In this document: positions 1 to 51,364 of the stretch, in pieces | Position numbering within the stretch: position 1 is the first letter of the stretch | How the letters are laid out: each line of letters opens with the position of its first letter | Origin: a virus | Lineage: Duplodnaviria; Caudoviricetes | Length of the DNA stretch: 51,364 nt | Virus record (IMG/VR): IMGVR_UViG_3300033487_000006 | Location: 1-51,364 of that record | Reading direction: 5' to 3' (one strand) | Translations under genes and position numbers: made by a program | Notes under the pieces: generated by a model | Told to the model about the DNA's origin: nothing | Seen by the model: the letters and a program-made list of their open reading frames with translations, nothing else | Database searches by the model: none

Positions 1-12
1 CCGTTCCTCACC
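1..12 (-). repeat. Terminal direct repeat, putative 12-nt cohesive end (cosN; minus strand GGTGAGGAACGG), left copy
   Basis: CCGTTCCTCACC at 1-12 is identical to 51353-51364; lambda-like flanks; adjacent to terminase genes on circularisation. Confidence 0.9.
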
Positions 13-35
13 CGTACCCCCCGTAACCCCCTGGA

Positions 36-42
36 AGGACCC
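36..42 (-). promoter_or_regulatory. cosQ-like packaging termination site GGGTCCT
   Basis: Exact lambda cosQ heptamer, 23 nt from the 12-mer as in lambda. Confidence 0.8.
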
Positions 43-107
43 AAAGCCCCCGGGGGTGTGGTAAGTATGCGAATCTACTGGATACCGCTCGGACCCGCCC
101 GCGGCCG

Positions 108-221
108 TCAATCGCCCCTCCCCCAGAGCACTACCCGCCCCTGCGTCGTCGTCGTGATCACGATGGGCCACGCCTCGAGCTTGAGCAGCTGCAGAACCAG
201 CTCCCGGCGCACCCACCGCAT
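108..221 (-). CDS. Hypothetical 37-aa peptide
   Basis: ATG overlaps stop of upstream ORF; last ORF of leftward operon. Confidence 0.4.
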   Translation of the reverse strand: MRWVRRELVLQLLKLEAWPIVITTTTQGRVVLWGRGD

Positions 222-454
222 CAGTTGCCCTCCGCCGTGAGGCACTCTTTGCATCGCTCCTCCGTGGTCGCGTTGCCGGCCAGCAACGACCGCACGACAT
301 CCCTCCGCGCACCCGAACGGTCGCCGCTGAACCCGACGCCGCACAGCGCGTCGCCCTGCACGTGCACGCGGCACTCTACCGCGTACAGCAGCGCCTCGAG
401 GAAGGCGTGGCCTACGCGCGTTCCGTCGGTGTACTCCACGACGAGCCAAATCAC
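221..454 (-). CDS. Hypothetical protein
   Basis: GTGA start/stop coupling; CxxC near C-terminus. Confidence 0.5.
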   Translation of the reverse strand: MIWLVVEYTDGTRVGHAFLEALLYAVECRVHVQGDALCGVGFSGDRSGARRDVVRSLLAGNATTEERCKECLTAEGN

Positions 455-690
455 TTCCTTGGCGTCCCGTCCGGCCGGATCAGCCCGACCTCCGCGTCTA
501 CGACGCTCCGCACCTCGTAGTGCCACCGCTTGCGACCAGGCCACCACTCGGCGGTGACCGCCAGGTGCTGCCCATCGTGCTCGAACACCGAGGCGACGTG
601 GAGAAGTGGGTCGGGCCCCTTCGGGCCCTCCACGCCGCGCAGCTTGTCACCGACCTTCGGTGGCCACCACGGCGGCAGTTGGTCTCTCAT
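451..690 (-). CDS. Hypothetical protein
   Basis: ATGA coupling; protein-like composition (MRDQLPPWWPPKVGDKL). Confidence 0.6.
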   Translation of the reverse strand: MRDQLPPWWPPKVGDKLRGVEGPKGPDPLLHVASVFEHDGQHLAVTAEWWPGRKRWHYEVRSVVDAEVGLIRPDGTPRK

Positions 691-953
691 CGACACGTGC
701 ACTTCCCTACGGCGCGCAGGCAGCCGTGGCATCGCTGCGTGTAGCCGTCCGCGTCGTACGACCCGACGTACGTGCCCCACTTGCCGCATGGGCAGCGCGC
801 CGGCACTGCGACCTTGCCGCGCCGCGCGAGCTCGGCGGTGAGCTCCTCGTCGCTCAGATCCCGCGCGCTCGCTTTCCGACCTCCGCCTGAACCGACGGAG
901 CCGCCGTGGCCGCCGGCGACCGAGTAGGTGATGCCTTCGTTGCTGTCGTCCAT
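687..953 (-). CDS. Small Cys-rich hypothetical protein
   Basis: AAGGAGG RBS; CPC, CxxC and CTC motifs. Confidence 0.65.
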   Translation of the reverse strand: MDDSNEGITYSVAGGHGGSVGSGGGRKASARDLSDEELTAELARRGKVAVPARCPCGKWGTYVGSYDADGYTQRCHGCLRAVGKCTCR

Positions 954-975
954 GGGGTTCCTCCTTCGTGCCAGC

Positions 976-1527
976 TTACTTCCCGACCTCGAGCGGTAGC
1001 ACGCGCACGAACGTATCCCCAAACGACCGGCCCCCGCGCTCGGCCACCGCGTCGGCCTCGCCCTCGTGCAGGAGCGCATCGACCGGACGTGAGCCGCGCA
1101 GCTCGTCGATGGGGAGCCGCGCCTTGCCGCGCCGGCGGAACACGCCCTTGTGGCCGCTCTTCATCGAGGACACGAACGAGCCCTTGATCAGCGTGCGCTT
1201 GCCCCGGTTGACCTCGACGGATACGCCCTTGGCCGTCTGCCGATGTGGGTACGCGACGAGCGGCACCGGCTCGCCCGACACGTCGAGGGCCCACTCCATG
1301 GCGGCGATGTTCCCGCCCCTGGCTCGGCGCAGCGTCATCGCGCGCGTGATGTACCGCGACTTGATCCGCTTCCTGGCCCGGATGCGCTTCGAGGCCTCGG
1401 ACCGCATGTCGCGCAGGGCGGTCGCGCCGGCCTTGCGCAGGGTGCGCTTGAGCGCGGCCTTGAGCGGGCTGGCCTCGAGGGCGGCGATCTGGCTGCGGTC
1501 CCAGTTGGCGGTGATGGCTACGGGCAT
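976..1527 (-). CDS. Lambda gpZ-like minor tail/neck protein
   Basis: Basic protein with KGSFVSSMKSGHKGVFRRRGKARLPI motif typical of the minor tail Z family. Confidence 0.7.
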   Translation of the reverse strand: MPVAITANWDRSQIAALEASPLKAALKRTLRKAGATALRDMRSEASKRIRARKRIKSRYITRAMTLRRARGGNIAAMEWALDVSGEPVPLVAYPHRQTAKGVSVEVNRGKRTLIKGSFVSSMKSGHKGVFRRRGKARLPIDELRGSRPVDALLHEGEADAVAERGGRSFGDTFVRVLPLEVGK

Positions 1528-1916
1528 GGCTTCATCTCCATCGCGAGTGCGAATGCGGCGATCCGTAGCTCGATAAAGCGCAGCGCCGCCGCCTGCGTCT
1601 GGTGATACATCGACTTCCGCCGGCCCTTCGCGTCGATCTCGATCGTGCGCCAGCCGGCTCGGTCAGGGCCGTACGGCCCCAGGATGCGCGCGCCTCGTCT
1701 CGGACCTCCACCGGCGTTGAATCTGGGACCGGGCCGGCGACGCGCCCGCGTGAGCAAGCGACGGATCGCTGACTTGAGCGTCGCCCTGGCTCGCCGTGCC
1801 GCCTTCTTACGTCGGCGATGCGGCGATTGCCGCGTCGATCCCGATCCGCTCATACACGGGCGAGATCCCTCCGCGCCGCAAACCGGGCAGGCGATGTCGG
1901 TCGTTCTGATCCTCAT
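1518..1916 (-). CDS. Zinc-finger-containing basic protein
   Basis: CPVCGA...PC...H motif; ATGA coupling. Confidence 0.55.
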   Translation of the reverse strand: MRIRTTDIACPVCGAEGSRPCMSGSGSTRQSPHRRRKKAARRARATLKSAIRRLLTRARRRPGPRFNAGGGPRRGARILGPYGPDRAGWRTIEIDAKGRRKSMYHQTQAAALRFIELRIAAFALAMEMKPCP

Positions 1917-2119
1917 CGCGTCTTCCGACTGAACGTCGCCGCGAGCAGCTTGCCCTCGGCGTCGATCTGCCCCGCGCGGTGCCCGCACGGCAGCAGATAC
2001 AGGCTGCGCCCGACCTTCCGGCGGTCCTCGATTCGGCCGCCGCATTCCGGACAGACCTCGGCGGTCATCGGGTCCGCGAACATGCGTTCGATGGCGGCTT
2101 CCTGTTGCTCTGGCGTCAT
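1913..2119 (-). CDS. Small zinc-ribbon protein
   Basis: CPECG...PCGH; GGAG RBS. Confidence 0.6.
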   Translation of the reverse strand: MTPEQQEAAIERMFADPMTAEVCPECGGRIEDRRKVGRSLYLLPCGHRAGQIDAEGKLLAATFSRKTR

Positions 2120-2146
2120 GGTCTCCCTCCACTGCAATCGATTGCA

Positions 2147-2533
2147 CTACCGACGACGGGACATCCGCCGCTGGGCGATTTTCTTCGCGAGATCTCGCAT
2201 CAGGTACTTGCGATCCTGGCGCGCGCCGATGAAGCGTACCTGCTCCGTCCGCGCCCAGAACGAGAGCGTGGTCGCCGGCACCCCGAGCGCGAGCGCCTCG
2301 CGCCAGGTGACCCACGCGCTCCCCGGGTGCGGCTCGCGGCGGCCCGGGCAGCGAGACGCCAGGTGCTCGAGCAGGTCGCGCGCGGTGGTGTGCGCGTCGC
2401 AGATCGGGCACACCACCGCGGGCTCCCGCATCTTGGCGAGGTTCTCGGCCTGCTTCTCGCCGATCGGGAGCTTCCGGTAGCGCGCCGCCCGGATCCCGGC
2501 GGCTCTGTTCGCGGCTCGACTTGTCGGGGTCAT
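2147..2533 (-). CDS. Putative DNA-binding protein (Zn finger plus excisionase/MerR-like HTH)
   Basis: CPIC...H...C, then WREALALGVPATTLSFWA HTH-like segment. Confidence 0.55.
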   Translation of the reverse strand: MTPTSRAANRAAGIRAARYRKLPIGEKQAENLAKMREPAVVCPICDAHTTARDLLEHLASRCPGRREPHPGSAWVTWREALALGVPATTLSFWARTEQVRFIGARQDRKYLMRDLAKKIAQRRMSRRR

Positions 2534-2988
2534 CGTCGTTGCCTCCGATCGCGCCGCTGGCGCGCGATCTCGCGCTGCGGCCGGCGCGCCGGGCGGAACC
2601 CGGGCCGCGGCTCGACCGGCTGCGCGCCGGTGTGGGTCAGGTGCGCGCCGCCGCAGACCTTGCAGGCGTACGCGCGGAGCGAGGTCCCGCGCTCGCGGAG
2701 CACCCGGGCCGCGACCACCTCCGCGAAGCCGAGCGACCCGTAGCGGGTCTTCCGGTAGCAGGAGCGCTCGGGCTCGGGCTCGAGCTCGGGCGCGGTGGCC
2801 GCTGGCGTGGCCGTGGCGCGCGTGGCGACCTGGCCCGCGGCATCGCGCGCCGGGGCCGCGTCGGCGCGCTCCTGGGGCACGCCAGCGGCCGCGGCGTCGG
2901 CGGTGGTTGCCGATCTTCCCGCCTCGTTTGAGGCCGAGGAATCGGCACCCTCGCCGGCGGCCCGTCCAGGCGCGTGGACGCCGTGCAT
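2530..2988 (-). CDS. Hypothetical phage protein with zinc-binding motif
   Basis: C..K.RY...A...RAYACKVCGGAHLT motif common in phage proteins. Confidence 0.6.
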   Translation of the reverse strand: MHGVHAPGRAAGEGADSSASNEAGRSATTADAAAAGVPQERADAAPARDAAGQVATRATATPAATAPELEPEPERSCYRKTRYGSLGFAEVVAARVLRERGTSLRAYACKVCGGAHLTHTGAQPVEPRPGFRPARRPQREIARQRRDRRQRR

Positions 2989-3299
2989 CAGAGCAGCTCC
3001 TCCTCCAGCGCGGCCTCGCCCGGGTCGGGCCCGAGCATCTCGGCGAGCAGGCGCCCGCGCCACGCGAGGTTGGTCTGGAGGAGCTTGGGCGACGGCGGCG
3101 GCTGGATCCCCTGGAGTCGCCAGCAGAGCATCCCGATCGCGAGCGCGCGGTTGACGTCGCCGCCCTGGTGCTGCCGGTCGCGGGCCCACCAGCGGATCAG
3201 GCGGACGTCCGTCCAGCGCTGGAGGTACGCGGCCCCGAGCTCGGCGAGCTCCTGCAGCTCGAGCGCGCTGGCGTTCATCCGGGCGGGCTGCGCGTTCAT
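2988..3299 (-). CDS. Hypothetical protein
   Basis: Start/stop coupling at both ends. Confidence 0.55.
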   Translation of the reverse strand: MNAQPARMNASALELQELAELGAAYLQRWTDVRLIRWWARDRQHQGGDVNRALAIGMLCWRLQGIQPPPSPKLLQTNLAWRGRLLAEMLGPDPGEAALEEELL

Positions 3300-3925
3300 C
3301 TGCGGGCCGCTCCGTTCACGTCGGTGGGGGTCGCGTTCACGGCCCCGGGCTCCGCGACCATCTCCTCCTGGCACGTGCGGCACCACGCGTGCGCCCTGCA
3401 GAGGTTCGAGTCGCCGACCCGGAGGAACGCCGCCCACCCGCACCGCTCCGGGGCCTTGTTGTACGGCGTGATCGTCGCGTCGCACGTGGACCCGGCCGCG
3501 GCGCGCGGCATCGGGCGGTGACACGAGCGACCCGCGCCCGCGACGCGGCGTTCGATCTCGTCGTGCGTTGCCTCGGATGGCTTGTACAGGACCGGGGCCC
3601 GGCCGGGCGCCGCGGCCTCGACCGCCGCGATCGCCTCCTCCACGCTCACGACCTCGATCACCGAGGATCCGCGCCACGCCGCGAACCACGTCACCTGGGG
3701 CGCCATGAGCCTCCCGCGGCCCTTCCGGCGGACCTCGCCGGGCTCGGCGCCACCCTTGCTCTCGGGGTTCTTCACCTCGATCAGGAGCGTCACCCCGTGC
3801 CGCCCGACCAGCAGATCGGGCACGCCGCCGCCCTGGTCGAGCGGCTGGACGTAGCAGCCGATCGCGCGCAAGGCCTCGACGATCGCAGCCTCGTTGGCGT
3901 CGCGTCGCTTCGCACGGTGGATCAC
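3296..3925 (-). CDS. VRR-NUC / Holliday-junction-resolvase-like PD-(D/E)XK nuclease with Cys-rich tail
   Basis: AKRRDANEAAIVEALR...GVPDLLVG...LIEVK motif. Confidence 0.8.
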   Translation of the reverse strand: MIHRAKRRDANEAAIVEALRAIGCYVQPLDQGGGVPDLLVGRHGVTLLIEVKNPESKGGAEPGEVRRKGRGRLMAPQVTWFAAWRGSSVIEVVSVEEAIAAVEAAAPGRAPVLYKPSEATHDEIERRVAGAGRSCHRPMPRAAAGSTCDATITPYNKAPERCGWAAFLRVGDSNLCRAHAWCRTCQEEMVAEPGAVNATPTDVNGAARR

Positions 3926-4143
3926 GGGGTCTCCTTCGCGCGGCGCGTCCTCGGGTCCCACGTCGGATCCCAGAGCTCGCGCCGCATCAGCTTGCGGTCG
4001 ATGGGGAGGTGCGGGCCGGGGCGCGCCGGGATCCCGACGCACGCGACGCCATGGGCCCGATGGCCGTCCTCGAGCACGCACCACCCACCATCGGGCAGGC
4101 GCGCGCAGCACGGCGGCGGGCGATCCAACATCACGGCTACCAC
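3922..4143 (-). CDS. Small Cys/His-rich hypothetical protein
   Basis: Coupled ORF; C...C...GH..H motif. Confidence 0.5.
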   Translation of the reverse strand: MVAVMLDRPPPCCARLPDGGWCVLEDGHRAHGVACVGIPARPGPHLPIDRKLMRRELWDPTWDPRTRRAKETP

Positions 4144-4739
4144 GGCTCCTTGACGAGGCGCTGGATGAACTCGGCCAGCGGCTCCCCCGAGACGCGTTCG
4201 GGGTGGGCGGCGCGCTTCGCGTCGTCGATGTACGCCATGAGCTCATTCCGATCTGCGGTGAGCTGGGCGATGCGCGTGTCGCGCGGGTCGATCGCCAGCG
4301 CTGGGGCCAGCGCGGCGAGCCACGCGAGCAAGCCGCCAACGGTCGTGACGAGCTTGTCGGCGAGCCGCACCATCAGCTCGGGTTCCTGGCCGTCGACCAT
4401 GAACACGGCGCTCGGCTTGCCCGTGCCGATCGCCCACCCGAGCTCGAGCGCGGCGGACCGTCCGCACGGCTTCAGCATCACGAACGTGTCCGCCCACCGC
4501 ATGCCGCCGAGGTCGAGCGCGAGCCCGCGGAGCGCGGCTGGGTGCTCGTACGCGGCGATCACCTGCTCGGCGGTCCAGCAGCGCCAGTCCTCGTCGATCT
4601 CGCGCCACGAGAACCCGTGGTCGTCGGGTGCCGGGTTGCGGAAGTCGTAGACCTCGTGGCCGGCGTCGCGGAGCAGGCGCACCATCGTCGGCTGCCTCTC
4701 GTTGCGCCAGCTCGAGGCGAGGTAGATCTTGCGCGCCAC
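4137..4739 (-). CDS. Nucleoside 2-deoxyribosyltransferase-like protein
   Basis: KIYLASSWRN...GHEVYDFRNP...ADTFVM..PCGRSAALELGWA. Confidence 0.7.
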   Translation of the reverse strand: MARKIYLASSWRNERQPTMVRLLRDAGHEVYDFRNPAPDDHGFSWREIDEDWRCWTAEQVIAAYEHPAALRGLALDLGGMRWADTFVMLKPCGRSAALELGWAIGTGKPSAVFMVDGQEPELMVRLADKLVTTVGGLLAWLAALAPALAIDPRDTRIAQLTADRNELMAYIDDAKRAAHPERVSGEPLAEFIQRLVKEPW

Positions 4740-4741
4740 GG

Positions 4742-5041
4742 CTAGTTCGCCTCGTCGGCCTGCGCGGGCTTCTTCTTCGAGACGGTGACCTTCGTCTTCC
4801 CCTCCTTGATGCGGACCGTCACCTCGACGCCCTCGTCGTCGGTGAACTTGTAGACGTCGACCTCGTGCTTGCGCATGGCGACGATGAGCTTTTCCACGGC
4901 CGCGTCCTCGGCCTCCTTGGCGTTCTTCTTCTCGGTGCGCGCCTCGTTGAGGACCTCGGTGGCGCGGTTGATCTCGGGCGCAACCTTGCGCTTGAAGCCC
5001 GGGGCGGGAAGCTCGGTCTGCTCTGCTTTCTTCTTCTTCAT
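4742..5041 (-). CDS. Lys/Glu-rich hypothetical protein
   Basis: AAGGAG RBS; coding-like codon usage. Confidence 0.7.
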   Translation of the reverse strand: MKKKKAEQTELPAPGFKRKVAPEINRATEVLNEARTEKKNAKEAEDAAVEKLIVAMRKHEVDVYKFTDDEGVEVTVRIKEGKTKVTVSKKKPAQADEAN

Positions 5042-5052
5042 GCTGGTCTCCT

Positions 5053-6147
5053 TCAGGGGGTGTAACGGGGGTCGGTCGATGCGTGGGGGATGTCGTCGGT
5101 CGGCGGCGAGGGCCTGATCGGCAGCGGTTCCTGCTGCGAGGTCTCGCCCTTCACGAGCGGTCGGTGGGTGATCGCCCACCTGGGCACGTCGCCCATCGCG
5201 AGCTCGGTCCACTTGCGGCCCTTCGCTCGCCCGAGGGTGTACTCGTCGCGATACGTGCGGGTGCGGAGGTCGTATGTCATCAGCGCCACGAACGGCGGCG
5301 CGCCTTCGCGGCGATCTTTCTTGATCGCCGCGTACGTCGGGGAGAGCCACCACTTCGCGGGCTCGACATCCCACGCGCGCTCGAGCGTGACGACCTGCGT
5401 GCACACCTTCGTGATGTTGCTGCTGCCGTGGAAGTCGCCGAGCTCGGGCACGAGCTTGTGCGCGCGCTCGTCCTTCTTGCGCAGGTGCGCCACCAGGACG
5501 AACGGCTTGCCGACGACGAGCCCGAGGTCGCGCACGGTCTTGATGAGGTCCGTGACGCTGCGGTTCTCGTCCTCGGCTCCGTCGTCGTCGACGTAGTGCA
5601 GGTGATCGAGCACGAAGAGATCCGTCTCGTCGGCGTGCTCGATCACCATGCGCGCCAGCTGCTCGGCGGCGAAGTCCCGGCCCCGGTAGAACGTGTAGAG
5701 CGTCGAGAGCTCCGCCTCGATCCGGCGATCCGCCCACGCCTCGAGGTGGCCGCAGATGTCGTCGCACCGGCCGAGGTACCAGGACACGTAGCGCATCTCG
5801 CCGGCGCGCGGGTGGCCGGTGCGGAAGAGCTCATCGCAGATCAGCGAGTACTTCGTGCGGCGCTCGAGCTCGTCGCGCTCGGCCTCGAGGGCGAAGTAGT
5901 GCGCGCGGAGATCCTTGCGCGCCACCGCCGCGGCCATCGAGAGTGCTAATTGGGTTTTACCTAGTCCGGTGCCGGCGCCGAGAAGGAACAGGTCATGCGG
6001 GAGCAGCGCCTCGAAGAAGTCCGCGAAGAGCGCGATCGGATAGTCGAGCGCGCGCGCCGCGAGCGCGCGCCGGCGATCGCGCTCGCCGTGCATCCGCTCA
6101 CCCATCGAGCGGAACCCTGCGGGCTCTGGCTTCGGCGGCGGCTTCAC
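5053..6147 (-). CDS. dnaB: DnaB-like replicative helicase, C-terminal ATPase domain only
   Basis: Walker A GAGTGLGKT, YFALE, LFVLDHLH, LVAHLRK, DFHGSSNI. Confidence 0.85.
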   Translation of the reverse strand: MKPPPKPEPAGFRSMGERMHGERDRRRALAARALDYPIALFADFFEALLPHDLFLLGAGTGLGKTQLALSMAAAVARKDLRAHYFALEAERDELERRTKYSLICDELFRTGHPRAGEMRYVSWYLGRCDDICGHLEAWADRRIEAELSTLYTFYRGRDFAAEQLARMVIEHADETDLFVLDHLHYVDDDGAEDENRSVTDLIKTVRDLGLVVGKPFVLVAHLRKKDERAHKLVPELGDFHGSSNITKVCTQVVTLERAWDVEPAKWWLSPTYAAIKKDRREGAPPFVALMTYDLRTRTYRDEYTLGRAKGRKWTELAMGDVPRWAITHRPLVKGETSQQEPLPIRPSPPTDDIPHASTDPRYTP

Positions 6148-6953
6148 GCGGCACGCTCCATGTCGATCTTCGGGTAGGGTCGCGCGGGCGCCGTCAGAAC
6201 CTCGCGGCGCCGGCGCTTGTCGAGGCACCACAGGTAGCGGTGGCAGCCGCGGTGCCGCATCGGACGCGTCAGCTCTGCGCACCACTGACGGAGCCACGCG
6301 CGAACGTTTTCGCCGTCTTGCGGCTTCGGCGCGCCCCAGTTCACAAGTTGTGCGATCGCGCGATCGCGACCGCGCTCACCTGCGACGGCCTTGCTGATCG
6401 CGCGTCGCGACAGCACGGAGCCGTCAGGCAAGATCCGCAGCGTTGCCGGGCGCGTCAGGCCGACGTATCGGCCGTTGGTCGCCTGGTAGATCGTCCCGCC
6501 GTGGCCCGGGAACACGCGGCGTCCGCGCCGGTCGGTGCGTGGCACCGGGTCCGCGCAGCTCTCGACCGCGACGACGCCCCGCGCGGCCAGGAGCTCGAAC
6601 GCACGCGCGATGAACCAGCTCTCGCCGTTGCCCGGCACGCTGTCGAGCAGGACGAGCCGGCCGAGCGTGACGGCCTGGCGCGGCGTGAGGCCGGGGAACA
6701 CCGCGCGGTGCGCCGCCATCGACGCCGGCGGCCCGAACAGCGCCACGCCGGCGAGCCCGCCACGCTGGTAGAGCCCGAAGCGGTGCGCCGTCGAGCTGGC
6801 CGTGCCCGAGTAGTGGTGCTGCGCGACAAACGCGGAGGCCTCGCGCGCGCTCGCGATCGGCTCGACGTCGTAGGCCGAGGTGCAGATCGGCTCGCCCGCC
6901 GGGCGACGGTGCTCGCGGCCGAGCGTCCAGCGCTGGACGGCGTCGACGATCAC
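6144..6953 (-). CDS. Mom-like adenine modification (GNAT-fold) protein
   Basis: FVAQHHYSG...LGRLVLLDSVPGNGESWFIARA...ADP...GHGGTIYQATN. Confidence 0.8.
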   Translation of the reverse strand: MIVDAVQRWTLGREHRRPAGEPICTSAYDVEPIASAREASAFVAQHHYSGTASSTAHRFGLYQRGGLAGVALFGPPASMAAHRAVFPGLTPRQAVTLGRLVLLDSVPGNGESWFIARAFELLAARGVVAVESCADPVPRTDRRGRRVFPGHGGTIYQATNGRYVGLTRPATLRILPDGSVLSRRAISKAVAGERGRDRAIAQLVNWGAPKPQDGENVRAWLRQWCAELTRPMRHRGCHRYLWCLDKRRRREVLTAPARPYPKIDMERAA

Positions 6954-7903
6954 AGCGGCAGTCCTTCCTGACCGCGCGCCGCCGGGAGGCAGTGCGGCGA
7001 GAACCAGATGCGTTCGCGAGCGCGTGACTTCGACGTGCTCGTCGACTTCCACGCGACCTTCGTCCACGTGGTCGGCATCTCGTGCTCGCCCTCGAACCCG
7101 CACAGCGCGATCCGCAGCGCCGGGTTGTTGCCGTTCCTGATGGCCCACTCGCGCACGCGCGACGAGATCGCCGGATCGTCCTCGCGGTAGAGCCGCTTCT
7201 CGCGCGTGTCGTGCGCGTACGGGCCATCAAGGAAGACCCCGCACGGCGTCATGCCGTGCGTGGTGTCGATGCCGAGCGTCGAGCGGCCGAGCACGCGGGT
7301 CCAGTCACCGCAACAGACGCGGACGTGCCGGATCCTCTCTGCCAGTCGCTCGAACAGGTCGGATGGCTTGCCGCTCCGGTGCTCGCCCTTGTTGCGGTGG
7401 GTGAGCGGCTTCTTCCTCGACGGCGCGTGAACGCCGTGCCCCGGCGTGCCCACCTTCGGCATGCACCGGTGCAGTCGCTCGTCCTTGCTGCACCACCCGT
7501 TGCCGATCCACGCGCTGATCCCCCAGACCCACCACCCCGCGATCCTCGGGTCGGAGTACTCGGGATCCTGGACCAGGCGCTCGAACAGCGATGGGGCCTG
7601 ATGGACAAGCCAGCGGTGACGCGCGTGCAGGTCGGCCTCGTTCACCGGCCAGTCCGCCCAGCGCGCGACCTCGTCGGGCTTCGACTGGACGGCGCGCCAG
7701 AAGTTACTGATCAGCCCGTCCTTGTCGTTGACCGTCTCGACCTTGCCGGGCCCGCGCGGGCGCGCGAGCAGCACGGCAAGGCTGCCGGCGAACGGCTCGA
7801 CGTAGTTCGGGACGTCGCCGAACGCCTCCCACACGAGCGGCGCAGCGAGGAACTTGCCCCCGTACCAGGGGAACGGAGCTCGGAGTACTCGCCTCGAGGT
7901 CAT
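6950..7903 (-). CDS. Dam-like (D12 class) DNA adenine methyltransferase with variant DGPY motif
   Basis: PFPWYGGK, YVEPFAGSLAV, ETVND, VFLDGPY, RERIWFS. Confidence 0.85.
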   Translation of the reverse strand: MTSRRVLRAPFPWYGGKFLAAPLVWEAFGDVPNYVEPFAGSLAVLLARPRGPGKVETVNDKDGLISNFWRAVQSKPDEVARWADWPVNEADLHARHRWLVHQAPSLFERLVQDPEYSDPRIAGWWVWGISAWIGNGWCSKDERLHRCMPKVGTPGHGVHAPSRKKPLTHRNKGEHRSGKPSDLFERLAERIRHVRVCCGDWTRVLGRSTLGIDTTHGMTPCGVFLDGPYAHDTREKRLYREDDPAISSRVREWAIRNGNNPALRIALCGFEGEHEMPTTWTKVAWKSTSTSKSRARERIWFSPHCLPAARGQEGLPL

Positions 7904-8214
7904 CTCGCCGCCACCCTCGCGCGGACGTAGCCGTCCTCGGTGCGCGCGACCTCGCCGGCGTCGACCAGCGACCGCAGCACGGCGTCGAGGCGCCCTCGGC
8001 TACACGAGCCGTAGTCGTCGCGGACGGCATCGAAAATCGCCGCCGGCCACTTCGCCTGGTAGCCGCCGATCTTCGAGAGCATGACCTCGCGCACCACGCT
8101 GACCTCGGGCTTGGTCATCCGCACGACCAGCTCGCGGCGGGCCCGCTGGCGGCGCTCGTAGAGCGCGCGGAACGTGGCCGCGGTCTCGGCCGATGACGTC
8201 GGGCGGTACGTCAC
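7900..8214 (-). CDS. Winged-helix-like hypothetical protein
   Basis: RLDAVLRSLVDAGEVARTEDGY C-terminal wing; GTGA coupling. Confidence 0.55.
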   Translation of the reverse strand: MTYRPTSSAETAATFRALYERRQRARRELVVRMTKPEVSVVREVMLSKIGGYQAKWPAAIFDAVRDDYGSCSRGRLDAVLRSLVDAGEVARTEDGYVRARVAAR

Positions 8215-8459
8215 GACGCACGCCTCCACAGGTGGCCGAACTGCGCTTCGATCGCGCGCCAACTCGTGTCGGGCGGCGGGGTGAGCTGGAAGTCGTCGCC
8301 GCCGCACACGTGGAGATTGCCGCGCGCGCCCTCGACCCAGTGAAATGCCGGCGAGAGATGCCCGTCGAGCAGCGAGCGCACGGCGTCGACCTGTTGGCGG
8401 CACCGCCCGCACCAGCCGCGAGGCAGGCCGGAGAGCGGCAACTCGAGCTGCTCGCTCAC
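8211..8459 (-). CDS. Hypothetical zinc-binding protein
   Basis: CxxC...H...C; coupled ORF. Confidence 0.5.
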   Translation of the reverse strand: MSEQLELPLSGLPRGWCGRCRQQVDAVRSLLDGHLSPAFHWVEGARGNLHVCGGDDFQLTPPPDTSWRAIEAQFGHLWRRAS

Positions 8460-9043
8460 AGCGCGCGCCTCCGGTCCGCGAGTTCGCGGAGCTGGCGCGC
8501 GTCGTGCTCGACCCACGCGGCGATCGGCGAGCCCGGCGGGCCGTAGGTCTCCCAGGTGTGCCGGGCGAGCAGCTCGGCGAGGTACAGGTCATCGACGGTG
8601 TCGCGCGTGTGCTTCTCGTCGCGCTTGTCCAGCCGCGCCAGCTCGTCGCCGAGCGCGTCGATGCATCGCGCGAGCGCTATCGCCCGGGCACCGACGTCCG
8701 ACGTCGACGGCCAGGCCGGCATGACCCACTCGCCTCTCGCCTGCACGATGCGAAGCGCGGCGAACACCCACTGGTGGCCGAAGACCGCGAAGTCGTCGGT
8801 CTCCACTCCATCGCAGATCGCGAGCACGGCCGGGTCGCAGATGATCGCGGCCAGGAGCCGTCCCTCGAGCGGAGCCGAGACCGGCAGATCGATCCTCCGC
8901 TCGAGCTCGCGCCTCCGCGAAGCGCGGTGCTCGGCCGGATCGCCGGCGAGCACCGCCGCGGCACGCGCGGTGCGGGCCCTCTTCTCGGCCTGCTCCTGGG
9001 CGAGCTTGTACACATCGAGCCTGGGTCGAGCGTTCCGGCTCAT
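8456..9043 (-). CDS. Stand-alone DnaB N-terminal-domain-like protein
   Basis: P.SAPLEGRLLAAIICDP...DDFAVFGHQWVFAAL resembles DnaB NTD. Confidence 0.65.
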   Translation of the reverse strand: MSRNARPRLDVYKLAQEQAEKRARTARAAAVLAGDPAEHRASRRRELERRIDLPVSAPLEGRLLAAIICDPAVLAICDGVETDDFAVFGHQWVFAALRIVQARGEWVMPAWPSTSDVGARAIALARCIDALGDELARLDKRDEKHTRDTVDDLYLAELLARHTWETYGPPGSPIAAWVEHDARQLRELADRRRAL

Positions 9044-10011
9044 CGGGCACGCCCCATCCCGAACGGCCTCGGCGGCGCCTGGTCTTCCTCCACCAGGCGC
9101 AACGTCGGCGGGTCCGCCGCCCGCGTCGGCATGCGGGACCGCTCACCCGCCTGGATCGGCGATAGCTCGGCGGCCTTGTAGAACGGCCGCTCCTCCCAGA
9201 TCCTCGACGGCGTGAACCAGCGCAGGTGCCGCACGTCGTCGCGGCGGCACTCGGCCGCCATGACGTCGATCCGGCGACGGTGCACGGCCATCGCGGCCTC
9301 GTAGTCGGGTCGGTCCGCGGTGAGCTCGCGGGTGCGCGCGACCAGGTCGCCAGCACCAGCGCCGACCGGCATCGGCGGGAACGGGATCGCCTGGGGGTCG
9401 ATGCCCTCGGCGCGCAGCTCGGCGTGCTTGGCGGCCGCGTACGCCCACGCGTCGTGGTTGATCTTCACCCGGGGGTCTGGCGCCTGGCGTGAGCGATCTG
9501 CAGCGGGCTCCGGACGGGGTGGGGTGGGGATGGGGTCCGGCCCAGGGATCGCGCGCGCGCGCGGGAGCTCGCTTTCGGTGGTCGGAGGTCGGAGATCGGA
9601 GATCAAAGGTACGTCCTCACGGGACCGTGGAATCGGTCCGCGATCGAGTGCGGAATCAGTGGAGCTAGGTGCTGGATATCGCGCCGGTTGTGGCTTCGAG
9701 ATGCGCTGGTGGGTGGGCGAGCGCTCCTCCCGCCACCCTGTGATGGCAAGGTACCGAGCGCCCTTCACTTCATAGAGCGACACCAGACCGGCAGCAGCGA
9801 TCTCGGCCAGGAGGCCTCCGACCACGTTCGGTGGCCGGGGGCGGCTGAAGAACACCGCGCCCCCCAGGTAGGACGGTTCGGCAGGGCAGCGGCCGTCATC
9901 GTCCGCGATGGTGTAGAGCATGAGGAACAGGCGCGCCGCGCCGTCCGTGAGGGCCGCAAACGCCGCGAGCTCGCGGAGCTCGGGCTTGATGGTGCGGATG
10001 CGTCCAGCCAT
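9040..10011 (-). CDS. Phage replication initiator / replisome organiser
   Basis: MAGRIRTIKPE...ARLFLMLYTIADDDGR...HQRISKP family motif; upstream of helicase genes. Confidence 0.8.
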   Translation of the reverse strand: MAGRIRTIKPELRELAAFAALTDGAARLFLMLYTIADDDGRCPAEPSYLGGAVFFSRPRPPNVVGGLLAEIAAAGLVSLYEVKGARYLAITGWREERSPTHQRISKPQPARYPAPSSTDSALDRGPIPRSREDVPLISDLRPPTTESELPRARAIPGPDPIPTPPRPEPAADRSRQAPDPRVKINHDAWAYAAAKHAELRAEGIDPQAIPFPPMPVGAGAGDLVARTRELTADRPDYEAAMAVHRRRIDVMAAECRRDDVRHLRWFTPSRIWEERPFYKAAELSPIQAGERSRMPTRAADPPTLRLVEEDQAPPRPFGMGRAR

Positions 10012-10013
10012 GG

Positions 10014-10418
10014 CTACGCGGCCTCCAGCTCGAGCCCGTCGCCGGGCCGGGCGTTGGGGTGGCAGGCGATCAGCGCCGGCAGCCCGAGCAGCGCGCGGCG
10101 GACGTACGAGTCCATGCACCACGCGATCGCCTCGAGCGCGGTGTCGCCGGCGCCGCCGCAGTGCTGCGCGGTGGCGCGGTCCCAGAGGCGCGCGAACCAG
10201 CGCTCGCGCCCGCGAGCCTCGCACCACACGGTGATCTCGTGGTCGATGTGGAGCGCCGGGCGCGGCGCTGGCCGGGCATCGCGCTCGAGCTGCGCCGCGA
10301 ACCGTTCCAGCGCTGCGGTCTCGCGAGCGGCGGTCGCGAGCGCGGCCGGGTCGCCGGCGGCGAGCTCGGCGTCAACGTGGCGCGCGCGACGGGTGCGCTT
10401 GCGGAAATCGACGGCCAT
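10014..10418 (-). CDS. Hypothetical protein
   Basis: ORF in operon orientation. Confidence 0.55.
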   Translation of the reverse strand: MAVDFRKRTRRARHVDAELAAGDPAALATAARETAALERFAAQLERDARPAPRPALHIDHEITVWCEARGRERWFARLWDRATAQHCGGAGDTALEAIAWCMDSYVRRALLGLPALIACHPNARPGDGLELEAA

Positions 10419-10421
10419 CGG

Positions 10422-10661
10422 TCAGCCCTCGCCCTTCGGGATCGGGATGCGCCGGTCGACCTCGGCAGCGATCGCGGCGGATACGATGCGGGCGCGCTGC
10501 TCGAATAGCTCGCGCGCCCGCCGCACGCCGCCGGGCTCGTCCTCCATCCGCTCGATCTCCCCGTCAGGATCGAGCGCCCGCATCAGCGCGTCCGGGTTGG
10601 TGGCCAGCGCGAGCAGCGTGCTCGTCGGGAGCGACCGGGCGTCGAAGGTAAAGTCGGCCAC
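10422..10661 (-). CDS. Hypothetical protein
   Basis: ORF in operon orientation with RBS. Confidence 0.55.
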   Translation of the reverse strand: MADFTFDARSLPTSTLLALATNPDALMRALDPDGEIERMEDEPGGVRRARELFEQRARIVSAAIAAEVDRRIPIPKGEG

Positions 10662-10664
10662 GGA

Positions 10665-10904
10665 TCAGCCCTCCCCGCCGAGCTCGCGGTCCCACTGCTC
10701 GACGAGATCGTTCTCCCACTCATCGAGCAGAGCGACGACGTGGGCCGGGGTGGTGGCTGGGTCGGCGGGCCGGTACAGATCGCGTTCGTCGTCGTGCTCG
10801 AGCACGTCCTGGTCACGATCGAGGTCGTCGAGGTCGTCGACAGGACAATCCGGATAGTGCGCCGTCGTCGCGCCGAGACGGGAGGGAGCGCGCGCCAAGG
10901 TCAC
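10665..10904 (-). CDS. Acidic hypothetical protein
   Basis: Coupled to the cro-like gene. Confidence 0.5.
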   Translation of the reverse strand: MTLARAPSRLGATTAHYPDCPVDDLDDLDRDQDVLEHDDERDLYRPADPATTPAHVVALLDEWENDLVEQWDRELGGEG

Positions 10905-11119
10905 GCCGCCTTCGGGAGCTTGGGGAGCCGCCCGTAAAAGCGGGCCATCGTCAGGTCGAGCGCCGAGACGATCGCCGCCAGCGTCTCCGTCGACACGCCC
11001 TGCTTGCCGTTCTCGATCTGGGAGATCGACGAGGCGACGAGCCCCGCGCGATCGGCCAGTTGCGACATCGTAAGCCTGCGGAATTTTCGCCAGGTGGCGA
11101 TGCGCGTTGGTAGGTCCAC
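10901..11119 (-). CDS. Cro-like XRE helix-turn-helix regulator
   Basis: RKFRRLTMSQLADRAGLVASSISQIENGKQGVS; divergent from a second HTH gene. Confidence 0.9.
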   Translation of the reverse strand: MDLPTRIATWRKFRRLTMSQLADRAGLVASSISQIENGKQGVSTETLAAIVSALDLTMARFYGRLPKLPKAA

Positions 11120-11156
11120 GGGTTGCTATTCAGTATCACTGACTCCGCAATGTCAA
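11120..11156 (-). promoter_or_regulatory. Leftward early promoter (TTGACA), probably near-leaderless
   Basis: TTGACA on minus strand at 11156-11151, 31 nt before the GTG start; no RBS. Confidence 0.6.
11129..11143. promoter_or_regulatory. Operator O1 (TTCAGTATCACTGAC)
   Basis: Dyad TCAGT-N3-ACTGA between the -35 and start of the cro-like gene; 13/15 identical to O3. Confidence 0.75.
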
Positions 11157-11183
11157 GTTCGACTGCGGAAACGACGTGGTCCC

Positions 11184-11537
11184 ATGCCATCGATCATGCC
11201 CCGCCAGCGCCGTCCCTCCGGTCCGATGTGGTCCATCGATGATGAGTGGAAACGCGACGTTCTCGCGATCATGGAGCGCAAACAGATCACGCAAGCCGAT
11301 CTCGCTCGCACCTTGGGCGTTTCCCCCTCGATGCTGAGCATGCTGTTTCAGGGCTCGACCCGGCAGACGAGGCTCAAGCCCGCGATCCATCGTGCCCTGG
11401 GCCTTGTGCAACCGACGGCCACGCCAGCGGTCGATCGTGATGAGATCTTCAACCGGCTGCTGCACGCGTGGAAGGGGCTCAGCGACGAGCAGCGTGAAGT
11501 TCTTATCAAGACGGCGGAGCTGCTCTCGCGCAAGTGA
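11184..11537 (+). CDS. CI-like XRE repressor without S24 peptidase domain (start could be 11196)
   Basis: ITQADLARTLGVSPSMLSMLFQG HTH; divergent from cro-like gene. Confidence 0.8.
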   Translation: MPSIMPRQRRPSGPMWSIDDEWKRDVLAIMERKQITQADLARTLGVSPSMLSMLFQGSTRQTRLKPAIHRALGLVQPTATPAVDRDEIFNRLLHAWKGLSDEQREVLIKTAELLSRK

Positions 11538-11619
11538 CAGCCAGAAACGCGATGGTGTACACCGGTATCTCGCTGCCGGTCGAAGGAGGGGACCTTCACC
11601 GCGGCGTCGGAGGTACCGG

Positions 11620-11778
11620 ATGGGTCGACGCAGAACCTCGTCGAGAATAGAGGCGCGCAAGCCCGAGGACGGCTCGCGGCAGCTCAGGGAGATCGCCCGG
11701 GGACTCGGCCGTGACGATTTGTTGTTGCTCGCGAACCTCGCGGAGGCATTCGCGAAAGGCAACGCCTCGCGTTCCTAG
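11620..11778 (+). CDS. Small hypothetical protein
   Basis: GGAGG RBS; helical C-terminus. Confidence 0.5.
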   Translation: MGRRRTSSRIEARKPEDGSRQLREIARGLGRDDLLLLANLAEAFAKGNASRS

Positions 11779-11780
11779 GC

Positions 11781-11795
11781 GTCACTCGTGCTGAA
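11781..11795. promoter_or_regulatory. Operator O2 (reverse complement TTCAGCACGAGTGAC)
   Basis: 13/15 match to O3. Confidence 0.65.
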
Positions 11796-11803
11796 TTCCG
11801 GCG

Positions 11804-11838
11804 TTGACAGCGCCGGCGGTGTTCAGTACGACTGACGC
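11804..11838 (+). promoter_or_regulatory. Rightward early promoter TTGACA-N17-TACGAC overlapped by operator O3 (11822-11836)
   Basis: Canonical -35 and spacing; operator TTCAGTACGACTGAC covers the -10; ATG 6 nt downstream. Confidence 0.7.
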
Positions 11839-12000
11839 ATGCCAGTCGCTGAACCGCTGCTGCCCGACGAGCCGTCGGACGAGCCGGATACCGTCGTGGT
11901 CGGCGTCGTCGAGGCGCTGCTTGGCGGTCCCGGGCCGAGCGCGAGCGCGGCCTACGCCGATCGCATCGCCGCCGCCGAGCGCAGTCGAGGTGCCTCGTGA
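11839..12000 (+). CDS. 53-aa leaderless hypothetical protein (absent from ORF track)
   Basis: MPVAEPLLPDEPSDEPDT...RGAS; stop overlaps next GTG. Confidence 0.55.
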   Translation: MPVAEPLLPDEPSDEPDTVVVGVVEALLGGPGPSASAAYADRIAAAERSRGAS

Positions 12001-12482
12001 GGCGCGAGCAGCTGCTCGCCGAGGTCGCCCTCGCGGACCGCAAGCTGCGCAACACCGCCGTCGACTTCACCGCCGGCGTGGCCAGCCTGCGCCTGGACAC
12101 GAACGCGTACCAGGCGCACCGCGAGCAGCTCGCCGCGGCCGCGCGGGCGTTCGTCCGCGCCGAGGACCGGCTCGCGCGGGGCGGTGAGACCGACTTCAGC
12201 GAGGCGCGGGTTGCCTCGCTGAACGCGGTGATCGCCGGGCTGCACCAGCAGATCCGCGAGCTGCAGGAGCGGGCCGGCCGGCTCGAGGACGACAAGGCCG
12301 ACCTGGTGAAGACCTCCGCCGCCCTGCGCGGCGCCGCGTACGGAGCTGGGATGGTGATCGCGCAGCTGGTCGCCGCGATCGGTCCGTGCGCGATCGAGTG
12401 CGGCCACCCGGCGTGCATCGTGGCGCGGCGGGCGACGTCTCCGATCGACGCGACCGCTTCGGTGAAGGCCGGTGCCGCGTGA
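11997..12482 (+). CDS. Coiled-coil hypothetical protein
   Basis: Coupled ORF, high GC3. Confidence 0.65.
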   Translation: MRREQLLAEVALADRKLRNTAVDFTAGVASLRLDTNAYQAHREQLAAAARAFVRAEDRLARGGETDFSEARVASLNAVIAGLHQQIRELQERAGRLEDDKADLVKTSAALRGAAYGAGMVIAQLVAAIGPCAIECGHPACIVARRATSPIDATASVKAGAA

Positions 12483-12706
12483 TCCGCCTCCGGCTCTACC
12501 GCACGCCCGCGGACGGCACCAGCACCGTCTTCTTCGCGGGCGTCGACACGAGCGCGCCGCTCGTGGACGGCGTGACGATCGTCGGCACCAGCGAGCAGCT
12601 CGCCGAGGTTCCGGGAGCCGCCTCCGCTGCGGGCCTGACGTCCGTGGCGCGGCGCTGGCCGGACGGGCGGCGCGCGCTGTTCATCCAGGACAGGCGGTCC
12701 TCGTGA
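12479..12706 (+). CDS. Hypothetical protein
   Basis: GTGA coupling at both ends. Confidence 0.55.
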   Translation: MIRLRLYRTPADGTSTVFFAGVDTSAPLVDGVTIVGTSEQLAEVPGAASAAGLTSVARRWPDGRRALFIQDRRSS

Positions 12707-12852
12707 CGCACCTCCTCTGCGTGGCGCTCGGCTTCGTGCTGGCGCTCGTGACCGCGGGCGTGGTCGACGCGTGGAGCTCGTGGCGGTGGTCCCGCCGCCG
12801 GCTCCCCGCGCCCCGGGTGCTCGACCTCACCCGCTACCGAGGCCGCCGATGA
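12703..12852 (+). CDS. Small single-pass membrane protein
   Basis: LLCVALGFVLALVTAGVV hydrophobic stretch. Confidence 0.5.
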   Translation: MTHLLCVALGFVLALVTAGVVDAWSSWRWSRRRLPAPRVLDLTRYRGRR

Positions 12853-13159
12853 AGTGGCTGACCGACGTCCTCGAGCGGAACGGGATCGTCCCGTCGACGG
12901 CGATCGCGGAGCAGGTGATCGACGCGATCCCGCGCGGGCTGCTCCGCCAGGTCGCCGGCGAGTCCGCGGCCGCGGTGCTGGCGATGCGCGGCATCCGCGA
13001 CGCCGCCGGCGACTTCGCGCGCGAGCTCGGCGCGGCGATGGCGCGCTCGGTCGAGCTGGCGCTCCTGGTCGGCGAGGAGGACGACGTCGATGACCGTCGC
13101 GTGGTCGACGTCATCGACGACACCACCGCGCAGGTCCAGCGCCGGGAGCCGCCGTCGCC

Positions 13160-13163
<4 letters not shown>
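12849..13163 (+). CDS. Hypothetical protein
   Basis: ATGA coupling. Confidence 0.6.
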
Positions 13164-13842
<679 letters not shown>

Positions 13843-13846
<4 letters not shown>

Positions 13847-14961
13847 AGGACGAGATCCCGGAGCGCCTGCTCGCTCACGAGCCGGCGGAGCAGCACGGAC
13901 AGAACCGGAAGTTTCGCCGGCGCCGATCACGCCGCGACATGGGGCCGCGCGCGCGGATCCTCCAGCCGCGCCGGATCTCGCGCGACAAGCTCGCCGCCGG
14001 CGCCGCCGCCAACCCGCCGGTCGACGACATCCCGCGGCCGTCCACGCGCGCGGACTGCACGTGGTGTCCGGTTTGCCAGGAGGAACGCGATGCCGCCAGC
14101 CAAGCATCTAACAGGTCGAAGGTTCGGCCGTCTTACGGTGCTCCGAGAACAGGGACGGAACCGCCACGGGTCCGTGATGTGGGCGACGCGCTGCGATTGC
14201 GGGACCGAGTTGGCGGTGTCGACGGGGTCCCTCACGGACGGGAACACGACGAGCTGCGGATGCTCGCGGACGAAGCACGGTGCGACCTGGACCCCGGAGT
14301 GGTCCATCTGGCAGACGATGATCAAGCGCTGCGGGAATCCGGGCGCGAAGGGGTACCAGGACTACGGCGGCCGGGGGATCCGCGTGTGCGAGAGCTGGAG
14401 GAAGGACTTCCGGGCCTTCATCCGGGACGTCGGCCCGCGCCCCAGTCCTCGTCACTCACTCGATCGCCTGGACACCGACGGGAACTACGAGCCGGGGAAC
14501 GTGCGCTGGGCGACGCCGATCGAGCAGGCGCGCAACAAGCGCAACAACCGAGTGATCACGATCGGCGGGACGCGCCGGACGTTGGCGGAGTGGAGCGAGG
14601 TGAGCGGCATCCGCTACACGACCATCCGCGAGCGTCTGAGGCGCGGGTGGAGCGCCTCGCGTGCGGTCACAGAGCCGACGAAGCCATCTTCCACTCGCGG
14701 CCCTGCGTGTTCGTGAGCTGCAAACATTCGCTCTACCTCGACGTGAACCCGGAGACCGGGTCGATCAAGCTGAACTACCCCGACCTCGAGCCATGGGAGA
14801 TCGAGCACAGCTGCGTGCTCGACCTCGCCGAGAGCGGCGGCCTGACGCTCGAGGGGGTCGGCGACCTCTTGAACCTCACGCGCGAGCGGATCCGGCAAGT
14901 CGAGGTCCGCGCGCTGCTCGCGATCAAGTCCTCCGAGGCCGGCAAGGCGCTCGGGGAGTAG
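13843..14961 (+). CDS. Sigma-70 region 4 HTH regulator with Cys-rich domain, carrying a ~200-codon internal insertion
   Basis: RPSTRADC...[26 protein letters not shown]...[22 protein letters not shown]. Confidence 0.75.
14090..14716 (+). CDS. HNH homing-endonuclease-like protein nested in the +1 frame
   Basis: [61 protein letters not shown]; AGGAGG RBS. Confidence 0.9.
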
Positions 14962-14968
14962 GAGCACC

Positions 14969-16021
14969 ATGTCTGAAGATCAAGCCACCGTCACCGCCGC
15001 CCAGACGGCACCCACCACAACCGCGCTCGTTCGCCGCTCGCAATGGGAGCAGGTGCACGATCTCGTCGCCTACCTCGACGATCTCGACGCCCTCGCGAAC
15101 GCGCTCTGCAAGTCGACCATGCTCCCGCGGGAGATGCAGACGCCCGCGAACCTGAAGCTGGTCCTCCTGCAGGGCCTCTCGATGGGGTTCGACCCGATCC
15201 AGGCGATCCGCGGGAGCTACGTGATCACGAGCAAGGATCAGCCGCCCCGCGTGGGCTACTACGTCGAGGCGCTCGTCGCGCTCGTGCGCACGTCCTCGGT
15301 GTGCCGGTTCTTCCGTGTCGAGGAGGCGACCGCCGAGCGATGCCGCGTGGTGTGCGCCCGCACCGACGAGGACGAGACGATGCTCCACATCTTCGAGCTG
15401 ACGATGGCGCAGGCCCAGGCCGCGAACCTCGATAAGAAGTGGGAGAAGGGCAGCGACGGGAAGTACCACCCGGAGACGAAGTACACGTGGAAGGCCGCGC
15501 CCGCCGACATGCTGCGTAACCGCACGTGCGGGCGCGCGGTCAAGTCGGTGTTCCAGGACGTCGTGTTCGGCATGTCCACGCCGGACGAGCTCGACGACAT
15601 CGCGGCCGCCGATGCGATGGAGCGCTCTGCCGGCGGGGGGTTCGCGCCGGCGCCGGTCGCGGCGCGCCCGGCCCCATCCTCGGCGCCCGCCGCCGCCGCG
15701 GCGCGCCCGGCCGAGGACATCGTGGACGCCGAGCTCGTCGGCAGCGGCGACGCGGCGTGGGACGAGCTGCTCGCGCTGATCGGGCTCGCCGGCGTCGATA
15801 CCGCGGGCTGGCTCCCGGCCGATCTGTGCGAGGAGTGGGATCGCCGCGTCGCCGGCACCACCAGCAAGGGCGCGCTCAACGCGTTCGCGCCGTGGATCGG
15901 CGAGGCGACGAAGCGCGCGCAGGCCTCGAAGTCGTGCGCAGAGGTGGCCGCGCACATGCGCGCGAGCTTCAACGCGCAGAACGCCGAGCTCGGGAAGCGC
16001 GCGAAGGGGGCCGCGACATGA
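14969..16021 (+). CDS. RecT-like single-strand annealing protein
   Basis: [12 protein letters not shown]...[10 protein letters not shown]...WK..PADML..RT..RA....FQDV.FG....DEL. Confidence 0.75.
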
Positions 16022-16503
16022 TGCCCGAGATCACGACGTGGGCACCGATGCCGGGCGGCGGCCGTCGCCGCTCGTTCAACGCCGCCGAGCACGTCGTCAC
16101 CATCGAGCCGCGCGGCGGCTCAGACCGGCACGATGCCGAGTGCGCCCAGCTCGCGGCGGAGCTCGCCGCGGCGGCCGTGGGCATCACGGTGCGCTGGGAG
16201 GCGCTCACGGCCGAGCGGGACGCCGCCGTGCTGCGCGCCGAAGCGGCCGAAGCATGCGCTCGTGCCGCGGAGCGCATGGTCCCTCCGCCGTCGCCCGCGC
16301 GACTCCTCGGCCCGGGGTGCGTCCGGTTTGACAGCATGGGCCGGCTCTGGCTTCTCAACAAGCGCGAGACCGGATGGTCATCCTGGGGCGTGATCTGCGA
16401 CGGCTGGGATGACCTGTTCCGCCGCCACGCCGTCCGGATCACCGCGCACGGCACCGACGAGCACGGGCCGTGGTGGACCGCCGAGCCGGAGCCAACCCGA
16501 TGA
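16018..16503 (+). CDS. Hypothetical protein
   Basis: Coupled ORF at both ends. Confidence 0.55.
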   Translation: MMPEITTWAPMPGGGRRRSFNAAEHVVTIEPRGGSDRHDAECAQLAAELAAAAVGITVRWEALTAERDAAVLRAEAAEACARAAERMVPPPSPARLLGPGCVRFDSMGRLWLLNKRETGWSSWGVICDGWDDLFRRHAVRITAHGTDEHGPWWTAEPEPTR

Positions 16504-17708
16504 TCACCACCGGCTCCGGACTCGAGCGCTTCATGATGTGTCGCGCTGCGAACGTGCTCCACCGCGCGTTCAACGAGGGCGGCAACCGCGATTCGACGTA
16601 CGGGATCGAGGGGCACGCGTTCCTCCAGCGGATCGGCCAGGGCATGTCGCGCGAGGCCTCCCTCGAGGAGGTCGACGACCGGTTCCGGGACGGGATCGCC
16701 GCGATCGACGTGGAGGACCTCCGCGACGTCCTCGGCCTGACGCCCGAGCTCGCGCTCGCGTACCACCCGGAGACCGATACCGCCCGCGTGCTCGGCTCGG
16801 GTCTCGGCCGCGCCTACGAGGCCGCCGGCGTGACGGAGGACGAGATCCCGCTGACCGTCGACGTCGCTGGGCTCGACAACCCCGAGCGCCCGGCCATCGG
16901 GTTCGTCGGCGACTACAAGAGCGGCTGGTCCCGGCTCACGCCGGCGGAGCGCAACTGGCAGATGCGCGGCGGCGCCCTCGCGCTCGCGCGCGCCTTCGAC
17001 CTCGATCTCGTGCGCGTGCAGCTGATCCAGCTCCGCGAGGACCGGCCGGCGCGCCGCGATCGCGCCGAGTTCACGGCGGCCGACCTCGCGGTGTTCGCGG
17101 CCGAGGCGCGGGCGCGGCACGCGATCGCGCGCGAAGACCGTCGGCTGTACAAGCTCACGCGCGAGGAGCCCGACGCGACCACCGGGCCGTGGTGCCAGCA
17201 CTGCCCGAGCTTCCACGCGTGCGGCGCCCAGACCGCGCTGATCCGGGCGGTGGTCGACCTCGACGCCCACCAGGAGCTCGACGCCGAGTCGATCGCCGCC
17301 GCCTACCGGAAGGTCCGCGAGGCGCGCGCGGCCCTCATCCAGGTCGACAAGCGCATCCACGCCGCGGCCGCGCAGGCGCCCGTCCGGATCGAGGTCCTGC
17401 CCGACGGCACCGAGATGTGGCTCGGGACGACGCTCGTCGTCGGTAACGAGCGGCTCGACGCGGAGATCGCGCGCGCGGTCGTGGGCGAGATGCTCGACGC
17501 CGCCGCCGTCGACGAGGTGTCGAAGCACGAGGTGATCAAGGGTCGCCTCGAGGCCGCGACGAAGGCGCGCGTCCCGCGCGGTCAGGGCGCCGCGAAGGTG
17601 CGCGCGATCCTCGAAGAGATCGGGAAGCGCGGCGGCGCGCACAAGCCGACGCGACACGACGTCGGCCTCTATCCCCTCCGGCGGAGCCTGCCCGACAAGG
17701 CCGGCTGA
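16500..17708 (+). CDS. PD-(D/E)XK (Cas4/RecB-like) exonuclease
   Basis: G...H, E, D...DYKSG motifs; N-terminal Cys and C-terminal CxxC...C. Confidence 0.75.
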   Translation: MITTGSGLERFMMCRAANVLHRAFNEGGNRDSTYGIEGHAFLQRIGQGMSREASLEEVDDRFRDGIAAIDVEDLRDVLGLTPELALAYHPETDTARVLGSGLGRAYEAAGVTEDEIPLTVDVAGLDNPERPAIGFVGDYKSGWSRLTPAERNWQMRGGALALARAFDLDLVRVQLIQLREDRPARRDRAEFTAADLAVFAAEARARHAIAREDRRLYKLTREEPDATTGPWCQHCPSFHACGAQTALIRAVVDLDAHQELDAESIAAAYRKVREARAALIQVDKRIHAAAAQAPVRIEVLPDGTEMWLGTTLVVGNERLDAEIARAVVGEMLDAAAVDEVSKHEVIKGRLEAATKARVPRGQGAAKVRAILEEIGKRGGAHKPTRHDVGLYPLRRSLPDKAG

Positions 17709-17740
17709 CCGCGTCCCAACCCCAGCATCTGGAGACCACC

Positions 17741-19510
17741 TTGGAGACCTCACCGACCCCGACCCCGGCGGCGCTCGAGCGCGTCGCGATCCCGATCAAG
17801 CTCGGCATGATCCGGCCGAGCCACACCAACCCCCGGAAGACGTTCAACGAGCAGCGCCTGCAGGAGCTCGCCGTCTCGATCACCGAGCACGGCGTGCTCT
17901 CCCCGATCACCGTCCGCCAGCATCCGACGACGGAAGGGCACTTCGAGCTTGTCCTCGGCGAGCGGCGCGTGCGCGCGTGCGACCTCGCGGGGATCGACGA
18001 GGTCCCGGCGTTCGTCGAGGATCTCAGCGATCGCGAGGTCGCCGAGCGCCAGCTGATCGAGAACGACCAGCGCGAGGACGTGACGCCGCTCGAGGAGGGT
18101 GCCGCCTATGCGGCCCTGATCCGGGACCACGCGCACACCGTCGAGACCCTCACCGTCGCGATCGGCAAGAGCCGATCGCACGTCTACGGCCGGCTCAGGC
18201 TGACCGAGCTCGCGCCCGCGGTGCAGCGGCTGCTCCGCGAGGGCAAGATCGGCGTCGCGCTCGCCGACCTCGCGACCCGCATCGGGGACGCCGGACTTCA
18301 GGAGCGGTTCATCCGCGAGTGCCTGGGCGAGATGGACGATGACGTCCACAGCGCGATCGAGAGCGTCGGGATCGTGGCCGAGCTCGTGAGCGAGGACGGC
18401 CGCCCGTTTCCGCCGCGCGACGCCGCCCAGCCGCTCAGCACGCGGGCCGCGGCCGAGCTGCTCCGGCGGCGGTACAGCACGCGGCTCGCGCTCGCGAAGT
18501 TCCCGACCTCCGATCCGGGCCTGACGGCCGCCGGCTCGTGCATCGTGTGCCCGCACCGCAGCGGGAACCAGCCGGGGTTGCCGGGCGTGGGCGGCCGGGA
18601 CGAGGACCTGTGCCTCCGGCCCAGCTGCTACACCACCAAGACGCAGGCGGCCTGGTCGCGCGCGGCGGACGAGGCGCAGGCCCGCGGGGTGAAGGTCGTC
18701 GCCGCGGCGGCCGCGAAGCGCGTCTTCTCGCACGACGGCGTGACGGTGCTCCCCACGTCGCCCTACGTCGACCCGGAGCAGGATCTGCCGGCCGGGCTCG
18801 CACGCGCGGGCGTGAAGGCGACATGGGGCAAGCTGCTCGGCAAGCGCGCCGCCGATGTCCCGCGCGTGCTCGTCCAGGACGAGACCGGCGCGGCCCGCGA
18901 GCTCCTGGACCGCGACGCGGCGATCGCGCAGCTCGCCAAGCTCGGCAAGATCGACGCCCCGGAGCCGCCGCGCGCGAAGGCCTCGGAGGCGAGCTCGCCG
19001 GCGTCGTCCAAGCGCGTGGACGGCGGCGGGAGCGCTGGCGACGCCGAGGAGGACGAGGACTACCCGGCCCAGGCCGAGCTCCGGCGCAAGCTGATCGCTC
19101 GCCTGAGGGAGGACGTGATCACCGAGGCATCGAAGGGGCTCGCCGAGAAAAAGGAGATGGCGTGGTGGCGGTGGCTCATCGTGTGCCTGTTCGACGGGAT
19201 GCTCCTGGCCCCCGAGCATCCGCTCTTCACGATCTTCGCGATCGACAAGAAACAGGGAGCCCGACCGTGGGCGGAGCAGCTCGTCGACAAGGCGAAGACG
19301 ACCGACAGGGCGCGCGCCATCGTCACCGGGATCATGTTCTCGGAGGCGGTCGAGCGCGTCGATCTTGCCGCTCTCAACGTCGACGACGCCCAGCTCGCGA
19401 TCCTGAAGCTGCTCGGCATCGACGTCGCGAAGGTCGCGCTCGAAGTCACGGCCGCTGAGAAGGACGCGCGGATCCCGGCGCGCAAGCCGTCGAAGGGCGG
19501 CCGCTCGTGA
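17741..19510 (+). CDS. parB: ParB/Spo0J-family protein with long C-terminal extension
   Basis: NPRKTF...LAVSITEHGVLSPITVR...GERRVRA...IENDQREDV..LEE, then HTH. Confidence 0.9.
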   Translation: METSPTPTPAALERVAIPIKLGMIRPSHTNPRKTFNEQRLQELAVSITEHGVLSPITVRQHPTTEGHFELVLGERRVRACDLAGIDEVPAFVEDLSDREVAERQLIENDQREDVTPLEEGAAYAALIRDHAHTVETLTVAIGKSRSHVYGRLRLTELAPAVQRLLREGKIGVALADLATRIGDAGLQERFIRECLGEMDDDVHSAIESVGIVAELVSEDGRPFPPRDAAQPLSTRAAAELLRRRYSTRLALAKFPTSDPGLTAAGSCIVCPHRSGNQPGLPGVGGRDEDLCLRPSCYTTKTQAAWSRAADEAQARGVKVVAAAAAKRVFSHDGVTVLPTSPYVDPEQDLPAGLARAGVKATWGKLLGKRAADVPRVLVQDETGAARELLDRDAAIAQLAKLGKIDAPEPPRAKASEASSPASSKRVDGGGSAGDAEEDEDYPAQAELRRKLIARLREDVITEASKGLAEKKEMAWWRWLIVCLFDGMLLAPEHPLFTIFAIDKKQGARPWAEQLVDKAKTTDRARAIVTGIMFSEAVERVDLAALNVDDAQLAILKLLGIDVAKVALEVTAAEKDARIPARKPSKGGRS

Positions 19511-20196
19511 CCGCCGCCCGCTGCACGGAGTGCGGATGCACCGACGAGTGCCGGTGCACCGAGAGCGACGGCGCGCTCTGCATGTGGTCGCCGACCGAGG
19601 GCCTGTGCACCGCGTGCGAGCCCCGGGTCGCGGCGCAGGCGCTCGCCGAGACCATGGCCGAGGCGACGGTGGTCGGCGGCGATCGCGAGCCGTCCGCGAT
19701 CGACCAGCTCGCGCGCGAGGTCCTGACGCTCAGGGCCGAGCGCGACGCCGCGCGCGCCGATCTCGCGCGACTGGCCATCGATCGCGACGGATGGATGGAG
19801 GCAACGGCCATCAACGAGCGCCAGCTCGCGCAGGCGCAGGCTACCGGCGACCAGGTCGTCGCTGCGGCCGCGCGTACGCTCGCCCGCGAAGGCCGCTGGC
19901 GCGCCGCGGCGCTGCGGTTCTGGGCGGGGCGGACCGCCGCGATCGCCACGCTCACGGCGCAGGTTCGCGCGATCAAGGAGTCGGTGGGCGACCTCGGCGC
20001 GTTCCACCCGACCGACAGCCTGGTCGGCGCTCTCGTCGTGACCATCGATCGACAGGGCAAGATCGAAGTCGGCATGGGCGGCGACGACGGGCCGGCGGTG
20101 GCGCCGCTGCGCGGCCTGGCTGAAGTCGTGATGAAGGCGATCGAGAGCGTGCGCTCCCTGGCCGCGTCCGCTCGCCGGGAGGTCGCCCGTGGCTGA
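19507..20196 (+). CDS. Cys-rich N-terminus plus coiled-coil hypothetical protein
   Basis: CTECGCTDECRC...C.W.....LCTAC. Confidence 0.65.
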   Translation: MTAARCTECGCTDECRCTESDGALCMWSPTEGLCTACEPRVAAQALAETMAEATVVGGDREPSAIDQLAREVLTLRAERDAARADLARLAIDRDGWMEATAINERQLAQAQATGDQVVAAAARTLAREGRWRAAALRFWAGRTAAIATLTAQVRAIKESVGDLGAFHPTDSLVGALVVTIDRQGKIEVGMGGDDGPAVAPLRGLAEVVMKAIESVRSLAASARREVARG

Positions 20197-20443
20197 CCTG
20201 TCGCGCATCCTCAAGAGCGAGGACCCGAAGCTTCCCGGCTGGCGACTGCGCGTGTCCGCCGAGGACGACATCGAGATCGAGATCGTGGAGGAGATGGTCC
20301 ACCCCGAGCAGGTCGACAACCCCGAGGCGCGCCACGCGCGGCGCAACGCGAAGATGATCCTCGTGCGGCACGAGGCCGAGTGGCTGCGCGACACGCTGAC
20401 CGCGTGGCTCGCCGCCGCAGAACAGGAGCCGTCCCGTGGGTGA
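20189..20443 (+). CDS. Hypothetical protein
   Basis: GGAGG RBS; overlaps neighbours. Confidence 0.6.
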   Translation: MADLSRILKSEDPKLPGWRLRVSAEDDIEIEIVEEMVHPEQVDNPEARHARRNAKMILVRHEAEWLRDTLTAWLAAAEQEPSRG

Positions 20444-21263
20444 GAAGACCAACATCTCGTGGACCCACCACACCTTCAACCCGTGGTGGGGGTGCTGGAA
20501 GATCTCGCCGGAGTGCGAGAACTGCTACGCCGAGGCCTGGGATCACCGGCTCGGCGGCGAGCACTGGGGCCGCACGGCGCCGCGGCGCTTCTTCGGCGCC
20601 GCGCACTGGAAGGAGCCGCGGCGCTGGAACAAGGACGCCGAGCTCGCCGGCGAGCGGCGGCGGGTGTTCTGCGAGTCGATGGGCGACCTCTTCGAGCGGC
20701 ATCCGGTGCCCGAGACCGCGGCGCTCATGGACGAGGCGCGGGCGCGGCTGTGGCGGCTGATCAACGACACGCCTTGGCTCGACTGGCTGCTCCTGACGAA
20801 GCGGCCCGAGAACTTCGCGACGATGCTGCCGTGGGCGCTGGACGGCAGGCCGTGGCCCAACGTGTGGGCGGGAGTCACCGCGGGCGTGCGCTCGTCGCTG
20901 CCTCGCGTGGAGATCTTGCGCCGCACGCCCGCCGTCGCGCACTTCGTGTCGGGCGAGCCGCTCCTCGAGCACATCACGCGCGAGGACTGGGACCGCGCGC
21001 TCGATCCCGTGGCGGTCGGTGCGCTCTACGACATCGACCTGCTGATCATCGGCGACGAGAGCGGCTCGCGCCGGCGCCCGGCTCAGCTCGACTGGGTGCG
21101 CGACGCGCGCGACGCCGCCGAGCGCAACGGGGTCGCGTTCCACTTCAAGCAGTGGTGCGGCGTCGACGAGCCCGGCATCGAGGGCGAGCGCGTGAAGGGC
21201 AAGTACCACCTGCCGGTTCTCGACCGCCGGAAGCACGACGACATGCCGGAGGTCCGCCGATGA
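20436..21263 (+). CDS. DUF5131 / phage Gp37Gp68 radical-SAM-like protein
   Basis: TNISWTHHTFNPWWGCWKISPECENCYA, VFCESMGDLF, LLTKRPEN, SGEPLL, FHFKQW. Confidence 0.92.
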   Translation: MGEKTNISWTHHTFNPWWGCWKISPECENCYAEAWDHRLGGEHWGRTAPRRFFGAAHWKEPRRWNKDAELAGERRRVFCESMGDLFERHPVPETAALMDEARARLWRLINDTPWLDWLLLTKRPENFATMLPWALDGRPWPNVWAGVTAGVRSSLPRVEILRRTPAVAHFVSGEPLLEHITREDWDRALDPVAVGALYDIDLLIIGDESGSRRRPAQLDWVRDARDAAERNGVAFHFKQWCGVDEPGIEGERVKGKYHLPVLDRRKHDDMPEVRR

Positions 21264-21361
21264 TCGGCCGCGTCGTGCAGACCCTCACCGGCTGCGTGCT
21301 GTTCGCGGCGTTCTGCTGGTACATCCGGCCGCGGCGCCGGTTCCACCGGAGGCGGCGGTGA
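21260..21361 (+). CDS. 33-aa membrane peptide
   Basis: Hydrophobic core plus Arg-rich tail; coupled at both ends. Confidence 0.45.
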   Translation: MIGRVVQTLTGCVLFAAFCWYIRPRRRFHRRRR

Positions 21362-23148
21362 AGTTTCGCATCCTCCACTTCTTCGCCGGCATCGGCGGAT
21401 CCGCGCTCGGCGCCGGCGCGGCCTCGGCGCGCCTCGGCGATCACGAGGCGACGTTCGAGACCATCGGCGGGATCGAGCTGGACGCGGCCGCGTGCCGCGA
21501 CTTCGAGCGGCTGACCGGCGCCCCCGCGCTGTGCGTCGACGTGCACGAGCTCGAGCCAGCCGAGCTGCGCCGGTTTTGCGGCCGCGCGCGCCCCGACGCC
21601 GTGATGCTGAGCCCGCCGTGCAAGGGCTTCTCGGGGCTGCTCTCGGCGAAGCGGGCCGCCGAGCCGCACTACCAGCGCATGAACACGCTGATGCTGCGCG
21701 CCCTGTTCCTGATCGCCGAGACGTGGCCCGATCGCCCGCCGCTGATCTTCGTCGAGAACGTGCCGCGGATCGGCTCGCGAGGGAAGGACATCGTGCGGCA
21801 GTCGATCGCGCTGCTCGAGTCCGCGGGCTACGCGGTCGCCACGGGGAGCCACGACTGCGGCGAGCTCGGCGGTCTCGCCCAGCACCGGCGCCGCTGGTTC
21901 CTCCTGGCGCGGCACCTGCGGGAGCTGCCGCAGATCGTGTACCAGCCGGCGAAGCTCCGCGTGCGCGCGTGCGGCGAGGTGATCGGCCCGCTGCCCATGC
22001 CCGGCGACGTCGGGCTCGGAGGGCCGATGCACAGCGTGCCGCGGCTGTCGTGGCGCAACTGGGTCCGGCTCGCGCTGATCCCGGCCGGCGGGGACTGGCG
22101 CGACCTGCCCGGCGTGCTCGCGGACGGCGAGCGGCGCCGCGAGAAGTTCCGGCGCGCGCCCGTCACCGCGTGGGACGCGACGGCCGAGACCGTCACCGGG
22201 CCGGGCGGTAGTGCGTCGGCCGCCGTCGCCGACCCGCGGTTCACGAACATCATGCAGGTGGCCGCTTGGGACGATCCCGCGCGCACCGTGATCGGCGCGT
22301 CCCGGGTGGGCAGCGGCGCTCCGAGCGTCGCGGACCCGCGACTCGCGGAGGTCCTCGGCCTGGGCGACAACGAGGCGCGCCACCGGCACAAGCTCGGCGT
22401 GCTCGGCTGGGATCAGACCGCGCGCACGGTCACGTCGACCCCGACCGTGGGCGGCGGCGCGCCCGCCGTGGCCGATCCGCGGTGGGGCGGCGGCCGGCTC
22501 GGCGTCACGCCATGGGACGAAGCGGCCGGCACCGTCGCCGGCGAGTCGCTGCCGAACAACGGTCGCTACTCCGTCGCCGATCCGCGCTTCGACGAGGGCC
22601 GCCGGAAGAACTGGCAGCGCGTCGCTGGCGTCACGCCGTGGGATGCGGCGGCGCCGACCGTCACGAGCGGCGCGAAGATCCACGCCGGCGCGTTCCAGGT
22701 CGCCGACCCTCGGCTCGGCTGCGCGCCGCGCGCGGGCGCCTACCGCGTGCTCCGATGGGACGAGGCCGCCGCGACGATCACCGGATCGATCGCGATCGAC
22801 AACGGCGCCGCGGCCGTCGCGGACCCCAGGCTCGACCCCGACAAGCCGCCGCCGTTCACGCCGGTGATCGTCGCCGCCGACGGGACGTGGCACCGGCCGC
22901 TGACCACCCTCGAGCTCGCCGCGCTGCAGGGGTTCCCGGTCACGATCGGCGGCGCGCCGCTCGTCCTCGACGGCACGAGCCACACGCGGTGGCGCGAGGC
23001 GATCGGCAACGCCGTCCCGCCGCCGGCGGCGCACGCGATCGGCGAGCAGCTCCTGCGCGCGCTGCTGATCGCGAAGCTCGGCGCGTTCGCCCTCGACGGC
23101 CAGCATGAGGTGTGGGTCGACCAGGAGCGGAGGGCGCTGGTCGTATGA
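21358..23148 (+). CDS. DNA (cytosine-5) methyltransferase with six internal repeats
   Basis: FAGIGG, SPPCKGFS, ENV, QHRRR, IGNAVP. Confidence 0.93.
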   Translation: MKFRILHFFAGIGGSALGAGAASARLGDHEATFETIGGIELDAAACRDFERLTGAPALCVDVHELEPAELRRFCGRARPDAVMLSPPCKGFSGLLSAKRAAEPHYQRMNTLMLRALFLIAETWPDRPPLIFVENVPRIGSRGKDIVRQSIALLESAGYAVATGSHDCGELGGLAQHRRRWFLLARHLRELPQIVYQPAKLRVRACGEVIGPLPMPGDVGLGGPMHSVPRLSWRNWVRLALIPAGGDWRDLPGVLADGERRREKFRRAPVTAWDATAETVTGPGGSASAAVADPRFTNIMQVAAWDDPARTVIGASRVGSGAPSVADPRLAEVLGLGDNEARHRHKLGVLGWDQTARTVTSTPTVGGGAPAVADPRWGGGRLGVTPWDEAAGTVAGESLPNNGRYSVADPRFDEGRRKNWQRVAGVTPWDAAAPTVTSGAKIHAGAFQVADPRLGCAPRAGAYRVLRWDEAAATITGSIAIDNGAAAVADPRLDPDKPPPFTPVIVAADGTWHRPLTTLELAALQGFPVTIGGAPLVLDGTSHTRWREAIGNAVPPPAAHAIGEQLLRALLIAKLGAFALDGQHEVWVDQERRALVV

Positions 23149-23321
23149 CCTCGCCCGACGACCTCGCCCGGCGCCGCGCGCGCATCCAGCGCCTGGCTGC
23201 GAAGCGCCCCGAGGGCCTCACGATCGAGGTGACGCACGCGCCGGAGCCGGGCGCGCTCGAGCGCCTGGCCGACGTCCTAGCCGAGCTGCTGGACGCGCGG
23301 CGCCGCTCCGGACGAAGGTGA
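23145..23321 (+). CDS. 58-aa protein coupled to integrase (RDF candidate)
   Basis: ATGA/GTGA coupling; function inferred from position only. Confidence 0.5.
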   Translation: MTSPDDLARRRARIQRLAAKRPEGLTIEVTHAPEPGALERLADVLAELLDARRRSGRR

Positions 23322-24892
23322 TCGCCGTGCCCGCCGTCCGTGCCGCCCTGTACGCACGTGTTTCGAGCGCCGCGCAGCGCGACGCCCACACGATCGAGAA
23401 CCAGCTCCGCGCGCTGCCGGCGTTCGCCGCGGCGCAGGGCTGGACGGTCACCGAGACATACGTCGACGACGGCCGCTCCGCGAAGGCTGGCCAGCTCGAG
23501 CGCCGCGAGGGGTTCGCGCGCCTGGTCCGCGACGCCGAGGCGCGCCGCTTCGACGTGCTCGTCGTCGCCGACGTCGACCGGCTCACGCGCACCGACAGCC
23601 TCGAAGAGCGCGCACGGATTCTCGGCCCGTTCCAGCGCCTGGGGATCCGGATCGTCACGCCCGCCGGAGGCGAGCTCGACCTGCGGACCCTGGTCGGCGA
23701 GCTCTACGTCACGCTGCAGGCGATCGTCGCCGCCGAGGAGAATCGCAAGCGCGCCGAGCGCGTGAAGGCCGGCAAGGCGCGCGCGATCGCCGAGGGCCGC
23801 AAGCCGGCCGGGCCGACGCCCTACGGCCTGGCCTACGCGCGCGCGGCCGGCGCCTGGTCGATCGAGCCCGCGCGCGCGGCGATCGTCCGCGAGATCTTCG
23901 CCCGGGTGATCGCCGGCGAGAGCTGCATGGTGATCGCCGACGACCTGCACGCCCGCGGCGCGCCGCCGCCGCGCGGGCCCTGGACGCGGCACAAGGTGTG
24001 GCAGCTCGCGAGGTCGCCGCACGCGATGGGCCGGTGGGCGGCCGACAAGCGCCGGCGGCTCGTGATCGACGTCCCCCCGATCGTAGACGAGGCGACGTGG
24101 CACGCGGCGCAAGCGAAGCTGATCGAGCACGGCAAGCGCGGGCTCCGGCGCACGCGGCACGTCTACCTGCTCGAGGGCCTGGCCGTGTGCGGCCGGTGCG
24201 GCTCGCCGATCGCGATCCGGTCCGCGGCCCTCGGCGGCTCGCCGGCCGCGTACGTCTGCCGCGCCCGCAAGCTCGCGCGCCGCGGCGAGGCGCGCTGCTC
24301 GGCCCCGATCGTGCCGGTCGCCGACCTGGACGGCCGGCTGTGGGCGCGGCTCGCGGAGGTGCTGGAGGATCCGCAGCTCGCGGACCTGGTCCAGCGCAGG
24401 AGCGGCGAGCTCGCCGCCGACCGCCGCGGGTGGCACGAGGACGTGGCCGGCTACCGCGCCGAGCTGGCGCGGCTCGGCCGGGCCTCGGCCGGGGTGCTGC
24501 GCCGCCTGAGCCGCGAGCTGGTGCCGGAGGAGGTCGGCGAGGCCGAGCTCGCCGCGATCGCGCGCCAGCGGGCCGCGGTCGCCGCGCAGCTACAGGCGGC
24601 CGAGCGGGCGGCGGACGGCCCGGACGAGCTCGAGCGCGCGCCTACGGCGTGGCTGGAGGCGATCCGCGAGCTGGCCGGAGACGGGACGCCGACCGAGCGT
24701 CAGCGCGTCGTACGCGAGCTCCTGCAGCCCGGGGCGGTGATCGACGGGACCGACGTCCGGCTCACGCTGCGGGTGCCAGTGGGAGCGTCTCGCGGCGCCG
24801 GCGGCGGGAGCGCGGGAGCCCCGTCTCTCGCGGTGGCTCCTGGTTGCAGGATGCACCACGAGAACGGGCTGCGGATCCGCCTGGTTGCGTGA
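23318..24892 (+). CDS. Large serine recombinase (integrase)
   Basis: ALYARVSS..Q, DDGRS, DVDRLTR, PYG, LLEGLAVCGRCG...YVC...C zinc ribbon, coiled coil. Confidence 0.95.
   Translation: MIAVPAVRAALYARVSSAAQRDAHTIENQLRALPAFAAAQGWTVTETYVDDGRSAKAGQLERREGFARLVRDAEARRFDVLVVADVDRLTRTDSLEERARILGPFQRLGIRIVTPAGGELDLRTLVGELYVTLQAIVAAEENRKRAERVKAGKARAIAEGRKPAGPTPYGLAYARAAGAWSIEPARAAIVREIFARVIAGESCMVIADDLHARGAPPPRGPWTRHKVWQLARSPHAMGRWAADKRRRLVIDVPPIVDEATWHAAQAKLIEHGKRGLRRTRHVYLLEGLAVCGRCGSPIAIRSAALGGSPAAYVCRARKLARRGEARCSAPIVPVADLDGRLWARLAEVLEDPQLADLVQRRSGELAADRRGWHEDVAGYRAELARLGRASAGVLRRLSRELVPEEVGEAELAAIARQRAAVAAQLQAAERAADGPDELERAPTAWLEAIRELAGDGTPTERQRVVRELLQPGAVIDGTDVRLTLRVPVGASRGAGGGSAGAPSLAVAPGCRMHHENGLRIRLVA
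24818..24870. other. Putative attP inside integrase 3' end
   Basis: Imperfect inverted repeat (14/17 inner arm match) centred on TT at 24844-24845. Confidence 0.65.
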
Positions 24893-25046
24893 GCTGGCCA
24901 GCAGCGGCTCCCCGGCCGAGACAGGCTGATCGCCGGGAAACTTTTCGAGCGCTCTTTTGGTGAGGTAGCCGACACAGGCGACCTATCAGCGCGTCGTTGC
25001 TTTGGATTTTGATGCGGATGGCTGGGAAATCCGCCTGGTTGCGTGA
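24875..25046 (+). repeat. 18-bp direct repeat ATCCGCCTGGTTGCGTGA (24875-24892 and 25029-25046)
   Basis: Two exact copies 136 bp apart. Confidence 0.9.
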
Positions 25047-25102
25047 CCGGGCCGGCGGGAGCGGCAGCCGTTCGGCGATCCCGAACAGCTCGCCGATGCG
25101 GC

Positions 25103-26068
25103 CTACTCGCTTCCGAGATCGAACGTCCGCCCGCCGAACCGCTCGGTCCGGACCCGGGCCCAGGCGTCGCGCAGCCCGGCCACGCCAGCGGGCCCGGCGG
25201 TGAGCCCCTGGCGCCGCTTGATCAGGTCGGCGACGACCCGCTCGGCCGCGCAGCCGGTCACCTCGGGCCCGAGGTCGGCGACCAACTTGGCCATCTCGCC
25301 GCCGAACGCCGCCGCATCGATGGTGCCGTCGTCCCGGGTGCAGGCGGTCAGGCTCTGCAGCACGCGCGGCACGAGCTCGGCGGCCCGGTCCCGGAGCGTG
25401 TCCGCGGTGCAGGCGACCACGATCCCGGCGGTGTCGCGCGCGCGGCGGCTGGCCCCGGCGCAGGACCAGGCGAGCAGCCCGCCGATGACCGCGAGGACAG
25501 CCAGGGCGAGCCCCGGCAACAGCTCGACGGTGCCGAGCTCGGCGGCGCGGCGCTGGTCGGACGGCCGCCGGGCGGGCGCCGGATCAAGCAGCGCCAGGGC
25601 CGCGCCGATCGCGGCCGCGCCGGCGGCGAACCACGAGCCGCCGAGCGCCAGCGCGTCGAACGCCGCGCCGGCCACGATGCCCGCGCCGATCACGACGAGC
25701 CCGGCACGGCCGCCCATCCAGGCCAGGGAGCGCGAGCTCGGCCAGCGCGTGCGGGCCTTGCCGAGCCCGCGGGACACGAGGATCAGGACGACGAGCGCGA
25801 GGAGCGGCCAGCCCTGGCGGCGCGCGGCGACGGCGTCGTCGATCGCGCCGGCCGGGTCGGTGAGCGGGTCGTGCAGTCGATCGGAGGGGCGCGGCGCGGT
25901 GGGGTCGACCGTCGCGGGGGCGGGCGGCGGCGAGGTCAGCTCGACGGGCGCTGGATCGGCGCTGGCGATGCCGGCGGTCGGGATGCAGCTGATCGCGTAC
26001 GCCAGCATGGCAGCGGCGAGCAGGACGAGCAGTGGGGTCAGGACGGGGCGGGGGCGGGTGCGGGTCAT
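25103..26068 (-). CDS. Multi-pass membrane protein (possible lysis protein)
   Basis: N-terminal signal/TM, about 4 more hydrophobic segments, internal LLAWSC lipobox-like motif; end of late operon. Confidence 0.65.
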   Translation of the reverse strand: MTRTRPRPVLTPLLVLLAAAMLAYAISCIPTAGIASADPAPVELTSPPPAPATVDPTAPRPSDRLHDPLTDPAGAIDDAVAARRQGWPLLALVVLILVSRGLGKARTRWPSSRSLAWMGGRAGLVVIGAGIVAGAAFDALALGGSWFAAGAAAIGAALALLDPAPARRPSDQRRAAELGTVELLPGLALAVLAVIGGLLAWSCAGASRRARDTAGIVVACTADTLRDRAAELVPRVLQSLTACTRDDGTIDAAAFGGEMAKLVADLGPEVTGCAAERVVADLIKRRQGLTAGPAGVAGLRDAWARVRTERFGGRTFDLGSE

Positions 26069-26466
26069 GGTGCGGGTTCCTTTCGCGCCGGTGGTGCAGC
26101 GGGCGCCGCCGGCGTCGGCGCGTAGGTGACGGGGCGGTCGTCGGCCTGCAGGCGGTACAGCGCCGGGGCGAGCGCCTCGAGCAGCCCGAGGCGACGCTCG
26201 ATCTCCTGGCGCCGCGCGCGCTCGTAGCCGGCCGCCTCGCGGGCGTTGAGCGCCCAGATCAGCACGGCCCCGAGCGACGTCGCGACGCCGCCGAGGAGCG
26301 CCAGGAGGCTCCGGCGTACTGCGGACGCGGACCGCTCGAGCTGGGCGACGCGATCCTCGACGGTGCCGATCGGCGCGTCCGAGCTGCGCGAGCGTTGCCG
26401 CGTCGGCAGGAACAGCGGCGCGCGCGAGCCGCGCTGCGGCGTCGGCATGTCGTCGATCGCGCTCAC
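26065..26466 (-). CDS. Single-pass membrane protein (holin/antiholin-like)
   Basis: Coiled coil-TM-coiled coil layout. Confidence 0.55.
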   Translation of the reverse strand: MSAIDDMPTPQRGSRAPLFLPTRQRSRSSDAPIGTVEDRVAQLERSASAVRRSLLALLGGVATSLGAVLIWALNAREAAGYERARRQEIERRLGLLEALAPALYRLQADDRPVTYAPTPAAPAAPPARKEPAP

Positions 26467-26472
26467 GGGCTG

Positions 26473-27078
26473 CTACCGAGCCTGCTCCGTGATGTGCGTG
26501 ATCGCGAACGTGCCCGAGCCGCTCGTCGCGATCTGGTAGTAGTGCCCGGCCGGCACCTCGTAGGTCAGCACCCACGGCATCGTGCCGGTGTCGCCCACGG
26601 TGATCCCCACCGAGACGCCGCGCGCGCATGACGCGATCCCCTGCACCGTCGTCGGCGTCGAGGAGCCGTCGCTCTGCAGCGTTGCCGTCCCGGCTTGCGA
26701 ACCGATCGCGCTCAGGGACCACGCCCACGTGCCGTACACGGTGACGCAGGTGGGCCGGCTCGCGTTCGGCTGGCGCGGCGTGTTCAGCGCGAGCGTCGGG
26801 TGCGTCCCGGCGGCGGGCACCGCGCAGCGGTCGCCGATCGCCGCCTCGACGGCCGGGTCGACCCCGCTCGCCTCCTGCCAGGTTCCCACCGCGGTCCCCT
26901 GGGCGACCTCGCCGATGTACATCGCGGGCACGTCGCCGGGGACGCCGGGCCACCACTCGTCACCCGTCGCGAACGCGACGAGGTTGACCGTGGTGCCGTC
27001 CACGATCTTGGTGATGCGCGCGGAGCGGTAGTCGCTCTCTGCGAGCCGGTAGACGATGCGCTGTCCGACGTGGGCCAT
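26473..27078 (-). CDS. Putative virion beta-rich protein
   Basis: GGAGG RBS; VGQRIVY..ARITKI..TVNL.AF N-domain; VPAGHYYQI C-terminus seen in fibre tips. Confidence 0.6.
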   Translation of the reverse strand: MAHVGQRIVYRLAESDYRSARITKIVDGTTVNLVAFATGDEWWPGVPGDVPAMYIGEVAQGTAVGTWQEASGVDPAVEAAIGDRCAVPAAGTHPTLALNTPRQPNASRPTCVTVYGTWAWSLSAIGSQAGTATLQSDGSSTPTTVQGIASCARGVSVGITVGDTGTMPWVLTYEVPAGHYYQIATSGSGTFAITHITEQAR

Positions 27079-27092
27079 GGCCGCCTCCGTTG

Positions 27093-27317
27093 CTAGATGA
27101 CGATGAGCTCGAAGTCGGTCGCGAACGTGGCGGCCGAGACGGCGCGGAGGGTGCCGTCGTCCTCCCACAGCACGACGTAATCGCCCGGTGAGACCGAGAG
27201 TCGACTGGCGCAGATCGCGCTGACTGGCGTCGGCGGATTGGGCATCGGGCCGGCGTAGCAGGTGCGGCCGCTGTCGGGCCCGGCGGCGGTGCAGGTGTAG
27301 CGGCTCATCGGGTCCAT
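27093..27317 (-). CDS. Small hypothetical protein
   Basis: TAATG coupling; PGDYVV...F...FE motif. Confidence 0.6.
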   Translation of the reverse strand: MDPMSRYTCTAAGPDSGRTCYAGPMPNPPTPVSAICASRLSVSPGDYVVLWEDDGTLRAVSAATFATDFELIVI

Positions 27318-28435
27318 TACGGGCTCCTGGCAGCGGTGAGATCGACGGCGAGGCGCGTGCGGTCGACGCTGACCGTGCGCGCGACGTTGCCGGCGATCTT
27401 GAAGATGCCGTGCACCACGCCGGTCAGGCGCAGCGCGCCGCTCGGGATGTTCGTGGTGATGTTGCAACGCTTCGTGCCGTTCACGAAGAACTCGGCGCGC
27501 GTCGTGCCCGTCATGCGGATCTCGGCGTTGTAGACGTTCGTATCCGGAAACGTGACGACGGCGATGGGGCTATCGACCGTCGTGAACGCCTCGTCGGACA
27601 CCGTGGTCCCGTCCATGAGGTACTTCGTACGCGTCGCGTTATTCGCGCACCAGCAGCTCCACTTGTCGGCGTTGCCGGTGTTCGGCCCACCGGTCGCCGA
27701 GTTGCCACGGTCGTACAACAGGTAACACCCGTCGGTGGCGTTGATCGTCGTCGAGTCGCTGAAGCCGACGAGCGCGGCGTATTCCTCGATCGCCGAGGAG
27801 AGCGTCGTGAATGCGCCCGTCCACTGAAACGACCAGTTGCCGGCGCCGAAGTCGACCACCTGCGGGTTGGTCTGCAGGCTCGCGGTGCCGCTGGATTGCG
27901 ATCCGGTCGCCATCGTGATGATGCCGGGCCGTGTCGTGGCGCCGCCGGTGCCATCGTTGACGAGCGCGCCGGTCCCGCTCGGGACCCCCGAGAAGATGCC
28001 GAGCGGCGTGCCCGAGGCGACCGCGCTCTTGATGAGGTATTCCTCGGTCCACTCCAGGTGCGTGCCGGCGTAGTCGTTCAGCGCCACGCTCGCGCACGTG
28101 CCGAGCCCGGCCGCGCTGATCGCGCTGACGCTCTTTCCCGCCGCGCAGGTCGCGCCGGGCAGGTTCACGTTGAGCGTCGCTGGTCCCGTGAGGGCGCCGC
28201 CGCTGAGACTCGTCCCGGCGATGACGGCGGTGATGTCGCCCGAGAGCGACTTGGTGGCCGGCACGAACCCGCCGCCGGGGGGCGGGCCGATGAGGCCACT
28301 GAGCGGGTGACCACCGCCCTCCCGCTCCTCGTCCTGCTCGGCGCCGCAATGGGAGACGGTGAGACCAGAGATCGCGAGGACCGCGCCGACGGACAGGGCG
28401 ATGAACAGGCGACGGAGATAAGCGCGAGAGATCAT
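27317..28435 (-). CDS. Beta-sandwich (lectin-like) protein with N-terminal hydrophobic segment
   Basis: RRLFIALSVGAVLAISGLTVSHC N-terminus; Gly/Thr-rich; AEFFVNG...ITTNIP motif. Confidence 0.65.
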   Translation of the reverse strand: MISRAYLRRLFIALSVGAVLAISGLTVSHCGAEQDEEREGGGHPLSGLIGPPPGGGFVPATKSLSGDITAVIAGTSLSGGALTGPATLNVNLPGATCAAGKSVSAISAAGLGTCASVALNDYAGTHLEWTEEYLIKSAVASGTPLGIFSGVPSGTGALVNDGTGGATTRPGIITMATGSQSSGTASLQTNPQVVDFGAGNWSFQWTGAFTTLSSAIEEYAALVGFSDSTTINATDGCYLLYDRGNSATGGPNTGNADKWSCWCANNATRTKYLMDGTTVSDEAFTTVDSPIAVVTFPDTNVYNAEIRMTGTTRAEFFVNGTKRCNITTNIPSGALRLTGVVHGIFKIAGNVARTVSVDRTRLAVDLTAARSP

Positions 28436-28848
28436 GGGTTCTGCCACTCCAGGATGGGGACGAGGTTGGCGGTCGCTTCGCCCACCGACGGGGTGCCCGC
28501 GACGGCGAGTCGGTCGAAGATGCCGACGAGGTCGACCTCGGTGGCAAACCCCTGATCGGCACCGACGATCTCGATGTCGAGGCCGTTGTTGAGGTAGCCG
28601 GCGCGCCACCACTTCTCGAAGCGGTAGCCCCAGATCTCCGGTCCGTCGAGGCCACCCGTCGGCGACGACAGCGTGAGCGCGACGGTGCCCTCGAGGAACA
28701 GCGCCGCGGTCACGGGGCCGAACGCGTAGCCGACAGCGGCGCGCCAGCTCGTGACGTCCATGCCATCGGAGGCGGATGACGGCCGCGTCGCGGTGACCGG
28801 GATGGCCACGAGCTTGGCCTCGTTCGTCAAGATTTGCCGGATCGCCAT
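28432..28848 (-). CDS. Hypothetical late protein
   Basis: Follows late-promoter motif; GAGGT RBS. Confidence 0.65.
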   Translation of the reverse strand: MAIRQILTNEAKLVAIPVTATRPSSASDGMDVTSWRAAVGYAFGPVTAALFLEGTVALTLSSPTGGLDGPEIWGYRFEKWWRAGYLNNGLDIEIVGADQGFATEVDLVGIFDRLAVAGTPSVGEATANLVPILEWQNP

Positions 28849-28860
28849 CGTGGGACCTCT

Positions 28861-28887
28861 GGGATCACAGCCGGGGGCGGTTGGCAA
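28861..28887 (-). promoter_or_regulatory. Late-promoter motif TTGCCA-N15-GATCCC
   Basis: Member of eight-copy family. Confidence 0.65.
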
Positions 28888-28988
28888 GGTCGGCGCGAGG
28901 GCGGAGCTCGGGCGACTTCCCGACCGGGCTCAGAGGCCGGGGCGGAGTGCGTAGGTTCGGCGGTGTCCGCGCGCGCGGCGCGGCTGCC

Positions 28989-29546
28989 TCACGGGCATCC
29001 GTAAGCGAGATCGGCGGCGAAGATCTGGTCGGCGCCCGGCGTGAGGTCCCGGGCGATCCGGATCGAGTAGTCCGCGCGTGGCAGGACGACGTGCGAGACC
29101 GAGGGCGGCGAGAGCACGACGTCCCCGGCGATCCCGATTGCGCCCTCTTCCGCGCCTCCCACGAGGGTCGCGATCGAGGACGTCGGCACCACGTATTGCA
29201 GGCCCGCCGTCAGGAGCGAGGGCACCGTGCCCTTGATGGCGTGCGCGGTCCACCCGGTGATCGTGCAGCCCACCGGCACCGCGAGCGGGGCGTACACCTC
29301 GGGGGCTGCGTCGGTGATGCGCCACGACGAGCCGAAGAACACGGCCCCGGCCGAGCGCGGCTGGAACGAGCTGGCGCTGAGCGTGACCTCGTAGGGCGTG
29401 AGCTGCGGCGGCGGCGCGGCGGAGCTCGGCGCGGTCGAGCAGGCGGCCGCCGCGAGCACGACCAGGAGGAGCGCGGTCGCTGCGCCGCCTCGGGGTCGTC
29501 GAGCAGCGCGCCGAACTGCGCGTCGGATAGGGAGATGCTGCGCCAT
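28989..29546 (-). CDS. Putative lipoprotein
   Basis: Arg-rich N-region, LLLVVLAAAAC lipobox. Confidence 0.65.
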   Translation of the reverse strand: MAQHLPIRRAVRRAARRPRGGAATALLLVVLAAAACSTAPSSAAPPPQLTPYEVTLSASSFQPRSAGAVFFGSSWRITDAAPEVYAPLAVPVGCTITGWTAHAIKGTVPSLLTAGLQYVVPTSSIATLVGGAEEGAIGIAGDVVLSPPSVSHVVLPRADYSIRIARDLTPGADQIFAADLAYGCP

Positions 29547-29559
29547 CGTGAGACCTCTG

Positions 29560-29586
29560 GGGATCACGGACCGCGCCCAGCGTCAA
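29560..29586 (-). promoter_or_regulatory. Late-promoter motif TTGACG-N15-GATCCC
   Basis: Member of eight-copy family. Confidence 0.7.
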
Positions 29587-29673
29587 GCCGCGCGGGCCTC
29601 TGCGGCTGCTGGCTGGCAGAATTCCAGCCGCGTGGACGACGCCCTCCCCTTCGGGCCCCCGGGTGGGCTTAGG

Positions 29674-30114
29674 ATGACGGTCGTGAGGATCGCGGCCGCT
29701 CTGGTGGGTCTCGTGCTCGGCGTCGGATGCACGTCGGCCGAAGATCCGCTTGATGCGCTGACCGTGGTCGAGCCGGCGCGCGCTGGTGAGGCGCAGGCGA
29801 TCGCGGTTGCCGGCTTCGAGCTCGAGCTCGGGATCGCGATGCCCGAGGTCGCTGTGACGTGGGTTGCCGAGCGCATCCCCTACCGAGACGCGACGGTCAT
29901 CGGGCTGCACCGCGGCTGCGATGACATCTGGCTCACGTGGTGGGAGGGGCCGGCCTTCTCGCGGCTCGCGCTGGCCCACGAGCTCGGCCACTGCGCCCGG
30001 GTTGCCAGCGGGATCGAAAGCGATCAGGGGCACGTCGATGCCGCGTGGTGGGCGAAGGACGGTGCCGGCGTCGTCGATCGCGTAAACCGTCGCCTGGTCG
30101 CCGCCGGTCTGTAG
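29674..30114 (+). CDS. Lipoprotein with HEXXH zincin motif (opposite-strand moron)
   Basis: MTVVRIAAALVGLVLGVGC lipobox; ALAHELGH...GH. Confidence 0.7.
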   Translation: MTVVRIAAALVGLVLGVGCTSAEDPLDALTVVEPARAGEAQAIAVAGFELELGIAMPEVAVTWVAERIPYRDATVIGLHRGCDDIWLTWWEGPAFSRLALAHELGHCARVASGIESDQGHVDAAWWAKDGAGVVDRVNRRLVAAGL

Positions 30115-30115
30115 A

Positions 30116-31003
30116 TCACGGGAACGCGAAGGTGACCCGAATCTCACCGATGCGCAGATTGGCGGCGCTCGCGGTGAGCACGATCCACATTGAGTCACCG
30201 TCGATGATGTCCTGATCGGCGAAGTTGCACGCCTCATCGACCCACGCCGCGGCGGCGTTCGTCACGCTGATACCGAATAGGGATGTCCCTCCAACGGTGT
30301 CCTTCGGCTTGTGGTAGATGGTGCCAGTAAGATCCGCGCTGGCGTCGCCGTACCGCTCGAACGTGAGCGACTTGATCCGCTCACCGACGAGGGTCGGAAT
30401 TCCGATCACCCAGCTCCCAGCGCCGCTCGATACGAGGTAGCCGTTCGCGGAGTCGAACGACCATCCGGATCCGGACCCCGTGATCGTGGAGACGTTCCTG
30501 ACCATGTCGCCGTGCTTGTGGCGGCCCGTCCCGCTCACGGTCACATGCTGATTCGCTGCCGCCGTCACGCCGCTGTTCGCCGTGAGCAGGTCCGCCAGGG
30601 TCACGCCCGACCACACGCTCTGGCTCTGCCCGGTCAGCAGCGCGTGCAGGGCGACGAGCGCGCTCCACGTCGCGTTGTCGTCCGCGCTGTAGATCTGCGT
30701 CCCGGCCGCGGCGACCCGGGGGACGCAGTACGGCAGCCCGTACTCGATGGTGTGCGTGCCGGTCCCCGCGTCGGTGATGTCGATCGCGGTGCCGGCCAGC
30801 GCGTTCGCCGAGCTGGTTGCAACCTTCACGGTGTCGGTGTCGATCCGGATCGCGAAGTAGTCGGTCACGGCGGCGAGCCCGGCCGGCGGCGCGCCCCCGT
30901 CGTTGCGCACCCGGAAGCGGTCGCCGGTGAGCAGGCCGTGCCCGGCGGCGGTGAGCGTGTCGGACGCGGCCGAGACGGCGGAGATGGTGACGGCGGTTGG
31001 CAT
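30116..31003 (-). CDS. Putative tail fibre / baseplate-associated protein
   Basis: HGLLTGD...PAGL....YFAIRID...KVAT..NA beta domain; follows baseplate genes. Confidence 0.65.
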   Translation of the reverse strand: MPTAVTISAVSAASDTLTAAGHGLLTGDRFRVRNDGGAPPAGLAAVTDYFAIRIDTDTVKVATSSANALAGTAIDITDAGTGTHTIEYGLPYCVPRVAAAGTQIYSADDNATWSALVALHALLTGQSQSVWSGVTLADLLTANSGVTAAANQHVTVSGTGRHKHGDMVRNVSTITGSGSGWSFDSANGYLVSSGAGSWVIGIPTLVGERIKSLTFERYGDASADLTGTIYHKPKDTVGGTSLFGISVTNAAAAWVDEACNFADQDIIDGDSMWIVLTASAANLRIGEIRVTFAFP

Positions 31004-31492
31004 CTAGAGGTCCTCCTGCAAGTGGTCCCAGACGTGCGCGAAGCGGTACGTGACGGGGTCGCGCCCCGGCCGCTGCAGCCCGACGGCGATCAGCAGCGCG
31101 CTCGCCGTGGTCTCGATCTGGACGTCGATGCTCGCGACCACGCGATCCTCGAGCATCCACGCCAGCGCCTCGAGCACGTACTCCTTCGCGCGCAGCACGG
31201 TCTCGTTGGTCCGCTTCGAGCGGTCGAGCAGCCACAGCCGCGATCCGATCCGGTCGCCCTCGACGGCCGAGAACTGGTCGGCCCACCAGCCGCGACGATC
31301 GCGCTCGTCGCCGCTCGGCGGCTGGTCATCGGGCTCGGCGCGCCGGTCGGTGAACAGCGACAGCGCCACCGCCGTCTCGAGCCCCCGATCCGACGCGAGG
31401 TCGTCGTCGATCATCGAGAGGTCCGCGTCGCCGCGCTCGACGGACCACGTGAGCGCCAGATCGGCGAGCTGGGTTGCGCTCGAGCTCGCCAT
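31004..31492 (-). CDS. Mu gp46-like baseplate protein
   Basis: LETAVALSLFTDRRA...RRGWWAD...IGSRLWLL.RSK...RAKEY..EALAWM. Confidence 0.92.
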   Translation of the reverse strand: MASSSATQLADLALTWSVERGDADLSMIDDDLASDRGLETAVALSLFTDRRAEPDDQPPSGDERDRRGWWADQFSAVEGDRIGSRLWLLDRSKRTNETVLRAKEYVLEALAWMLEDRVVASIDVQIETTASALLIAVGLQRPGRDPVTYRFAHVWDHLQEDL

Positions 31493-32184
31493 CAGGCCCC
31501 GTACACGTCCCGGTCGTAGAGGGTGACCGGATCGTCGTAGAGGGACGAGACCCCGTCCAGCAGGTCGCGGTTGTAGAGCGAGTACGGGTCGTCGTAGAGC
31601 GCCGCGACGGTCTCGATCATGTACCCGGCCGTGTGGCTCGGCTTGATCGCGTCGACGAGGTCCTGCGCGCTGTCGAGGTAGTACGTCCCGGCCACGGTCG
31701 GATCGCGGAGGATGTAGAAGCGGAAGATCTCGCGCACGTCCTCGATCGCGACCGCGTCGGCGTGCGAGGTCTCGATCACCACGACGTCGCCGGCGGCCTG
31801 GCCGAGGAGCGGCGCGAGCGCGGCCTGGAAGTCGGACGGCCGGTAGCGCTGCCTGGCCACGAGCCGCGCGACGATGCGCGCTTGTCGTTCCTCGGTCGTG
31901 GCCGCGGCTTCGAGGTCGAGCTCGCGCTCGCGCTCGTCCAGGAGCTCGACCGTCGTGGACGGGTCCGCCTCGTTGAGCAGGTCGATCACGCGCGCGTCCA
32001 CGTTCGCGAGCTCCTCGGCGCACGCGGCCAGCACCGCCTCGAGGACGCTGCCCACGAGGCGCCAGACGCGCCCCGGTGGCAGCAGGTTGATCATCATCTG
32101 CGCGTACGAGCTCGCCGCGTAGGTGCCGCCCTCGGTCTCGAAGGCCGTCACCTCGAACGCGGTGAACTCGAACGCGTCGGACAT
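31492..32184 (-). CDS. Mu gp48/YmfQ (DUF2313)-like baseplate protein
   Basis: Y......LLPPGRVW...LLNEADPSTT.ELL...IKPSHT. Confidence 0.85.
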   Translation of the reverse strand: MSDAFEFTAFEVTAFETEGGTYAASSYAQMMINLLPPGRVWRLVGSVLEAVLAACAEELANVDARVIDLLNEADPSTTVELLDERERELDLEAAATTEERQARIVARLVARQRYRPSDFQAALAPLLGQAAGDVVVIETSHADAVAIEDVREIFRFYILRDPTVAGTYYLDSAQDLVDAIKPSHTAGYMIETVAALYDDPYSLYNRDLLDGVSSLYDDPVTLYDRDVYGA

Positions 32185-32187
32185 GGC

Positions 32188-33252
32188 TCAGGTGTACTCG
32201 TCGATGATGATCAGGCCGGCAGCCCCGGCACCGCCCGCGCGCGAGCCGGACTGGGCCGACGCGCCCGAGCCGCCCGAGCCGTAGCCGTTGCCGGCGTTGC
32301 CGGCCGTGGTGCCTCCGACCTGCAGCCCGCCGGCGCCGAGCGCGGTTGATCCTCCGCTGCCGGAGTACCACACGGCGCCATCGTCCACGATGCCCGCGCC
32401 GCCGTTGCCGTAGGTCGTGACCCCGCCGGCCGAGGTGCCGGCCGCCGGCGCCGTCGAGAGCGCGGCGCTGTCACCGGCCACGCCCGTCATTGCGCCGCCG
32501 CCGCCGCCGCCCTTGGCCGTGTAGGTCGTCCCGTTGATGATGACCGTCGTGTCGCCGCCGGTGCCGCCCGCTGCGGGCGTCGTGGCGCCCGCGGTGCCGC
32601 CGGCGCCGCACGCGTAGGCACCGCCGGTCAGGGCGACGCCGGCCGTTCCGACCACGATGTCGAGGAGCACGCCGGACGAGCCCCCGGCCGCCGCGCCTGC
32701 GCCGGCACCCGGGGACGCGCCGCCGCCGCCGCCGCCGCCGCCGATCTCGCGCATGTGGACGATCGTGGTGCCGGTCGTCGGCGTGTACGTGCCGGACCCG
32801 GTCAGGATCTGCCGGGCGAGCCAGCGCCCCGTGAGTCCGTAGCGGGCATCCGCGTCGGCCCGGGTCGGGATCGATGTCGACGCCCCGACGCCGATCGCGC
32901 GCTTCGTGAACGCGTCCGCGCCCGTCTGCTCGACGAGTCCGGCCGTCGCGTCGAGCCCGGCGAGCGCGGTCAGGGTCGCGTCAGACGCCTGCGCGCCGAG
33001 CGTGGTCCGCTGGTCGGCCGCCGTGGCGTCGTCGAGCAACGCGCGGCCGGCCGCCGTGCAGGCGATCTCCTCGCCTGCGCCCGCGGCCGCGGTGGAGCGC
33101 CCGAACAGGATGTCCGTCGCGCTGGCGGCGAGCTTCGCCGCTGCAAGCGTGTTGTCGTCGATCGTGTGGTCGGCGTTCCAGTTGCTGGGCTGGACGCGCG
33201 TCGTGTTGGTACCGTCGGGCTTGGCGCTGACCTTCGCGTGCTTGATCGCCAT
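32188..33252 (-). CDS. Tail fibre-like protein with Gly-rich C-terminal domain
   Basis: SGTYTPT...IGGGGGG...GLIIIDEY. Confidence 0.75.
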   Translation of the reverse strand: MAIKHAKVSAKPDGTNTTRVQPSNWNADHTIDDNTLAAAKLAASATDILFGRSTAAAGAGEEIACTAAGRALLDDATAADQRTTLGAQASDATLTALAGLDATAGLVEQTGADAFTKRAIGVGASTSIPTRADADARYGLTGRWLARQILTGSGTYTPTTGTTIVHMREIGGGGGGGGASPGAGAGAAAGGSSGVLLDIVVGTAGVALTGGAYACGAGGTAGATTPAAGGTGGDTTVIINGTTYTAKGGGGGGAMTGVAGDSAALSTAPAAGTSAGGVTTYGNGGAGIVDDGAVWYSGSGGSTALGAGGLQVGGTTAGNAGNGYGSGGSGASAQSGSRAGGAGAAGLIIIDEYT

Positions 33253-33274
33253 CGCTCGTTGCTCCTGGTCGGGC

Positions 33275-34351
33275 TCATGCCCACGTGATCGTCCCGACGG
33301 TGGGCAGCTCGCCGACCGCCGGCACCACGTCGGCCGCCGGCACGGTGAGCGTGTAGTCGTCGACGCCCTCGGCGACGCCGATCGCCGTGCGGATCCTCGA
33401 GAGCAGGATGGTGCCCCGCCCGGCGCCGTCGCCCGGCTCGGCGTCGCGTCGGAGCAGGTCCTTGAGCTCGGCCGTCACCGCGGCGCGGGTGTCCGCGTTG
33501 TCCGGATCGAGCGCGATCGTGAACGCGACCGCGAGCTCGACCGGCGCCGCGGCCGTGACCTCCGCGGTGATCGGGCGCTCGGCCTCGAGCGCGGCCTGGA
33601 CCGCGGCGACCTCGCCCACGGTGGGGAACCCGACCTCGCCGGTGTCGGGGTCGTCGAGCACGAAGCGCACGACCACCGTCCCGAGGCCGAGCTCGTGCGG
33701 GTACACCCAGGCGCGCGTCACGCCGGCGACCGCGAGCGCCCAGGCCTCGTAGTCCTGATCGGCGCCGCCCTCCGGCGGCTCGCGCAGGCGGAGCAAGTAC
33801 CGATCGCGCAGCTCCTCGGTGCCCTCCTCGTCGACGCCGCCGGTGATGTCGCCGACCGCGACCGTGGCGGTGGAGTTCACGCCGGTGATCGGGCTCTCGA
33901 AGGTGAGCGACGCGGCCTCGGCCAGGTTGGCGTCCACGCCCGCCAGGACCGCCTCGACGGGAAGCGTCGCCGTGCCGCCCGCGATCACCTGCCCGGTGGT
34001 GACCCGATACGACGTCGCGGCGTCCAGGCGCAGGATCGTCTCGGCCGGGATGGAGGTGCCGTTGGTGCCCGTCGCCGTGACGTTGCCGGTCGCGAAGGTC
34101 GCCGCGGTCGGCGTGATCCCGTACAGCGCCGCCATGCGCAGGAGCTGCTCGCGCTCGGCCGTGTCGCCGAAGAGCTGGTCGGCGAGCCAGTCGAGGTAGC
34201 CGAACAGCGTGTGGACGGCGCCCGCCCAGACCGCGCTCAGCACGTCGGCCATCGCGCGGCGCAGGATCGGCCCGTCGACCTCGAGGCGTCCGCGCAGGTC
34301 GGCGCCGACGCGCGTGATCAGCTCGGCGAGCGTGGGCCTGGCGAATGGCAC
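33275..34351 (-). CDS. Baseplate J / Mu gp47-like protein
   Basis: MPFARPTLAELI..GGVDEE..EELRDR...PPEGGA..DY..WA...GVTRAW. Confidence 0.93.
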   Translation of the reverse strand: MPFARPTLAELITRVGADLRGRLEVDGPILRRAMADVLSAVWAGAVHTLFGYLDWLADQLFGDTAEREQLLRMAALYGITPTAATFATGNVTATGTNGTSIPAETILRLDAATSYRVTTGQVIAGGTATLPVEAVLAGVDANLAEAASLTFESPITGVNSTATVAVGDITGGVDEEGTEELRDRYLLRLREPPEGGADQDYEAWALAVAGVTRAWVYPHELGLGTVVVRFVLDDPDTGEVGFPTVGEVAAVQAALEAERPITAEVTAAAPVELAVAFTIALDPDNADTRAAVTAELKDLLRRDAEPGDGAGRGTILLSRIRTAIGVAEGVDDYTLTVPAADVVPAVGELPTVGTITWA

Positions 34352-34360
34352 ACCCGGGTC

Positions 34361-34387
34361 AGGATCACGGCGTCAGAGCGCCGTCAA
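34361..34387 (-). promoter_or_regulatory. Late-promoter motif TTGACG-N15-GATCCT
   Basis: 9 nt upstream of baseplate J start. Confidence 0.75.
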
Positions 34388-34406
34388 GCCGGGGCTACGC
34401 GAGCAG

Positions 34407-34778
34407 CTACTTCGCCCAGGCCTGCACGTGCACTTCGACCGCGACGCCCTGCGGCGGGGCGGCGGTCTGGTCGAGCCACACGAGCACGTGGGCGCGATCG
34501 TGATGCTCGGTGTAGCGCATCTCGCCGGGCTGCAGGACGCCGTGGACCTTCACGGTGAGCCCGGCCGGCGGCATGATCGTGCCGCCCTGCAGGTAGTCGT
34601 AGTCGAAGCTGTAGAACACCGGGTAGGTGCCGCGGTTCTCGATGCGCTGGCCGGCCGAGCTGAAGCCGAACATGTGCAGCGCGCGCGGGTCGACCGGCGC
34701 GTTCACGGGCGCGGCCGCGCCGTTGATCGTGGGGTTGAGGTCGACGATGCGGAGATAGTCGTGGGAGGTGGTCTTCAT
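34407..34778 (-). CDS. Hypothetical late protein
   Basis: GGAG RBS; own late-promoter motif. Confidence 0.65.
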   Translation of the reverse strand: MKTTSHDYLRIVDLNPTINGAAAPVNAPVDPRALHMFGFSSAGQRIENRGTYPVFYSFDYDYLQGGTIMPPAGLTVKVHGVLQPGEMRYTEHHDRAHVLVWLDQTAAPPQGVAVEVHVQAWAK

Positions 34779-34788
34779 GGCGATCTCC

Positions 34789-34815
34789 AGGATCACGAGG
34801 AGCGCGAAGTAGCAA
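34789..34815 (-). promoter_or_regulatory. Late-promoter motif TTGCTA-N15-GATCCT
   Basis: 10 nt upstream of ATG. Confidence 0.6.
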
Positions 34816-34833
34816 CCGCCCGCGCGCCGAGGA

Positions 34834-35406
34834 TCACTCGGCCTTGACCTTCGTCGCGCCTGGCGTCGCCCATGCCGCAAACACCGCCTTGAGCGAGGCC
34901 CCGCCGTCGTTCGGCACCGGCACCCACGAGGCGATCGCCGACTTGAGGGCCGCCAGCTCGGACGCGAGCGCCGGCGGATCCGCGGCGGCGGCGCTGCCGA
35001 GCAGGACATGGCGGCCCGTCGCCGGCGTCGCGATGACGTCGCCGTCCGCCGTGATCGTGACCGTGGCGCCGTTGTGGTTGTGGATCGTGACCTGGCCCGG
35101 CTCGCCGTCGGTCGGCCGGTAGCGGCGGTCCGAGACCGAGACCACGAGCGGGTGCCCGCGATCGCCGCTCGGGAACACCACGACCGCCTCGGCGCCGGCG
35201 AGCGGGACGGACGCGAACCCGTACGGCTGGTGGTGCTCGGCGCGGTCGATGGTCTCGCCGGCGAGCACGCCGAGCTGGACGAGCTGCAGCTTGGTGCTGT
35301 TGTCCACGAGCTCGACCACGCCGCGCGCGATGCTGTTGGCCACGCGGTTCGCGAGCGGCCGGAGCAGGTGCTGCAGCTGCCGGAGCGTGTCGCGATCGAG
35401 CCCCAT
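34834..35406 (-). CDS. Mu gp45-like baseplate spike
   Basis: LQLVQL..LAGET...EHHQPYGFASVP..GAEAVV...GDRGH...DRRYRP...PGQV. Confidence 0.9.
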   Translation of the reverse strand: MGLDRDTLRQLQHLLRPLANRVANSIARGVVELVDNSTKLQLVQLGVLAGETIDRAEHHQPYGFASVPLAGAEAVVVFPSGDRGHPLVVSVSDRRYRPTDGEPGQVTIHNHNGATVTITADGDVIATPATGRHVLLGSAAAADPPALASELAALKSAIASWVPVPNDGGASLKAVFAAWATPGATKVKAE

Positions 35407-36482
35407 CAGAGCGCCCCTCCGGCGAGTTCCTTCCAGCCTCCGGCGCCCGTCGCCGGCTTGACGGTCGCCTTGGGCTCCGGCGTGAACGCGTCCGGCCGCA
35501 CGAGGCGCAGCTGCGTCACCTTGCCCGACTCGGAGATCGTGTGCTCCGCCTGCGAGATCAGCATGTCGCCGTCGACGCCGATCAGCCGCGGCGCCCGAAC
35601 GCGCGTGAGCGTGTTCAGCGGCCAGATCGCACCGCTCGGCTGCTTCCAGCCCAGGACGGTGATCGTCACGGTCTCGGCGCGGGCCGCCCTGATCCGCGCC
35701 TCCCAGTCCGCCCGGCGACGCGCGTCGGCGACGCTGTAGCCCTTGTCCGGCCGGATCAGGAGGACGCGATCGGTACGGCGCACGCCCTGGTCGGTCGCCT
35801 CGGCCAGGATCCGCGTGGCGTCGCCGGCGGCCTCGTCGGTCCCCGCGGCCTGCGTGGCGATCTGGTAGCGGTGGTAGCGGTCACTGCCGTCGTATTCGAC
35901 CGACGCCGCGAGGATGTTCCGCCCCTCGACGAGCGACGTCGCGCGCGCCGTGCCCGCCCGCGTGATGGTGATGCCGCCGGCGCCGTCGCTCACGACCAGC
36001 ACGCCGTCGTCGCCGGCGGCGCGCTTGATCACCTCGTACGCGGTGTCGCCGGGCGAGACCACGATCTTCGGGACCTTCGCGAGCGTGAGCCCGGGCTGCA
36101 CCGAGACATGCACGTCGAACGGCCTCGCGATCGCGCTCGCGAAGTCGGCCACGTGCACGTTGTAGTAGGTCCACCTCTCGAGGACCGCCGAGTTGTCGAC
36201 CAGCGCGGCCGCGCGGTCGCGGCCGGTGTACGAGAGTGTCCGCGTCGTCGCGGTGGCCGCCTGGCTGCGCTTGTCGACGTACCCGTCGATCACCGTCACG
36301 CCGTCGATCTCGACGCGGCACGGGTCCTCTTCCGCGATCGGCCACGGCTCCTCGAGGGCGCCCCACCGATCGCTCACGTCGAGGGCGAACGAGCCGGCCA
36401 GGGTCTCGATCGAGCGGGTGACGCGGATCGACTTGAACCCGTTGTAGCGCCGACCGCCGACCAGGAGCGCGAGATCAGCCAT
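35406..36482 (-). CDS. Mu gp44/gpP-like baseplate hub
   Basis: GFKSIRVTRSIETLAGSF...VIDGYVD...GRD..A.LVD.S...RADWEA..RAAR. Confidence 0.9.
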   Translation of the reverse strand: MADLALLVGGRRYNGFKSIRVTRSIETLAGSFALDVSDRWGALEEPWPIAEEDPCRVEIDGVTVIDGYVDKRSQAATATTRTLSYTGRDRAAALVDNSAVLERWTYYNVHVADFASAIARPFDVHVSVQPGLTLAKVPKIVVSPGDTAYEVIKRAAGDDGVLVVSDGAGGITITRAGTARATSLVEGRNILAASVEYDGSDRYHRYQIATQAAGTDEAAGDATRILAEATDQGVRRTDRVLLIRPDKGYSVADARRRADWEARIRAARAETVTITVLGWKQPSGAIWPLNTLTRVRAPRLIGVDGDMLISQAEHTISESGKVTQLRLVRPDAFTPEPKATVKPATGAGGWKELAGGAL

Positions 36483-36699
36483 CGGATTCGTCCTCGCGCT
36501 CGGCCAGCTCGTTGAGCAGCGCGGCTGCCTCGTCGATCTCGACGTGCCGCCCGGTCACGCGATCGTGGATCACGCCGTGGTCGACGAAGTAGCGCGGCGC
36601 GCTCGGACCGTGCGTCGGGCACGTCGACTGGTCGTACGTCGTCGGGAACGCGCCCGGCGGCGCGGCGAGCAGGCAGGTGCACGCCACGGCATCAGCCAT
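36475..36699 (-). CDS. 74-aa inserted hypothetical protein
   Basis: Overlaps both neighbours by the same 8-nt junction; CxC...CPTHG motif. Confidence 0.6.
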   Translation of the reverse strand: MADAVACTCLLAAPPGAFPTTYDQSTCPTHGPSAPRYFVDHGVIHDRVTGRHVEIDEAAALLNELAEREDESDG

Positions 36700-37912
36700 C
36701 GCTCAGGACCTTGAGCTCGCCGGCGATGAAGCCGGGATGCCGCACGCCGTTGCGCGCGATGACGTCGGCCTCGTTGTCGACCGAGCCGTACAGCTGGTAG
36801 GCCAGCAGCAGCGACGGCGTCGCCACGTTGCGGGTCGCCGTCACCACGCGCGCGAACGCCGCGCCGCCCGGCACCGCGCGCAGCACCTCCGAGCGCAGGC
36901 TCACGAGCGCAGGGTAGGCGGTGTCGCCGGCGCCGGCCGCCTGCTCCTCGAGCAGCGCGGCGACCTGGTCCCGCGCCGCCAGCGCCTCCTCGAGCGAGGC
37001 ATACGACGCGCGCGGGACGAGCCGCGCCGCCTCGATCGCCAGCACACGTTGGAGCGCGGCCGTCATCGCGGTCTGGTTGGCGAGCTCGCGCTCGCGCGTC
37101 GACGTCGTCGCGACGACCGGATCGCCGAAGTCCACGGCGTAGGCCTCGACCAGCGCGCTCCACACGGCGCCGGGCGCCGCCGCGATCGTATCGACCATCT
37201 CGAGGATCGCCGCGCGGAACTCGGTGAACGTCTCGACCGGATCGCGCACGAGCGATGCCGCCCGCGCCGTCAGCACCGCCACGCGGCCCGTGAGCACGGC
37301 GAGCTCCTGCGACGTGGCCGCGATGGGGCCCAGGTACTCGTCGAGCGCCGCCGCGGCGCGGGTCAGCGCGGTCTCGCAGGACTCGATTGCGAACGACGGC
37401 AGCCCGGCCACGTCGTACGCGTCATCGAGCTCGGTCTTGGCCGCTTCGATCGCGGCGTCCGCGCTGTCGGCCACCTGCTCCGTCGCGTCGACCACCTCGA
37501 CGGGGACCGGCGCCTGCGCTGGCGCCTCGGCGAACTCGATCGCGAACGTCGCCATCCCGCCGTCAGCCCGGGTCTCGCGCACCGCCAGGCTGACGCAGAT
37601 CGCGCTCTTCACGCCGTGGTAGGGATGGACGAGCTCGCCGGGCCCGGCCTCGTCCTCGAGCGCGGCCAGGAGGGCGTCCCGCTGCGCGAGGTAGTCATCG
37701 CCGATCACGTAGCCGTCGACGCGGAACTGACGCGCCTTGCGCCCGAGGTCCTCGACGAACGGCTCGTCGCGGAGCGGGAACTCGTGCACGACGGCGCGCC
37801 GGCCGCCGCCGCGCTCCGAGGCGTCGACGAAGAACGGCACGCCACGGAACGAGGCGCCGACGAGCTGCCGGCCGCCGATGCTGACCCGCCGGAGGTCCTC
37901 ACGCCAGGTCAC
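36692..37912 (-). CDS. Mu gp43-like DNA circularisation protein
   Basis: ASFRGVPFFV...GGRRAVVHEFP..D.PFVEDLGR...GPGELVHP; PSLLLAYQLYG...N.VRHPGF. Confidence 0.93.
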   Translation of the reverse strand: MTWREDLRRVSIGGRQLVGASFRGVPFFVDASERGGGRRAVVHEFPLRDEPFVEDLGRKARQFRVDGYVIGDDYLAQRDALLAALEDEAGPGELVHPYHGVKSAICVSLAVRETRADGGMATFAIEFAEAPAQAPVPVEVVDATEQVADSADAAIEAAKTELDDAYDVAGLPSFAIESCETALTRAAAALDEYLGPIAATSQELAVLTGRVAVLTARAASLVRDPVETFTEFRAAILEMVDTIAAAPGAVWSALVEAYAVDFGDPVVATTSTRERELANQTAMTAALQRVLAIEAARLVPRASYASLEEALAARDQVAALLEEQAAGAGDTAYPALVSLRSEVLRAVPGGAAFARVVTATRNVATPSLLLAYQLYGSVDNEADVIARNGVRHPGFIAGELKVLSDG

Positions 37913-39525
37913 AGCCCGCCCCCCAGCATCTGGTAGCCGACCGACAGGTCCACGCTCGCCGTGCTCTGCGGATCAGCCTGGACGCGCGTGCCCTTCGGAG
38001 CGTTCGCGAAGTCCACGGTGATCCGCGCCTCGGTCGCCGGCGGGCCGGCGGGCATGGCACCGGTGGCGCGATTGATCATGTCGAGCACGCCGCCGGACCC
38101 GGGCTTGTAGTCGACGAGCGCGGGGCCGTCATCGGAGAAGGGATTGATCGTGTCGATCGCGTCGGTCACCGTCTCAACCGCGCCGGCGACCTTGTCGATG
38201 ATCCCCTTGATGACGTCCCACGCCCGCTGGAACGCCGACGTCACGCCATCCCAGAGGTCGACGAAGAAGCCCTTCACTGGCGTCCAGACCGCCATGACGG
38301 CGTCGGCCGCCGCGCCCAGCACGGTCTTCACGCCGCCGACGATGAAGACCCACGCCGCGCGGAATGCGCTTTTCACGCTGTCCCACAAATCAGTGAAGAA
38401 CGCCGCGATGCCGTCCCAGTTGTCGATCAGGAGGTAGACTCCCGCCACGATCGCCGCGATGCCGGCCAGGATCCACCCGACGGGCGTCGCCAGGATCGCG
38501 GCGCCGAGCGACCAGATCGACGCCACCAGCGGGCCGGCGATGATCGCGGCCAGCGCGACGCCCACGACCTTCAGCTTGGTCGCGCTGTCAACGAAGGGCC
38601 GCACGGTGTCGACGACGGAGCTGAAGACATCGACGAGCTTCGACACAGCGCCCGGCAGCTTCTTTCCGAGGTCCGCCGCCCACCCCGCGATGCGCGCACG
38701 GTTCGCCGTGAAGAAGTCGCGCAGCTGCTCGACGATCACCTTGAGCGCGGGCGCCAGCCCCTGGACGAGCGCCGCCTTGATCCCGTCCGTCGACGCCTTC
38801 AGGTCCTTCATCGCGTCGTCGACCTTGCCGGCCTCGCCGGCCGCGCCCTCCTGCGATCCCGCGAGCTCGAGGTACCGGTCGCGCAGCTCCTTGATGCCCT
38901 TCGGGCCCTTGCCGAGGAGCGGCGCGAGCGCGGCATCGCCGAGGGTCGCCTGCGCGAGCGCCGCCCGCTTCGCCGGATCCTCGAGCTTCGCCATCGCGCC
39001 GGCGAGCAGGTCGAAGGCCTCCTCGTTGCTCTTCGCCGCCTTGAGCTGGCGCAGCAGCGCCGGGCTGACCTTGGAGAGGAACGCCGCCATGCGGCCGGTG
39101 CCGGCGCGGGCCTGGCCGAGGCTCTTCGCGAAGCCCTGCAGACCGCCGTCGAGCGCCTCAACCGAGGCGCCGGAGCGCTCGGCCGCGTAGCGCATCTGGG
39201 CCAAAAAGTCGACGCCGACACCCATCGCCTCGGCCTTGTCGCCGAGCTCGTCGAACCCGTCCACCAGCTTGAAGAGGCCGGCGACCGCGCCGCCGACGAT
39301 GCCACCGACGACGGCCACCTTGGCGAGCACGCCGGCGATCGCGCCGCCCACGCCCTTGAAGCCGCCGATCACCTCGTCGAGCCCGCTCTTCTCGCGCAGG
39401 TCGCCGAGGGACTCGCGGAAGTCGCGGATCGGCTTCGTGACCGCGTCGAGCCGCTTGTTGATCCCCGCCGTCGCCTTGTCGACGGTGCGGATGATGATCG
39501 AGAGCTTGGTCTGCTTTTCAGCCAC
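37909..39525 (-). CDS. Tape measure protein (538 aa)
   Basis: Ala-rich helical; NWDGIAAFFTDLWD repeats; follows chaperone. Confidence 0.88.
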   Translation of the reverse strand: MAEKQTKLSIIIRTVDKATAGINKRLDAVTKPIRDFRESLGDLREKSGLDEVIGGFKGVGGAIAGVLAKVAVVGGIVGGAVAGLFKLVDGFDELGDKAEAMGVGVDFLAQMRYAAERSGASVEALDGGLQGFAKSLGQARAGTGRMAAFLSKVSPALLRQLKAAKSNEEAFDLLAGAMAKLEDPAKRAALAQATLGDAALAPLLGKGPKGIKELRDRYLELAGSQEGAAGEAGKVDDAMKDLKASTDGIKAALVQGLAPALKVIVEQLRDFFTANRARIAGWAADLGKKLPGAVSKLVDVFSSVVDTVRPFVDSATKLKVVGVALAAIIAGPLVASIWSLGAAILATPVGWILAGIAAIVAGVYLLIDNWDGIAAFFTDLWDSVKSAFRAAWVFIVGGVKTVLGAAADAVMAVWTPVKGFFVDLWDGVTSAFQRAWDVIKGIIDKVAGAVETVTDAIDTINPFSDDGPALVDYKPGSGGVLDMINRATGAMPAGPPATEARITVDFANAPKGTRVQADPQSTASVDLSVGYQMLGGGL

Positions 39526-39996
39526 GGCGCATCCGTTCTGCCACCTTCACGGCCTGTGCGAGCCAGAGCTTCAGCTCCCACCCGTCCGCGTCCATCGCCC
39601 AGAGCTCAGACGGCTGGGCGTGGAAGACGTGAGCGATCAGCCCGAAAGCATCCTCCCAGCCCCACGACACCTCCCGAAAAAACCCAGCGCGATGGCGAGC
39701 ACCTCGTCAGCGTCATCGGGGTCCAGGAGCTCGATCACCTTGAGCGGCCGGCCGCACAGGCGCGACGCGATCATCATCAGCTCGTCGACGTTGGGCGCGC
39801 GATCGATGCCGACGCCCATCCCCTTGAGCACACCGAAGGTGCCCTTCTGGAAGACGAGCGACTCGATCAGCTCCTTGCCGAAGGTGACGGGCGAGCCGAG
39901 CGTGATGGTCACCGGCCATTCGCGCTTGCCGAGGAGCTTCTTCGCTTCGGCGAGTGCCTCGGGGTCATCGGCGGACTCGGTGTGATCGGTCGACAT
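39518..39996 (-). CDS. Tail assembly chaperone, -1 frameshift-extended form
   Basis: GGGTTTT slippery site at 39685-39679; -1 frame reads IAHVFHAQPSELWAMD (GpE-like). Confidence 0.8.
39637..39996 (-). CDS. Tail assembly chaperone (unshifted form)
   Basis: Between tube and TMP; IELLDPDD motif. Confidence 0.85.
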   Translation of the reverse strand: MSTDHTESADDPEALAEAKKLLGKREWPVTITLGSPVTFGKELIESLVFQKGTFGVLKGMGVGIDRAPNVDELMMIASRLCGRPLKVIELLDPDDADEVLAIALGFFGRCRGAGRMLSG

Positions 39997-40361
39997 CAGG
40001 AAACCTCCTCCGCGCTGGCACCTTCCCAGCGCACCGAGATCTCGGACTCCTCGCTGGTCCCGGTTCCTTCGCCCGCGAACCACGCCTCGGAGAGCACGAT
40101 CATCTTGCCGTTGCCGAGCGCGAGCGAGACCGTCAGGTCACGCCCGGTCGCGAGCGCGTCGAGATCGAGCGTGCCGCGATCGGTGATCGCGCCCTCGATG
40201 AACGCGACCTGCGGCGTCTCCTTGTAGCCGTGCACGCCGTCGGAGCCGACGATCGCGTCGCGCTTCGGGCGCCCGAGGTTGTACGAGAAGTTGCCCTTCG
40301 CGTCCTGGATCGCGCCGTTGACCTGCACCTGAATCAATCCGGCGACTCGCTGATTTGCCAT
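39996..40361 (-). CDS. Mu-like tail tube protein
   Basis: RVAG...KG..SYNLG..KRDAIVGSDGVHGYKETP. Confidence 0.92.
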   Translation of the reverse strand: MANQRVAGLIQVQVNGAIQDAKGNFSYNLGRPKRDAIVGSDGVHGYKETPQVAFIEGAITDRGTLDLDALATGRDLTVSLALGNGKMIVLSEAWFAGEGTGTSEESEISVRWEGASAEEVS

Positions 40362-40373
40362 GGTGATTGCCTC

Positions 40374-41855
40374 CTACAGCCGGAACTGGAACTGCGTGCC
40401 GACGACGATGAGCTGGTTGATGAGGTCCGGCGGGAGCAGGATGTCGAGCCGGTTCGGGTCCGAGGCGTTCCGCTCGACGACGAGGTCGCGCTCGAATTGC
40501 TCGAAGCCCTCGACGAGTCCCTGCTTCTCCTTCGCGCGGAACCACGCGAGCGCCTCGCCCTTGCCGAGCAGCGGCGTCATGACGGCCTGCCCAGAGCTGA
40601 AGCGCGTGCCGTCGTTCGCGAGCTTGTGCCGCGGGTACCTCGTCTGGATCCGCACGCGCCAGTCGTACCGGAGGTACATCAGCGTGAGCAGCGTCGTCGC
40701 GTCGAGGTACGCGGTGTCGGCGGCGCCGGCCGGGCTGGTCTGGTACGTGGTGATGATCCGCTCGAGCTGGACCACGCCGCCGGCCGCGCGCTTCGTCGTC
40801 GCGATGCCGTCGTAGAGCAGCAGGTTCCGCTCGTCGAGCGACCACTGGTCGGTTTCGGCCGGCGCGAGCGCGTGCGACATCGCGAGCGTCTGGAACGGCC
40901 GCGCCGGGTCGGCCGCGCCGTGAAGCGCGACCAGCGCGGCGACCTCGGCCGCGAACTCCATCGGCGGGGTGAGCGGCGACGCGCCGGGCTGCGCGACGAT
41001 CACCGAGTGCTGGCTGTTGCGCCCGTCGCCCAGCGTCGTGAGCGTCGAGAAGCTGCCCGACGCCGACGTGATCGCGATGCCGTCGATCGAGCGCAGCGGG
41101 CCGAACCGCGACGCGAGCTCCGTCTCGATCGCGCTCAGGCTGGTCGCGTCGGTGTACGGGTGCGCCCAGACCATGAACCACAGGTCGGCCATCGCCGCGA
41201 CCAGGTTCGTCAGGCTCGGGTTGGTGGTGCCGGCGACCACGCTGCCCACGGCGGTGATCGTGAGCGTCACGCCGGCCGGCAGCTCCTCGCCGTCGCGGAA
41301 GCTGTCGCGCACGTCGTACGTGTTGCCGACGAGGCCCTTGTGCCGGAATGTGATCGTCACCGTCGAGCCGACGACGCCCGCGGTCACCGGCAGGTCGAGC
41401 GCGTCGTCGATCGCGGCCTCGATCGCCGTGGCGATGTCCGTCGAGGCATCGCCGTCGGTCACCGCGACGGTGATTCGCTCGCCGCCGAGGTAGAGCGCGA
41501 TCGTTCCGTCCTCGGTCGCCGGGCCTCCCACGACGATCGTGCCGGTCGCGGCGACGCCGGCGCCGTCGTCGGCGAGCACGCCGAGCCAGACCTCAGTCGA
41601 GCGGTTCGACGCGAACCACGCGATCGCCTGACGGTGCAGCATCGAGCCGCGGCCGCCGTACGTGATCGCGTCGTCCACGCTCGTCGCGCGCACGAGCGTG
41701 TCGGCCGTGGCGGTGCCGGCGGAGGTCTTCTGGCCGATGAGCAGCGCCTTGTACGCGAGCAGCGACGGCCCCTGCTGCGCGCGGGTGGCGTTGAACTCCG
41801 CGGCCACGAAGGGCACGCGGAGCGTGGTCGGGATGTTGTCGAAGCTGATCGCCAT
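40374..41855 (-). CDS. Mu-like contractile tail sheath protein
   Basis: ISFDNIP..LRVP....EF; GRGSML; DPARPFQTL; ERNLLLYDGIAT; YPRHKLA. Confidence 0.95.
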   Translation of the reverse strand: MAISFDNIPTTLRVPFVAAEFNATRAQQGPSLLAYKALLIGQKTSAGTATADTLVRATSVDDAITYGGRGSMLHRQAIAWFASNRSTEVWLGVLADDGAGVAATGTIVVGGPATEDGTIALYLGGERITVAVTDGDASTDIATAIEAAIDDALDLPVTAGVVGSTVTITFRHKGLVGNTYDVRDSFRDGEELPAGVTLTITAVGSVVAGTTNPSLTNLVAAMADLWFMVWAHPYTDATSLSAIETELASRFGPLRSIDGIAITSASGSFSTLTTLGDGRNSQHSVIVAQPGASPLTPPMEFAAEVAALVALHGAADPARPFQTLAMSHALAPAETDQWSLDERNLLLYDGIATTKRAAGGVVQLERIITTYQTSPAGAADTAYLDATTLLTLMYLRYDWRVRIQTRYPRHKLANDGTRFSSGQAVMTPLLGKGEALAWFRAKEKQGLVEGFEQFERDLVVERNASDPNRLDILLPPDLINQLIVVGTQFQFRL

Positions 41856-42065
41856 CTACTTGCTCCGGGTGGTGAGCGGCTGGATCGGCTCGCGGCCGGT
41901 GGGCTGCGCGGCGCGCGGCGCGGTGTCGACCGGCACGACCTCGCCGGCGCGCAGGCGGCGACGCCAGAAGGCGTTGTCGGGCACCTCGCGGCCCTCGGCG
42001 GGCAGCGGGCGCTTGGTGTGCGGATCGCGGACGATCGCGCCGGGGATGGCGGGCTTCAGCTTCAC
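41856..42065 (-). CDS. DUF2635 (Mu gp38-like) protein
   Basis: VRDP....LPAEGREVP...FWRRRL..GEV. Confidence 0.88.
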   Translation of the reverse strand: MKLKPAIPGAIVRDPHTKRPLPAEGREVPDNAFWRRRLRAGEVVPVDTAPRAAQPTGREPIQPLTTRSK

Positions 42066-42610
42066 GGTGCCTCCTGGACGATGAACTGGTCGCGAGCCTG
42101 GTTCGCCTCGACGGCCTCGACGGTCCGGTGCTTGGCGTCGACGCTGCGGAGGTCGTCGAGCTCGGCGGGCGCGGCCTGGTCAACCCGGTACGTCACCGCG
42201 TAGGTCAGCACGACGACGCCGATGAGCGGATCGCTTCGGCCGTCGTCCTCGACGACCTCCATCGTCGTACCCACCAGCCGCACGCTGCCGGCGGTGCCGC
42301 CGAGGTACGGATCGGCCTTCATGGCCGCTTCGACCTCCTCGGCGAGGTCGTCCATCGCGTCGTCGACCGGCACCGCGTCGGTGTGCGCAACCCAGCCGAC
42401 GATCTCGAGCTCGGGCTCGTGGGCCTCTTCGGTTTCCGAGGAGGCGTCCTCGTCCACCGGATCGTTGAGCGTGTACACGCCGAGCGCGGGCAGCCGCCCC
42501 TTCCGGTTCGGCTCAACGCGGCTCGGCTGCACGCGCTCGCCGGCGGCGGTCGCCGCGGCGATCAGCAGCGCGACCACCGCGTGACGGATGAGCTTGCGCG
42601 GGTGCGCCAT
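42062..42610 (-). CDS. Tail terminator/completion protein
   Basis: MAHPRKLIR.AVV..L...LPALGVYT...DDLAEEVE; upstream of sheath. Confidence 0.75.
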   Translation of the reverse strand: MAHPRKLIRHAVVALLIAAATAAGERVQPSRVEPNRKGRLPALGVYTLNDPVDEDASSETEEAHEPELEIVGWVAHTDAVPVDDAMDDLAEEVEAAMKADPYLGGTAGSVRLVGTTMEVVEDDGRSDPLIGVVVLTYAVTYRVDQAAPAELDDLRSVDAKHRTVEAVEANQARDQFIVQEAP

Positions 42611-42620
42611 CCCAGCCGTC

Positions 42621-42647
42621 AGGATCACGGCCCGCGACGGCTGTCAA
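42621..42647 (-). promoter_or_regulatory. Late-promoter motif TTGACA-N15-GATCCT
   Basis: 10 nt upstream of ATG. Confidence 0.8.
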
Positions 42648-42738
42648 CGTGCTATGGTTCGCAGCGCCGTCGCCCTCACCGGACTGGAGGGCTTAATCGA
42701 CGTCAGGACGACCGGGTGACGTCGGACGGCATCTCCCA

Positions 42739-43107
42739 TCACGTCCAGAATAGGCGCACGCCGACGACCTCGGCCGCCGCGTTCAGGATGAACGAGCTGA
42801 CGCTCGCGTCGATCGAGATGGTGTCGGGGTCCGTGTCGTGCAGCCTGACGCCCGTGTCGCCGCCCGCGCCCTTGAGCTTGATCGCGACCGTGTTCCCGCT
42901 CGGCTTCACGATCGTGCACGCCTTGGGCGTCGAGCCGCCGCCCGGCGCCGTGATCGTGTTGTCGCCGGCGGCGAGCGTCATGATCTGGATCTGCGCGGGG
43001 CTCGCGCTGTTGTCGGCCGCGCTGTTCTCGTGGGCGTGGCCCGGCGACGCCCCGCCGACGTCGCCGTAGTAGGTCACCGTGATCTTGCGCTTCGCTGTCG
43101 CTGCCAT
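42739..43107 (-). CDS. Hypothetical beta-rich virion protein
   Basis: GGAGG RBS; in neck region. Confidence 0.65.
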   Translation of the reverse strand: MAATAKRKITVTYYGDVGGASPGHAHENSAADNSASPAQIQIMTLAAGDNTITAPGGGSTPKACTIVKPSGNTVAIKLKGAGGDTGVRLHDTDPDTISIDASVSSFILNAAAEVVGVRLFWT

Positions 43108-43118
43108 CGAGGCCTCCC

Positions 43119-43445
43119 TCAGGTCACCGTGCGCAGCACCAACAAGACGCCGCCCATGCCGTCGGGCTGCGGAGCCCCGATCATGCGGTAATCGACCCCG
43201 CCGATCGTGAGCGTGGGGTCGTCGAGCTCGGGATCCGCGGGCAGGTCCGCGAGGCGCAGGAACACCGCGGGGCCGAGCGTCCCGACGCCAGCCTCCGCGT
43301 CGCCCTTCGTGAGCTGGTACTGCGCGTCGAAGATGCCGGTGACCAGGACCGCGGCGCCGACCGCCGGCGCGTAGGTCACCTCCACGCCGCCGAGATGGCC
43401 CTGCGCGGCGCGGTCGGCGGCCTCGACCAGGTCGGCGAAGCTCAT
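43119..43445 (-). CDS. Head-tail joining protein (gpFII-like)
   Basis: VTGIFD...P......D.LTIGGVDY.....PDG.G; synteny. Confidence 0.75.
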   Translation of the reverse strand: MSFADLVEAADRAAQGHLGGVEVTYAPAVGAAVLVTGIFDAQYQLTKGDAEAGVGTLGPAVFLRLADLPADPELDDPTLTIGGVDYRMIGAPQPDGMGGVLLVLRTVT

Positions 43446-43448
43446 CGG

Positions 43449-44180
43449 CTACTCGAGCGCGTACGTCAGGTTGAAGTCGATGTGGGTCGCGGTCGTGATG
43501 TCCGCGCCGGTCTTGCCGGCCGTGATCGCCGCGCCCGCGTCGTTCTTCGTGTACGAGGCTCCGTCGGCGAGGACGGCGGCGCCGGCCTCGCCGTCTTTCA
43601 GGACCGTGCTCTGCGTCGCGCTGGCCTGCGCGTAGGCGACCAGCTTCCGCGTCGCGGCGGAGAGCGTGCCGATGACGTCGACCGTCGTCACGGCACCGGC
43701 CGCGCCGCCGATCGCGATCGCATTGCACGAAACCATCCGGTACGCGATCCCGGCGAGCGCCGGGGCCAGCGTGGCGCCGGCGTTGACCTGCGCGACCGTG
43801 AGCCGCTTGCGGACGTTCATCAGCCGGCCGGCGAGCGACTGGCCGCTGAGCCGGACGGTCGCCGTGGTGTCGCCGGTCGCCGCCGCCTCGGCGATGGTCC
43901 CGATCGGCACGTGGCCGACGGACGAGTCGATCGAGATCTTGGCGTTGGTCGCGTCCCAGAACGCGGCCTGGCCTTCGACGAGTGCGCCCTCGCCGGTCGT
44001 CTTGGGCAGCGTCCACACGCCGTCGATCGCGCCCTCGAAGGTCGCTCCGGACGCGTAGGCGACGGTGCTGGTCGCCACGACGAACAGCGCGCCGATCAGG
44101 TAGCCGCTGCCGGAGGTCACGCCGGACGCCGGCACCGTGAAGGTCATGACGTGGCCGGGCTGGACGTAGTTGGTTGCCAT
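43449..44180 (-). CDS. DUF2190 capsid cement/decoration protein with extra C-terminal domain
   Basis: MATNYVQPG...GVTSG....IG.LF.VA...GVWTLPK...TVRL followed by ~130 extra aa. Confidence 0.8.
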   Translation of the reverse strand: MATNYVQPGHVMTFTVPASGVTSGSGYLIGALFVVATSTVAYASGATFEGAIDGVWTLPKTTGEGALVEGQAAFWDATNAKISIDSSVGHVPIGTIAEAAATGDTTATVRLSGQSLAGRLMNVRKRLTVAQVNAGATLAPALAGIAYRMVSCNAIAIGGAAGAVTTVDVIGTLSAATRKLVAYAQASATQSTVLKDGEAGAAVLADGASYTKNDAGAAITAGKTGADITTATHIDFNLTYALE

Positions 44181-44215
44181 GGTCGCGGTCTCCGTTGGGG
44201 GGTTCTGACGCCCAA

Positions 44216-44245
44216 GCCCCCTGGCGAGGCCTTCGCTCAGGGGGC
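44216..44245 (-). terminator. Stem-loop after the major capsid gene
   Basis: GCCCCCTG/CAGGGGGC stem with inner pairing; poor U-tract. Confidence 0.5.
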
Positions 44246-44285
44246 ACGTGCTCGGCGCACGCTGGCAGCTCGGCGAGCTCGCGGG

Positions 44286-46415
44286 CTACGCGCCGGCGTT
44301 CGTGACCGCGCCCTTGGCGTCGGCCTCCTGCGCCTTGGCGTACTGCGTGACCTTCCACTCGACGCCGTCGATGCGCCAGCCGTTCTGGCTCTCCATGATC
44401 GGCCCGCGGCCGTACCCCTCGAGGAAGGCGACCACGATCGCGGCGCAGATGTTCGGATCGGCGAACAGGTACCGGCGGGTGGTGTTGGACGCGAGCCGCG
44501 GCGTGCCGACGATGTCGCCGAACAGGCCCCGCACCATGTTGGGGCGCTGCAGCTTGTTCGCCGTGTCGGGGTCGTACTGCGCGTCGTTGATCACGCGCGC
44601 CGTTCCCTCGAGCGCATCCGGCACGACGAGGATGCGGGGCGACAGGCTCAGGTAGTCCCGATTGCTCGGATCCTTCTGCGCGCGCATGAGCACGCGGTCG
44701 GCGTCCAGGCCGGCCACGGTGAGCGCGGAACCGGTGCCGACGTTCGCGCGGTTCGCGTGGAAGAACGGTTGCGAGTCGGACATCGTCGGGCCGAGCCCGC
44801 TGTTGAGCGCGAGCAACGCGTAGACGTCGTTCTCGATGGTGCGCGCCGCCGCCCGGCCGAACTCGCCCGCGAGGTTCGCGAGCGCGCCCATGTCGTCGTT
44901 GAGGATCGCCTCGCGCGAGAGCGAGAAGATCTCGCCGTGCCGCTCGGTGCTGATCCCGTACTTCGCGCCGTCGGGGACGATGCCGGTGGTGTACTCGCCG
45001 TGCTCGGAGATCTTCGGCAGCGACGGCAGCGACCCGGTGCGGTAGCGGCTGGACGTCCGGAAGTCCGGAACGTCATCGGTGCCGCAGAACCGCTGCCACG
45101 TGGTCTCCTGCGTCGCGTAGGCGCCGAGCAGCATCTTGTGGAGCACGTTCTCGAGCAGCGTCGCGAAGTCGCTCGTGGTCTGGTACGAGCCGCTGCGGAA
45201 CGTGAACGCCTCGCCGAGCATCCGCATCCGGTCCATGCCGCGGGTCTTGCGGCCCGCGCGCTCGAGCGACTCCCGCGCGAGCTCGACCGGGGAGAGCCCG
45301 CGGAACTCGCCACCACCGCCGAGCTCGAAGCCCTCGAACAGATCGGGCGCCCGCTTCTTCGCCTGCTCGAGCAGCTTGCGCTTGCCGGTGCGCTCGATCA
45401 GCCACGCGGTCGCGCCGCGGAGGAACTTGTCCCGCGCGTCGTCGCCAGCGCCGATGCGCAGCACGCCGTCGACATCGTGCTCGCTGTCGGCCGACGTGAT
45501 CTCGCGGAACGCCACCTCGCGCGCCTTCTCGGCCGAAACGCCGGCCTCGATGAGGCTCGTCGCCCAGCCGTCGCCGAGCCTGGACTGCTGGGCGATCTTG
45601 CGGATGCCCGCGACGCGCGCGCGCTCGCCGGCAATCGCGTCCTCGGCTGCCTGCGCCGCCGCGGCGTCGCGCGCCGCGCGCTCCTCCATGCGCGCGCGCC
45701 GCGTGGCGGCGGTCGCGGCGGTGGCGGCTGCCTCCTGCGCAGCATCGGCGGCGGCCGTCGGAGAGCCCTGCGGCGCCGGAGTCGTGGGGTCGTTCTCGGG
45801 GTCCATGGTCCTGTCCTTGTTGGCGGTCGCAGTTCTCGTGACGAAGACGCACGCCGTGCGCTTCGCAGTGGTGCTCTCGGCGCGGAAGCCGGCGCCGTCG
45901 TCGGCGCCCATCGGCACCGGCGAAATCTCGTACGGCTCCCAGTCGGTCGCGCGGAAGCGCTTGACCTTGTCCTTGCCGGCCTCGACCTCTTCCATCTTGT
46001 AAGTCGAGTAGCCGACGGAGACGTTCTGGAGGATGCCGTCCTTGACCTTGCGCCAGATCTCGTCGGCCGCCGCATCGTCCTCGGCCTTGGCGAAACGAAC
46101 GGTCGCGATGCCGCGACCGTTCTCGATGCGCGCGCTGCCGGGGACCACGACTCCGATCACGCCTCTGGCGTCGCGATCGTTGTGCGCGTTGAGGACCGGC
46201 GCACCGTTGTTCAGACGCTTGAGCCGCACGTGCTTGGGATCCAGCGACAGCTCCTCCCAGTAGCGATCGTAGAAGCCGCGCAGCACCGCGGCGCCCGTCG
46301 TCCAGATCACGTCGACGGTGCGCGCCTCCTCGTCGAGGCTGTTCGGCACGATCGCCGCCGCCCGGGAGAGCACCGGCAGATCAACCGTTGCGTTGCGCTC
46401 GGCGTCTCGTCTCAC
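44286..46415 (-). CDS. Fused prohead protease-scaffold-major capsid protein
   Basis: RLNNGAPVLNAH, VSVGY, DWEPYEIS.VP.GAD; TTSDFA.LL....K.L...Y, V.DFR, LSREAILNDD. Confidence 0.92.
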   Translation of the reverse strand: MRRDAERNATVDLPVLSRAAAIVPNSLDEEARTVDVIWTTGAAVLRGFYDRYWEELSLDPKHVRLKRLNNGAPVLNAHNDRDARGVIGVVVPGSARIENGRGIATVRFAKAEDDAAADEIWRKVKDGILQNVSVGYSTYKMEEVEAGKDKVKRFRATDWEPYEISPVPMGADDGAGFRAESTTAKRTACVFVTRTATANKDRTMDPENDPTTPAPQGSPTAAADAAQEAAATAATAATRRARMEERAARDAAAAQAAEDAIAGERARVAGIRKIAQQSRLGDGWATSLIEAGVSAEKAREVAFREITSADSEHDVDGVLRIGAGDDARDKFLRGATAWLIERTGKRKLLEQAKKRAPDLFEGFELGGGGEFRGLSPVELARESLERAGRKTRGMDRMRMLGEAFTFRSGSYQTTSDFATLLENVLHKMLLGAYATQETTWQRFCGTDDVPDFRTSSRYRTGSLPSLPKISEHGEYTTGIVPDGAKYGISTERHGEIFSLSREAILNDDMGALANLAGEFGRAAARTIENDVYALLALNSGLGPTMSDSQPFFHANRANVGTGSALTVAGLDADRVLMRAQKDPSNRDYLSLSPRILVVPDALEGTARVINDAQYDPDTANKLQRPNMVRGLFGDIVGTPRLASNTTRRYLFADPNICAAIVVAFLEGYGRGPIMESQNGWRIDGVEWKVTQYAKAQEADAKGAVTNAGA

Positions 46416-46425
46416 ATGGGCGGCA

Positions 46426-46452
46426 AGGATCACGGCGCTTGACGGCTGTCAA
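46426..46452 (-). promoter_or_regulatory. Late-promoter motif TTGACA-N15-GATCCT
   Basis: -35 box contains the portal stop codon; 10 nt to GTG. Confidence 0.8.
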
Positions 46453-47996
46453 GCCCCGGCATTTCCAGCGGCCTGCGCGTTCTCGGCTTCGTCCTCGTCG
46501 TCCTCGTCGTCTGCGGCTGGTGTTGCCGCCGGGGCCGCCGGCGCGGACTGCGCCTGGCCGCCGACGGTCGTCTTGCGCGGATCGCTGTCGAGCACGATGC
46601 CGAGCTTGTCGAGGCGACGCAGGCTCGCGGCGTACTCCGCCCAGTGCTCGTTCGGATCGTAGCCCTGCTCGCGCACCATCTCGTCGAGCGTCAGCTGGCC
46701 GTTGCGGACCATGCTCGTCGCCGCCGCCGCCTCGGCGCCAGGATCGAGCATGGGCATGGGCGGCGGCGTCCACATCGCGGGCGCGTCTTCGATCGCCTCG
46801 CCTGCCAGGAGCAGCGCCTCGATCATCCACTTCCACGCCGGCGCGCAGAACTGCGGGATCAGCATGTTCCAGCGCCAGTCGTGGACGTCGGCCATGTGCG
46901 CGTTGCGGCCCATGCGCGCGGAGCTGTAGTTGACCTGCGAGTAATCGCCGGTTAGGTCCTCGTACGTCACGCCGAGACCGGCCGCGACGCCGCGGAGGGC
47001 CGTCGCGCTGAACGACTGGTGATCGTTCGCCGCCGGCGGGTTCGCGACGGTGACCTGACGACCAGCGGGCAGGTGCAGCACCATCCCGGGCTCGAACGTA
47101 TCGATCGGCTGCTGCGTGGCCGAGTCCGTGCTCGGCTCGCCCAGCGGGGTGCCTGCGCCGTCGATGTCGGTCACGAACGCGGCCATGCACGCCGCGACCT
47201 TTTGCTTCATCAGCGTCGCATCCTCGAACTCGTCGAAGTCGTGCAGCCGGACGTCGATCGAGGCGAACCAGGAAATTCCGCGCCCCTGGCCAGCACGCTC
47301 CTGGTCGTAGACGTGCAGGATGCCGTCCGCGGGCACCCGGCGCGAGACCGCCGTCACGAGGCCCGTCCCGCCCGGGTGCTGATCGAAGAGCCAGTAGGCG
47401 ACGCGCCGGCCGATGGCGTCGTACTCGATCCCCTGCGTGATGGGCCCGCCCGCGGTGCCCATGATTCCGTCCCTGCTCGTGTCGATGTAGTCGGGCTCGA
47501 GCACCTGCAGCTGCAGCGGGATCCCGAGCCCATCTTCCGGGCGGCGGCGCCGCCGCCGGATCAGCACCTCTCCGGACTCGACGATCGTTCGCATCACCAG
47601 TCGCTGCAGTCCGTAGAACGTGAGCCGGCCCGCGGCGTCGCACTCCGTCGTCTCGCCCCACCGCTTCCACAGCTCCATCACGCGCGGGGCGCCGCCGCCG
47701 GTCGCCTTCGGACGGATGCCCCAGCCGACCGTGTTCGTGGTGATCCGACGCAGACCGCGCCGCGCCCACGGGTTGTTGCGAACGAGGTCGCGCGCCTGGG
47801 CTCGCAGGTAGGCCAGGGTCGCGCCCGAGGCGGCCGCGTTCGCGTCGGTCAAGCGGCGCGACCAGCCGCTCGTGCGCCGACCGACCGCGGCCGCCTCGAA
47901 GTGGCGGGCGAGCAGCCGCGCGCGGGCGCGCGCCATCCCCCACCGCGGGGAGATCGCGGTGATGATCCGGTCCAGCAGGCTGAGACGGGGCGTCAC
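46449..47996 (-). CDS. Lambda-family portal protein
   Basis: LRAQARDLVRNN; LQLQVLEPD; GIEYD..GR.VAY; LTGDYSQVNYSSAR. Confidence 0.95.
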   Translation of the reverse strand: MTPRLSLLDRIITAISPRWGMARARARLLARHFEAAAVGRRTSGWSRRLTDANAAASGATLAYLRAQARDLVRNNPWARRGLRRITTNTVGWGIRPKATGGGAPRVMELWKRWGETTECDAAGRLTFYGLQRLVMRTIVESGEVLIRRRRRRPEDGLGIPLQLQVLEPDYIDTSRDGIMGTAGGPITQGIEYDAIGRRVAYWLFDQHPGGTGLVTAVSRRVPADGILHVYDQERAGQGRGISWFASIDVRLHDFDEFEDATLMKQKVAACMAAFVTDIDGAGTPLGEPSTDSATQQPIDTFEPGMVLHLPAGRQVTVANPPAANDHQSFSATALRGVAAGLGVTYEDLTGDYSQVNYSSARMGRNAHMADVHDWRWNMLIPQFCAPAWKWMIEALLLAGEAIEDAPAMWTPPPMPMLDPGAEAAAATSMVRNGQLTLDEMVREQGYDPNEHWAEYAASLRRLDKLGIVLDSDPRKTTVGGQAQSAPAAPAATPAADDEDDEDEAENAQAAGNAGA

Positions 47997-47997
47997 G

Positions 47998-48219
47998 CTA
48001 CAGGCCCTTCCTGGTCGCGGCGAGCCGGTAGGCCGGGGTTGCGCCGCTCGAGGCCGTCATCGACGCAAGCAGCGAGCGGAGCTGGTCGAGGTCGGCGGCG
48101 CCGTACGCCACCGACCGCGCCGGCGGCCCGGCATACGACACGGTGGCGACGCGCGTGCCGGCGGCGAGCGCGACGATCGCCGCGCGCACCTGGTCGATCT
48201 CGTCCTGCGTCCATGCCAT
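47998..48219 (-). CDS. gpW-like head-tail joining protein
   Basis: WTQDEID...AI..G...VSY...SVAY...DQLR; between terminase and portal. Confidence 0.8.
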   Translation of the reverse strand: MAWTQDEIDQVRAAIVALAAGTRVATVSYAGPPARSVAYGAADLDQLRSLLASMTASSGATPAYRLAATRKGL

Positions 48220-48229
48220 CCAGGCCGTC

Positions 48230-48256
48230 AGGATCACGGCGGTCGTAGGCTGTCAA
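48230..48256 (-). promoter_or_regulatory. Late-promoter motif TTGACA-N15-GATCCT
   Basis: -35 box contains the terminase stop codon; 10 nt to ATG. Confidence 0.8.
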
Positions 48257-50256
48257 CGCCGGCGCCCGAGCCAGCCGCCGCCGCCCCGCGGGCGGCCGCC
48301 CCAGATGCTGGGCCTGGGCGGCGGCCGCCGCGCGGGAGCCGCGGGCGCGATCTCGCTCGCCGCCGCGGGCGCGGGCGAGCTCGTCGATCTCGACGAGGCC
48401 GGAGCCGGCGCCGCGGGCGCGGAGCTCGATCCCTTGGCCGGCAGCCGGTCGATGCCGAGCACGTTCGCCGCGGCGCGCGCGAGGATCCGTGCGTCCAGGT
48501 AGTGGTTCTCGCGATTCGGCAGGACCTGCCACTCGTGCTTCGCGCGCCGCGTGCGCCGGTTCACGACCGTCACCAGGTGCTCGGCAGTGAGCTGCTGAAA
48601 GTAGTCCTCGTCGTACTCCGGGAAGTGGCAGTATCCCGGCGGCGGATCGCCCGCGCCGCGGCGCAGCCGGAGCCAGCCGTAGAGCTCGGCCTTCGCGAGG
48701 TCGACGCCGATCGGCCAGACCTTGTAGCCGCGCTGCATCCGCCGGCCGCGCACGGTCACGTCGACCGGCGACGGCGCGCCGACCAGCGCGCGGAAGCCCG
48801 CCACGCCCTTGCACGCGATCACGCGCGTCATCGGGTGCTGGCGCGCCCAGCCGTAGACGACCTGGGTGTTGTAGCCGCTGTCCACCGCGAGCATCGCGAT
48901 CCGGTGCTCGCCGCCGGCGGCGCCGGGGAACGCGCGCCCGAGCAGCTCGTCGAGCTGCCTCCATGGACTCCCCGGCTGCGAGGCCTCCAGCGAGGTGTCG
49001 CCCCAGAGGATGCTCTTCTCGACGGAGAAGCTCTCCTTGTCGGCGCCCCACCCGACGACCTCGTACATGATCCGATCCTTCTGGACGTCAGCGCCCGCGG
49101 TCACAACGAGCACGCCGTCGGGCACGCTGCCGATCGCGTAGCTCTCGCGCCGGTCGTACAGCCGCTCCCAGTCCGGCGCCTCGCCGAGCTCCTTCCAGGT
49201 TTCGCCGAGCATCGTGTTGACGAACGTGCGGAGGGTCTCGGGCCGCTTCTTCGCCTCGAGGAACTCGGCGGCGATCTGCGCCCACGTCGCGTTGGGGGAG
49301 AGGCTGTAGGCCGCCCAGATGTGGAACGACGCGTGGCCGGTGAACGCGCCCTCCGCGCGCCACTCGCCGGCCTCGATCATCGCGCGCTTGTCCTCCTCCT
49401 CGATCGCGCAGCCGCACGCCCGGCACATGAAGCACGTCTCTTCGGGCTTGCCCTCGGGCCAGCGCATGACGTGGCCGGCGGGGGCCGCCTCCGGATCGTC
49501 GGTCTCGTCGCGCAGCCGGAACCTGAGGTAGTCCATGTGGCCGCAGTGCGGGCACGGCACGTAGTAGCGCCGCCGGTCGCCGGCGAGGAACAGCTCCTCG
49601 ATCCGCGACGAACCCGCCACGAGCGGCGTCGAGCCGGCGATGATCTTGCGGTTCCAGTAGTACTCGGCGCGCTTCTCCCCGAGCTTCACCGGATCGCCCT
49701 CGGCGCCGGCGCTCGGGGGGTACGCGTCGACCTCGTCGAAGATCACGACGCGCCGGCTCACCATGCGGAGTCCGCTGCCGCTGTTCGCGCCGACCATCGA
49801 GAGCAGGCCGCCCGGGAACGTCTTGTGCGTAGTGCTGTTGGCGCTGGACCTGACGCTCGCCTGCTTCACCAGGCCCGCGAGCGCCGGCACGTCGCGCAGC
49901 ATCGGCGCGATCTCCTCCTTGCTGTAGATCTTTGCCGTCTCCACCGTCGGCTGCACGACGAGGAGCGGGCACGGATCCGCCGCCATGAAGTAGGCGATCG
50001 CGGCGTTGATCCCCTTCGTGTAGCCGACGCGCGCGCTCTTGATCATCGACACGCGCTCGACGGCGGGATCCGTGATCGCGTCGAGGACGCCGCGCTGGTA
50101 CGGCAGCGTCCGCCAGCGGCCCGGATCCGCCGAGCTCTCGGCCGAAAGCCGGAAGTGGCGGTCGGCCCACTGGGAGAGCGACAGCTTGGGCGGCGGGCGC
50201 AGCGCAGCCCACGCGCTGTCGAGCCAGCTACTCGCCGCGGTCGCCGCCGCCACCAC
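48253..50256 (-). CDS. terL: Terminase large subunit, lambda GpA family
   Basis: KSARVGYT, VIFDEVDAYP...EGDP, GSTP, YYVPCPHCG, AGADVQ, AVDSG, QLTAE. Confidence 0.96.
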   Translation of the reverse strand: MVAAATAASSWLDSAWAALRPPPKLSLSQWADRHFRLSAESSADPGRWRTLPYQRGVLDAITDPAVERVSMIKSARVGYTKGINAAIAYFMAADPCPLLVVQPTVETAKIYSKEEIAPMLRDVPALAGLVKQASVRSSANSTTHKTFPGGLLSMVGANSGSGLRMVSRRVVIFDEVDAYPPSAGAEGDPVKLGEKRAEYYWNRKIIAGSTPLVAGSSRIEELFLAGDRRRYYVPCPHCGHMDYLRFRLRDETDDPEAAPAGHVMRWPEGKPEETCFMCRACGCAIEEEDKRAMIEAGEWRAEGAFTGHASFHIWAAYSLSPNATWAQIAAEFLEAKKRPETLRTFVNTMLGETWKELGEAPDWERLYDRRESYAIGSVPDGVLVVTAGADVQKDRIMYEVVGWGADKESFSVEKSILWGDTSLEASQPGSPWRQLDELLGRAFPGAAGGEHRIAMLAVDSGYNTQVVYGWARQHPMTRVIACKGVAGFRALVGAPSPVDVTVRGRRMQRGYKVWPIGVDLAKAELYGWLRLRRGAGDPPPGYCHFPEYDEDYFQQLTAEHLVTVVNRRTRRAKHEWQVLPNRENHYLDARILARAAANVLGIDRLPAKGSSSAPAAPAPASSRSTSSPAPAAASEIAPAAPARRPPPRPSIWGGRPRGGGGWLGRRR

Positions 50257-50764
50257 GACTGGCGAGCTCCTCCAGCGCTTCGCGGATCAGCTCGTCAACC
50301 ACCGGAACGACCTCGGCCGCGACGTGGGGCAGTCGCTGCCCCACGCGCGAGGGGACCGCGAGCAGCCGCGTCTTGACCAGCGAGAACGCCGCGATCACGT
50401 CATTGCGCGCGGCCTCGGCGGGCACGAGCTCGCCGCGCCGCTCGGCCAGCTCGAGCTCGGCGAGCTCGGCCTGGGCGGTCTCGCGGCGCGCCGCCGCCGC
50501 TTCGCGGAGCGCGCGGCTCGCGTGGTAGTCGGCCGGGCCGGGCGCCGCGCCCGGCGCCGGCGCGGGCGCGGCGGGCATGTGGTCAACGCGGGGCTGGGTG
50601 TTCGCGTCCCACTCGCGATCGGCGAGCTCGGGGTCCGCGATCTTCGGCGCGCCGCGGACGCGGGTCACCGAGTCGCGCAGGCGACCGTCCGTGACCGCCT
50701 TGCTCACCGCGGGCGTCGATACGCCACGGCGCCGCCCGTACGCGGCCAACGACATCGGCTTCAT
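50228..50764 (-). CDS. terS: Terminase small subunit (Nu1-like)
   Basis: N-terminal HTH; AELAELELAERRGELV...LLAVPSR coiled coil; overlaps terL. Confidence 0.88.
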   Translation of the reverse strand: MKPMSLAAYGRRRGVSTPAVSKAVTDGRLRDSVTRVRGAPKIADPELADREWDANTQPRVDHMPAAPAPAPGAAPGPADYHASRALREAAAARRETAQAELAELELAERRGELVPAEAARNDVIAAFSLVKTRLLAVPSRVGQRLPHVAAEVVPVVDELIREALEELASRGGGGDRGE

Positions 50765-51264
50765 AGCCGGATGGCCTCCGCCACGAGCGCCGCGATCGCC
50801 TCGCGTACCTCTGGAGTGTCGGCGAACCACTCTCCCCTGATGCGATGCTCCTCGAGACGAAGATGGATCTTCGCCTCGAGGTCGTACCCTCCGGCGACGC
50901 ACGCGACCACGTCGAGCCTGAACGGCGAGGCGCATTGCAGCGCCTCCAGCCGCTTGGCCAGGTTGACGGCGACGCCGATCTTGATCGGGCCAGCCGCGCA
51001 CCGGATGAAGTAGACCACCTGGCCTACGCGTTCGCCGGGAAGTCTCGCTTGCCCCGGGTCACCCATTGCGCGTGGATGATCGGCCCTTGGTCTGGTGTTC
51101 GCGTCCCACTCGCGATCGGCGAGACCATGGTCTCGGATCTTCGGCTGACCGTTGACGACAACCACCGAGTCGCGTAGCCGCCCGGCGGCGATCGCCTTGC
51201 TCACGGCCTCGGCCGAGACCCCTCGACGACGCGCGTAGGAACGGAGCGACAGCACCTTGGCCAT
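50761..51264 (-). CDS. TerS-type HTH domain fused to GIY-YIG (T5orf172/MUG113-like) nuclease
   Basis: N-terminus 41/58 identical to TerS; VYFI...IKIG....KRL..LQ...E..IH.....RIRGEWF. Confidence 0.85.
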   Translation of the reverse strand: MAKVLSLRSYARRRGVSAEAVSKAIAAGRLRDSVVVVNGQPKIRDHGLADREWDANTRPRADHPRAMGDPGQARLPGERVGQVVYFIRCAAGPIKIGVAVNLAKRLEALQCASPFRLDVVACVAGGYDLEAKIHLRLEEHRIRGEWFADTPEVREAIAALVAEAIRL

Positions 51265-51273
51265 GACCCCAGC

Positions 51274-51300
51274 ACGATCACGTGCCGGCCCCGTCGTCCA
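51274..51300 (-). promoter_or_regulatory. Degenerate late-promoter motif TGGACG-N15-GATCGT
   Basis: 9 nt upstream of first late gene. Confidence 0.55.
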
Positions 51301-51301
51301 G

Positions 51302-51328
51302 CGTTAACCGTTAACCTAAGCCGTCAAC
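51302..51328 (-). repeat. Three GTTRACG repeats (cosB/R-site candidates)
   Basis: CGTTAAC at 51302 and 51309, CGTCAAC at 51322, just inside the cohesive end. Confidence 0.5.
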
Positions 51329-51352
51329 GCGATCGACTAGCGAGAAGCCGCG

Positions 51353-51364
51353 CCGTTCCTCACC
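51353..51364 (-). repeat. Terminal direct repeat, putative cohesive end, right copy
   Basis: Identical to 1-12; followed on minus strand by CGCGGCTTCTCGCTA. Confidence 0.9.

Follow-up and report, generated by a model that had tools for sequence, protein, structure and literature searches.

In C5 cytosine DNA methyltransferases such as M.HhaI and DNMT1, a conserved Thr-Leu lies in the target-recognition region, together with a loop that touches the bases from the major groove. The enzyme of the Bacillus phage SPbeta methylates two targets, and the "pseudo domains" of Bacillus phage enzymes are inactive modules. According to one account, the C5 enzymes of Bacillus phages carry tandem recognition domains that give them several targets (PMC8936443). 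A second group with a long variable region comprises the m5C methyltransferases JCM7686_0772 and JCM7686_2655 of Paracoccus aminophilus prophages, to which sections of three reports ascribe "relaxed specificity" (PMC3925955, PMC5537653, PMC6536676); the same sections describe tested members of this type as partly protecting many different restriction sites (PMC3925955, PMC6536676, PMC5537653). Here we analyse a phage gene whose predicted product carries six tandem modules, each ending in the pentapeptide VADPR, together with the family to which it belongs. The literature that we searched holds no description of this VADPR family or of a VADPR motif in methylases.

The window, that is, the whole stretch of DNA that was analysed, is an entire virus record of 51,364 bases with a G+C content of about 72%. 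It encodes terminase, portal, a capsid-protease fusion, tail sheath and baseplate proteins, and its terminase has no close relative among deposited phages. The open reading frame at 21358..23148 on the plus strand (596 amino acids, GTG start, stop codon included, GC3 of 0.95), taken from the open reading frame list and its translation, is predicted to encode an intact C5 cytosine DNA methyltransferase. Pfam profile PF00145 matches it in two stretches with 77.6 bits against a cut-off of 22, while the NCBIfam model TIGR00675 (dcm) reaches 56.6 bits and stays under its cut-off of 100.65 because the long array interrupts the match. The catalytic domain with motifs I to VIII occupies amino acids 1–198 (21358..21951, plus strand; Pfam stretch 3–185) and is followed by the constant first part of the variable region (LSWRNWVRLALIPAGGDWRDLPGV...RREKFRR; amino acids 199–267, 21952..22158, plus strand), which is kept in all 43 aligned relatives and whose IPAGGDWRDLP stretch aligns weakly, below significance, with the corresponding part of MET1. 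The C-terminal part (22831..23148, plus strand) consists of the linker PPPFTPVIVAADGTWHRP, motif IX and motif X, and its residues 497–573 align to motifs IX and X of MET1 and DNMT1.

Motifs I, IV, VI, VIII, IX and X, which mark PF00145-type enzymes, are intact in the translation (FAGIGG, PPCKGFS, ENV, QHRRR, LTTLELAALQGFP and GNAVPP) and invariant or nearly so across the 43 relatives; G11, G13, P87, C88, E133, N134, V135, Q175, R177 and R179 are the same in every one of them. The catalytic halves of MET1 and DNMT1 align with residues 80–189 and 497–573 of the methylase (HMMER), and the approximately 300 residues between these two halves are the site of the target-recognition region in C5 methylases. 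AlphaFold2 models the catalytic domain (amino acids 1–198) with a pLDDT above 85 and residues 510–580 with a pLDDT above 84. Searched with Foldseek using the confident core only, this model has the fold of a C5 methyltransferase catalytic domain, matching MET1 (9ped_A, E = 9.6e-14), M.HaeIII (3ubt_A, 1.1e-11), M.HhaI (2uz4_A, 1.1e-10) and also DNMT1.

The gene lies in a plus-strand block with RecT-like, exonuclease and ParB-like genes upstream. Directly before it stands a DUF5131 protein of the phage Gp37/Gp68 family (20436..21263, plus strand; PF07505, E = 1.4e-61; phrog_2045), and after it a large serine recombinase or phage integrase (23105..24892, plus strand; Pfam Resolvase, Recombinase and Zn_ribbon_recom). 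No restriction nuclease adjoining the methylase was recognised by Pfam among its neighbours in the window, so that, as in the Bacillus phage type, the enzyme is borne by a phage and stands between DUF5131 and the integrase without a partner nuclease. In 30 other loci, where 197 flanking open reading frames were found, none of the 90 that were scanned matched a restriction-nuclease family; HNH_3 accounted for one, further DNA methyltransferases for eight, and the remainder either were genes of phage replication or matched nothing. The window also holds a second methylase gene, of the adenine type, at 6950..7903.

An earlier note on this DNA had described six diverged WD..A.T(V/I)...VADPR repeats as the variable region of a C5 methyltransferase, and both points are borne out. 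The pattern WD..A.T[VI]x(10-14)VADPR has exactly six matches in the protein, at amino acids 272–294, 304–328, 351–375, 386–410, 428–452 and 467–491, with variable cores identical to those listed in the note. The matches span nucleotides 22171..22830, or 22159..22830 if the four conserved residues before the tryptophan of the first unit are counted, and they lie between methylase motifs VIII and IX, where tandem segments would be expected to take part in recognition. When the methylase protein was shuffled 20,000 times, no shuffle contained even one unit match. Over the six units, ten columns are invariant: V2, W5, D6, A9, T11 and the V, A, D, P and R of the closing pentapeptide.

Each unit belongs to a larger module of 27–47 residues, which is built from a type-specific linker, the frame V-x-x-W-D-x-P/A-A-x-T-V/I-T-G, a loop of about eight residues and V-A-D-P-R. 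All modules are encoded on the plus strand. Module 1 (type F, loop GPGGSA) covers amino acids 268–294 (22159..22239); module 2 (type A, linker FTNIMQ plus unit, loop GASRVGSG) amino acids 295–328 (22240..22341); module 3 (type Y, a 19-residue linker plus unit, loop STPTVGGG) amino acids 329–375 (22342..22482); module 4 (type C, linker WGGGRL plus unit, loop GESLPNNG) amino acids 376–410 (22483..22587); module 5 (type G, linker ..KNWQRVA plus unit, loop SGAKIHAG) amino acids 411–452 (22588..22713); and module 6 (type B, linker LGCAPRAGAYR plus unit, loop GSIAIDNG) amino acids 453–491 (22714..22830). The type order of the window enzyme is thus F-A-Y-C-G-B.

At the DNA level the repeat is far less apparent. 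Its copies (multi-copy families D1–D5) have diverged to 64–89% identity with the reference copy, Tandem Repeats Finder reported no array or relevant repeat in the region, and the longest exact word common to unit copies is 12 nucleotides. The divergence of the copies and the shortness of the shared words point to an old, protein-level feature rather than to a recent DNA duplication.

Among Protein Data Bank sequences, the profile built on the six units had no match at E ≤ 10, and a comparison of the single-unit relative P0202 with solved structures placed a MET1 stretch spanning the P0202 unit among the low-ranked matches. In the AlphaFold2 model of the window protein, made with 43 relatives, the pLDDT was below 50 across the whole array, which left no usable model there, and in a model of the minimal F-G-B relative P0088, made with 40 relatives of F...GB order, the array again stayed below 50. 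As both models fall below 50 in this region, we make no structural claim for the array. Its low predicted order and the lack of a match between its units and any solved structure would suit a role other than reading DNA, such as binding a host protein or acting as a flexible tether, with the target set elsewhere in the protein. We regard such a role as very improbable, since the array sits exactly at the position of the C5 methyltransferase recognition region, between motifs VIII and IX, and since the remaining constant part is common to all members and cannot explain their diversity.

To define the family, residues 200–500 were used as query in a word-indexed search with a threshold of E ≤ 0.001, at which 5,292 proteins matched among 8,000 scored candidates; an exhaustive search of cluster representatives yielded 434 at E ≤ 1e-30. 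Family members occur on 162 IMG/VR viral contigs. In species-representative genomes, a single-protein query of the contigs found zero relatives, and an alignment query found 145 stretches carrying relatives in Bacillota, Myxococcota, Pseudomonadota, Planctomycetota and other groups. Among deposited phages, 40 records match P0001, including those of the Pseudomonas phages phiCTX, LKA5, H66 and Dobby, Sinorhizobium phage PBC5, Marinobacter phage PS3 and an Achromobacter phage; phiCTX, LKA5, PBC5 and Marinobacter PS3 are cultured phages. The family frame consists of tandem V..W..PA.TVTG-loop-VADPR units between IPAGGDWRDLP and DGTWHRPLTTLE. The window gene shows it with its six units, and it recurs in 265 relatives and in phages phiCTX, LKA5, PBC5 and PS3.

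The earlier note had also suggested comparing the number and order of repeats across homologues. With a unit profile built from the six units of the window and refined once, we found 1,615 units in the 265 fetched proteins, 1–12 in each and mostly 6 or 7, whereas 160 open reading frames of fetched loci had one to nine each, mostly 5. Orf41 of phiCTX contains 5 units, gp10 of LKA5 6, gp34 of PBC5 8 and the PS3 protein 4. At the lower end stand P0202, a full-length protein of 427 amino acids with a single H unit, and P0088, which has F-G-B only; the existence of these two members suggests that one unit can suffice.

Similar-sized tandem modules that present a hypervariable loop in a constant frame and vary in number and order recall TAL effectors, and one might suppose that the modules line up along the DNA, with one or two bases read by each, so that the array specifies one long composite target. 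This we take to be extremely unlikely. Few restriction enzymes would be countered by a long and rare target, the family includes one-unit members, and neither structural model supports a regular superhelix. Moreover, the unit frame is like the recognition motif that ordinary enzymes carry once: a 303-residue C5 methylase of the ordinary kind, from locus L006, has the sequence DEPIRTIT in a single copy 14 residues before motif IX, and this sequence matches the frame D-x-P-A-x-T-V-T, weakly (1.9 bits) and at the level of a motif only.

We then sorted the 1,615 units into types by clustering their loop columns at 50% identity, which gave 180 loop clusters, of which 45 have five or more members. 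The 265 proteins show 253 different type orders. Within this diversity the ends of the array are nearly fixed. The first position is taken by type F in 90 proteins and by type H in 57, together 147 of the 265; the penultimate place usually belongs to type G or I, and of the 79 G units 47 stand there and 27 close the array; and type B is last in 114 of 138. The internal order varies, type A standing before E in 24 proteins and after it in 30. Among the internal types A is the most frequent (197 units), types C and E account for 106 and 98 units, and type Y is rare (10 of 1,615 units) with its own conserved upstream linker.

The nearly fixed end units (F or H first; G or I, then B last) may be structural rather than specific. 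Together with the minimal F-G-B enzyme they suggest a core set plus optional extras, and they could therefore be read as a sign that one or few modules are active and the others inactive relics or spacers, which would leave the enzyme with one or two targets. Relatives do contain some degenerate units, such as the fourth in phiCTX orf41, which scores 14.6 bits. In the window gene, however, the ten invariant frame residues are kept in six of six units, and the internal types A, C and E are widespread and conserved, which would be unexpected for relics. An array with only one or few working modules is, in our estimation, distinctly unlikely.

The linkers between units allow the exchanged segment to be delimited. 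Over 988 linkers, the six residues before a unit showed an identity of 0.50 if the following type was shared and the preceding type differed, against a baseline of 0.15. For the six residues after VADPR the value was 0.09 with the preceding type shared versus 0.08, so that they are independent of the preceding unit. The linker therefore travels with the unit that follows it, and a module consists of linker plus unit with its boundary right after VADPR. Turnover of modules was also evident between close relatives. Among 222 full-length proteins there are 20 pairs whose N-terminal domains are at least 90% identical, and none of the 20 has the same order; the set consists of cluster representatives from which near-duplicates had been removed, so the figure shows that turnover occurs and not its rate.

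Whole modules make the difference within four pairs of near-identical genes, where each divergent block begins and ends at DPR or within a few codons of it. These boundaries were read from printed alignments, as automated block calls were noisy. LKA5 has two modules against one different module in phiCTX, and the difference between these two genes is confined to the block that separates the third unit from the last. Between two Paenibacillus genomes (L076 and L073) one module is replaced and one module of 41 residues is present or absent. A viral contig (L143) and an Anaeromyxobacter genome (L019) differ by the presence or absence of two modules (84 residues). The clearest case is that of two paralogues in one Brevibacillus genome (L045 and L044), in which one module is replaced: outside the block, 610 codons have a nucleotide identity of 95.4%, and the 35 codons within it one of 41%.

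These four near-identical pairs with their DPR-bounded blocks support modular reshuffling at the VADPR junction. The suggestion in the earlier note that modules could be reshuffled through the conserved VADPR-coding DNA stands in so far as whole modules are exchanged at DPR between genes, but is improbable as homologous recombination within one gene. Recombination inside the window gene driven by DNA repeats was an option that we discarded, since no more than 12 identical bases are common to its VADPR-coding stretches. This makes ordinary homologous recombination within the gene unlikely, and exchange would have taken place between genes or via microhomology.

Whole-module exchange also bears on the possibility that the array forms a single cooperative DNA-binding region with a relaxed, very short specificity, for instance a dinucleotide context, in which the modules would alter efficiency or breadth of methylation and not discrete sites. 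The lack of a predicted fixed structure fits a flexible region that wraps DNA. Yet near-identical genes swap whole modules for different types, a member with one unit exists, and each loop type persists between proteins with some 50% identity in the catalytic domain while the rest of the unit drifts, a conservation that is partly circular as the types are themselves defined by loops. Retention of loop types, replacement of whole modules and the one-unit member are more easily explained if each module has a function of its own, and we consider a single cooperative region unlikely, if to be taken seriously.

We lean, by a modest degree of confidence, towards a multispecific lone methylase of a temperate tailed phage, in which six cassette modules each form a small recognition unit and whose family adjusts its targets through exchange at the DPR joint. 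Under this proposal, the modules would pair singly with the shared catalytic core and present their loop to the major groove, as suggested by the base-contacting loop in the equivalent region of M.HhaI and DNMT1. Loops would thus read DNA and each module would have its own target, so that the enzyme would methylate several different short sequences and the phage DNA would be protected from several host restriction systems, restriction escape being the probable purpose. Gain, loss, replacement and reordering of modules at or near the DPR codons would, across the family, retune the set of protected sites. That the window enzyme methylates more than one sequence we infer by analogy with the Bacillus phage enzymes and the Paracoccus prophage family.

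A stronger form of this proposal, which we put forward tentatively, is that each of the at least 45 types corresponds to one short DNA target, so that a type order such as F-A-Y-C-G-B would be a readable list, retuned by swaps at the DPR joint and holding up to 12 specificities. The published "relaxed" specificity and partial protection of the Paracoccus-type family, which is of analogous build, do not amount to proof of one target per module. If each module does set one target, the family would be the largest natural collection of interchangeable cytosine-methylase recognition parts, and phages and plasmids would keep pace with shifts in host restriction by exchanging cassettes and not by point mutation. 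The m5C targets of thousands of unannotated enzymes would then be predictable from sequence, in a field in which m5C motifs are poorly charted, and the small modules could become parts for engineered methylases.

Compared with ordinary single-target enzymes (Dcm, M.HaeIII, M.HhaI and DNMT1), the window enzyme has the same catalytic core and fold, but six modules in place of one recognition region. With the Paracoccus type it shares the build of a large lone (pro)phage C5 methyltransferase with a long variable region. For this comparison we used p05 of phage vB_PyeM_Pyei1, a 69%-identical phage relative of the Paracoccus-type enzymes, whose variable region contains about seven weak EPxxT[IV]T motifs that resemble part of the VADPR unit. 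However, Pyei1_p05 is only 25% identical to the window enzyme, over amino acids 5–185 only (E = 8.5e-4), it contains no VADPR, and its best unit score is 6.4 bits, which places the window enzyme outside the Paracoccus type. We therefore rejected the assays of that type as direct evidence for the window gene: it is a separate family of analogous build, and its experiments support the window gene by analogy only.

The likeness to the SPbeta/SPR group of temperate Bacillus phages lies in the general plan of a lone phage C5 methyltransferase with several tandem segments between motifs VIII and IX. The segments of the SPbeta enzyme carry the motif P-x-x-T-[LVI] as SPTLTT and EPAFTV, which resembles the frame DxPAxTVT of the window units. 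Nevertheless, the SPbeta enzyme scores −3.4 bits against the unit profile, with the six residues EPAFTV as the only match, which speaks against a relation between the segments, and the 40 deposited phage records matched by P0001 include no Bacillus phage. Whereas two TL-type motifs are seen in the SPbeta enzyme, the modules of the VADPR family end in VADPR, number 1–12 per protein, fall into at least 45 types and have been shuffled throughout the family. Phage C5 methylases with tandem recognition domains were already known, and the VADPR family is a distinct, much larger and more combinatorial variant of them.

The methylases of the VADPR-module family, C5 methyltransferases to which the window enzyme belongs, are often part of a DNA-modification gene cluster. 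When the flanking ORFs of family members were scanned at 30 other loci, PAPS-reductase-like genes (PAPS_reduct) were found beside the methylase in three (L003, L005 and L033) and a DpdA-like gene in one (L026), and eight other DNA methylase genes likewise lay beside family members. In the window, the gene directly upstream of the methylase (20436..21263, + strand) encodes a DUF5131 protein (phage Gp37/Gp68), and a DUF5131 gene also adjoins family members in two of the 30 loci (L010, 8021-9001; L016, 4742-5743). On the other side, the serine recombinase, taken as its longest ORF, shares its first 44 bases (23105..23148) with the 3' end of the methylase gene. Because the Resolvase domain of this ORF begins only at residue 80, the true start of the recombinase may be further downstream.

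Besides the C5 methylase, the window encodes a second DNA methyltransferase, an adenine-type enzyme of the D12 class (6950..7903, - strand). Its profile matches (Pfam, E 1.1e-5; phrog_56) are limited to the first ~80 residues. Elsewhere in the window, prohead protease and major capsid protein are encoded together by a single ORF of 715 aa (44286..46433, - strand), which carries Peptidase_S78 and Phage_capsid_4 (Mu gpT-like) domains.

Two copies of the methylase gene were found in one Brevibacillus genome, one on each of two contigs (L044 and L045). Apart from one replaced module, their DNA is 95% identical, and the copies are probably located on two related prophages.

In the 834-aa family member P0239, the catalytic PC motif is interrupted directly behind SPPC by an insertion of ~400 residues (about 108-505), after which the usual sequence picks up again at ...HNCKGMSG; the insertion looks like an intein within the active-site motif. 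In four further relatives from the database (P0148, P0164, P0192 and P0246), stretches rich in Arg, Ser and Pro occur within or past the array of tandem modules, and their out-of-frame-like character suggests frameshifts or assembly errors in the repeat-coding DNA.

The same building principle is found outside the family, in the published 'relaxed-specificity' type of prophage C5 methylases, represented here by p05 of Paracoccus phage vB_PyeM_Pyei1 (L083, 1990-4011). The p05 enzyme lacks VADPR and carries an array of its own, in which the motif EPxxT[IV]T recurs about seven times. Its type is a second C5 methylase family, separate from the VADPR family.

What the first reader, a model, noticed from the sequence alone, without database searches (positions are those of the whole stretch)
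50228..51264. GIY-YIG nuclease carrying a copy of the terminase small-subunit DNA-binding domain, encoded between cos and terS
Seen: the first late gene and TerS share 41/58 identical N-terminal residues, including an exact 30-bp DNA repeat (50597-50626 and 51094-51123). One continues into a T5orf172-like GIY-YIG domain, the other into the TerS coiled coil, and they are ATGA-coupled. Known: the Nu1 N-terminal wHTH binds cosB R sites, and HK97-type phages use an HNH cofactor with terminase. Inference: a cos-targeted nuclease that is a packaging cofactor, a weapon against co-infecting relatives, or a selfish element homing the cos-terS module. Divergent HTH residues (SAEAV versus STPAV) may shift specificity.
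Basis: partly seen in the sequence, partly recalled or inferred. Interest (0 to 1): 0.82.

Follow-up and report, generated by a model that had tools for sequence, protein, structure and literature searches.

The report
TerS-headed T5orf172 nuclease beside cos
A lambda-like phage from a wetland metagenome carries, between its packaging site and its terminase genes, a rare accessory gene that joins a copy of the terminase DNA-reading head to a homing-type nuclease domain, probably aiming that nuclease at the packaging sites of related phages.

Summary
ORF A (51264..50761, minus strand, 167 aa) has an N-terminal winged helix-turn-helix 69% identical (42/61) to the N-terminus of the adjacent TerS. 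A disordered linker joins it to an intact T5orf172/MUG113 (GIY-YIG clan) domain. ORF A overlaps terS by ATGA and lies 88 bp from a 12-bp terminal repeat that sits in a cosN-like block conserved in relatives.

The gene is real and under selection: four other fusions exist, with both domains conserved and the linker free. It is also rare and dispensable. None of 97 related terS loci has it, and a near-identical phage in a second sample carries a 396-bp in-frame deletion of it.

The ORF A recognition helix (SAEAV) is the type that accompanies tandem GTTGAC heptads upstream of terS in 9 of 9 loci. The resident phage has GTTAAC heptads and a unique STPAV TerS.

Best reading (about 0.45): a homing-type, cos-directed nuclease with a captured DNA-binding head, analogous to ICP1 Odn. 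It would be aimed at relatives' cosB rather than serving as a packaging cofactor. No binding or cleavage has been shown. I class it as a new variant of a known kind.

The parts
51353..51364 (.). 12-bp terminal direct repeat (identical to window 1-12). Putative cohesive end (cosN), duplicated at both contig ends.
   Evidence: Prefix equals suffix only at k=12. It lies in the block GCGGGT[A/G]AGGAACGGCGC, conserved upstream of terS in L068, L168, L171, L174 and L176, and contig L168 starts there. An independent Logan contig of run X1 stops at 51351.
1..12 (.). The other copy of the 12-bp terminal repeat.
51302..51328 (-). Heptad array (candidate cosB R sites). In gene orientation it reads GTTGACG, then 6 nt, then GTTAACG GTTAACG.
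   Evidence: Three of the window's 10 CGTYAAC matches fall within these 27 bp. The homologous position in relatives holds tandem GGTTGAC GGTTGAC.
51265..51352 (-). 88-bp leader between cosN and the ORF A start. It is colinear with the cos-to-terS leader of relatives, including GTGATCGTG just before the ATG.
   Evidence: blastn colinearity with L068 from the 12-mer through the ORF A N-terminal domain (277 nt, 65%). Sequences read.
50761..51264 (-). ORF A, 167 aa plus stop: a TerS-type wHTH fused to a T5orf172/MUG113 domain.
51076..51264 (-). ORF A residues 1-63: winged HTH of the TerS (Nu1/MerR-like) type, with recognition helix VSAEAVSKA.
   Evidence: 42/61 identical to own TerS and 81% to a foreign TerS, P0004. 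The AF2 model shows helix-helix-hairpin-helix. VIA matches to 6hn7_A (Z 6.1), BldC, MerR-family proteins and excisionases.
51022..51075 (-). ORF A residues 64-81: disordered, non-conserved linker.
   Evidence: pLDDT below 50 for residues 60-79. Between 0 and 3 identities over 10-13 aligned columns among the five fusions.
50764..51021 (-). ORF A residues 82-167: T5orf172/MUG113 (GIY-YIG clan) domain with the family's conserved residues Y85, K95, G97, R105, E130, H134, E145, W146 and F147.
   Evidence: Pfam hits. The window residue is the commonest one in all 22 columns that are at least 80% conserved among 130 homologues. VIA matches to HIGLE 7wme (Z 6.4), Slx1 6seh (Z 6.2) and I-TevI 1ln0 (Z 4.5).
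50228..50764 (-). terS, 178 aa: wHTH (recognition helix VSTPAVSKA) plus a C-terminal helical domain. Its ATG overlaps the ORF A stop (ATGA).
   Evidence: PHROG 57, E 3.1e-24. 29-sequence alignment A3. Sequence read.
48253..50256 (-). terL, gpA type (ATPase plus endonuclease domains).
   Evidence: Pfam GpA_ATPase and GpA_nuclease. PHROG 15.
50597..50626 (-). 30-bp exact repeat, copy in terS (codons LADREWDANT).
51094..51123 (-). 30-bp exact repeat, copy in ORF A.
51151..51157 (-). Single inverted heptad (CGTCAAC in gene orientation) inside the ORF A N-terminal coding region. A heptad sits at the equivalent place in terS of L007. The window's own terS copy has none here.
51188..51197 (.). 10-bp direct repeat GCGATCGCCT: upper edge of the natural 396-bp deletion.
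50792..50801 (.). 10-bp direct repeat GCGATCGCCT: lower edge of the natural 396-bp deletion.

Best explanation
ORF A is an accessory, mobile, homing-endonuclease-like gene sitting in the cos-terS junction of a lambda-like (gpA terminase) phage, probably of a Kofleriaceae-like myxobacterium. Its product has two independently folded parts joined by a floppy linker.

- The N-terminal part is a copy of the TerS winged helix-turn-helix that reads the heptad repeats of cosB.
- The C-terminal part is a T5orf172/MUG113 (GIY-YIG clan) nuclease domain.
- It lacks the TerS C-terminal domain, so it cannot be a terminase subunit.

Inferred mechanism: the head docks on tandem GTTGAC heptads next to cosN, and the tethered nuclease nicks or cuts nearby DNA. 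The SAEAV head matches the heptads of related phages better than the resident GTTAAC array, which is served by a diverged STPAV TerS. The preferred targets are therefore co-infecting relatives, or cos-bearing satellites, that lack the gene. Damage or recombinational repair at their cos-terS junction would favour inheritance of this phage's cos-ORF A-terS module.

Shown here: the domain make-up, its position, conservation of both domains, rarity, dispensability, and the pairing of head type with heptad type.

Inferred only: DNA binding, cleavage, target choice, and any gain in inheritance.
For: Architecture:
- Pfam MUG113 and T5orf172 hits above cut-off on residues 92-156.
- 42/61 identity of residues 3-63 to TerS.
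- The AF2 model has two domains with a disordered linker at residues 60-79.
- VIA places the C-terminal domain on the GIY-YIG nucleases HIGLE, Slx1 and I-TevI, and the N-terminal domain on MerR/Xis/TerS-type wHTHs.
- The window residue is the commonest one in all 22 columns that are at least 80% conserved among 130 T5orf172 homologues.

A selected protein, not a relic:
- Four other full-length fusions exist (P0002, P0003, P0066, P0067).
- Among the five, the N-terminal domain is 61-70% identical. The C-terminal domain is 61-68% identical (32-40% for P0067). The linker shows 0-3 identities in 10-13 columns.
- dN/dS between the window's two N-terminal-domain copies is 0.30, with dS 0.90.

Not an assembly artefact: an independent Logan contig of 13,963 nt reproduces 50228-51351 with 0 differences.

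Mobile and accessory:
- 0 of 8, 0 of 9 and 0 of 80 related terS loci carry a T5orf172 C-terminal domain or a second N-terminal domain.
- L068 is colinear from cosN through the N-terminal domain and again from the TerS C-terminal domain into terL. Only the linker, the T5orf172 domain and the second N-terminal domain are extra.
- ORF A GC3 is 0.76 (NTD), 0.56 (linker) and 0.86 (CTD), against 0.92 for terS (P 1e-4 for the NTD).
- In run X2 a 314-nt contig joins 51188 directly to 50791. This is a 396-nt in-frame deletion at a 10-bp repeat that leaves a 35-aa remnant.

Target logic:
- Tandem GTTGAC heptads lie upstream of terS in 9 of 9 SAE[AS]V loci and 12 of 22 loci with Glu at that position, against 0 of 57 others.
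- Some of those loci have TerL only 34-39% identical to the window's.
- The window has GTTAAC tandems, and a TP dipeptide like its TerS's occurs in 0 of 62 TerS homologues.

Precedent in print:
- ICP1 Odn is a T5orf172 nuclease whose N-terminal domain is 42% identical to the PLE RepA_N domain. It cuts the PLE origin only if the iterons are present (PMC8263062; passages read).
- T5orf172 homing genes have modular, swappable DNA-binding domains, and 35% of 468 neighbourhoods hold a terminase gene (10.1101/2023.03.23.533998; passages and section 23 read).
Against: - No assay of binding or cutting exists for this protein or any of its four relatives.
- The resident genome keeps one GTTGAC heptad in cosB and one inverted copy inside ORF A. 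Self-targeting is therefore not excluded, and the effect of the single G-to-A difference on binding is unknown.
- The head-heptad association is confounded by relatedness. Some rows were also chosen through a VSAEAVSK pattern. Ten of 22 Glu-type loci lack the tandem.
- The N-terminal-domain tree is unresolved. 'All fusions one clade' (p-AU 0.24) and 'ORF A NTD sister to own TerS NTD' (p-AU 0.17) are both not rejected. Whether the head was captured from a foreign or the cognate TerS is open.
- Structural matches are only moderate (Z 4.5-6.4, below the tool's own caution line of 8). Foldseek gave no match at E <= 0.001.
- The deletion variant rests on one contig of depth 2.5.
- ORF A is translationally coupled to terS, as one would expect of a gene that works with the terminase.
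Confidence: 0.45

Rival explanations
1. Packaging cofactor: the protein docks on cosB beside TerS and helps terminase cut or mature cos, as the HNH protein gp74 does in HK97.
For: It is the first gene after cos and is ATGA-coupled to terS. It shares the TerS DNA-binding head. Relatives carry other nuclease genes at the same junction: HNH in L009 and L173, HNH_3 in L011. Barth et al. discuss HK97's HNH and note that homing and end-processing roles need not exclude each other (passage read).
Against: The gene is absent from 97 of 97 related terS loci. gpA-type TerL has its own endonuclease domain. A near-identical natural variant has lost 132 of its 167 codons. Its head type differs from the resident TerS and heptads.
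Confidence: 0.12
2. Domesticated DNA-binding protein without cutting, in the manner of the satellite repressor CapR. It would occupy cosB heptads to time or tune TerS access or late transcription, or to block packaging of competitors by occupancy alone.
For: T5orf172 homing-type proteins have been domesticated as repressors (CapR, mentioned in section 23 of 10.1101/2023.03.23.533998). A head without the TerS assembly domain would compete with TerS for cosB. Odn lacks a conserved His/Tyr in the first helix of its GIY-YIG domain that most GIY-YIG nucleases have, so departures from the classical residue set occur in this family.
Against: Every strongly conserved residue of the T5orf172 domain is kept. 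Odn, with the same domain type, is an active nuclease, and its E180A mutant is listed as predicted to abolish catalytic activity.
Confidence: 0.15
3. Anti-satellite nuclease: the target is a cos-bearing phage satellite that steals this phage's (or its kin's) packaging machinery, as Odn targets PLE.
For: This follows the same logic as Odn: a satellite that must carry GTTGAC-type cos sites to be packaged cannot easily lose them. An unexplained TerS-like gene without a gpA terL beside it exists in a Kofleriaceae MAG (L069).
Against: No satellite with such a cos site was identified here. L069 was not characterised further.
Confidence: 0.1
4. A by-product of a duplication or insertion in the terS 5' end, now decaying. 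On this view the N-terminal coding DNA is kept only because cosB elements lie inside it.
For: The source's gene caller called only 101 aa from Met67 (P0001). ORF A GC3 is lower than elsewhere in the genome. A deletion variant exists. An inverted heptad lies in the N-terminal coding DNA, at a place where L007's terS also has one.
Against: Five independent sequences keep the frame. They conserve the head as well as the nuclease domain while the linker drifts. dN/dS is 0.30. All family-conserved residues are intact.
Confidence: 0.08

Closest known systems
Odn (origin-directed nuclease, gp88) of Vibrio phage ICP1
   Same: A C-terminal T5orf172 nuclease domain is joined to an N-terminal DNA-binding domain copied from another element's site-specific DNA-binding protein. 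The nuclease is thereby aimed at that protein's repeated binding sites (PMC8263062, passages read).
   Different: The captured head here is a TerS wHTH, not RepA_N. The presumed target is a packaging site, not a replication origin. The gene sits in the packaging module next to the donor-type gene. Identity to the donor-type domain is higher (69-81% against 42%). Activity is untested.
Free-standing T5orf172 homing endonuclease genes of phages (Barth, Dunham and Seed 2023)
   Same: Same nuclease domain, modular swappable DNA-binding region, location beside a terminase gene, and patchy distribution.
   Different: In that survey 200 of 229 such genes carry CapR/DUF723/DUF4397-type zinc-finger DNA-binding domains. 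This one carries a wHTH shared with the neighbouring essential gene. I found no mention of a TerS-derived head in the passages and section read. Their supplementary tables could not be opened.
I-TevI and other GIY-YIG homing endonucleases
   Same: A GIY-YIG-clan catalytic domain is tethered by a flexible linker to a separate sequence-reading domain. The C-terminal domain aligns with the I-TevI catalytic domain 1ln0 (Z 4.5, 66 residues).
   Different: The domain order is reversed: the nuclease is C-terminal here, whereas in I-TevI it is N-terminal (recalled). The T5orf172 subfamily has KIG in place of YIG. There is no intron context.
HK97 gp74 HNH endonuclease, a terminase cofactor
   Same: A small nuclease gene adjacent to cos and the terminase genes (mentioned in the discussion read; the original paper is recalled, not read).
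   Different: A different nuclease fold (HNH). gp74-type genes are reported as conserved in their phage group, whereas ORF A is absent from 97 of 97 related loci. The terminase here is gpA-type with its own nuclease.
Lambda Nu1-type terminase small subunit
   Same: An N-terminal MerR-like wHTH that reads repeats next to cosN. JGI names several homologues 'phage terminase Nu1 subunit'. The window's TerS hits PHROG 57.
   Different: ORF A has no TerS C-terminal domain and does not hit PHROG 57. Pfam Phage_Nu1 was not matched by either protein at E <= 1. The heptads (GTTRAC) are unlike lambda's R sites (recalled).

Membership tests
T5orf172 / MUG113 domain proteins (Pfam GIY-YIG clan) | Match to PF10544 and/or PF13455 above the gathering score | tested here: met
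   PF13455 51.1 bits (cut-off 22.3). PF10544 31.4 bits (cut-off 20). Both on residues 92-156.
T5orf172 / MUG113 domain proteins (Pfam GIY-YIG clan) | Family-conserved residues (Tyr of the first strand, K-I-G, Arg, Glu/His, G-E-W-F) | tested here: met
   The window residue equals the commonest residue in all 22 columns that are at least 80% conserved among 130 homologues. These include Y85, K95, G97, R105, E130, H134 and E145-W146-F147.
T5orf172 / MUG113 domain proteins (Pfam GIY-YIG clan) | GIY-YIG-like fold | tested here: inconclusive
   In the AF2 model (pLDDT about 84-88 in the C-terminal domain) the best matches for that domain are GIY-YIG nucleases: 7wme Z 6.4, 6seh Z 6.2, 1ln0 Z 4.5. All are below the tool's caution level of Z 8. 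Foldseek gave nothing at E <= 0.001.
T5orf172 / MUG113 domain proteins (Pfam GIY-YIG clan) | Endonuclease activity | not testable with these tools
   Needs purified protein.
Homing endonuclease gene (free-standing) | Nuclease domain plus a separate sequence-specific DNA-binding domain | tested here: met
Homing endonuclease gene (free-standing) | Presence/absence polymorphism among related genomes with conserved flanks, next to an essential gene | tested here: met
   Absent from 0/8, 0/9 and 0/80 related terS loci. Flanks are colinear with L068. A deletion allele occurs in run X2.
Homing endonuclease gene (free-standing) | Cuts the gene-less allele and is copied into it | not testable with these tools
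   Needs cleavage mapping and co-infection crosses.
Odn-like chimeric nuclease (captured DNA-binding head) | [quoted passage not shown] | tested here: met
   69% identical to own TerS N-terminal domain. 81% to TerS P0004.
Odn-like chimeric nuclease (captured DNA-binding head) | Cleavage depends on that protein's repeated binding sites | not testable with these tools
   Indirect evidence only: SAE[AS]V heads co-occur with tandem GTTGAC in 9 of 9 loci.
Terminase small subunit (PHROG 57 / Nu1-like) | N-terminal wHTH | tested here: met
Terminase small subunit (PHROG 57 / Nu1-like) | C-terminal helical assembly / TerL-binding domain | tested here: not met
   ORF A gives no PHROG 57 or 141 hit, while TerS does. 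Residues 82-167 are the T5orf172 domain. ORF A is therefore not a TerS.
HK97 gp74-type HNH packaging cofactor | HNH motif | tested here: not met
   No HNH family among ORF A's Pfam hits at E <= 1.
HK97 gp74-type HNH packaging cofactor | Conserved beside cos/terminase throughout the phage group | tested here: not met
   0 of 97 related loci carry it.

The most novel reading that the evidence does not exclude
The phage wages war at the level of the packaging signal. It carries a nuclease armed with the ancestral, common TerS head (SAEAV, reading tandem GTTGAC heptads), which cuts or disables the cosB of co-infecting relatives or cos-stealing satellites. Its own packaging pair has moved to an orthogonal specificity (STPAV TerS with GTTAAC heptads), which acts as built-in immunity. 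That would be a poison-and-escape system built from a duplicated terminase head. It would also be a driver of cosB/TerS specificity diversification, mirroring what Odn does to satellite origins.
Probability: 0.2. Interest if true: 0.85.

Novelty: new variant of a known kind. Interest (0 to 1): 0.6.

Why it matters
T5orf172 nucleases that borrow another protein's DNA-reading head are known from one worked example: Odn, which cuts satellite replication origins. A version that borrows the terminase small-subunit head would extend that principle to packaging signals, the one sequence a cos phage or its satellites cannot do without.

It would give a concrete reason why TerS heads and cosB repeats diversify together. 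It may also explain why the cos-terS junction collects nuclease genes: HNH genes sit there in three relatives.

The head-heptad pairing found here (SAEAV with GTTGAC, SSVAV with GTTCGC, STPAV with GTTAAC) is also a testable recognition code for a large, uncharacterised family of gpA-type packaging modules.

If the protein turns out inactive or merely regulatory, the finding reduces to an unusual domain shuffle.

Tried and rejected
**Genomic context of the other fusions.** P0002 and P0003 lie on contigs of 651 and 928 bp.
- A scan with the C-terminal-domain alignment found 44 metagenome loci and 9 viral loci, all at most 51% identical. None had a TerS head, TerS C-terminal domain or gpA terL within the fetched flanks (0 of 53).
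- P0067 gave nothing in viral contigs.
- The window's TerS alone gave one distant locus.

**GenBank phages.** tblastn against 50,697 records matched 47, all through the nuclease domain. The single hit with 95% coverage (H1, 31% identity) spans two annotated genes beside ribonucleotide reductase and is not a fusion.

**N-terminal-domain phylogeny.** 68 rows and 63 columns left it unresolved. AU tests rejected neither 'fusions form one clade' (p 0.24) nor 'ORF A NTD plus own TerS NTD' (p 0.17).

**Other family and structure searches.**
- NCBIfam: no family for either protein.
- PADLOC: only a weak hit to PDC-S57 (E 3.8e-4), not pursued.
- PDB by sequence profile: 0 matches at E <= 10.
- Foldseek against PDB: nothing at E <= 0.001.

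**HNH protein of L009.** Its HTH shows no significant likeness to ORF A (E 0.11), so it is not a second TerS-head fusion.

**Expression.** No RNA holder was listed, and only Logan contigs could be laid. Nothing can be said on expression, and read ends at cos could not be seen. A second joint in X1 (50557 to 50775, side 25) was set aside as probably a repeat or another organism.

**Literature.** Searches for 'T5orf172' (36 papers) and for at least 3 of 'GIY-YIG', 'small terminase', 'cos site', 'homing endonuclease' (14 papers) showed no title or abstract describing a TerS-head nuclease. PMC4205034 was checked by passages and is irrelevant. Supplementary tables of Barth et al. were not available and could list such an architecture.

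Full report
**What the window is.** The window is an entire IMG/VR virus record of 51,364 bp, classed linear and 100% complete by CheckV. G+C is about 72%. The genes in question lie on the minus strand at the right end:
- ORF A, 51264..50761 (167 aa)
- terS, 50764..50228 (178 aa)
- terL, 50256..48253 (667 aa)

TerL carries Pfam GpA_ATPase (E 7e-78) and GpA_nuclease (E 9e-84), so this is a lambda-type terminase. TerS matches PHROG 57, 'terminase small subunit' (E 3.1e-24). The nearest genomic relatives of the packaging module are two Kofleriaceae MAG contigs; L068 has TerL 73% identical over 409 residues. One TerS homologue is named as coming from a Kofleriaceae MAG. The host is therefore probably a myxobacterium of that kind; this is an inference.

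**The observation.**
- BLASTP of ORF A against TerS gives 42 of 61 identical residues (E 1e-25) over ORF A residues 3-63.
- At the DNA level there is a 165-nt direct repeat of 72% identity.
- The ORF A stop and the terS start overlap as ATGA.
- ORF A residues 92-156 match Pfam MUG113 and T5orf172 above their cut-offs.
- The source's own gene caller had called only the last 101 residues, from Met67 (P0001). Homologues from other sources were called at full length.

**Is cos really next door?**
- The first and last 12 bases of the record are identical, and no other prefix length from 5 to 199 equals the suffix.
- In gene orientation the 12-mer GGTGAGGAACGG lies in a block, GCGGGT[A/G]AGGAACGGCGC, that recurs about 100 nt upstream of terS in L068, L171, L174 and L176.
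- The same block forms the very first bases of contig L168, within 1 nt of the window's end. More diverged versions occur in L009, L071 and L172.
- An independent Logan assembly of the probable source run ends at 51351, two bases before the 12-mer. Contigs cannot prove a molecular end.
- A 12-nt terminal duplication is what end-repair of 12-nt cohesive ends would give. That, and lambda's 12-nt cohesive end, are recalled knowledge.

I take cos at the record's ends as well supported but not proven.

**The heptad array.** Between the 12-mer and the ORF A ATG lie 88 bp. In gene orientation they read GTTGACG, then 6 nt, then GTTAACG GTTAACG. This accounts for 3 of the window's 10 CGTYAAC matches within 27 bp. 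At the same place, relatives have tandem GGTTGAC GGTTGAC.

The heptad pair is a widespread feature of gpA-type modules. A scan of IMG/VR for the 16-mer matched 89 stretches, of which 80 loci were held and examined.
- 12 of the 80 carry it 0.43-0.72 kb upstream of a gpA-type terL that is only 28-41% identical to the window's, that is, at the start of terS.
- These often have a second, inverted cluster about 200 bp downstream.
- 3 more loci have it just beyond terL.

These arrays are the obvious candidates for TerS binding sites (cosB). That is inferred, not shown.

**ORF A is a real, selected two-domain protein.**
- A word-indexed search of 5.8 billion proteins found 65 hits among 929 candidates. 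Only P0002 (163 aa, 63% identical) and P0003 (155 aa, 60%) cover both domains.
- A full HMMER scan of 1.84 billion representatives with the three-sequence profile found 48,405 hits at E <= 0.001. Among the best 150, only P0066 (154 aa) and P0067 (176 aa) span both the TerS-type head and the nuclease domain. P0067 has a more distant nuclease domain with a Cys-rich insert. P0163 spans the profile too, but its head is a different HTH.
- Among the five fusions the head is 61-70% identical and the nuclease domain 61-68% (32-40% for P0067). The linker shows 0-3 identities in 10-13 columns.
- AlphaFold2 on the three-sequence alignment (mean pLDDT 77) gives a helix-helix-hairpin-helix head, a disordered stretch at residues 60-79, and an alpha/beta C-terminal domain.
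- VIA-align puts the C-terminal domain on the GIY-YIG nucleases At-HIGLE (Z 6.4, 80 residues), Slx1 (Z 6.2) and I-TevI (Z 4.5). It puts the head on an entry from the Rpp/TerS study (6hn7_A, Z 6.1; which molecule that chain is I did not determine), BldC, MerR-family regulators and excisionases. These Z values are moderate by the tool's own yardstick.
- In an alignment of 130 nuclease-domain homologues, ORF A has the commonest residue in all 22 columns that are at least 80% conserved.
- Between the window's two head copies dN is 0.27 and dS 0.90, a ratio of 0.30. Only 35 of 61 third codon positions agree, so the duplication is old.
- The arrangement is not an assembly artefact: a 13,963-nt Logan contig reproduces 50228-51351 without a difference.

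**It is rare, extra and dispensable.**
- None of 8 viral loci found through the head, 9 genome loci or the best 80 of 366 viral terS loci encodes a T5orf172 domain or a second head within the fetched flanks. A few of these 97 loci duplicate one another.
- In most of them terS is the first gene after the contig end or the cos block.
- Against L068 the window is colinear from the 12-mer through the ORF A head (277 nt, 65%), and again from the TerS C-terminal domain into terL (866 nt, 75.5%). What is extra is the linker, the nuclease domain and the second head.
- The bases just before the ORF A ATG (GTGATCGTG...) match those before the terS ATG in L068 and L171. An inverted heptad lies in the ORF A head-coding DNA where L007's terS also has one, but not in the window's terS. 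By position, the ORF A head therefore occupies the ancestral terS start.
- ORF A has lower third-position G+C (0.76 head, 0.56 linker, 0.86 nuclease) than terS (0.92). That fits a gene with a different history from its neighbours.
- In a second sample of the same study (run X2), a 314-nt contig (depth 2.5) joins 51259..51188 (0 differences) directly to 50791..50557 (8 differences in 235). This is a 396-nt deletion between two copies of GCGATCGCCT. It is in frame and leaves a 35-aa remnant still ATGA-coupled to terS. It is one low-depth contig. A k-mer assembler does not join at a 10-nt repeat without reads across the joint (my inference). If real, a near-identical phage lives without the nuclease.

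**Which DNA would the head read?** I tabulated the five residues at ORF A positions 17-21, the start of the recognition helix, against the DNA within 220 nt upstream of terS in 79 distinct loci.

| Head type at positions 17-21 | Loci with tandem GTTGAC at 7-bp spacing |
|---|---|
| SAE[AS]V | 9 of 9 |
| Any head with Glu at position 19 | 12 of 22 |
| All other heads | 0 of 57 |

Fisher P is 1e-8, not corrected for relatedness.
- The SAEAV rows include Bryobacterales-type modules whose TerL is only 34-39% identical to the window's. Head and heptad therefore travel together across distant terminases.
- Other close relatives pair other heads with other repeats: SSVAV with GGTTCGC x2, SAMAV with inverted GTCAAC x3, and AVESV with GGTGGAC x3.
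- ORF A and two other fusions are SAEAV. P0066 is SPEAV and P0067 is SVEAV.
- The window's TerS is STPAV, a dipeptide seen in 0 of 62 TerS homologues, and its tandem heptads are GTTAAC.

The nuclease thus carries the common head type, while the resident packaging pair is the odd one out.

Caveats:
- Some rows were recruited through a VSAEAVSK pattern.
- The big SHVAV group is one distant clade.
- Ten Glu-type loci lack the tandem.
- One GTTGAC heptad remains in the window's own array.

**Comparison with what is known.**
- The closest worked case is Odn of vibriophage ICP1. It has a T5orf172 domain with an N-terminal domain 42% identical to the RepA_N domain of the PLE satellite. It cuts the satellite's origin only when the iterons are present, and it drives origin/RepA_N swapping in the satellite (PMC8263062, passages read).
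- Barth, Dunham and Seed report that T5orf172 homing genes have modular, exchangeable DNA-binding regions. 35% of 468 neighbourhoods contain a terminase gene. They also argue that the region upstream of terminase and cos is a hot spot for homing-type nucleases, discussing HK97's HNH cofactor as a possible domesticated case (abstract, passages and section 23 read).
- In line with that, three relatives of this phage carry HNH genes at the same junction: L009 (HNH plus another kind of HTH), L011 (HNH_3) and L173 (HNH).

ORF A is therefore a member of the T5orf172 homing-type nucleases. Its head is of a kind not described in what I could read: a copy of the neighbouring essential gene's DNA-binding domain.

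**Mechanism and odds.**
- I put about 0.45 on a cos-directed, homing-type nuclease. The head would dock on GTTGAC-type cosB arrays, and the tethered nuclease would cut nearby in genomes that lack the gene. The resident genome would be partly protected by its GTTAAC/STPAV pair and by the changed sequence downstream of the array.
- A packaging-cofactor role gets 0.12. Against it: the gene is absent from all relatives, gpA has its own nuclease, and the deletion allele exists.
- A non-cutting DNA-binding role gets 0.15. Against it: all conserved residues are intact.
- An anti-satellite role gets 0.10. No satellite was seen.
- Decay gets 0.08. Against it: both domains are conserved.

What is shown is anatomy, position, conservation, rarity, dispensability and the head-heptad pairing. 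Binding, cutting, target choice and any inheritance advantage are inferred.

**Verdict.** This is a new variant of a known kind. It is of good but not exceptional interest (0.6), with a bolder reading (a packaging-signal weapon with immunity by shifted specificity, probability about 0.2) that simple binding and cleavage assays could settle.

Noticed in passing
L081, L086, L096, L097, L107, L112, L123, L125, L132, L135, L150, L155 (IMG/VR loci); window 51302-51328: Tandem GTTGAC (or GTTAAC) heptads sit at the start of terS in gpA-type modules whose TerL is only 28-41% identical to the window's. There is often a direct cluster plus an inverted cluster about 200 bp downstream, inside terS. This looks like a widely conserved cosB-like signal that I have not seen described.
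   Followed up: partly
L009:1401-2207, L011:5276-5977, L173:3-542: Three relatives carry HNH-family nuclease genes directly upstream of cos/terS: Pfam HNH E 5e-13 with an HTH_17/MerR-like HTH in L009, HNH_3 E 4e-15 in L011, and HNH E 6e-10 in L173. The cos-terS junction is a nuclease-gene hot spot in this phage group.
   Followed up: partly
Proteins P0068, P0070, P0071, P0074, P0077, P0109 and P0081: The TerS-type wHTH with the LADxEW motif also occurs as two tandem copies in small stand-alone proteins of 117-222 aa. It matches 14 stretches in a 1,964-aa protein (P0081, sequence not inspected). The head is therefore a mobile module beyond terminases.
   Followed up: no
L069:3974-4555 (Kofleriaceae MAG contig): A 193-aa TerS-like protein (head plus a TerS-like C-terminal region by eye) with no gpA terL hit downstream within 4 kb. 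It could belong to a satellite-like element or to another terminase type.
   Followed up: no
L062:44-3143 (low-GC IMG/VR contig): A 283-aa T5orf172 gene lies between a small ORF that looks like a small terminase subunit and a 594-aa ORF that looks like terL (judged by eye, not scanned). This is the classic homing-gene position inside a packaging operon.
   Followed up: no
L068:4001-4497: The TerS head and TerS C-terminal-domain hits lie in different reading frames, so this MAG's terS is frameshifted or mis-assembled.
   Followed up: no
window 50761-51264: The source's gene caller annotated only 101 aa from Met67 (P0001). Automated annotation thereby hides the TerS-like head, and similar fusions may be under-called elsewhere.
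   Followed up: partly
window 976-1527 (minus strand): A Minor_tail_Z (GPZ) homologue (E 3e-6) lies near the opposite genome end. Two small ORFs between it and cos (451-789 and 687-1079, minus strand) have no Pfam match. L011 has a similar GPZ-like ORF upstream of its HNH gene.
   Followed up: partly
window 50425-50580: Many short Logan contigs from both runs pile up on the Ala/Pro/Gly-rich, GC-rich linker-coding part of terS (depth spikes to 77-118). This is probably low-complexity cross-matching from other organisms.
   Followed up: no
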